This document shows positions 1-64,000 of a stretch of 64,000 nt of DNA, one piece after another. The stretch comes from Eledone cirrhosa (lineage: Eukaryota), in contig OZ024746.1 in assembly GCA_964016885.1 (NCBI GenBank), forward strand, positions 80,848,001-80,912,000, written 5' to 3'. The notes beneath the pieces were generated by a model, which had not been told where the DNA came from, searched no databases, and saw nothing but the letters and a program-made list of their open reading frames with translations. Made by a program: the position numbers and the translations under genes. How positions within the stretch are numbered: position 1 is the stretch's first letter; every line of letters begins with the position of its first letter.

Positions 1-14520: not shown

Positions 14521-17500
14521 TTTCACAGTGGCAGAGACACATGTAAGTAGTATTCACATCAACAGTACAGATTGTCATGATAAGAAAGGATTTTTTCAAT
14601 CAGTCACCCTGTGTTCTTGTTTTACTTAAGCAGCACCAATGAGAGCTATCAAGGTGCTACTCCAATCACATGATGAACCAACAGGACTCAAAGGACTCTT
14701 TACATGGTTTCTCAATCTGCTAGAAATAATAGCCTTGTTTCCTTTAAATCACACCATACTGCCTTAAAAACTGATATCTGAGACTGCATGGGTCAATGTA
14801 ATATTAGATAAGTAAACCATAAAAAACAAAAGATGGGATAGTCATGAATGGAATGCCTTTTGAACACTTTTCATTGGTCTACTTAATTATGGCTTGCCTG
14901 GAGTTAAACAATGACAACAGGTATATCAAGATAAGTAAACTACTAATGATATGTCAGTACTGCTACAATAATTCTTCTGATATCAAATAATTAGCAATCA
15001 TACTTCTGTCACATATATTCTTATTGGTCTCTTTAGAATAGTCTTACAGGAAATGGTAGTCTCTTGAATTGAAAGGCAATACACTTCACTATATTTGTTT
15101 TCTATAACCCTTGTTGTTATTGGCATGAAGTTATACTTCTTTTCAGTTTTGGCATTGTGTGCTGGAACAGAAAGAACATTTCCATAAGGAACATATAAAA
15201 GAGATAACAACTTTATAAACCTTAATGTAGACAACCTGTCTAAGAGAAAGCTAACTTTAAATAAAAACACTGTCAAAGATTGTAAGGGACTTTCTAATGC
15301 CAGTAGCACTCTAAGATGTACCCAGTTCATACTGTAAAGTGGTTGGTGATAGGAAGGACATCCAATCATTAAAAAACAAAATGACAAAAACATGGCATAT
15401 ACAACAAAGATGATCAGTTTTCTTTGCGTCGCTGTGTGTGTCCTATGACAAACGACCATGGTGAGTTGTGAGATGCTGTGAGATTTGACGATTTAAAAAT
15501 GTAGTGTTTAGAGAAGACAGTAGCAGTGTATAAAATGTAGATTGAGGCAGCAACACATCTGCGGGAAAGAAACTGAAGTGTGTTGGTAAACAGTTACATG
15601 TCAATCAGTATAGGATGTGTGTATGTGTAACAGCAATACTGTACTATACAATATGGGGAGCATTATTCCATTATCTACTTCTGTCCTGTAAAGTGATAGT
15701 GCTTTGTGGCATAGAGTTATGGCCCTTTATATTCTGAATTCAAATCCTGCCGAGGTTAGCTTTGCCTTTCATCCCTATGGGGTCGATAAAGTAAAGTACC
15801 AGTCCCACACAGGGGTCGATTTAATCAACTTTCCCCTACCCTAAAAATGCTGGCCTTGTGCCTAAATCAGAAACCATTATTCCATTATGTGGAATGGACC
15901 TTTTTCAGTTTCCACGATGTATGTTGCAGTTGTTTGATCAACAAATCAACCTACTAGTGAAATTAATATGTAAATGGTTGAGCTTCCAAACAGCTTCTGT
16001 CTATCCAATTTCCCTTTCAGAGCATGGCTAGACCTGAGGCTAAGGTAAATGATATTTAGCCAAGATACCACACAGTAGGGTTGCACCCTGAACCTAATGA
16101 TTGTATGTTAATCATTTGTCTGTGTTGTCTTGAACTTTATATAAGGTTATATTGTTGTTGTTGATGATGATGATGATATATATTAGGCATTGTAACATCC
16201 AGTTAGTGTAGGTTCACCAAAGTGAGCACTTGATGCATAGTTTCCAGTAGGTATAAAGGTAATATACGCACACACACATATATAATATGAGTGTGTGTAT
16301 GTATCTCTACTTGTAAATATAACTCTTTATCTACTTCCACCGTGTAAGGTGCTGCTGCTGCCATCACTAAAAGAACCCAGTCCACCCTGTTAGGTAGTAG
16401 TGTTGGTGGTACCATAAAACAAATCTGTATATGCTGTAAAGTAGTTGTCATTAGGAAGGGCATCTAGCCATAGAAAAACCAAGCCAAAAATGGAATACAC
16501 AAGCCTTAGTATGTGACAACCCATTTAACCCATGCATGATGATAATTATAGTAAAGTTAACCAATATTTAATGAAAGACTTAAACTACTTCTTTTATTTA
16601 TGTACAATGATATGTTTGTTATATTTAGATAATTATTGTTAAAAATACAATGGCGTACTCTATTGATTGGAATCTTGCTATTCAAAATACTTGCTTGTTA
16701 GTGTTTTGTGGTGATTGTGTTCTTTAAAGGGAAAAATTAACATTTGAGGTGTGTTGAAGAAAATGAAAATTAGAATATTTTTGGAACATTGAATATTTTA
16801 TAGCTATTTTGCCTGTTAAATGTTGTTAAAATGTTATTGATACTTGGCTAGAAGTCACACAAATAATGCGGTGATATGTTTTTTTTTATTTTTTGTTTTA
16901 GTTTGATTAAATTATTGTAGTTCTGGTTAAGGTAGAACACTGTTATCACTGCTCTCTGAGTTCAAATCCTGCTGAGGTCAACTTTGCCTTTCATCCATTT
17001 AAGGTCAATTAAAAAAATACCAGTCTAGTACTGGGGTTGATTCTTCCTCTATTTCTCTTTCTAACTTCCTTTCTTTGTTCTTCTCTGGAAGAATTCTACT
17101 GTATTCCGACTTGGAGAGGAGATGGTCTTCACCAGGTTTAAACAAATGCCCTAGAAACGCCATATGATAATATGCTGCCCCTACAACTGAGAGTAATGCA
17201 AAAAATCTGTTGCAGTATATATATATATATATATTTTTTTTTCATTCTGATTTTGAATTCCACCAAGGTCAATTTTAACTTTCATTATTCCAGATTCAAT
17301 AAATAAATAAGTACCAGTAAAATACTAAGGTTTGATATAATCATTTATACCACAGCATTAAAATTTGAGGCTTTTTCTTATATCAGAAGTCAATATTTGT
17401 ATGGTGTGGTCAATTATAAATTGGATAAAATGCTTTGTGTTATTTTTACATTCTGTGTTGAAATCCTACTGAGGTCAACTCCTCCCTTTACCCTTCCATG

Positions 17501-19176
17501 TTTGATAAAATAAAGTACCACTTGCTGTTGTGTGAAGGAATGTGGTTTAGTGGTTAGGGTGTTAGGCTCACAATTGTAAGATTGTGAGTTAAATTCCTGA
17601 GTTGAATGACACTTTATTTCATATTGTTCCAGTCTACTTGACCCCCCCCCCCCCCAAAAAAAAACGAGTTTCAATAAAATGGATGCCAAGCTGTAATGGC
17701 ATTTTCTTTTCCTTTGGACAACATTGGTGGTGTGGAAAGAGGAAACTTGCTCAGGTTTGTGCCTTAAAAAGGCAAACCCATGGTTAGTCTGTTAAGGGTA
17801 CAAATCCAACGGTCAGTTATGATTGAAGGGAGTTTCTTCATCTTCTGTTATTGTTTAGCTCCAGGTCAAGCCCAATCAAGTAGACCTATGGATAAAGGTA
17901 TTCTAGCCATAACCATATTGTCCAATGTACAGGGAAGCCAAACACCATACATACAATGTACTTTTTTAATGATGGAGTGAAGTGTTTAATTAAAAAGGGA
18001 AGAAAACAGTCATTTAGTGCTACTGGAAGTTTTGAAACGAAACATTATATATTTTAAAATGATGCTTTTTGAGACAACACATATCTCTAAATTTGTGATT
18101 AATTAATTTCTGTTATCATAAAATTAATTACTGTTTAAAATTTTTTATTTGTTGCTTAAATTAATTTTCAATTAATTCTGCCCACTGGCAGTTGAACTGT
18201 TACTTCACTGAAAACACATTGATGCAAAAAGGTGATTAAAAGCTTTTATTGAACACTACAAAGCAGAAAAGACTTTAAAAGAATCATAATTTTTTATCTT
18301 TCCAGATTATTTAAAATAATTTAATTTTAATATTTGTATTACTTCACACAAATCACCTGTTTTGCAAATAAAACATTTTCATCTCAACTTACATTGTGCA
18401 CTAAATTTATAACATGAACATTTGAAAGTATCTACCTCATACCTATCTATTGATACATCCATCCAGTCACCCACATATATGTATGTGTGTGTGTGTGTGT
18501 GTGTGTATCAGTAAAAAATAACATGTGTAACTTGTAAAAGACACACAAGCATCAGAAAAGGCAGATTAATGGACAGTTCCTGCTCAGCAGCTGTCTTCTG
18601 AGTCTCCATAGTTTTGGATACTTTAAAGACAGGATTATTCTTCCCAGCACTTGTATAGTTTCTAAAGAAAGAAAGCTATTTAGGATGAAAACACAACAGG
18701 TACTGGACAAGGCAACAATGGTATAGATCAGTTCTTTTCGACTCATTAGTGAGGGAAACAAGACTAAATATTTATATACTCATATGGGACAGGAACATTG
18801 CTACAATCAAATGCAAGAATAATGCAACACACAAATGTAAGAGGAATAGAGAGATTAATACAAGTTAGTTCGAGCTTCAAAACTTATATATGTAATAATT
18901 TTTTTAAATATATATTTGAAAAGAAATAGGATTTCGCTTCAAGCATAGCTTTATACAATATGTATAAATATTTCGTATCTCCAAAGAAATACGGTTTTAG
19001 GAAGCCGTAGCTATGCAAACACCGGGGGGAGGGGCTAACGCCCTCTGGTGATGTCCAGCAGAAACAAAGGGGACAACCGTCTATGCATTTCAGGCTTAAC
19101 TGGCCATCGTCAGGACGGTCCCTCCCACCGCTTGCAAAGTTTTTGACATGAAATTGTGTGTCGAAACAAATATTGT

Positions 19177-19375
19177 TATACTTGGGGAGAGTCATATTGT
19201 TATAATATTGCCAGAAATAATAACAACACACTCACACTAAATTAACTATGGAGACATAAAAGATGCAGAAAACGAAAACCAAACCAAACAGTGAGTGTGT
19301 TCTGTTATTATTTCTAGTAATATGACCGTCCCCAAGTGGAAATATTTCTGGTAATATGACCGTCCCCAAGTGTAT
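19177..19375. mobile_element. Small MITE-like element with ~55-bp imperfect inverted repeats and a duplicated right terminus
   Basis: 'acttggggagagtcatatt...ccagaaataataacaacacactcac' versus 'gtgagtgtgttctgttattatttctagtaatatgaccgtccccaagt'. The last ~30 bp are repeated at 19344-19372. Flanked by TA. Confidence 0.65.
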
Positions 19376-19847
19376 ATATACATATATATATATGTGCATA
19401 CACACTGTGAATCAGTCTAAAAGAAGTATTCCATACCTCTATATGTCATAAGAACTAACTAAAAGAGTTAGTGTCAGGAATGGTATACAGCTGTAAAATA
19501 TTGCTCCAAAAAGTACCATCTAACCCATACCAGCAAAGAAAGGTTGATGTAAAAACGATCATGATGATATATATATATACGTATATATATAATCCTCTTA
19601 AAACACACAAGCTGACATTTTAGCCGTGTCATGCTCAAGTCATGATAGAAAAAAATTGTTCACAAGCAGATAAGGTACGTGAGGTTGATAAATTTATTTT
19701 CTCACAGGAACCAATTTTCTAACCACAATCTTATACATAAACTCACATAATATGTAGCTCTACATGTAATTTAAATACTTTTTTTCTGTATTGAATATTT
19801 TATGATTATTCAAATGACATAGGTATGGCTAGAAACAGGCATGGCTG

Positions 19848-20010
19848 TGTGGCTAAGAACTTTGTTTCACAGTCAGATAATTTATGGTTTAATCTGACTG
19901 CATGGTACATTGGACATGTCTTCTTTTATAATCTTTAGCTGACAAAGGCTTTATGAATGAGATTGGTAAACAGAAACTCATTGTGTTTATATATATATAT
20001 ATATATATAT
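19848..20010 (+). mobile_element. SINE family C (tRNA/CORE-like, (TA)n tail), degraded
   Basis: 'ggcatggctgtgtggctaagaac...ggtttaatctgactgcatggtacattggacatgtcttct...gaaactc' followed by (TA)n. Relatives at 33460-33660 (+), 15985-16100 (-), 28365-28520 (-) and 52140-52265 (-). Confidence 0.7.
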
Positions 20011-20404
20011 ATAGTAATAATAATAAAATTGAAAACTAAAATCCAAAGAGGGCTCGATAAGGAAAATATATATCAAATATATAAGAACCGTAGAGCAAAT
20101 ATTTATTAAAATAACAGATTAAAGTTTAAGCAAAGAATCGCTGCTTTCACCCTTAACGGGATCTTCTGAAACTAACAAAGTCAATCTGTAAACGCAGAAG
20201 TGGATATTTCAAAAAACGTTGCAACCGGAGGAAGACAGGAAGACGATACTTTGGTTCGTGGTAACGTTCGCTGGCAAAGAACGGGAAAAAACGAATAATA
20301 CGTCATTAATAGGAGCGGTGAAAAACAATTACGCGCAAAGACAGAACCACGTTCATGGTATAAAAGAGGTCGTAGACTAATGTTCTCTTAGGTGGTGCAT
20401 AGAG
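20011..20404 (-). repeat. 3' pseudo-LTR of the Penelope-like element
   Basis: Direct repeat of 23272-23665 (offset 3261), with about 4 mismatches by eye. Confidence 0.95.
20123..20173 (-). ncRNA. Type I hammerhead-like ribozyme in the pLTR (variant core CAGAAGA)
   Basis: Minus strand: agttt-CAGAAGA-t-ccc-gttaa-ggg-t-GAAA-gca-gcgattctt-tgc-TT-aaact. Stems I (5 bp), II and III all pair. U4 is replaced by A. Confidence 0.7.
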
Positions 20405-21101
20405 ACGTTCTCTGGCAATGAACGAAAAAACGAAGATAATAAGTCATATGTGGAGCGTGGAGAACAATAGCACGCAAAGAGAAAACCACGTAAATGGTAT
20501 AGCAGAAGTCGTAGACTCAAATTCTAACTAGGAGACCAAATGAATCTCCGCTACAGAGTTAAGAACAAAGTAAATAAATACAATACAGAAGTAATAGAAA
20601 CAAATAAATACATACACGCAACCAGATACGTACATACACAAGCATACGCAAAACCTTACCATAGGTATACAAAACCACGCACATATAAATATGTGTGTGT
20701 GTGTATGCTTGTGTACAAATAAATAAATAATTATATAAACGTATATAAGTAAATAAATACGTATATAACAAGCGCACACGCATACCTACATATAAATACA
20801 CGAATGTTCGGAGACGTAAGCCAACTAAAACAAGAAGTACACATATACACACACTCACCATACGTACGAACCTGCATACTCACGCAGACGCAAAACTCCC
20901 GTATACACATAGCCAAACCCTAAGTACCAGAATATGTAAAAATTATACGCCATAACAGTCAAATATACGTACGAGAAGGTATACATACCTTCACAAAACA
21001 TACGGGTAATATATACTTACCTATGCAAATAAGTAAAGGAATAAACAAAACATATACTTAGCTCCCACATCAAGACGTAAAATATCCACGTATAGATCGT
21101 G

Positions 21102-23230
21102 CTATCCGTTGGGGTATAACGTGGGGCTGTAATACAGGAAAGTTTTGTGCAATTTATGTTTACAAGCCGAAATTGCCTCAGATTTTTTGTTTAAGATGTG
21201 GTCACTGGCGTAGAGTATTTCCAGGGCCTCAGCGGCGCAGAGGTCACATGGTCTTTTATTTCCGTTATACGATCTAGCCCTAGCTAGGATCTCCCAGTGT
21301 AACTTATATTGGGTGTGGTTGTCTTTTAGACTCCAGATATAAGCTGAAAGTGACGTCATATTCCTTCTTAGAGGGTAACGAAAAGAATGGGTATGCATGT
21401 AAAGACGCTGCTTGAAACTATTGGCGGTTAACCCTATGTAGGCCCTACGGGACGTGGGTGTTACAACCTTACATTTGTAGACAATGTTACTAGAGAGGCA
21501 TTTCCCGGTTAGAGGGCAATCAGCCCGATTCCTACAATTACAGTTACTACTAACTACAGGGTTGCACGTGTTCCTACGGCTAGGTAGTTTAGCTAAATTT
21601 GAAGCTGTGATGTTATGTGCAAGGTTAGGAGTCGTAGAGTAAGAAATTTTAATAGTATTTCTATTAAAAATGTTACTATATTTATGTGTAGGGGGAAATG
21701 CTTCGTAATAAGGGAAAGAAAGATCTTAGCTAATGGTGTGGCCACCTCCATATTATATGGTGGGTTAAACCAACAAATGCGACGGGATCTATTTCTTCTA
21801 GGTCTATTTTCGTACTCTGTATATGCTACCTTATCGACAAATCCACTTCGAGCAAGAGCTTCATTGTAATAAGTGGAATGGTCGTTGAAAATGCGCTCGT
21901 TGGTGGAAAGACGGGAAAGCCTCAACGAAACGTTTCTTACCAGGTTCTTGGTTATGCTGGCAGGATGGTTGGAATGCTTACTTATGTAATTAAGCGTATC
22001 ATTCGGCTTTCTATACGGGTAATACAACCCATTCAATAAATTGAGGGTAACGTCGAGGTAATTAACGACCGAGAGATTGGCCTCAACCTGTATAGAGAGG
22101 TTGAAGCCTTTAAAGAAGGCTGTGAGTTCTTTTCTGAACCTGTCGCAAGCGCGAGGTCCGCACTTAGTCATGGTCAAAAGACCATCGTCACGGTACAAAC
22201 CACCGCCCGCGTTGGGGAATTCGTCCTTGATAGAGAAAAGAAGGAAAAGGCCAATAAGATCAGTAACCTCCGCAGAGTCACTGGCGCCCATACTCACGTC
22301 GACTGGGGTACTATTGGATTTTTTAATCCAAATAGAGTCGTCGAAATTAATCACCGACTTACGGGCATTAAGGATGACATCAACTTCAAAATCCTTAACC
22401 ACTGTGAGTGTTTTAGCGAAATTGATAGCTCTAAGGAGAAGCGGTAAAGTGATGGAGAAGTAGTAATTGTTGATGTCGAATTGGATAAAACGGCAATGTT
22501 CCTTGTTACATATGCCGTTGAACCAATCAATCACCGCGAAAGAATTGTTCCACAGTGCGAGAGGGGCCAAACTTCTAATTTCAGGTATAATTCTATCAAG
22601 AATCGTTTTACTAAGTCTACCTAAATCGGACTTCGTAGGGTTAATAAGCCGAATAGAGGGGTTGTTCGGAAAATTGTATTTGTGATCCTTCAGGGTAAAG
22701 TGGGGAGAGATAGGGTCCAGAGGTTCGGTCCGGTCCAGGATGTTGAGATCAGATGTGATTTTAAACCCAGCATCGTTGATTTCATTGATGACGCACCGAT
22801 TAGTTTTACGGTAATCCTTAGTTACAGCATTATGTAGTAGTTGATGGTAAGTACTGCGCTCCACTTGATATAGGTTGCCAGTTTTGTCGGAATGGACGTG
22901 CACGGCGTTGGAATCCTTAATAGAACGAATTCTATTCTTCAGGTCTTGCTGGAAGGAATTGCTCCTATTCCGAAATTTGATATTCCGAATGAGTTCCAAG
23001 ACATCATTTTCGAAGGGTAGCAATGCTGGGTTCCACGGAGGGTTATTATAGGTTTTAAATCCAAATTTATCCTGTTTGTTGTCTGCTTTTCGCGGATTAT
23101 CGAAATAAAAGGCACGCCAACGCAACCTTTTAATGAACGCGTCTGTTTTCTGTATCAGGAGTTTTAGGTATGTTTTCCTGCTTTGTACGGGTATGTTCTT
23201 TGTAGAAATATTCAGATGTTGTTTCTGCAT
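21102..23230 (-). CDS. Penelope-like reverse transcriptase / GIY-YIG endonuclease polyprotein (~709 aa if one frameshift at 21691-21695 is corrected)
   Basis: N-terminal 'STKNIP...FIKRLRWRAF'. RT motifs 'FIQFDINNYY', 'MGASDSAEVTDLIG', 'GLYRDDGL' and 'NYLDVTLNL'. After the shift: 'CNCRNRADCPLTGKCLSSNIVYKCKV...AYIGLTANSFKQRLYMHTHSF...CDLCAAE'. Confidence 0.93.
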
Positions 23231-23271
23231 GATGAATATAAGTCAGTAGAGTGCTCAACAGAAGGAGCCAA

Positions 23272-23665
23272 ATAGTACTAATAATTAAATTGAAGACTAA
23301 AATCCAAAGAGGGCTCGATAAGGAAAATATATATCAAATATATAAGAACCGTAGAGCAAATATTTATTAAAATAACAGATTAAAGTTTAAGCAAAGAATC
23401 GCTGCTTTCACCCTTAACGGGATCTTCTGAAACTAACAAAGTCAATCTGTAAACGCAGAACTGGATATTTCAAAAAACGTTGCAACCGGAGGAAGACAGG
23501 AAGACGATACTTTGGTTCGTGGTAACGTTCGCTGGCAAAGAACGGGAAAAAACGAATAATACGTCATTAATAGGAGCGGTGAAAAACAATTACGCGCAAA
23601 GACAGAACCACGTTCATGGTATAAAAGAGGTCGTAGACTAATGTTCTCTTAGGTGGTGCATAGAG
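23272..23665 (-). repeat. 5' pseudo-LTR of the Penelope-like element (second hammerhead copy at 23384-23434)
   Basis: Direct repeat of 20011-20404. Lies ~41 nt upstream of the ORF ATG. Confidence 0.95.
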
Positions 23666-23936
23666 GAGAGAGAGAGAGAGAGATACAAATATATATATAT
23701 ATAGATATATATATATATATAGAAAGAGATACACATTTAGTTCATAGACACTGATAGTCACTAAATTTGTTAGACTGGTGATGTTCTATACTAGAATGAA
23801 TCAGATAGAAATATAAGCAGAACAGGTGTATGCAGGGCAGATATTGCCATTAAAGCCAATTAAATAGCTGCCTAGCATGCTCACCTCATAGGGGTGCATT
23901 ATTAAACCTTTAGACAAATTCATATAATTAATTAAA

Positions 23937-24500
23937 TCATCATCATCATCTTTTTCTGTCCCTTTTTTTCCATGCTTGCTTAGGTTAGATATGTCCTTTT
24001 CAACACAGCATCTCTCCACTTGTCACATTCCTTTGTCATCTTCTCTGTGAGCAATTTGAGATCAGCTTGCACCACCTCCGCCCAGGTCTTCCTTGGTCTA
24101 CATCTACTGGAGCTTCTTTCCACTGGGATTCCCTGGCACTTCTTCACCCAGCAATCATCATCCATGTACATCACATGTACTATTATGCTCTTGAAGCACC
24201 CTCCTCCACTGCTAATTAGGTCACCTAAATAGCAGAAGCTATGACCCTCTTCTATGGATCCTTCATGTTATTGGAAAAGGTTTATATCACTGATGCTCTT
24301 CCTGTCATTTATCCTTGTACATCTATCACACGTGAAAACTTCCTTTCCTGTTAGTCTGCCTGCTATCTCTTTATACCTCTTGTGTACCCAAGATTTGCAT
24401 TGTGTACATTATATAGAGTTTCTGCCTACTCTTTTTCTGCATATCGAGCAGGGCCACTTTCCTGATGGGAACAAGGCCCTATCTTCTTTCTTGCTTAGCA
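23937..24500 (-). mobile_element. RTE-clade LINE fragment (internally deleted) including a PHD-like Cys/His finger
   Basis: Minus-strand translation: 'SGKWPCSICRKRVGRNSI*CTQCKSWVHKRY...FTCDRC', 'SFCYLGDLISSGGGC' and 'WVKKC...RPRKTWAEVVQADL...KWRDAVLKRT', then a (GAT)n tail. Confidence 0.85.
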
Positions 24501-25169
24501 ACATTCCTACAGTCAATAAATAAATTGCTAAAACATTTTTACTGCATTGTGGAAAATTTAAACTGATGAAGAGGGTCATATGGTGTTATGACTTGTCCCA
24601 TGATTTACGAGTGTTGATTAGTGGAAAATGTAGGCTTATTAATTTTCTTAGAGTGGAGAGAGCAAGAAGTATTAAAGTCTACATTCATCAGTTTACCAAA
24701 GAGTAAATTGAAATTATTTTATTTAGGAGAATGGAGTACGCAACACATTAAAGAGTTAGCCTAAAGTGCTAAATACCCAGATGCCAGCTCAGGGTGTATG
24801 ATGGTTTGTCATAAGATGAAATAGATACTAATGACTCACGTGTGTGGGTGGGGCACATTGTTTGAAGAAAGGTGTTATGTAAAACTGTTAGTTTTTACTT
24901 CATCTTACAACACACCAATGTGCACTTGTGTTTTTATTTGTAGTCCACAGATAATATTAGTTAGCTAGAAAACAGCAGTTAACATATGTACATGCATGTA
25001 TGTATTTATTCTAACTAGAGTACCATACAAAAACCTGCAGGAATTATCATCATCATCGCCATTGTCATCATTTTAACATCTGCTTTTTTCCATGTTAGTA
25101 TGGGTTGTAAAAGAATTTTTGAGGCAGTATTCTACAACCTCATCACTTTCCTGGTGCCAACTTATATTT

Positions 25170-25392
25170 GTTTTGTATTTAAATTGGCCGTATCTGGCCA
25201 GAATTCTCTCACCTCTTTCTGTTCAAACCAGCCATAACCGGCTGCTCATACTTTTGTTAAGGTATTGTTCTCAAAATAAATAATATCAAAATCTCATAGA
25301 TTCAATATTATTTGAGATAATTATGTGAAATAAAGTGTTTACAGTGAAAATACAATTGTAAATATAGAGTAATGTAAATGCTAAAAGGTTAA
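25170..25392. mobile_element. MITE family M2 copy (left end degraded)
   Basis: Homologous to 30908-31153. Ends 'taaatgctaaaaggttaa'. Confidence 0.75.
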
Positions 25393-27090
25393 GTACCTGT
25401 TCCACTGAACTTCACATATCAAACCAGTGATCTATCAGATATATTGTTTACGCAGAATATAAACAAATGCCACTGGCTGCCCATGTATTGTTAATGCAAA
25501 TACATGCAGAGACAAACACACACACATTGCATACACACATCACACACTCACATTCATATATATAGAAATCTTCAGATCCTGATTAACTGTATATAATTTA
25601 GTTCTGGTATGAAACAAACAATATGAGGACTTTATCTGGTTATTTCAATAAGTTTCTTAACTCCTTCATTACCATATTTTTAATGAAGGACACTGCTTAT
25701 GATTTTAAAATAATTTTGAAAATAATAAAGCATTTAAAGGGATTTTGTAATATAACTAAGTTTTTCATTATTAGCCTGTTGCTTAGAGCATAACTTGACA
25801 AAAGCTCTTACATAAAATTATTATGGTAGATATTCAGATAAATATAAATACAAGCAGTTTTGTATAATAGAACCATGGGCGGTTTTAGGTGGCTACAACA
25901 AGTTATAATTCAAAACCATTTCATGTAATAAACTAGTTTAGACACAAAATATAGTGGCAAGTATTAAAACTGATTGTATTTAGTATAAGAGGCATGACGG
26001 ATAAATTTGTTAAGGTAGTGAACATTACATTCAATTTTCAGTTTACAGTTTGTGTTGTGCATTTAGTTGTGGCCTATTACTTGGATCATTCTATCTAGCA
26101 ATAAAATAGATATTTATTGACTGGGATGAAAGGAGCATCCAGCCATGAGAAAACCATGATCCAACAATCCCTGGAAATATATTATTATTCAGAAACATCT
26201 AAATCATTCTAGTGTGAAATATTGGATGTGAAAAATGCTAGAATACTACAAGCACTCATCCTATTTAGTTGTTTGTTACATTTTTGATTGCTTGAATACA
26301 CATATGTATGAACAAATCACATGCTTATACTGCACATGCAAATGTATATAGCACATGCATACCATGAAGGCTTAGTGGTTAGGCTGTTTGTTTAAGATTG
26401 TGAAGACATTAGTTTGATTCCCAGCAGTGTTGTGTCCTTGATCAAAGCACTTTATTTCATGTTGCTCTAGTCCATTCAGCTAGAAAAAGATGTTCTGCCA
26501 GTATTTCAAAATGTGAGGCTGGTCATACACTGTGTCATGCTGAATCTCCCTGAGAATTATGTTTAGTGTATGTGTGTGTGGAATGTTCAGCTACTTACAT
26601 GTACATTTCATGAGTAACATATTCCTTTGTTCAAACAATTGGAACATTAGTCATTGGAACTAACAGAGGCCTCACTCACATCATGAAGCACACATGCATC
26701 ATATATGTACAAACCATGATAACCATCCAATCACATGTGCAAATACACTCATTCATCCACATAAAACACATATTTTTCTAAACACACTCAATTTCACACA
26801 GGTATTGCAATCATTCACTTATTGTCATTCCAGGAAATAAGCACATTACTCTTATTTATTTAGCTCCAAACACACACATCACACACCTGATCATTCATTC
26901 TGACATGATACCTGCATTCATATATGTAAAGCTATTTAACTAAGTATTGGTATTTCTGTATAATATAATTACTGTACCTGAGGGTAATCAAGGATATGGA
27001 TTGATTCCTGAAATACATGCAAAAGTGCAAATTTACTATCAAGCTCCTGTATATTAAATGTTATATTGAGTGGTTTTAACAGACAAACAT

Positions 27091-27137
<47 letters not shown>

Positions 27138-27304
27138 CACACAGACCTGCACACATACACAACATATCTGAAATTGCATTGGGAGTGACAGATAAGGAAG
27201 ATAAGTGCTTTTGTTCATTCGTCCTATGAGTAAATTCTTTTTTTGTGTGCAGATTTGCCACACACACACACATATATGTGTGTGTGTATCCTGGGCTCAA
27301 TCAG

Positions 27305-27457
27305 GGGTAACCACAGTAAGTAAGGTACTCAATACATAGTAGAGTATAAATATTTAATATAGAAATGGCTTCTACAGGACTAGAACAGTTTCATTTGAAG
27401 GAAATCACCAGGAAAACCCTGATGATTTCCTTCGAATGAAACAGTTCTAGTCCTGTA
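27305..27457. mobile_element. Short element with 40-bp inverted arms carrying hammerhead-like cores
   Basis: Arms 27373-27412 and 27418-27457. The + strand reads CTGATGA-tttc-cttc-gaat-GAAAC-agttcta-GTC. Same family as 5850-6024. Confidence 0.7.
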
Positions 27458-27524
27458 TATATGCATATAAAGAATTGAAATATTTTAAATTCATTATATG
27501 TATTGTTTTCTCTCAGCCGTCAAC

Positions 27525-27571
<47 letters not shown>

Positions 27572-27914
27572 GAGTAAAACACAGTCACCTGACCCAACTT
27601 ACCTCAAATGGAACAACCCCTCTAACCCATGCTACATGAGTAAAACAGTCACCTGACCCAACTTACCTCAAATGGAACAACCCCTCTAACCCATGCTAGC
27701 GTGGTAAATGGACGTTAAATGATGATGATGATATCATCATCATCACTATTTAACGTCCATGCTTGCATAGGTCAGACAGGTCATCTATATTGAGAGACAA
27801 GTCTGGCTAGGATTGGCCACACAGTACCTTGCTCTAATGGGACTGTAAATTTGGCTGAGGTTTTTACAGCTGGATGCCCTTCTTAACACCAACTACATTT
27901 ACAATGTATATATT

Positions 27915-28356
<442 letters not shown>

Positions 28357-29066
28357 ATGGGGTTAATACACAGTTTCTATCTGCCAATCTCACTCACAAA
28401 GTCTTTGACAGCTCAAAGCAATAAAAGAAGACACTTACCCAACTTGCTTTTTTTGCAGTTAAGATCAAACCATAAACTCAGTGATTGTGAAGCAAATATT
28501 TTAACCACACAACAATGCATGTATCATTCGAATAAATATAAAATATTCAATATTGTTGAATATATGGGTTGATATTTAACTGACTAGAGGAAACAGAGAA
28601 TATTAATATTCACATAAACGGTTGAGCTGGTGGAAGTGGGATGGGGGTCATTGAGTTTATGAACATTTACTGAACATCATACATTTCGTGTCTAAATCAT
28701 AACCATCATTATTGTTACAGTTCCTCATGATTATTTTGGTGGAATATTCTTCACACGGAATATATTTTGGTGCCTGATATTTATTCTATTGGTTTTACAG
28801 TTATTTTCTGTAGACTCAATTTCTATTTACATAATTGTTCCAATTTTGGTGACAAAGTTATGTATCTACTTCCTTGCTTATACATATGTAATGTGTGTAT
28901 GTGTGTATGTATGTATGTGTGTGTGTGTGTGTGTATGTATATGTATGTATGTGTGCATGTGCGTGTATGTGTGTGTATATGATTGTACATTTGTGTCTAT
29001 GTATGTAGGTATGAATGTATGTGTGTGTATATGTAAGTGTAGGCATGAATGTATGTGTGTTGGTTG

Positions 29067-29102
<36 letters not shown>

Positions 29103-29796
29103 GAGAGAGAGAGAGACAAACTGAATTACATACACACACATATGGTTCAGTTGTGATATTTAGTACACAGTCAGGTTTGTATGACACAGTTAAAAAAACA
29201 ATTAATTAGACTCTCAACAGGATAGTAAATTGCAACAAGTTTTGCCTATTCCCCTTCCCCCACAAGATATCCCCCCCCCCTCCTTTACCCCCTCCCCACC
29301 ACCTCCAAAAATATTGTTAACAATTCTACACTATATTCTATTCTTCTTTTAAAGAAAGGCAATCAGCTGAACTCAAATCACTTTATTAATTGGCTGATTT
29401 CTATCATTGGCACTCATTCCTCCCTCCCTCCTCCTCCTCTATTACTCACCTCTTCCTATCTCCATCCCTCTATTTCTTGCTCCTCTAACATCCTGTCTCT
29501 CCTCCTCCTAATCACATCAGTTATAAGCTATCATCCAGTGGAACTAAAAAAAAAAAAATGCACCAATTCCCTTCAGAGTCAATTCTATAAATAACATTTT
29601 TTCATATATATATATATATATATATATATGAAAAAATGGGGAGAAGAATACTGCAGGTTGCACATGGATAACATGTAATAAAATGAGTCCCTCATCAGTG
29701 AATTGCCGACGATCATAGATATTTCATTGCATTAAAAATATATATATATACACACACACAGACACACATTGTGTGTCTGTGTGTGTATTTCTATTT

Positions 29797-29920
29797 TACG
29801 ATCTGAGTTCAAATCCCGCCGAGGTTGACTTTGCCTTTCATCCTTACGGGGTCGATAAAATAAAGTACCAGTAATGCACTGGGTATTTGCTGGCCTTGTG
29901 CCTAAAGTAGAAACAAGTAT
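29797..29920 (+). mobile_element. SINE family A, 5'-truncated
   Basis: B-box through 'agtagaaacaa' is nearly identical to 58769-58890. Confidence 0.85.
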
Positions 29921-30907
29921 TTCTTTTAGACATTTTTTTTATTCTTGTACTATTTTACAGTTATCAGTCATTGGACTCTGGTCATACTGGAGCATTGAAT
30001 TCTGTTTTTTTTCTTCTTATTTTTTTTATCATATTGACTCAAGTAATTATTTCAATCTGATACTTATTTTAATTAATACAATTTATCAAATATAGAAATT
30101 ATGCTATAAAATGGAACATAAGAAAGAGTAAGATGTGGTCCCCTAACCCATCTAAAAGGGCAATAACTCCAAATAAGAACAGACTCAGACCATGACAACT
30201 ATTCAATCAATTGTACTTCTCCCTTACAGCTTTAACTATCTAACAGTGGGAGAAATCATTGTTGCTATTGTTGTTGTTTTGTTATTTATTTCTTCAGGAT
30301 CAATAAAATTAACTAAAGGTAAAGTTAATGATATTAACTATATATACAGATACTTCAGATAAAATGGATGTGAATTCTCTCTCTTTAGATGAAATAACTG
30401 TGTACTTATGTTATAAGAAACATTGTTATCACTTTTGGCAACTAAACTTTCAGAATTGCCCGATTTTGTACAGAAGATGGTATTGATCTCTTGTGGATAT
30501 TCTGATAATCCTGCAAATCAATTTAAATCAATCATGGCTGTTACACCAGATAGATAAATTATTTCACTCTTCCATCATCAGCTAACTGCCATGCTAAAAC
30601 AGAATGGTTGCTACATCCATCCATCCATACATACATACACATGTGCACATACACATACATTCCTATATACCTACAAACACTCTCACACACACACATACAG
30701 ATACATACATACACCATGAGTTGATTATAGCAGAAAGGGAAAACTACAATAGTGGAGTGTGGTTGATATGAACTTGCACCAATATATTTGATTTTGCTGC
30801 TTTAATTGAATGCCAACAATGGCATGCCTATTCATTGACTACGTAATATACTGATTCTTAAACTTTGTACACTATATAGTTTGTTCATTCCTGTTGTTTG
30901 AGTTTAA

Positions 30908-31153
30908 CCCTTTAGTATTTAAACCAGCCATATCCGGCCAGAATTCTTTCACATCTTTCTCTTCAAACCGGCCATATCCAGCCAGAATTCTTTCACCTAT
31001 TTCTCTTCAAACCAGCCATAACTGGCTGCTCATACTTATGTTAAGATAGTATTCTAAAGAAATAATAATAAAATCTCATAGATTTGATGTTATGTGAGAT
31101 ATATTACTGCAAAAATACAATAGTATATATAGAGTAATATAAATGCTAAAAGG
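30908..31153. mobile_element. MITE family M2 copy with internal ~47-bp duplication
   Basis: TTAA|ccctttagtattta ... taaatgctaaaagg|TTAT. 'aaaccagccatatccggccagaattctttcac...ttc' occurs twice. Confidence 0.8.
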
Positions 31154-32334
31154 TTATAAGAAACACTCTTTTCAACATAAGATAATGTAATTATAATGAA
31201 AAGTTGATGTCAGTGGGACCTTCACCAATTTAAACTTAGATTCACAAGTTATATATTTAACCAACAGCCAGGTTTAGTTCTAACATTCAAGTACTTTCAC
31301 CTCCAAACGTTTATGCACTTAATACCTAAACTTTTAAGCCAGATAAGGTATTGCATATATATACACTGCAGAGAGGGTCTCTATATATATCCCTATTTTA
31401 ACTATACTATATGTGTATATCCTTAACCAATGTGAAAATTAATAACTAATTGGAAAGGATAAAAGCTAAAGTTAACTTCAGTGGGGTTTAAATTTAGAGT
31501 GCTGACAGCTGGAACAAATACTGCTAAGCATTTCGCTCTACACTCTAACAATTTTCTTATAATATTTCTAATGCCTATGATTTTCAAATTATTTTGAAAA
31601 TAATCAAAAATTTTGAAAGATTTAGAAATATAACTTTCTTATTATCAAGCTGGTGTTTGGAAGAAAATTTAACAAAGGTTCTTTGATAAAATTATGAAGG
31701 AATTTAAAAATAAATAAATATAAACACTTCAAAATAATAAAAAAATTAGGATTGTAGAACCAGGGACAGTTTCAGTGGTTCTGTAAGAAAAGGGTTAAGC
31801 AGCCAAATTTATTTCAATAAATTTATCTTTGATATTTGAGGTATATGTACTTATGTTTATACCATAAGTATCCAAAGCTGATACAGTGAGGAAATCTGAT
31901 ATTTAACTCCTAATCTGGGAAATCTATATTTGAAACCACAGATTTTATTGGCTCTATAATACTTTATCATTGGCTCTATAACACTTTATCATTTATATAT
32001 CTTCCAGTTGTCTTATCTTTTTACTAATTTTTATACATACTATCTAATATATATAGGCAGTGAATTGGTAGATTTATTAGAATGTTGGATTTTATGCTTC
32101 ATGGTATTTGTTTCAGCTTTCTGATGGCCATTAATATATATTCCTATTTTAACTATAATATATGTATATATCCTTAACCAATGGGAAAATTAATAACTAA
32201 TTGGAAAGGATAAAAGCCAAAGTTAAGTGGGGTTTAAGTTTAGAGTGTTGACAGCTAGAACAAATACTGCAAAGCATTTCGCTCTACACTCTAACAATTG
32301 TATTAATTTACCTTCTGGGATGGTGGGGTAAAGT

Positions 32335-32580
32335 GGAGGCACGTGACCTAGTGGTAAGAATGTTGGACTTACGATCATAATGTTATGGGTTTGATTCCTA
32401 AACTGGGTTGCATGTTGTGTTCTTGAGCAAAACACTTCATTTCATGTTGCTCCTGTATACTCAGCTGAAGATGAGTACCAGCAATAGCTGGGGGTTTAAC
32501 TCTGCAATGGACTGGTGTCCTGTCCAGCGAGGAGTCTTGTACTCTCAGTCGCTTCATGCCTTACAAGCATTCTGGCTTAA
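32335..32580 (+). mobile_element. tRNA/CORE-type SINE (family B-related head, different body)
   Basis: 'ggaggcacgtgacctagtggtaag...ggtttgattcc...ttcttgagcaaaacacttcatttcatgttgctcc...ctcagctg'. Confidence 0.75.
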
Positions 32581-32997
32581 GACAGACTTTAGACTTTATG
32601 GGGGTCAAACACTTGGACAGGGTTTAGAAAGTAAGAATCAATAGTAGACAAACATTCTTTGAACAATATTTAAATAGACTAAGTATAGTAATGTAGTGCC
32701 TGAAGGGAGATTCAGTTACGGTAGATCACATGCTAGAAGCTATTTGTAGTGAAAAGTGTTCTTTCACATCATCATTGTCATGGACAACTTTATTTTAATA
32801 TCTATTTCTCCTTGCTGCTATGTTTTGTTAGACATTTCTGCAATACAGCATCTCTCTCTCTCTCTCTTTCTCTCTTGTCTCTGCTGAGTCATCTGTCATG
32901 TCCATTCTACTGCACAGACGTGTCTGATTTAGAACAAGACTAAACGAATTAAAAGACAACTTAGATTACTGATAAACTACTACTCTCAATAGAACAG

Positions 32998-33028
<31 letters not shown>

Positions 33029-33061
33029 CACATCCACCACCACCACCACTGTCGCCACCAG

Positions 33062-33106
<45 letters not shown>

Positions 33107-33640
33107 CACTACTACTACTACTAACACCACCACCACCATCACTGACTAATGTATTATTGATCTACCAATGCTACCAATTATCTTTGTCTCAGAATTACAT
33201 CACCAGGCAGACAAACAAACAACAAAACTATACAGAGTATCGATTCTGATCCAGTAATCGATTCTGATCCAGTAATAGCTTAACATTTGTTGTAAACACT
33301 GATGATGGTGGGACCAACTTATTCTTGAACAATCCCTCTCAGATTTCCTCTTACCATTTTACCTATTTATCTCAGATTTTAAAAAAAAAAGAAATATGAA
33401 AATTATTTCCCCGTTTCCTAATTGGACAGCACTCTATCGAAATATTTTCCAATAAGAGGTATAGGCATGGATTTGTGGTTAAGGAGTTCATTTTGCAAAT
33501 GTGTGGTTCTGGGATCAGTCCAGCTGCATGAGACTTTGGGCATTTGTCTTCTTCTATAGCCTCAGGTTTACCAATGCCCTCTGAGTGGAATTTCATAGAT
33601 GGAAACTGGAAACTGGAGAAACCTGTCACGTATATGTATG

Positions 33641-33682
<42 letters not shown>

Positions 33683-33916
33683 TTTTTTTTTTTTTTTTAG
33701 TCGATCGACTTTCGTCAAATCGGACCGAGGAAACAATGTTTCCGTCGGTCTTTCCAGTTGCTAATACTATCTATCGGTCGCAACTCCAGGTAGAAGGAGC
33801 AACGTGAAATAAAGTGTCTTGCTCAAGGACATAACGCATCGCCCGGTCCAGGAATCGAACTCACAACCTCACGATTGTGAATCCAATTCTCTAACTACTC
33901 AGCCACACACCTTCAC
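33683..33916 (-). mobile_element. tRNA/CORE-type SINE with poly(A) tail, CpG-rich (young)
   Basis: Reverse strand: 'tggctgagtagttagag...gagttcgattcc...ccttgagcaagacactttatttcacgttgctcc', then a distinct 3' body and an A-tail (T run at 33683-33698). Confidence 0.8.
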
Positions 33917-34437
33917 TAAACACACACACATATATATATAGAGAGAGAGAGAGAAGACTAGTAGGACCATATTTAGCTAAGTACTCAATACTTAGGAAAG
34001 TAGAGTGTATGAATAGTGAAAGTTAGTGCCTGACAGCTGAGCTCATGCTGTTGGATACTATCCTTTCACTATATATATATATAAATGTATGTTTAGTATA
34101 TTTGGCAATATACCGTATGTTTAATTAAAAACATTTAGAATACCATGCACTATCAGTTTTAAAGTAGTGACTATGTCACTTACTTATTTTCAGCAAAAGA
34201 AGGGAGAGAGTTTGATAGTCTGTTTCAGGCTGGTTGGCATTCATCAGAACCACACACTCCCCTGCTCCCACCGAAACTTATAGAAGCTGGATTCTTATAG
34301 AATTCCAGTAATAATCAGGAGCTGATTATATAGAGCAATTACCGGTCTAGCAAAAATTAGGAATTAGGATTGGTGCTCTGAAATAGCGATGTATACATGA
34401 ATAGTAATATTTTAACTTCTACTTTCCCTGCTAGGAT

Positions 34438-34485
<48 letters not shown>

Positions 34486-35114
34486 TCCCATGCCTGCATT
34501 TAGGTTTATGTCCCATAAAAAAAAAGTGATTGATAAAATAAGCACCAGACTTGAGAAAATAAACAATACTGGGATTGATATGATCAACTAAATTAAAGCA
34601 GTGCCCCAGCATGAACACAATCTAATGATAAACCAATAAAACAATATAATAGTAAAAGATACTCCCCAGCCTTTATCTAGTTATCTCAAATATATAGCAA
34701 CAACAACAATAACACCAACAACAACAATAATAATAATAATAATGATAATAACGATAATGATAGTAAAAGAAAAATGATATAAACTTTATTTGTCTGTTTC
34801 GTAATTGGACAACACTACATCTAAATATTCTCTAATAAGATACAGGCTGGTTAACTCTAGAAATCTGTTATTGATCATATACTTCGAATAATAACTTCAT
34901 CAATGTTTCAGAGGTCGTTATTTGATAATCAATCAAGAATGTCCTGTTACTGCTCATTCCCAAAACAGAAATAGAAATCATAAACTTTTTGAAAAATTAC
35001 CCATTGTTTCCAGAGCTAAAAGTACTTTTTTTTTTCCTTTTTCTCTTGCTTGCTGTATATTAGATTATCTTCACTAACTATTTGTATATATGTGTGCATG
35101 TCTGTTTGTCTATG

Positions 35115-35892
<778 letters not shown>

Positions 35893-36064
35893 GATATAGA
35901 TAGGTAAATATACACGGGTGTGTATGATTGTGTATAGAAGATTATATTAATAAGAGGAATTCCAACTTTGTCTGATTTACTCGTTTTATTTACAATCCTT
36001 TAAAATATATATAATGGTATTATAATGAAATAGTATGATAGAATATTAAATTCTAAGTGTTAAT

Positions 36065-36103
36065 TGAACAAGTACTTTCATGCTTTCGCAATCTTCAGGT
36101 TCA
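36065..36103 (-). ncRNA. Minimal type I hammerhead ribozyme (left arm, minus strand)
   Basis: Exact reverse complement of 36195-36233. Confidence 0.85.
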
Positions 36104-36194
36104 TGATATGTGGTGACAGTCGAGTTTGCAATTTTCAACTGTTGAAAATTTTCAACCAGTTGAAAATTGCAAACTCGACTGTCTCCACATATCA

Positions 36195-36233
36195 TGAACC
36201 TGAAGATTGCGAAAGCATGAAAGTACTTGTTCA
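36195..36233 (+). ncRNA. Minimal type I hammerhead ribozyme (right arm, plus strand)
   Basis: tgaac-CTGAAGA-t-tgc-gaaa-gca-t-GAAA-gtac-TT-gttca: 5-bp stem I, canonical core, GNRA-capped stem II, and a 1-bp stem III with palindromic GTAC loop, as in Penelope-associated minimal hammerheads. Confidence 0.85.
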
Positions 36234-36350
36234 ATTAACACTTAGAATTTAATATTCTATCATACTATTTCATTATAATACCATTATATATATTTTAAAG
36301 GATTGTAAATAAAACGAGTAAATCAGACAAAGTTGGAATTCCTCTTATTA

Positions 36351-36435
<85 letters not shown>

Positions 36436-36464
36436 TATATAAACACACACACACATATATATAT

Positions 36465-36812
36465 GGAGGCACATGGTTTAGTGGTTAGAGCATTGGCCTT
36501 GCAATCGAAAGGTTGTGAGTTCAATTCTCAGACCGGGTGATGTGTTGTTTCCTTGAGCAAGACACTTTATTTCACATTGCTCCAGTTTACTCAGCTGTAG
36601 AAATAAAATGATAGGGACTGGGATCCATATCATTCCACTGCAAAGTGGTCGTGGAGGTGCCACGGCAAAAAAAAGCGCCCAGCACTCACTGTAAATGAGG
36701 TTGGTGTTAGGAAGGGCATCCAGCTGTAGAAATCAAGCCAGAATCAGTTCCTGTTCCACCCTTGCAAGCAGGGAAAAAGTGGACGTAAAATGAAATGATG
36801 AAATGAATGAAT
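36465..36812 (+). mobile_element. SINE family B, full length
   Basis: Reverse-complement match to 7551-7895 and 42757-43102. Confidence 0.9.
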
Positions 36813-37231
36813 AAAACAATGATGATATATATGTAACACATAAAAGCAAACAACATGAGGGAATAAATCATTGGCTCTGAAGGAGAAATACTTATATACA
36901 TGTAATAACAATCATTTAAATGTCTACTTGTTTTACATGACTGTATCTGCAATGCAGCATCTATCCTTGTCTCTAAATTTCATGTCATTATGCCTGTGAG
37001 ACTTAGCAGTCTAAGGTCTAAACTTAAGCCCTTCATAATATGTTTTCCATGGTCTACCCCTAGAACAGATATTTTCCACCAACCACTAAAAACTAATTTC
37101 TTTCAGAGAGAGAGACAGAGAGATAGAGAGAGGAAGTAGGAAAGAAATTTAGAGGAAGGATTGCCCCTAGTACTGAACTAATACTTTATTAACCTTGAAA
37201 GGATGAAAGGCAAAGTTGACCTCATCATTAT

Positions 37232-37420
37232 AGGTGGTGGATTGGCAGTATCGGTAGAGTGTCGGACGCCATGCTTTCCAGCATAGAGTTACGGCCCTTG
37301 CCATTCTGAGTTCAAATCCCGCCGAGGTTGACTTTGCCTTTCATCCTTACGGGGTCGATAAAATAAAGTACCAGTAATGCACTGGGTAATTGCTGGCCTT
37401 GTGCCTAAAGTAGAAACAAT
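37232..37420 (+). mobile_element. SINE family A with 11-bp TSD, inserted into an older antisense family A copy
   Basis: TSD 'atcattatagg' at 37224-37234 and 37419-37429. The upstream 'ggatgaaaggcaaagttgacctc' is the reverse complement of the family A centre. Confidence 0.9.
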
Positions 37421-37734
37421 CATTATAGGAACTGAGAGCACAGAAAATTGGAACCACTAACACAAAACATTCTATATATGATGTTCTATGAACTCTGCTA
37501 ATTTGTCTCCCTGACTAAATGGTAAAAGAAACATCTTAGTCCTTCCATGACCTTTTAATCCATAGCTGCTCTAGTATATTTTGTGTGCCTCCATTTTTAT
37601 TCTTTGTCAGTCTATCAGAAAGTTTCTCTGCATTCTTTATACACTCATTGTTTGCACTGGCTATGCTATATCATATTCCTACTTCTTTGTCATCCTACAC
37701 ATATATACATAAAGGTTCTATGCACATTCACACT

Positions 37735-38003
37735 CATGTATATATGCACATGTGTATATATATATATATATATATGCATATTCACACACATATACATGCA
37801 CACACACATATGTATGTATATGTGTATAAATGTATATATATATATATATACATATGTATGTATATGTGGATATGTATAAATGTGTGTATATATATATGTG
37901 TATGTATATCTGTATATATATATATATATGAATATGTGTATAAATGTATATGTATATATATGTATGTATATGTGTATAAATGTATATATATATATATACA
38001 TAT
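37735..38003. repeat. Compound TA/TG low-complexity repeat
   Basis: Directly visible. Confidence 0.9.
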
Positions 38004-38919
38004 AAAGTGATAGTATTTCTGTACATATATATATATATATGTACAGAAATACTAGCACTTTGTCACAGGCTGTGATTATATATCCTTCAACATTCTCAGA
38101 GGTTTCATATTCAGTGTGTCAATATATTATCTCATAGGTTGATAAACATGATTCTTTAACTTTCTCACAGTTTTTCCCTCACCCAATGTACTACAGCCTC
38201 TTTTTTTATCACTATTTCCCTCTCAACCCTTTTGATAATAACATTCCTGAAACTGCCCTATGTTTATGATACAAAACTGTTTATCTTAAAGTGTTTTGTA
38301 TTTACCTAAAAACCTTCCATCATAATTTTATGCAATGATATTTATTTTCTGGATTTCACCTTCATAATTAGTATATTACTAAACCCTTCCAAGTTCTTCC
38401 TTATTTTCAAAATTATTTGAAAATAATTAATAGTTTCTTACATTAGAAATGTTGTAACTAAATGGTTAATCTATCTTATGTATATTGTTTCCTTGTCTCT
38501 CCTTTTCTCCTTAACAATGGAACCCATACCACCTATTCTCTCTCTACCACATTTTTTGGCTCTTCTTGCTCTGTTTCACAGAAATTCTATAGCTTCTATT
38601 CTGTCAGTTTACTTATATATTGAAATATATGATTCACTTAAAATACTTGTTCAGCTGAAAGCTTCAAACCAATATTAATAAACGGACAAACTGTTGCAGT
38701 CTCTTTGACGACAACAATTTTTTATAATCCAATGCCTAAACTAGTTACAAATTGTGGAGTGGACATTTTAAGTGTATAATAGATTGTATAAGTAATATTG
38801 TCATAAATTAATATTGAAGTTAAGGATCATATTCTGATATGCACAACTTCTATTGATGCATTCAAGCTTGCTAGTACATATAGTGAAGCATTACACACAC
38901 ATATTATATATATAATTTT

Positions 38920-39300
38920 GATGTATTTTTTATGCTTGAATGGGTTAGACAAGTCCCCTCAAGTAAAGCATCTCTCTAATTGTTTCTTTCCTTTGTCAAC
39001 TTTTTGTGAGGTCAAGTCCCCTGAGATCAACTTTCACCACCTCTGCCCATGTCTTTTTTGGTCTTCTTTTATGGTTTCGTCTCTCATCAAACTTCTGGCA
39101 CTTTCTTATCACACACTCATCATCCATATGCATTATATTTCTGTACCATTGTAATCTTCTCTCCTACATGCAACATTCGATTCCTTTCATGCTCAGTTTT
39201 ATTCTTAGCTCATTCATGCTTCATAATTCACACACATTAACATTACATTTTACATAAAATACATAATCTGTTTGTCTCTAGCCTTTGCACATCTTTCAAA
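38920..39300 (-). mobile_element. Degraded RTE LINE 3' fragment
   Basis: Similar to 27960-28229 ('caccacctctgcccatg...ggtcttc...ctggcact...tcatccatatgcatta'). Confidence 0.7.
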
Positions 39301-39309
39301 TTCATATTA

Positions 39310-39353
<44 letters not shown>

Positions 39354-39792
39354 CTGATTCATAAGACAATCTCTGAAATCTTTAGGTAAATCTAACTTTC
39401 TGTCTGATTTGAAATGAACCAAGAATTTTATCACTTTTATCAACTTTACCAATTTTTTAGAAGTATTCTTACAAATATACTTAAAATATAGTCTTGTACT
39501 TATATTAGTTTTCTTAGATCCATGAAATAAAACAGAAAAGAAAGAAAATTCATCATCTGTTCAAATATTCTTATCTACTTTTCTAAACACTTTCAAGTAT
39601 TTTTATTTGTTTGGTGTTCTGAACTACATAACATAAAAGAGACAGTGAGACTTTTGAAAAAGTTTGTTTGTGATTATAGAGAGACATTTATAAGAGTTAC
39701 ATGTATTTCATTGACCTTACCGCATTCACACAGATATGGCTTGGATTAAATTACACATACATATATAAACACATACACATGCACACCTATAT

Positions 39793-40645
39793 ATCATCAT
39801 CATCATCATCGTTTAACGTCTATCTTCCACGCTAGCATGGATTTAGACGGGAATTGTCCCACTTGAGGCAAGATTGGTCGTCTCACTCGTTTGGCAGGTT
39901 TTCTATGGCTGGATGCCCTTCCTATCACCAACCACGTTTACAGTGTGGACTGGAAAGTTTTTACCGTGTTACCTACACGGCCACATTACAGCGTGGACTG
40001 TGTGTTTTTTTTTCGTGACACCTACACGACCTCATTTATTTAGGACTGGACGTTGTGATACCAACATAACTTTACAGAGAAAGGGGTGGTGTTGATGGCG
40101 GGGAAGTTGGAGTAGGGGTAGTAGGATGGGGGTGTATTTTTGGTTAAGCGGTGCCTACTGACTGTAGGTTTTGCTTTGTACATAGGCAAGGCGGGTCTTC
40201 TGTATTACTGCGTAGCGCCAAAGATCTCGGTCCAGTGACATTGTCCTAGAGTGGTGTAAGTGTGTAAGGTTGGAATTTATCAAATCGTCCCAGGTTTTTC
40301 TGGGTCTGCCTACTCTGTAACTTCCATCAATTTTGATTGCCCTGCACTTTTTTATACAGCTGTTGTCTTTCATGCGCATCATGTGACCATACCAACATAG
40401 TCTTCTCTCGCGTAAACAGCATCTGATCCCTCTTATTCTTAATTTCTCACTTAGTTCATTTATGCTTTGCTGTTCAAGTATATTACCACTACACATCCAG
40501 CGGAGCATGCAAGCTTCGTTCCTCTCCAGTCTGCGCAGATCCTCTGCACACAATGTCCATGTCTCACTGCCATGTAACATTGCTGTTCGTATGCAGGCAT
40601 CATAGAGTCTGCCTTTCATTTTTAGAGAGAAACCTTTAGTTGCCT
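39793..40645 (-). mobile_element. RTE LINE (family 1) 3' fragment: ORF C-terminus (40155-40645) plus ~360-nt 3' UTR and (GAT)n tail
   Basis: 'KGRLYDACIRTAMLHGSETW...RNEACMLRWMC...RRLCWYGHMMRM...GRPRKTW...DRDLWR' is a typical RTE C-terminal region. Confidence 0.92.
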
Positions 40646-40823
40646 AATATACATATATACATACACATAGATATAATCATTTTTCAACTGCTTTTCAATG
40701 GTGGCATGGCTTGAACAGGATGTTTTGAAACAATGTTTTACAACTAAATTCGTTTCCTGACATCAACCCTTTTAATTGCCTCTTATGACATACAGTGATA
40801 TGGTGAATGTATTATAAAAACCA

Positions 40824-40871
<48 letters not shown>

Positions 40872-41094
40872 GCATGTATGTATGTTTATATATCAAATGG
40901 ATAACTAAGATATCTCAATCAATGGAATGTTTCCAAGCCCCATTTTCTCACCTATTGTTGTTAATGTAAGTCTTATTTAAACACTACATATTTTTCAACA
41001 TCTCTTCATCATTATTTTATTCAACATTTTCACTCCCATAGAGTAAGCTATTGTCTGTTGTCAGTTGCTGATGATGATGACTGCTACTTCATTT

Positions 41095-41340
41095 AGTTAT
41101 GTCCAGTAGGAGCAGAAGTTTACAAAATATCAAGTATTGACTGACTGCTGTGCCAGTCATCATTGAGACCTCTGGTGTGTTGGATTCCTGGACTGCTGTT
41201 TTCCTCTTCATAAGAAAGGAGTTCTATGAGGTGGAATGGTTAATGCATTGGGTATCTCTGGATGTTCTCTATGGCAATGCTTTCACCATCTTGTCTGCAG
41301 GGCACAACTATGATGCACTATCCTGTCAGTAGTTTAGCAC
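41095..41340 (+). pseudogene. Remnant of a restriction-like endonuclease C-terminus of a CRE-type non-LTR retrotransposon
   Basis: 'EQKFTKYQVL...PVIIETSGVL...EWLMHWVSLDVLYGNAFTI' matches the E..K..KY...P+A+ET.G...QR+S+A+.RGNA pattern. Confidence 0.6.
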
Positions 41341-42529
41341 TTGCCTGCTTTATTTATTTATTTATTTACTCTTTGTTGCTGCCTCCCTTTTCTCTGTAGA
41401 TGCAAGAATGTGTGTAGTGAAATGTGAGCTCCCAGTCCATCTGAGAGTTCAGTAGCTTTGATGAGGCCTGTGATGACCTGTTCAATCCATACTAACGGGA
41501 AAAATGGATGTTAAATGAAGATGATGTTGATGATACAATTGAATATGAAATTTTGAAGTGTCTATCTCTGATTAGATGCATTTAAGTGTATCAGCTGGAA
41601 ATCTATATAGTATATTTATCATTTGTTTAATGTCTGAACTACAAAGTTGACAGACGTGATCCATTGTCTCTCTGACAAGACCTCTTGCACATAGTAGCTG
41701 AACTCTCATATGTTTGTGACAGGCATAGATTGCAAGAAAGAAGTTAGGAGATGAAAATGGCTTCTGAGTCTTTCAAATGTCATAATCATCATTTTCATCC
41801 ATCAACACCACTCATTTTCTTGCTATTTTTCTTGTTTCTAGAATCTATTTAGCTCTTTTGTATTTCTAATGAAATGCATTGTTTATGTGGATCAATTAAT
41901 TTTTAAAATTTGAATAATTTAATTAGATAACTAACCTCATCATAACTAAGCTGGGGTTTGAAACATTACTTAACCAAAATTTCTTTAATGAAATTTTGAT
42001 GAAAGGTTTTAAATATGAGTATTTTAAAATGAGCTGTTGTGTTCTATAAGAACAAGGTAATTTCAGATTGGTTGGTATCAAAAGGATTAACTGTCACTGC
42101 TGCTTCCTTAAGGTTTTTCATATCTGCTCCATCAGAGCTGACCTGGGACTAAACAACAATAACAACAACTCTCTAAATAGTAGCTGGGTTTATGATTAAT
42201 CATAAAAATGGACATTTTTAGAGAGAATTATGTTAAACTGAATCAAAACATCCAAGAGTTATATTTTCCTGTTGCTCAAATTTTCAATATTGGTACGATG
42301 TTGGTATTCACAATGGTTATAATCAACTAAAATACTTCAAGTTGGGCGGGGCTGGAAGGGGTTGGTCCCAGCATTGCTGTAATCCTATGACTAAAACTAG
42401 TAAAAGTGTAAATAACTATTAATCAAACAATAGTGATAATGGTAATTATAAGCATTTCACACATTTAAATATTACCTTTTGTATGAAGGCCTATACACAG
42501 TTGGTAGTAGGCCCAGTCCACCAAAGCTG

Positions 42530-43270
42530 ATACTAGGCTCAGGCCAGATACAAAATGTAGCCACCACCCTCATCTGGTAAAAGGTCCAGGCCAGATGTGA
42601 AATGTAGGCACCACCCTCAGCTGGTAAAAGGTCCAGGTCAGATATGAAATGTAGGCACTACCCTCGGCTGGTAAAAGGTCCAGGCCGGATGTGAAATGTA
42701 GGCACCTACCAAAGTTGGTAATAGAGCCAAGCCAGATGTGAAATATAGCCTCTTCCTTCATTTCATTTCATCATCATTTCATTTTACGTCCACTTTTCCC
42801 TGCTTGCAAGGGTGGGACGGGAACTGATTCTGGCTTGATTTCTACAGCTGGATGCCCTTTCTAACACCAACCTCATTTACAGTGAGTGCTGGGTGCTTTT
42901 TTGCCGTGGCACCTCCACGACCACTTTACAGTGGAATGATAGGGACCTTAGTCCCTATCATCTCATTTCTACAGCTGAGTAAACTGGAGTAATGTGAAAT
43001 AAAGTGTCTTGCTCAAGGAAACAAGACATCACCCGGTCTGAGAATTGAACTCACAACCTTTCGATTGCAAGGCCAATGCTCTAACCACTAAGCCATGTGC
43101 TTCCACAGGTAATAATATGCCAGACCATATGTGACATGTAGACACCTATCAAAGCTGGTAATATGTCCAGGCCACATGTGAATTGTAGCCCCCCCCCCCC
43201 CCCCCCAAAAAAAAAAGTGGTAGTATGCTCAAGCCATATGTACAATGTAAGTCCCATCTCAAACTGCTCA
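42530..43270. repeat. 47-bp minisatellite interrupted by a SINE
   Basis: 'ctggtaaaaggtccaggccagatgtgaaatgtaggcaccaccctcag' anchors at 42574, 42621 and 42668. Degenerate units resume after 43105. Confidence 0.85.
42757..43102 (-). mobile_element. SINE family B, full length
   Basis: Near-identical to 7551-7895. Confidence 0.9.
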
Positions 43271-44448
43271 TTAGGTATCTTAGTAATCAATGCTAATTAC
43301 ATATGATTTACATATGGGTTTACAGGTCTGTACATATACATGTAGTGTACATGATGTACTTACACATTAAAGAACAGAATAAAAGAACTAGAACTTGTGG
43401 AGAATAGACCCATTCAAGCTGTTGGCCCATGTCAACTGAACTGTATGTTCCCACCTCTGTTCTGGTGGGCTTGTATGGAATAACAATGGACTTTACTTTT
43501 ATTGGAAAATCCTTCCAGCTTCGCATACCTATTGCTTTTAGTTTGTTTTATGTTGTTGTTGATTTCAGAAGTATTGTTTCTGTCCAACAATCTATATCTG
43601 ATTATATACAGGGGAGGTCAAAATCTCACACAAATTTGTTTGCAATTTGTTACCTACATTCATAGTAAATTGGTTTCCATGCACTTTTCTTTCATGCGAT
43701 TTCTTTTGAAATTACATAGAGTTGCCCTTGATTACTTCATATTAATTGTTTTTATTGATGTCTATTGATTTTGATTTTTCAAGTAGTTTATTGTTGTTGT
43801 GTTGTTTTCTAAAGCTTAATTATTCAAGTATACGATTTGTGCAATGGACTGTGTTATTTATATCAATAGTGATGGCAGCGGCAGTGGTGGTAGGGTGAAT
43901 TAGAAATATAGACAGAGGTAGAGGCATGGTAGTAATGGAACTGGTATGTCTGGCAGTGGTAGAGATGGTGTTGGTGGTAACAGTGGTAGTGCTGGTGTTG
44001 GAAGGGGGGTGGGTGATCTCGATGGATGGTAGTGATGGTGGTGATGAGAAATGGATGGATGTTGGTGGTGAGGACCACATTAGTACTGTGTGTGTGTGTG
44101 TATATTTATGGGTGATGACACTGACTTTGATGGCAGTGGTAGTGGTGATGGTGATGATGTTGGAGTTGGAGTTAGTGGATAATGAAAGAAATCGCTGAAC
44201 AAAGAAAATCCAGTTGTGCCATATGTTAACAGGCTTATGGCATCTGAATGATGAATTAATCAAGCACTAGATACTTTATGAATGTCAGAGAAACCAAGAA
44301 ATAGTTTTAAAAGGTCATTTAATTTATATAATTAATAAATTAATATTTATTTAGATGTTTTGTTAGAGTTTATACAATGTCAAGTATTTTCTTTCATTAT
44401 TACATCAGAAGGAGCGGATTAGATTGCTAGTTCTCCACTTTAAGGGAT

Positions 44449-44497
<49 letters not shown>

Positions 44498-44726
44498 ATC
44501 AGACTCTGAAAAGGGTCATGGACACTGCCCTTCATCATCATCACCCCTGTTTAACGTCCATTTTTTCACGTTAGCATGGATTAAATACTGACTAATGAAT
44601 AAAAAACAAAAAACAAATAGAAAATGTCTTTATTGAGAATGTGGGCTTTGTGATCCCTACATAATTTGCATTTTGATGCACAAATATTTATACAATTATG
44701 AAAACTATATATATTAAAACTTATGG

Positions 44727-45160
44727 TGAAGGGGCATGAAATGTGATTAGAATATTGGGCTCACAATCGTGAGGTTGTGAATTCAATTCCCAGACTGGGA
44801 AGTGTGTTGTGAACTTGAGCAAAACATTTTATTTCACCGAGGAGATGACGAAGGACCGTGACAAGTGGAGAGATGCTGAATAGGACTCGTCCAACCCTTG
44901 CAAGCAGGGAAAAGTGGACGTAAAATGATGATGATGATGATGATGATTGTTCTAATTGTTTACTTAGCTGGAATGAATTGCAATGTCACTGGTGGCAAGT
45001 TTTTGCCTTTTCCTTGGACATCATAGGTGACATGGGGAGACTGGTATGCATGGGTAACTGCTGGTCTTCCACAAAAACACTATGCCCAGGCTTCTGCCTT
45101 GGTGAATAAAACTTTTTAAGTGAAAAGCCATGGTCATTCATGATCAAAGGGGGCCTATGA
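44727..45160 (+). mobile_element. Old CORE-type SINE interrupted by an RTE family 2 3' end (44838-44946)
   Basis: The SINE motif 'tttcac|attgttc' is split by 'cgaggagatgacgaaggaccgtgacaagtggagagatgctgaatag...cccttgcaagcagggaaaagtggacgtaaaa(tga)n'. Confidence 0.8.
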
Positions 45161-45417
45161 TATACTTATCATGTATCTGAACATATATAATTAAGGACTC
45201 TTAGGAAAAAGCTTGTTTGGTTTTGTTTTCTGTTTTAACTGTTAGTACATAGTAAAAGTAGTTCTTAAGACATCTATAAGATACAAGTGATATTTTTGAC
45301 TATTCATTTACTGACAAATTTGTCTATTATGTCCTACCCTCCTAACTGCATAACCATGATGAAAAATTAGAACTAAAATTCTTAATTTATGTTATATCAA
45401 GGAGCTTCTAGTTTTGT

Positions 45418-45646
45418 TTAACTCTTAATATCCTGCAATGGTTCAGCAGAAAATATCTAAAAATGGGTTTGTTAATTCAAATGTTTGTAGTATCTGTACT
45501 AGAGGACAGATTGTTGTGAACATTTGTAATATTAGAGGAAGGGCTTTAATTTTTAATGAGATGCAGTCATAGCTCTGTTTATTACTTTTACAAAAAAAAT
45601 GTTTTTGCCTATGTGGTTTCATTTAGTACATGACATTAAGAGTTAA
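45418..45646. mobile_element. TTAA-flanked MITE family M3
   Basis: Termini 'ttaactcttaat' and 'attaagagttaa'. Internal similarity to 14310-14520 and 48890-48995. Confidence 0.7.
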
Positions 45647-48599
45647 TTCAATAGTACATTGATTAAGTTTCTAGCATCTTATTGATACATACTTCACTGA
45701 CTCTTTAGAGATAAAAGGAGACAACAATTTACTCTGAATTTAGAGATTGAATCCTTGAGATACAAATCAGTCGAATATAATCTAGTTTGACTCATTATCC
45801 TTTCATACTAATAAAATCTAGTTTAACTTATTATCCTTTGAACAATTCTCACAAGTCTCTAAGTAGAATAATGATTCTTTTGAACTAGAATAAGACCATC
45901 AATCCTATAATGGTTAAAGAGAATAAAGAATTTTTTCCATTATATTTCTTAAGAGTTATTTCAGCCATTCAAATAAATAAATAAATAAATAAAAATAATA
46001 ATAATAACACACACCCCACAAATACTGTTAAATTCACTTTATTTATCATTTATTTCTTGGTGTTGACCTTTTTTGCACTGTTTGTGACCTGGTTAAAGGC
46101 ACAATTCTATTGCAATTCAACAACCAGGTCACAAACAGTGTGATGAAAATTTTGACATAAAGAAACAAATGATAACAGTAAAGTGGATTTAATAGTTTTT
46201 CTGTTTGTTTTTGAATGGCTAAAATGACTTTAGTTTTAATACATGATCTCAGATCAAGACAAATGTCAGTTAAGTACAACTTTGTAATTTCTTATACTTA
46301 TTTTATGAACTTATTATGAACTCATAATAGTGATGTAATGAATTTTAGATTCCACAAAATATCTATTTCAAAACTTAGCAGTCATTAGAACATTGAATAG
46401 AATGCCTTGTGGCATTCATTCCAGCTCTCTATTCTCTGAGTTCAAATCCCGCCGAGGTCAACTTTGCCTTTCATCCTTTTGAGGTCGATAAAAGAAAGTA
46501 CCAGTCTAGTACTGGGGCTGATTCTTCCTTTATATCTCTTTCTCACTTCTTCTCTCACACTTCTAACCTTCACTTGATGAAATCTGCTATATTCAGACCT
46601 GGAGAGGGTTGGGCTGTGTTAGGTTTTAAAAAATGCCCTAGAAACACCATATGTCAATACAGCACCCCTACAACTCCATCAGGAGTTATGGGATCATATC
46701 ATATCATACCATACCATCCACTAATCACTTCATATTTACAAATAATGTCTCCCATATAACCATAGGTAGACTGTTGTACAAGTTGTACAGGACATTTTGA
46801 GGCAATGTTTTACAGTTAAATGTCCTTCCTGGCACTCATTTAGTCACTTCACATGACACACAGGAATGCGGTGTACTTATACTAAACTGGAATGTGGATG
46901 TAAAATAATAATGATGATGTCAAGGAGATAAAAAAGATGTCTACCAGTCTTGCCATCAATATGATTCAGAGGAAAACGAAAACAATCTATCTGTTAGTTT
47001 GTCTAACTAAGTAGGTAGTTAACTTCCAGGCAGGCCATTCCATAACAATTATTTTGTCATATTCAACAACTTCTTCTTGTTCACCCATTTATTCCTGGAG
47101 GGTTGTGGGGTCAGAGTCCTGAAACACTCCTTCTCCTAGGTATCTTGCTAGTTGGTTTTGCCGTTTAAAATCTGTCCAATGATTCTTTCCTGAGACATTC
47201 TAACCACATGCCTATAGTATCAGAGCTGTGATCCCTCAATTCGTAGAAGTAGCTGCTCTTTTCAAATTACTCACTTTCTGGTGGAACAAAGTATAATGTC
47301 ATACATGTATCATTGATGATGCAATCTTGATTTAGCAACAGCCCAGCCATATTTCTTTGCACATATGGCCTAGTGTTGAAGTCAACAAACAAACAAATTG
47401 CACACTTTTACAACAAAGTACTTTCATATCAATTTACACCATTAGGTTTGTGTGTACATCTGTTGGTCTATGTGTTTGTGTATATCTGTCTGTTTGTATG
47501 AGTTTATGAGTGTGTTTGTTTGTATATGTGTTTTGTGTATGTGTACTTCTGTTGGTATATGTGTTTATGTATGTGTACATCTGTTTGTATATGTGTGTAC
47601 ATCTGTTTGTATATGTGTGTACATCTGTTTGTATGTGTGTATGCATCTGTTTGTATGTGTGTTTAAATGTGTGTATATCTGTTTGTTTGCATTTGAGTGT
47701 GTAAATGTCTGTCAGTAATAAAATTTGTCATATGAAGTGGATACATAGTAGTAGTAGTAGTAGTAGGAGGAGGAGGAGCAGTAGCAACAACAACAACACT
47801 AGTAGAGATGTCAAGTGGAAATAACTGCAGTAGTTGTAGAGTGGCAGGTTTAATAATTTAAGTGGTAGTGTTGCAGAGGTATAGTGGAACTGTGGTAGAC
47901 ATCTTTGGGGACTTTGTGGTTGTTGGTGGTAACATGGAGTAGGATGTTAGTAGCAATATGAGTGATGATGGTGGTGATAGCTGCAGTGTTGTTGTTGGTG
48001 TTGTTAATGTGGTTGTGGGGATGGCAGAGGAGAAGTTATTGTTGGTAGTGGCAGCATGTGTGGCAGTGGTTAACTTTGCCTTTCATCCTTTTTGGGTTGT
48101 TAAAATAAAGTATCACTCCAGGATGATGGATTAGTGGAATTGTTGAAGAGGCAGACAGGATGCTTTGTGGGTATTTAATCTGACTGTATGCATTTTTTAA
48201 GTTCAAATCCCACCTTCTTTTGTCAGGAGTTGCAAGTGGCAGATAGTATCAGCAGTGGAAAGACACCCCCTTGCCCCCAAAAAACAAAGAAAAAAAACAA
48301 CAGTTTCTTTAGTTTGTTCTAACGATTGGCTCCTTTCTATCAATTACAAAAGCTCCACCTCTTAATAAATTGATTTCATAATTACAGTTGCAAGTTTATA
48401 GACCAACTAAGTAGAATTCTTACATTACAGGTTGACTCTAATGTAAATGATTCTTAAGTGACAGAATGTAACTTAACACTCATCAACTGGTGAAATAGGA
48501 TATTACTCGCTTGGTTTAATCACCAACTCACTAGATTCAACATGATGGAACAGCAAACAACAATAGAACATATTAAATTTCACTTTTTTAAAAGAAGCT

Positions 48600-48835
48600 A
48601 CCACCACCAACAACAACAACAACACTGCCACCAAACACACCACCAACAACACCACCACCACTACCACCACCACCAAACACACCACCACCACCACCACCAC
48701 CACCACCACACACACACCACCACCACCATCACCACCACACACCAACACCACCACCACCACCAACAACACCACCACCACCGAACACACTACCACCACCACC
48801 ACCAACAACAACACCACCACCAACACTACCCCTCC

Positions 48836-48866
<31 letters not shown>

Positions 48867-48880
48867 CACCACTACCACCA
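48600..48880. repeat. (CAC/CAA)n compound microsatellite
   Basis: Directly visible. Confidence 0.95.
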
Positions 48881-49004
48881 TTGGACAGATTATTGTAAAA
48901 ATCTGCAATATTAGATTAAAGACTTCAATTTTTAATGTGATGCTGTCATAATGATGTTTTGTCGTGCTAATGCAGTTTCATGAGATACAGGACATCACCA
49001 CCAT

Positions 49005-49400
49005 CACCACCATCATCATCATCATCATCTTAATCATTTTATGTCAATTTTCCCATGTGTTGAACAAGTTTTCTCCAGCCCCCCCCCCCCCCCCCCCCTC
49101 CCTCCTTGCCACTTGCTTTCCTTCATTGAGTGTTTTGAGATCACCTCTTAACCACTTCTGTACAGGTTTTCCTTGGACTTCCTCTTCTGCAACTTCCTTA
49201 CATTGTAAAGTCTTGGCACTTCTTCATTCAATGCATTACATGTCTTTACCAGCACGGCTTTTTCTCTTGCACACTACATTTGGTTTCTTTGATGCCTATT
49301 TTTTCTTTCAGCTCATTTGTGCTTTGTCATCCAATGGAGCATGCTACATACATTTCTCTTTAGCCTTCACATATTCACTATATTCAATGCCCCTGTTAAG
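49005..49400 (-). mobile_element. Highly degraded RTE LINE 3' fragment
   Basis: (CAT)n tail, then 'aggttttccttggacttcctc' and 'cattcaatgcattacatgtctttacca', resembling the reverse of GRPRKTW and WYGHVMRM. Confidence 0.55.
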
Positions 49401-50283
49401 AGTTAATGTTTTATTGAGCTTGTTACCAGGGAAGGAGCATTTAAATTACAGACTTAACTACACACAGATAGCTTTATTTTTCTTCCCTATGAAGTGAAAC
49501 CCACTTTATCACTATCTTATTTTTGTAAATCTATTGAGGATTGATGTTAAATGGAGACTAATTTGCATTAGAAAATGATAAAAGAAACAGAAACTCGTAA
49601 TGTATGGAAATGGAGTCAAAACCATCTTCTTTGTATTAGAATATGTTAACACACAAAATAATTCCATTAATTTCAATAAATTAAATGATCACTAGTAAAA
49701 ATAGATAAGTATATTGATTTATTGATTGAAATTTATATGTAAATCAATATTTTAATAGATATATTAATATGTCAATAAATTATACCAACATATCCTCAGA
49801 TAAATTTGTAATTGATATAATAGGTAGATATGTCACTAGCTAACTTGATTTATAAATTAATAATAGATATAGAAATATAAATGGATAACTTGATAAGTCG
49901 AATGAAATTATTGTCCCAAGACTTTGTAATCCCAAACAGAATGTTTAGAAATTATTGTTGCATTAACAAGATTTTGTTTCAATGCTACACTGCACTATAA
50001 AATACATCTATAAATATTTTTAACCGACACTGTATGAATAGCGATATATATATAATAAAGGGGGCTTTAACCAGATTAGTTTCAGTCCCTACATTACAAT
50101 ATTACCATTAACTGAGTATCCCCTTTAAGGCTCTACCGACATATTTTTCTATAACCAACTATTACTAGTAGTTTATCTAAATTGAATAAGTCAATTTGCA
50201 TAAATAATGCATTCTTGACAGCTGGTTTGATTAATAAATTACTGGTGCATTAACAGTATTATTTGTTCCAATGTTATTATGTA

Positions 50284-50645
50284 CAGTGTTTCCTGAATTA
50301 TAAGACAGGTCTTACATTATTTCTCCTGAAAAAAAACGGCACTAGGGCTTATTTTGGGGGTAGGGCTTATATTTCTGCACAAAAAATAACAGCTCAAGAG
50401 TTTTGATAAAAGTATAATTATACTGATGTAAAAAATAAAGGATATATATTATAGAGTTACAAACAATAACATTAAAATAATTTATTATATTAGTAATCAA
50501 TGCGTTTTATAATATTTTTGATATTAAATTTTCTTGCAAAAATGTGATAGGGCTTATTTTCGAGGTTGGGCTTATATTAGACTGCAGCATAAAAATACTG
50601 CTAAGGCTTATTCATGGAGTAGGTCTTATAATTGAGGAAACACGG
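50284..50645. mobile_element. Tc1/mariner-superfamily (Tc2/pogo-like) MITE with TA TSD
   Basis: TA|cagtgtttcctgaattataagac ... gtcttataattgaggaaacacgg|TA. Internal repeats of 'agggcttatttt' and 'gggcttatatt'. Confidence 0.88.
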
Positions 50646-51232
50646 TATTATAGAATGTACCTGTATATTCTTTAGCCAAAAATGTATGTACAAACAGATG
50701 TAAACACCTTGTCTCTTTATACAATATTGTCATAAATAGAAGAAGAGGCGTCAGACAGATTAGGATTAATCGTGTGTTGGGATTTTATCAACCATTGAGG
50801 TCCCTCTGTATTATTTTCAATGACACTGTTTTAAATCCACTTTCACCATTAAATAGCTCGATAGACTTATTTTAATAAATAACTTATTCATGGCAGCTAG
50901 ATCAATCATTAACTTATTGGTGCATTAATAGTGTTTTGTTTTCATGCAGTACTGTGTTACAGAATATATCTTACAAATTTTTAGCCAACAAGATATGAAC
51001 TGAAAAAGAAGGATCAACTGAACTAGTTTCAATTATGTGTTGAGATTTCATCAGCGACTGATTATTCTCAAGAGATACTGCTTATAAACCACAATTACTA
51101 AAAGCGATAGTAAATTGGATAGACGAATGTTTGAAGTTTACACAAAGTTTCCAAATGTTTTAAATTGTATGTAATCATTCTTTATTGTAACTTGTATAAT
51201 TTTATTAAAATTCTTTTCTATTTCTTTTACAG

Positions 51233-51245
51233 GTGCTATTAAGTG
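51233..51245 (+). other. Candidate 13-nt microexon (GTGCTATTAAGTG) of an unidentified host gene
   Basis: Preceded by the polypyrimidine acceptor 'ttcttttctatttcttttacag' and followed immediately by the consensus donor 'gtaagt', in non-repetitive context. Confidence 0.55.
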
Positions 51246-52618
51246 GTAAGTAACCTTTTTATTTTATATAAATAATAATTTTGTCATACATAATTTTGGA
51301 AGTTGGACTCTGGTTTCTGAAAAACCTAGATAACTCCTTTTGAATACTGAGAAATGGAAACATACCTTTGGAATCTACTTCTAAAGAAAATATCTGCAAA
51401 TGGTACTTATCTTTTTCATCTTAACACTTTCATTATCAGATTTCTACTGAATGTCAATACCTATGATTTTCAAATAATTTTGTAAATAAATAACAGTTTT
51501 ATTGCCTATGAGAGACAGATTTATACTACCAAGGTTATAATCAGACCCTTTATCCACATATCTCTTCTATGTAAGTCAGTGAGAGTAGAGCTGGCTTCTT
51601 TAGGATTGTGTGATCTGCTAAAAGTAGCAGTAAACTTTCCCTCAAAATACATCCCCCATTTTATTTGTGTGTGTGTGTGTGTGTGTGTATCTTTAATGTA
51701 TGCACTCAGGTGCACTTTTGTGTATAAACTGAATTCATTAAACATGATATAATTTATTTCCTTTGATATCATTAGATATCATTAAATCATTAAAAACACT
51801 CCTTATTAATCAATGAACTCTTCTATCTCCCACATATACCTGATTCTGTTACTCTTCTTTTGCTTGTTATAACATCAATATTGTCAGCAAGTAACAAATA
51901 CATGTGGTAAGATTATCGCCGTGATGACTGATTATATTTCTTTTACTGGCGCTAGTCATTAGACTGCAGCCATGTTGGAACATCAACTATTTTAGTTGAT
52001 CATATCAGTTGTAGTTTTTTGCAAGATAACTACTTACTTTATTGATCTCATTTTGTCAAAATACAAGGACATAAACACACACATGCACACTCATACACAG
52101 ATACACACACGCACCCACACATACACACACTCGCTCTCCGCTTCAGTTTCTGTCTACTAAATTCCACTCACAAGGCATTGGTCAACCCAAAGCTATAGTA
52201 GCAGGCACTTCCCCAAACCATATGGTTGTGAAACAAACTCCTTAATCACACAGCCATGCTTGTACCTATTGTTTATGAGTGGCATATCTTAAACTGAGAT
52301 CCAAGATGTGTGTGGTGGGGGGGGGGGGGGGGTCATGAAGAGGAAGAAAGAGATTGTCATAATCATTTTAATAAGCTGCTTGAGTTTGATCATTTACATT
52401 AATGGTTTTCTCCAAATGAAAACTGATAACATGAAGGAAAAAGAAATGGACGAGAACTCTGTTAACCCTTTCTTTACTGGATTTTTAATGAAAGACGCTG
52501 CCTAGAATGTTCAATAATTATTTACATAATCTAGAATTTAGTAATATAACTAACTTTCTCATTATTTACCTGGTATTTGAAACATTACTAATCAAACATT
52601 CTTATATAAAATTATAAT

Positions 52619-53006
52619 TGTTTCTACTTTAGGCACAAGGCCAGCAATTACCCAGTGCATTACTGGTACTTTATTTTATCGACCCCGTAAGGATGAAAGG
52701 CAAAGTAAACCTCGGTGGGATTTGAACTCAGATCGTAAAGGGACGTAACTATGCTGGAAAGCATGGCGTCCGACCCTCTACCGATACTGCCAATCCACCG
52801 CCCTTATATAAAATTATAATTGTTTCTACTTTTGGCACAAGGCCAGCAATTACCCAGTGCATTACTGGTACTTTATTTTATCGACCCCGTAAGGATGAAA
52901 GGCAAAGTTAACCTCGGCGGGGTTTGAACTCAGATCATAAAGGGACGTAACTCTATGCTTCAAAGCATGGTGTCCGACTCTCTACCGATACTGCCAATCC
53001 CCCGCC
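52619..53006 (-). mobile_element. Two tandem family A SINEs inside an M1 MITE
   Basis: Copies at 52619-52802 and 52821-53006. The target sequence 'cttatataaaattataat' occurs at 52601, 52803 and 53007. Confidence 0.92.
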
Positions 53007-53280
53007 CTTATATAAAATTATAATGCAAGGTTTTTAGATGGAAATAAACACTAGATGGATAGAGAACTAGAGGCAGTTTTGAACAGTTTGGTATCAAAAG
53101 AGTTAATACATACACAGATTTAATCCTTTCAGATTTCAAACTGCCTCAAATTGCCCTTGGTTTTACAATATAAAACTACTTTTTTTAAAGTGGTTATATG
53201 TATTTAAAGACCTTTCATCATAATTCTATGCAAAAACCTTTATGTTACAAATTCTGACTTAATAATGAAAAAGTTAGTTC

Positions 53281-53930
53281 ATCATCATCATCACCATTTT
53301 ACGTCCGTTCTTCCACGCTAGCATGGGTTAGACGGGTTGTCCTGTTGTGGGCAGTAGCCGGTCGGCTGACCATGTCTTGCTCATACGGGAACTGATTCTG
53401 GCTTGATTTCTACAGATGGATGCCCTTCCTAACACCAACCTCATTTACAGTGAGTGCTGGGTGCTATTTTCTGAGGCGCCTACACATACACTTTACAGTG
53501 TGGGCTGCGTGCTTTTTTGCTGTGACACCTCCATGACCACTTTGCAGTGGGAGAGGATGGGGCATATTGTCTATATGCTTCAGCTTCGGCTTGTACCTGT
53601 GGGGAGTCGGGTCTTCTGTATTACTGCGTGACGCCTGAGGTCACGGTCGTATGTCATCGCCTTTGAGAGGTGTAATTGGGTAAGGTCGGCTTATATCACC
53701 TCATCCCAGGTTTCTTGGGTCTTCCACTCCGCGGCTTCCATCAACTTCTAGTGCTCTGCACCTTTTTATGCAGCTGTCATACGCATACGCATAATATGTC
53801 CATACCAATGCAATCTCCTCTCCTGCACATAGCATTTGATTCCTCTTATGCTCAGTCTCTCTCTCAATTCGTTTATGCTTTGCCGTTCGCGTATATTACT
53901 ATTACACATCCATCGGAGCATGCAGGCTTA
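53281..53930 (-). mobile_element. RTE LINE (family 1) 3' fragment with UTR, inserted in an M1 MITE
   Basis: The coding part matches 40155-40520 ('...RHAVIQKTRL'). The UTR and tail match 6061-6262. Confidence 0.88.
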
Positions 53931-54554
53931 TATTATTAAATCCTTTTAAATACTTGGTTATTTTCAAAATTATTTGGAAATTATATTCTGTATCATTCAT
54001 TGGTAATGAAAGAGATAGTGAAAATTTTATTTGAATTTATATCTTTTTTAGAGACAGTTTTTACCGTCCCTCACACTCTGAGTCCAAATCCTTCCTAGGT
54101 CAATCTTACCTTCCATTTTTCCAGGGTTGATATAGTACTAGTCAAATACTAATGTCTATATAATCAACTAATACCTGACATTAAATTTCTGGCCTAGTGC
54201 TTATGTTAGAACCAATTATTTATAGGTGGAGGATTGGCAGAATTGTTAGAGCATCAGACAAAATCTCTTGTGGTATTTATTCCAGCTCTTTACATCCCAA
54301 GTTCCAATCCTGTCATGATTAACTTTGACTTTCATCCTTCCAGAATAGATAAAATAAAGTACCAATCAAGTATTGTGATCAATTTAATTGACTGACTCCT
54401 CCTTCCTTCAGATTAGAAATAATTTTTGAATTGGCACATATGAGCAAGACATATTCTTCCAAACCATTGAAGGAGGTAGTAACTGGGAAAAAAAGAATTG
54501 ATTCAGACCATAACAACCTGTCAAAAACTATGCTAGCATGGAAAGCAGACATAA

Positions 54555-54835
54555 AATGATGGTGTTGGTTTTGGTGGTGGCAATGATTGAGATGATAATA
54601 ATGATGATGATGATGGTGATGGTGATGGTGATGATGATGATTGTGATGATGATGATGATGATTGTGATGATGATGATGATTGTGATGATGATTGTGATGA
54701 TGATGGTGATGGTGATGGTGATGGTGATTGTGATGATGATTGTGATAATGTTTGTGATGATGATGATGATGATGATGAAAATTGTGATAATGTTTGTGAT
54801 GATGATGGTAACGATGATGATGATAATGATGGTGA
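54555..54835. repeat. (GAT/GGT)n compound microsatellite extending an RTE-type tail
   Basis: Follows 'tgctagcatggaaagcagacataaaa'. Explains the poly-His ORF. Confidence 0.9.
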
Positions 54836-54944
54836 ATTTCAGTCTGCAGTGAGTAGCTTCCATCTCTTGTAAAAATAAAATCTTCCAAAAGTCAAAGCAG
54901 CATATACAATATATTAATTTCAACACACACACACGCACACACAC

Positions 54945-54989
<45 letters not shown>

Positions 54990-55656
54990 TGTATGTATTT
55001 GATTTGCAAGATTCTTAATGCATTTTTTTTTTATTCGCAATACTGGCAACATGACCATCCCCAAATAATATATATATAATTAGCCACTGTTGTATATATA
55101 TATATATATATATACACATACAACAGTGGCTAATTAGAACAGAAACAGCTTATTAATTTAATTAAAAGTAAATTACTCATGTTTCAGAGGAGAAAAAATG
55201 AAATGTGTTTTTAAATTTCTATTTGTTGCATGAAGAAACATTCAGACTAGCAGATTATATTACTCTGAATATTTAATTTAAATTTATTGCAATACCACTG
55301 CTGCTGCTACTACTACTACTACTACTTTCTTTTCTTCCTCCTTTTTCTTCTCTTTCTCCCCTTATCCCTCTATCCTTTGGAAGTGATGAAGTCTAGAATA
55401 GGCCAGCATTACTTGCTTTGTACAGGATCACTTATGCAAGTAAAATATTGATAGCAATACAAACACTGCAGCAAAATTAACATAATTATTGCTAGAAATA
55501 GCTTGGCTAGTTATTATGACTTTTAACTCTTAACACCCATTACCCATGACCATCAAGGCTAATTAAGCAGCCAATCAACTTGGGTACAGACCACAGAGAT
55601 GTATATTACTGAACCTTGCAGATCATAGTTTTAGACAAAATTGTATCATCAACTTA

Positions 55657-55995
55657 CCGTACATATGTGTATTTAAGCTGAGAAATATATGGCTACATTT
55701 GATGGAAATATGGAGTCAAATTATATTCGAGGTTAATATTTTGCCAATTTTCACCAACTTCAAATTCTATATAAATTAAGGTGCCAAGGGGGGAAAAAAA
55801 AATAATTACTAAATGACGCTTAAACCATTTTAAATATCAAAATATTAAAACTTCATAAATATATTTTCCACTCGCGAGAATTACATCTAAACATATTGTG
55901 TTGATTAGCTGCCTTGGCTTATACACAGGGTTACTCAGACATAAAATAAGGGGGTCAGCTTAAATTCTCATTGGCTTATATTCGAGGATATATAG
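55657..55995. mobile_element. Degenerate Tc2/pogo-like MITE with TA flanks
   Basis: TA|ccgtacatatgtgtatttaagc ... gcttatattcgaggatatatag|TA imperfect TIRs. Confidence 0.6.
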
Positions 55996-58347
55996 TACAT
56001 ATATAATAATTTCTTATGAAGAATAATTCACTAAACATCTGTGCCATATTGTAGAAATATCCAAAGTGATGTCAAGGGTCATTTGATGCTATGATCTGTA
56101 ACATAATTTGGCATGGGTGAGTGTGAACTGTGTAGTAGAAAATGCAAGCTTAGTAATTTTCTTAGTGTAGTCAGGGTAAGATATATAAAAAACTAGGACT
56201 CTCAGCTTGCTAAACTGTAAGTTGAAATTATTTTATTTGGGAGAATGAAGTGCATAACTGGGAGAAGAAGAAGGGGGCACACATTGTAGGACTATCCAAG
56301 GATACTAAATAACCAGGTGCCAACTTTGCATGTACCACATGAAACCACATTAGCAAGGCATTCTTGAAAAGTGTAAAATAGCTCTATAACTGCATTGCAT
56401 TAAAAATTAAACTCTTTACTCTAATACTACACATTTTCAAAACGATCATTCCACAAGTAAATATCCTATAAGCATTTGCATTTATAAATCCATTTTTAGA
56501 TATTGTTTACTAAGGTCTGACAGGCACTGTCATAAAGCAAGCATTTTAATCTTGGGCATTTTAAACTTGGCAGAGTACACCAAATTATTTCCAATGAAAG
56601 AGAAAAGAAGTGAGATAGATAGATAGATAGATAGGGAGGGGATATTCATTACAGTACTGAACTGGTACTTTATTTAACAGCCTCAAAAGGATGTAAGGCA
56701 AAGTTGATTTTGGCAGGATTTGAACTTGGAATGCAGAAAGCTGGAATACATACTGAGAAGCAACCTATCACACATTCTAACAACTCAGCCAATTCGTCAT
56801 CTATGAGAGTTAATTAGGCATAAACAAAAGTTGAGTATGAAGAGCCTAAGGGAGATGAACAATGTATTTGCAATGAGATATGAACTCAAAACCTATTAAC
56901 TAAGTGTCAGTTATCTTATTCACTTATCCATATTGCTTATGAATTTCTGAAATTAATGCATAATATTTTGAAATTAGTTAAATATTTTTGCCTTAGGACA
57001 CAACAAAATGCAACAAAATAAGCAATGGATGTTTTCTCTTTATCTTCTTTTTCTTTATTTTGTTTCTTTGTTGTTCTTTCGTTGCCATGATTGTGTTTTG
57101 ATTAATTTATGAAGAATTTGGAGAGATTTACTAAAATTGTTGAATATTTCATCACTAAGATAAAAGTTTAACATATGGTTCATAAATAAAATCATGTTAA
57201 TAGATTTTCATTTAAAATAAGAACCCTTCCTTTGAAATGGATGATTTTTTTTTTCATTGACTGATTTGGTTTGAAATAGATTAACCATTTCATTTCCCAA
57301 CATCCTCTCTTCCTTCTTTCTCCTTCTTGTTCTGTCTCCACCTCCTCCTCATACACCCTCCTCTATCTCCTTATTTATTTTACTAAATTCCTCCCAATTT
57401 TTTTATATTTTCAAAATTAATTAAAACATATACAATGTTTTTTATTAGTAATATGGTGATGAAAGAGTTAACCTATTAGAATCTACATCTACCACAAATG
57501 TTCATAATATCTATTTCATAAAACTATTTAATTAGTAAATCATATCGTTAATGAATAGATACTTATCAGCTTATACTTGGAAGCATTCCTAATTGTTACT
57601 AGGTACAAACTTCCTGTGTATCAATTTTGCTATCATTGAGTTAAGAAGGAGTGTAGTATTTAATGGCAGTGGTTGCTGTTGTTGTTGTTAAAAGAAAAAT
57701 TGTGGAAGGAAATGCTATATATTGAATCCTCCTCGTCATCATATATCTGCTTTCCATGCTGGCATGGGTTGGGCAGGTCATCATGATCTAAGACAAGACA
57801 GTTTGGATACCATGCCATGCTTATATGTTCCGTATTTTGACATGCTTTTACATCTGGATGTTTTTTTTCATATCAATGACTTTACAGAGTGTACTTGGTA
57901 CATTTTATTATAGCACCAGAACTAGAGAGGTTGTTATTCCCGAAAAACTTGGAGGGTCCTCTCTACTATGCATTGTTTCTGTTTGATCACCAACCACGTG
58001 TACTTGGTGCGTTGGCATCAACACTAAAGAGATTTTCAGTAACAAAAAAATTTGGCAGAAGTATTCAGGTGTTGGATGAAGTTCTTTTAGCATTTATTCA
58101 AGCTCCTTGAATTCATAGCTAGCCAAAATCAACTTTGTCTCTCATCCTTCTGGGATCAGTAAATAAAATCTGATTCTTTGTATTCTTTGTATTCCCTACA
58201 TGGGCGGCAGTGGACTTATTCTGAACTTTGGGTGGTTTTAGCTGTGTTCCCTCATGCCAGGACTCCAGCTTGAGGATACTTTTCCCCCCATCAGTATCAG
58301 AGGCCCTGAAATTTGTGATGGGTACTACCCTTCCTCCTGTTATATAT

Positions 58348-58892
58348 GGATTGGCAGAATCGGTAGAGCGTCGGACTCCATGTTAGGGCGGTGGATTGGC
58401 AGTATCGGCAGAGGGTCGGACTCCATGCTAGGGTGGGAGATTGGCAGTATCGGCAGAGGGTCGGACTCCATGCTAGGGCGGTGGATTGGCAGTATCGGCA
58501 GAGGGTCGGACTCCATGTTAGGGTGGGAGATTGGCAGTATCGGTAGAGGGTCGGACGCCATGCTAGGGTGGGAGATTGGCACTATCGGTAGAGGGTCGGA
58601 CGCCATGCTAGGGTGGGAGATTGGCAGTATCGGCAGAGGGTCGGACTCCATGTTAGGGTGGGAGATTGGCACTATCGGTAGAGGGTCGGACGCCATGCTA
58701 GGGTGGGAGATTGGCAGTATCGGCAGAGGGTCGGACTCCATGCTTTCCAGCATAGAGTTACGTCCCTTTACGATCTGAGTTCAAATCCCGCCGAGGTTGA
58801 CTTTGCCTTTCATCCTTACGGGGTCGATAAAATAAAGTACCAGTAATGCACTGGGTAATTGCTGGCCTTGTGCCAAAAGTAGAAACAATTAT
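58348..58892 (+). mobile_element. Family A SINE with nine tandem 45-bp copies of its 5' head
   Basis: The '(g/a)gattggca' anchor recurs every 45 bp from 58348 to 58708. The last copy continues into the B-box, centre and tail. Confidence 0.93.
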
Positions 58893-58896
58893 TTAT

Positions 58897-59110
58897 TACT
58901 GTCATCCAACTCCAATTGGTGTCACTATGAGACTCCTCCATGTAGTGCAGTCATGCATCATGTTTATCAAGACACTTTCATGTAGTCCAATGTGTTCTTC
59001 AATGATTTTCTTGAGGGTCAGGTTTGGATGATTGTGTCTAAGGGTGACATTGGGGGATCATAACAGAACTCTCACAGCAACTTCACTGTCTCATTACATA
59101 TCCAGCAAGA
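58897..59110 (-). mobile_element. Degraded 3' coding fragment of another RTE-like LINE
   Basis: Reverse translation resembles 'TLKKIIEEHIGL...LINMMHDCTTWRSLI', the RTE C-terminal ...M.DR..WR pattern. Confidence 0.4.
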
Positions 59111-62100
59111 GCTAGATGCTGCTTTCTTATGACAATTGCAATCTTCAGAAGATGGCCATATAAGTGATAAAAGGACAAAGATGTTAAAAAGGTGTTACAT
59201 AATTTTTCAATGGATATTTAGCCCCAAAGCTCTTGTATGTGTTGAGTTAGAGAAAAAATGTTAAAATCTTTTTTTCTATCACATTGTATAGTTTTAGGAT
59301 GTGATTTCTATGACATCGTAAAGTTTTAGGATGTGATTTCACTGCTGAGGACAGTTAATATTTATGTTTATAATTATGTTTACAGAGATGGAAGTCTCCT
59401 TTATTGACAATATCAATGAAGTAGTCAGAAAAGAGTTTTTGTTGTTGTTACTGTATTAATGATGCAACTCTAACCAAGTTGCTGCTTAGCCAAATCTTAG
59501 GCTTAACTTATCTGTTTTTTAATCTGCAAAATCTTTTAAAAGGTATCTTCATATTTTGGAAACTTCATGAGTCATGAAAGAATGTTTTTCAACAAATTGT
59601 AAGCTTGCATCCTATTTTTAATCAACAGCATAATTATAATTATTACCATCATTAATTTTTTTGGTTTTTACTTAGTCCTTGACATTTAATATCTGAGTTT
59701 CCACCAATGAAAGTAAGGCCTCATTCATGTCTTTCAGTAACAATTTTCTGCTCAATCTTATTCAGCACCAATAGTAAAATTCCATGAATATACACATATA
59801 TGCATGCATGCATGTATGTATGTATGTATATATGGTAGTGATGGTAGGGTTGTATCAGTGGTGTGTGTATTGTTAGTGGTGGAGGAAATGTGTATGTAGT
59901 AGTAATGATAGTAGTGTTGTGTATGTGTATGGCTAAATTCCATTGATGAGAGAGTGAACAGTTTACAGTTTCAACTCAATTTTGAAACATTGCGAAGCCT
60001 AATTGATTTAGACCCAAACTAGTTATGGTATGTGAACTAATGGTAATCTGTTGCTAATCCATATAGTTTAGTGAGAGATTGTTGACTGTGACCGACTTTA
60101 TAATAGATTACTCTGAGAACGTTTTTGATTTTTAATCCATTATAGTGAGTAAATATAGTTGTATGTTTTTGTAAATTCATTGTTTAGTTTTGGTGGTGGT
60201 TGAAGGCTGATATCTAAGTGTAATTCATTATATAAATAGTTAATGTAAATATAAATATTTCTGTTGATTAACAGTATTATTTTTATTAGGGTGGTCGATT
60301 GGTAGAATCATTAGAACATCAGGCAAAATGCTTTGCTTCATTTAGTTACTGCTCATTACATTTTTAGTTGAAACCTCGTCAAGGTCAACTGTGCCTTTCA
60401 TCTTTCTGGGGTCGATAAAATAGAGTACCGTTAAAGTAATCAAGTTCCCACCTCTACAAAATTAATGGCCGTGTGCCTATTTTAGAAGCATTCATTGGTG
60501 TAGTTACAATAGTGTTGTTTGTAAGACATTCACATCTAACATAGATGCTGAGAAGGGTTCAATCATCATCATCATCATAATCATCGCTGTTGGCAGCTGT
60601 GGTGTCATTATCATCATTATCACTATTGTCATAATTTTTATGTTGTTTTTACATGTTTGCATAGGTTGGATGGGACTTTTTCATGCAGTGTTTTACAGTC
60701 AGATGCCCCCTCTAACATTAACCCTTTTAGATGTCTCTTGCTGCATACAGAGTCACAATGTACTTATTCTAAAACTGAGAAATGCTAACAATACCATTGA
60801 TGATGGTATTAAGGTTTTTGACCTTACACTACTGAAAGAGTAATTCATTCATTTAGCAATGAATTAATTCTCTAAATGTTTCATATCTTTTCCTGTCTAT
60901 ATTATATCTGTTATGAACTTTCTATCTATTAATCAGTATTATTAGCTTTGAGGCTAGCATAGATTGCAATTGGTGCACACAGCAGTATTTATCTGTCTGA
61001 TTCTCTCTCATTTATATTTTCCTCCATGACACTTAAAATGCCTAAATCAGATTTAATTACTCAGTTGCATTTGTCTGAAATTGTATGTTAAAACTGAAAT
61101 AATTGCATCATTGTAGGGTCATGATAGACCTTTGAAAAAACACCTGCACTGTTATTTTCACATTTTGTAGTATTTTATAATATTTTAACATTTTAAATTT
61201 TTTAAACAGTATTGTATACATTGGTTGCTGATATTCATTCTTTTATATCTCAGACACAGATTTAATGTAAGCAACGAATTTACAGAACAGTTAAAGACTC
61301 AGATAAAATACCCTGTGGTATTTATTTTTGATCCTTGTATTCTGAGTTCAAATTTTGCTAGGATTAACTTTGCCTTTCATCCTTCTGAAGAAGTTAATAT
61401 ATAAAGTCTCATTCTAGGGCAGTGAACTGGTAGAATGATTAGTATTGGATAGGACACCTAGGGATGTTTGTTCTGGCATTCAGATTCCGAGTTCAAATCC
61501 TGCTGTGGTCTATTTGGGTGATAGACTTAACTCATTACCCATGGGTGACTTTAGTGAAGTTTACTTTATTGCAAGCATTTCGATCAAGTTACCAGGCTTT
61601 TGATTTAGGATTAGGTTCCTCCATCCTTCTGGTCAGTCTAAGTAATAAAAATAAAATTGTATTACATCCCTAGACTGATATCTATCCTGAGCACCATGTA
61701 CTTCCTGCTAAAGCAATTTCTCAGTTCATGCAACATATTCTCATAACAATGTATACACCATAAGAGTTGACTGTTGCATATACCAGCTAATACTATTTAT
61801 GAACCAACAAAGAAGCATCTACTTATGTGGCATTTTGATCTGCTAAAAATACCAGCAAAATACCCCTCAAATCACACCACACTGTCTTAGAAAAGGGAAG
61901 GATATATATTAGATAATATAACTTTACATACTCATAACTAGACATCTATGGTTAAAGTCAGGCCTTTAATCTTGGTGTGTGTTCGATTAGAGCTTATCAG
62001 TATATCTAAATACACTGTCTTCCCCTTATCTCTCTTTCATCTCTTATTTGCACTCAACCTGTTTCTTATCATGTAATAGAAAGATATTAATTCATAAGAT

Positions 62101-63400
62101 GTTTGAAGTAGCTAGGACACCCCAAACAACTAATATAAATATCATTCTGTTAGCAGTGACAGATTTAGGCTTAAGCTAAATAAGCTACAGTATGTGTATC
62201 ACAATTTGTAGAAGCCTTAAAATAATTAAAATGTATGGATATGCTTTCAATTTTTGTGAAATCTTCTCATGTGATTTTTTAACAAGAGGCCTCTGAAATT
62301 TACATAAGCTTAGATTCTCACCAAATTTAAAGCCAGCACTGCTTTTGCATATATCAAGTGGTAAGTTAGTAGACTTAATCATTTAATCAACACTTTCAAT
62401 TGATTATAAATTCAAAGTGCTGCAATCTATTAATCTATTCAACCACTTGTATCTCATTTACATTTTACTTGAATCAGTGACAAATGTTTTGTAACCAGAT
62501 CAATAATACAAACTGTTTGATCAAAGTATTTTATGACTCTTTGAAAGAAAACTAGTTGAAAGAGTTGTGTGAACAGAGATAAATTATACTGTGTCAAAAT
62601 ACATTTGAAAATTGTGTGTGATGCCTAATGTTGAGTTCTTTAAATTCATTAAAATATGTTTTCCAGACAACATTGGTTAATATATGTGTGTGTGTTTGTG
62701 ATGAAGTAAGATATTGAATGAGATGTGAAATGTTAGTTAGTGAATGCTAATCAAGATGAACACATGCATTCATATGCACACATACACATACGTGTGCATC
62801 ATTTAAAAAAAAAATTGATTTTCACTAGATTAAGACAAAAGCCTGTACATATTTATTTCATTTCCAAATCTATTAGCAAAGCAGTTGATTGGCAAAGTTG
62901 TTAAAATACTGGATAAGATGCACTGCAATATATACTTCAGCACTCTCTACTCTGAGTTCAAGTCATGTAGAGGTTTATTTTGACTTTCATTTTTTCAAGG
63001 AGTCAACAATGAAAATACCAGCCTATTGCTGGTGCATCTTAAATTCCCTCTAGCTGTCACATTCTAGATGTTCCACTCGATCAACTTTGGGAAAATTTGA
63101 CTCTACAGACACACTGCCAAGTCATGTTGGAGAATTATATTTAGTTGTAGGCCTTAAATGGCTTTTCCTAAAGATCAAACAACTTGCTAAAGACATGAAA
63201 GTGTCCCTCACCATTATTTATTTCTTAATAATGCTATGTAATAATAACTATAACAGAACTTTTCAAATAATTACACATCTTAAAATTCAAGGCTGGTTAA
63301 CTTTGATAGAGCAAAATAAAAAATCTGAAGTAATCAGCGATGAAGTATCGCAAAAAATTAATCCATGATATATATATTTAGAGAGAGAGAGAGAGAGAGT

Positions 63401-63440
<40 letters not shown>

Positions 63441-64000
63441 TGTTTGATCAATTTCAGAAATGAGAAATCTTTGCATTGTAAATCTTTGCCTTTCATGAAG
63501 AAGAAAGTGAGAAATTTGTAATGTTGCTTTGGTTAAAGGCAAATAAAAATAAAGTAATAGGAGCCAAACCTAACCTCCTTCAAAATGACACAAATGGCAT
63601 TGTTGTCAGAGGTACACTAAAATCTGGAATCTGAGAACTCTGACAACCCCAGCAACAATATCACTTTCTCCCCACTCCCGTTCTCACTCCCAAACAAAGG
63701 GCAAGTGTACAAAATTAGATTCTACATTTCTCATGACAGCTGAACTTATCAATTTCTTCTAAGAATTATTCTAGTAAATTTGATGACAAATCTAATTTTA
63801 GAATTATTTCTAGTTCAAATCACACCAAAGATAACTTTGCCTTTCATCCTTCCATGGTAGGTAAAATAAAGTACCAGTCAAGTATTGTGGTCAATATAAT
63901 TGACTTCCTCCTCTCTCTAAATTGCTAGCCTTGTGCCTAAATTAGAAACCATATTTGTTAAGACTCAATTTATAGCTATTTGGATATCAATAACTGTTTC

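Follow-up and report, generated by a model that had tools for sequence, protein, structure and literature searches.

How did a 413-bp palindrome come to carry a hammerhead ribozyme motif on each of its strands? The question arose at one locus in the window, the 64,000-nucleotide stretch of DNA analysed here. With moderate confidence, we read the palindrome as a head-to-head pair of pLTRs of a Penelope-like element (PLE). Both were likely produced in a single insertion, the RT-endonuclease of the element having likely made two copies of one RNA.

Geometry of the palindrome

The inverted repeat is centred on 36149, and its pairing ends at 35943/36355. Of 205 position pairs, 201 match; the four mismatches are three at the centre and a single one at 36114/36184. 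The initial annotation had described a near-perfect palindrome between two TA tracts with one outward-facing hammerhead per strand, and each part of this description holds (Table 1); the core C of the motif lies at 36200 on the plus strand and at 36098 on the minus strand. It had also called the palindrome spacer-less, which needs correction in that the centre holds a 15-nt insert. This insert consists of two short segments from the beginning of the arm, with a strand switch at an AATT palindrome, whereas 546 other loci have a simple one-base centre. A read-through transcript is predicted to fold, as had been proposed, into a hairpin of ~200 bp (predicted MFE -322.8 kcal/mol).

The two halves of the palindrome are asymmetric. 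The left arm runs on for ~50 nt into a 'tail', which the right arm lacks; the far end of this tail is the distal end point of the insertion and a putative RT priming site. Both flanks are (TA)n, masking any target-site duplication, and TA microhomology is present at both ends, including that between the right arm and its flank. To the right of the palindrome lies a tRNA-like SINE (36466-36800, plus strand), which we take to resemble octopus SINEs. Elsewhere in the window, a TA-rich microsatellite tract of 2.8 kb occupies 9795-12626.

Table 1. Features of the palindrome and its flanks, in window coordinates.
Feature	Position	Strand	Basis or remark
(TA)n tract, left flank, likely target	35118..35902		TRF
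50-nt 'tail', start of the element's internal body, on one arm only	35892..35942	-	leads into the ORF in full-length copy L082
Left arm, tailed pLTR copy	35943..36141	-	98.5% identity to 5' pLTR + tail of L082
Type I hammerhead motif, predicted cut 36070/36069	36065..36103	-	motif sequence
Junction insert, two pLTR-start pieces in alternating orientation	36142..36156		sequence
Right arm, tailless pLTR copy, proximal end point	36157..36355	+	98% identity to 3' pLTR of L082
Type I hammerhead motif, predicted cut 36228/36229	36195..36233	+	motif sequence
(TA)n tract, right flank	36351..36441		TRF

The parent element

With one arm as query, the source genome (3.0 Gb) yielded 54 scored matches; immediately before several of these copies come the last part of an RT/GIY-YIG ORF and a 3' UTR. 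Judged by sequence, the arm is the pLTR of a ~4.2-kb PLE that encodes RT and GIY-YIG. Two copies, L082 and L083, have the arm at both ends, 4.2 kb apart. In the full-length copy L082, a pLTR and its tail are followed by ORF segments of 476, 260 and 524 codons split by frameshifts, then by a 3' UTR and a second pLTR that lacks the tail. The period is 4.2 kb, and next to this copy lies an inverted one that is 5'-truncated. Frameshifts or stops interrupt the RT/GIY-YIG ORFs of the copies read. The Penelope link and the origin from inverted pLTRs that had been suggested for the palindrome are thus supported, by an ORF-bearing PLE family and by arms 98-98.5% identical to the pLTRs of L082.

Pfam matches of the parent element to RVT_1 (E 1e-4) and GIY-YIG (E 3e-4) are weak and both below the cut-off; Atlas neighbours are RT/GIY-YIG clusters at 0.96-0.97. 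As in canonical EN+ PLEs, RT is followed by a C-terminal GIY-YIG endonuclease with a CCHH motif, and the ORF is flanked by pLTRs bearing the hammerhead motif. A CX4CxxC finger precedes the C-terminal GIY-YIG. The sections of Craig et al. (2021; PMC8557442) drawn on here assign a CX2-5CxxC finger in this position to Neptune and Nematis, and by this motif the family points to one of these two clades.

The initial annotation had found the arm unlike the window's own PLE. This is borne out: the parent element has no blastn or tblastn match at 21102-23242. The element there belongs to another family and spans ~20020-23665 on the minus strand, with RT/GIY-YIG-like ORF pieces at 21593-23242 and 21102-21725, direct repeats near 20020-20400 and 23285-23665, and a hammerhead-like stretch that reads CAGAAGA rather than CUGAAGA.

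At two places in the parent family (L008:1501 and L082:5257-5266), pLTR starts abut the GIY-YIG region, at its middle or its end, without a change of orientation. This suggests template jumps from the RNA 5' end.

The hammerhead motifs

Each motif has a 5-bp helix I, the core CUGAAGA, U10.1-U11.1, a 3-bp helix II with a GAAA loop, and a helix III formed by the palindrome AGUACU. Core positions C3-A9 and G12-A14, A15.1-U16.1, H17 and helices I and II are all those of a type I hammerhead, and the dimer-type architecture that had been anticipated is supported. In its type I topology, its conserved core and a small palindromic helix III that would favour dimers, the motif resembles the min-HHRs described in the available text of PMC4209133. 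It differs from them in having U10.1-U11.1 in place of the conserved G10.1-C11.1, a 3-bp helix II and U at position 17, and the earlier label 'canonical' therefore does not stand. A U-U at 10.1-11.1 is listed as a tolerated natural variant in the relevant part of PMC3088659. A search with hammerhead models, which the initial annotation had proposed, returned no Rfam hammerhead match at gathering nor at E<=10.

Small type I motifs of this sort are described as inactive as monomers and weak as dimers (PMC4209133, in the portion consulted). For the present motif, the monomer with helix III closed is predicted to be unstable (+0.3 kcal/mol), the helix III duplex is predicted at -6.6 kcal/mol, and helix I has a predicted probability of 0.01 in the 250-nt arm RNA. 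Because a single read-through transcript would hold only one sense motif plus its antisense, it could not form the dimer in cis. Self-cleavage of transcripts started at the centre, another earlier proposal, is also doubtful: the palindrome lacks the TATA and CCAAT motifs, which are located upstream of the pLTR, and each such transcript would carry a single sense hammerhead, which depends on a second copy to form helix III. The hammerheads in the palindrome would be passengers from the pLTR. No selection on the hammerhead core was seen among the copies, dead copies being a weak test.

Further motifs occur in the window. One at 19066-19121 on the minus strand (core at 19113) has the same layout in unrelated sequence, with U-U at 10.1/11.1, a 3-bp helix II, a palindromic helix III and a 7-bp helix I; it is probably a remnant of another PLE family. 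Matches to CUGAUGA...GAAA at 5969 (-), 27419 (+), 7303 (+), 34247 (-) and 51054 (-) failed the helix test and are possibly decayed PLE hammerheads.

A fixed centre across the genome

The initial annotation had proposed to count copies of the arm genome-wide, and they prove numerous: the hammerhead 34-mer has 5,492 exact copies (reversed control, 0), and 834 fold-back junctions lie at the same point as in the window palindrome. An identical 29-nt centre is shared by 546 of the 834. The first 100 hammerhead matches include 25 neighbour pairs closer than 6 kb, at distances from 92 bp to 4 kb; 22 are head-to-head, 3 tandem and none tail-to-tail. Palindromes reach 8.7 kb in a single size series, with the 413-bp form at its short end.

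The common centre coincides with a candidate start site. The first 23-mer of the pLTR has 4,985 copies, but only 1,331 show exact continuation into the sequence 13 nt upstream, an exact-match count that undercounts somewhat. Of 22 contiguous copies, 20 have a TATA-like box that starts 33 nt above the first A, and 21 have at least one of the CCAAT motifs at about -95 and -132. The fold-back centres lie ~32 nt downstream of the TATA box. From this spacing we infer that transcription starts at the first bases of the pLTR. Among 25 loci whose centre played no part in their selection (some were chosen as pairs, and the sample is not random), both arms begin at the pLTR start in 16 and both run upstream of it in 9; mixed loci number 0/25.

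Self-priming on an antisense RNA template has been proposed, in the passages of Arkhipova et al. (2013; PMC3846280) on rotifer Penelope, for head-to-head junction palindromes, and it would generate a head-to-head repeat here as well. The centre, however, fits sense-strand TATA/initiator geometry, the outer ends match the sense-strand RT start sites given in the pages of Frangieh et al. (2024; PMC11167929) that we draw on, and the single tail per insertion described below is left unexplained. We regard this route as quite improbable.

As a candidate for a sharp 5' end of the template, the hammerhead cut site was rejected, since no sharp hotspot is present. Junction-type matches number 33 at the cut (background 3) versus 42 one base downstream, with 12 and 17, many of these being small deletions, at two other positions; fold-backs number 11 at the cut site versus 834 at the pLTR start. 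There may be a broad, mild excess of junctions around the cut. A lone case compatible with a ribozyme-cut template is L126 (G000:C1:21871700-21881000), an 8.7-kb palindrome of two near-full-length copies with one outer tail, centred at about the cut site.

One tail per insertion

Tails were scored by a motif test that separates them from TA runs. Across two sets of loci, a tail is present at exactly one outer end in 114 of 120 two-ended insertions. The first set comprised 127 loci including the window locus, which has its tail on the left only; 68 were two-ended head-to-head insertions, with one tail in 67 and none in 1, and the other 59 showed ends on one side only. The held-out set comprised 60 loci, of which 8 with a short arm were set aside; the 52 with two full arms gave one tail in 47, both tails in 1 and none in 4. 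Two of these four tailless exceptions have an arm broken just before its end, and one retains a stub of 9 nt of the tail. Most tailless ends (91/100) lead into TA runs.

A separate observation concerns (CT)n or (CTAT)n runs, found after 32 of 106 tailed ends versus 0 of 100 tailless ends. Either RT slippage that seeds microsatellites or a subfamily with a run of this kind in its body could account for them.

The two arms of a locus share their alleles. Arm-arm divergence is 1.8% and 1.9% in the two sets, versus 4.4% and 4.3% between loci, and the arms are discordant at only 18/275 and 25/464 subfamily-diagnostic cells, versus 45% and 38% between loci. Private variants common to both arms number 13, and 62 are on one arm only. 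No arm-specific alleles separating tailed from tailless arms were seen.

These data bear on the model first put forward for this locus, in which an independent, non-coding mobile palindrome with hammerheads on either strand spreads whole. An identical centre at 546 loci is what such an element would leave. The hammerhead stretch also holds 0 of 12 polymorphic columns, a result expected in ~8% of cases by chance and at loci partly picked by these motifs. However, 15 of 49 centres are not of the one-base form and spread over 12 other types, single subfamilies contain both orientations of the centre relative to the tail, arm-specific alleles are missing, no promoter lies inside, the size series is continuous up to 8.7 kb, and catalytic-core columns are no better conserved than the rest (2.5% vs 1.6%). 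This model is highly improbable. Because the centres vary and tailed and tailless arms have no arm-specific alleles, the pattern fits de novo formation of palindromes at each insertion, with no spread of a palindromic unit. The descriptions 'ribozyme-only fold-back element' and 'ambisense ribozyme unit' are accordingly not supported for a sequence whose arm is the pLTR of an ORF-bearing PLE and which has no inherited centre.

The main rival to our reading is a single cDNA that snaps back: primed at the tail, it would fold at the RNA 5' end, copy itself and be captured by the far end of the target through TA microhomology at +199. Such a route accounts directly for the single tail and the shared alleles. 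It would also produce short partner arms and the nested mini-inversions at centres, including that of the window locus; short partner arms occur at 20 of 49 loci in the first set, where 15 of the 20 are 16-31 nt long, and at 8 of 60 in the held-out set. Yet it predicts that the arm retaining the central A is always the tailed one, and the counts are 10/21 and 25/47; over these 68 loci, neither arm is favoured as the holder of the central base (35:33). The commonest centre would require a one-base hairpin loop. Where the partner arm is short, moreover, 11 of the 20 long arms have no tail, so that a tailless arm does not require a full tailed partner. On balance we find the snap-back route unlikely.

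Reads, editing and small RNA

Four DNA runs were inspected over L082:5330-6040. They show loose TA ends at 5988 (34 contigs) and at 6037 (30 contigs, and also 255 and 241 reads). Contig depth rises at the pLTR start in two contig runs, from 59,207 to 295,484 and from 62 to 151, figures that are not copy number; the step was not seen in RAD reads. No strand-switch joint at the centre is listed in the RAD-seq reads and contigs over this interval, as would be the case if the fold-backs came from sequencing or assembly. Against this stand arms that differ by 1.8-1.9% within a locus, ends that are asymmetric by rule, centres fixed in position and varied in sequence, both 3' end points recovered as loose TA ends in independent runs, and the rise in contig depth at the pLTR start. 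The chance that the palindrome is an artefact is close to negligible.

Among rare variants in 182 arms from 121 loci, there was no excess of A>G as a mark of A-to-I editing: A>G occurs 28 times on 69 A columns and T>C 22 times on 59 T columns, with 3 of each common to both arms. As the initial annotation had proposed, the predicted hairpin may be a substrate of ADAR or Dicer. In Drosophila, siRNA from Penelope inverted repeats is already described in the part of PMC3681739 consulted.

Discussion

Our reading that one RNA is copied twice can be set out as four steps. RNA would start at the first bases of the pLTR, ~32 nt below the TATA box. The endonuclease would cut both strands of a (TA)n target. 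One strand would prime at the end of the pLTR (+199) and the other 50 nt further on (+250), which leaves the tail; both sites have TA microhomology to the target. Both cDNAs would then reach the RNA 5' end, and template jumping or microhomology end joining would link their 3' ends. The resulting palindrome has no upstream promoter; it is probably dead on arrival. It may retain some internal promoter activity, because the D. virilis Penelope promoter is internal and TATA-less according to the portion of PMC2377424 consulted.

Parts of this scheme have precedents in vitro. The available text on the anole PLE protein reports that it cuts and extends both strands, that RT starts at two internal sites bounding the tail, that uncleaved RNA is the preferred template and that the protein is predicted to dimerise (PMC11167929). 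We infer the coupling of the two priming sites to the two strands, because in the same text the start site is the same for both strands and no RNA-target homology is reported. A fuller version, in which a dimeric RT-endonuclease uses one RNA, the strands cut at TA are primed 50 nt apart and the insertion is built from both ends inward, is offered tentatively.

Three observations could be turned against the reading we prefer. Short partner arms imply that synthesis ran from the centre outward, as would also happen with a single snapped-back cDNA. The A/T symmetry of the central base could come from a non-templated A on a single cDNA. The shared alleles could result from later gene conversion between the arms.

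The palindromes resemble published EN+ PLE insertion units. In the sections of Craig et al. (2021; PMC8557442) and Arkhipova et al. (2013; PMC3846280) available to us, such a unit consists of a pLTR, an adjacent inverted 5'-truncated copy and an optional tail of 30-40 bp at one end, and an adjacent inverted copy at the 5' end and a tail at one end are also found here. Shared features further include head-to-head inverted pLTRs, a microsatellite target, junction palindromes and TATA/Inr-like motifs near the pLTR start. The present loci differ in that both units are pLTR only and the tail measures ~50 nt; at least 834 of them have their centre at the same point to within a few bases, and the single tail has been counted (114/120).

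With PAc, the Poseidon element of the green anole, the family shares two internal RT start sites bounding the tail, an AT-rich target and the use of mainly uncleaved RNA as template (Frangieh et al., 2024; PMC11167929, in the parts drawn on). Unlike PAc, it has a Neptune/Nematis-type zinc finger, which by motif marks a different clade, TA microhomology to the target at both end points, and an ORF that begins after the tail and not inside the hammerhead. Non-LTR retrozymes, in the portion of their description used here (bioRxiv 10.64898/2026.07.22.740005), are likewise non-coding, pLTR-derived and equipped with type I hammerheads. They form head-to-tail arrays with at least 2 sense hammerheads per transcript, whereas in the palindrome the two copies are inverted and each strand holds a single sense motif.

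Inverted pLTRs, tails and opposite-strand hammerhead pairs are already published (PMC8557442, PMC4209133, in the parts consulted), the latter as Schistosoma min-HHR pairs 100-700 bp apart on opposite strands (PMC4209133). Our study adds their regularity: the fixed centre, the counted single tail, the alleles shared between arms and the 35:33 split of the central base. Our literature search found no report of a centre fixed at the start site or of a counted one-tail rule. The available sections of PMC8557442 and PMC3846280 name the origin of inverted pLTRs and of the one-sided tail as unresolved, and those of PMC11167929 leave the later steps of PLE insertion unvalidated.

The palindrome itself is an ordinary by-product of Penelope, and its value is that of a mechanistic test set. 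Hundreds of minimal, nearly identical products yield sharp predictions for the start site, the two coupled priming sites and the junction sequence, as they would apply to an RNA of 250 nt in vitro. If priming on both strands is correct, inverted pLTRs, the single tail and the head-to-head polarity would all follow from it with no need for an antisense template. The palindromes would then be frozen 'strong-stop' products that reveal the PLE insertion mechanism. Such priming would also have left more than 800 latent dsRNA hairpins of ~200 bp in this genome. If transcribed through, these fold-back loci would constitute a large candidate stock of dsRNA substrates.
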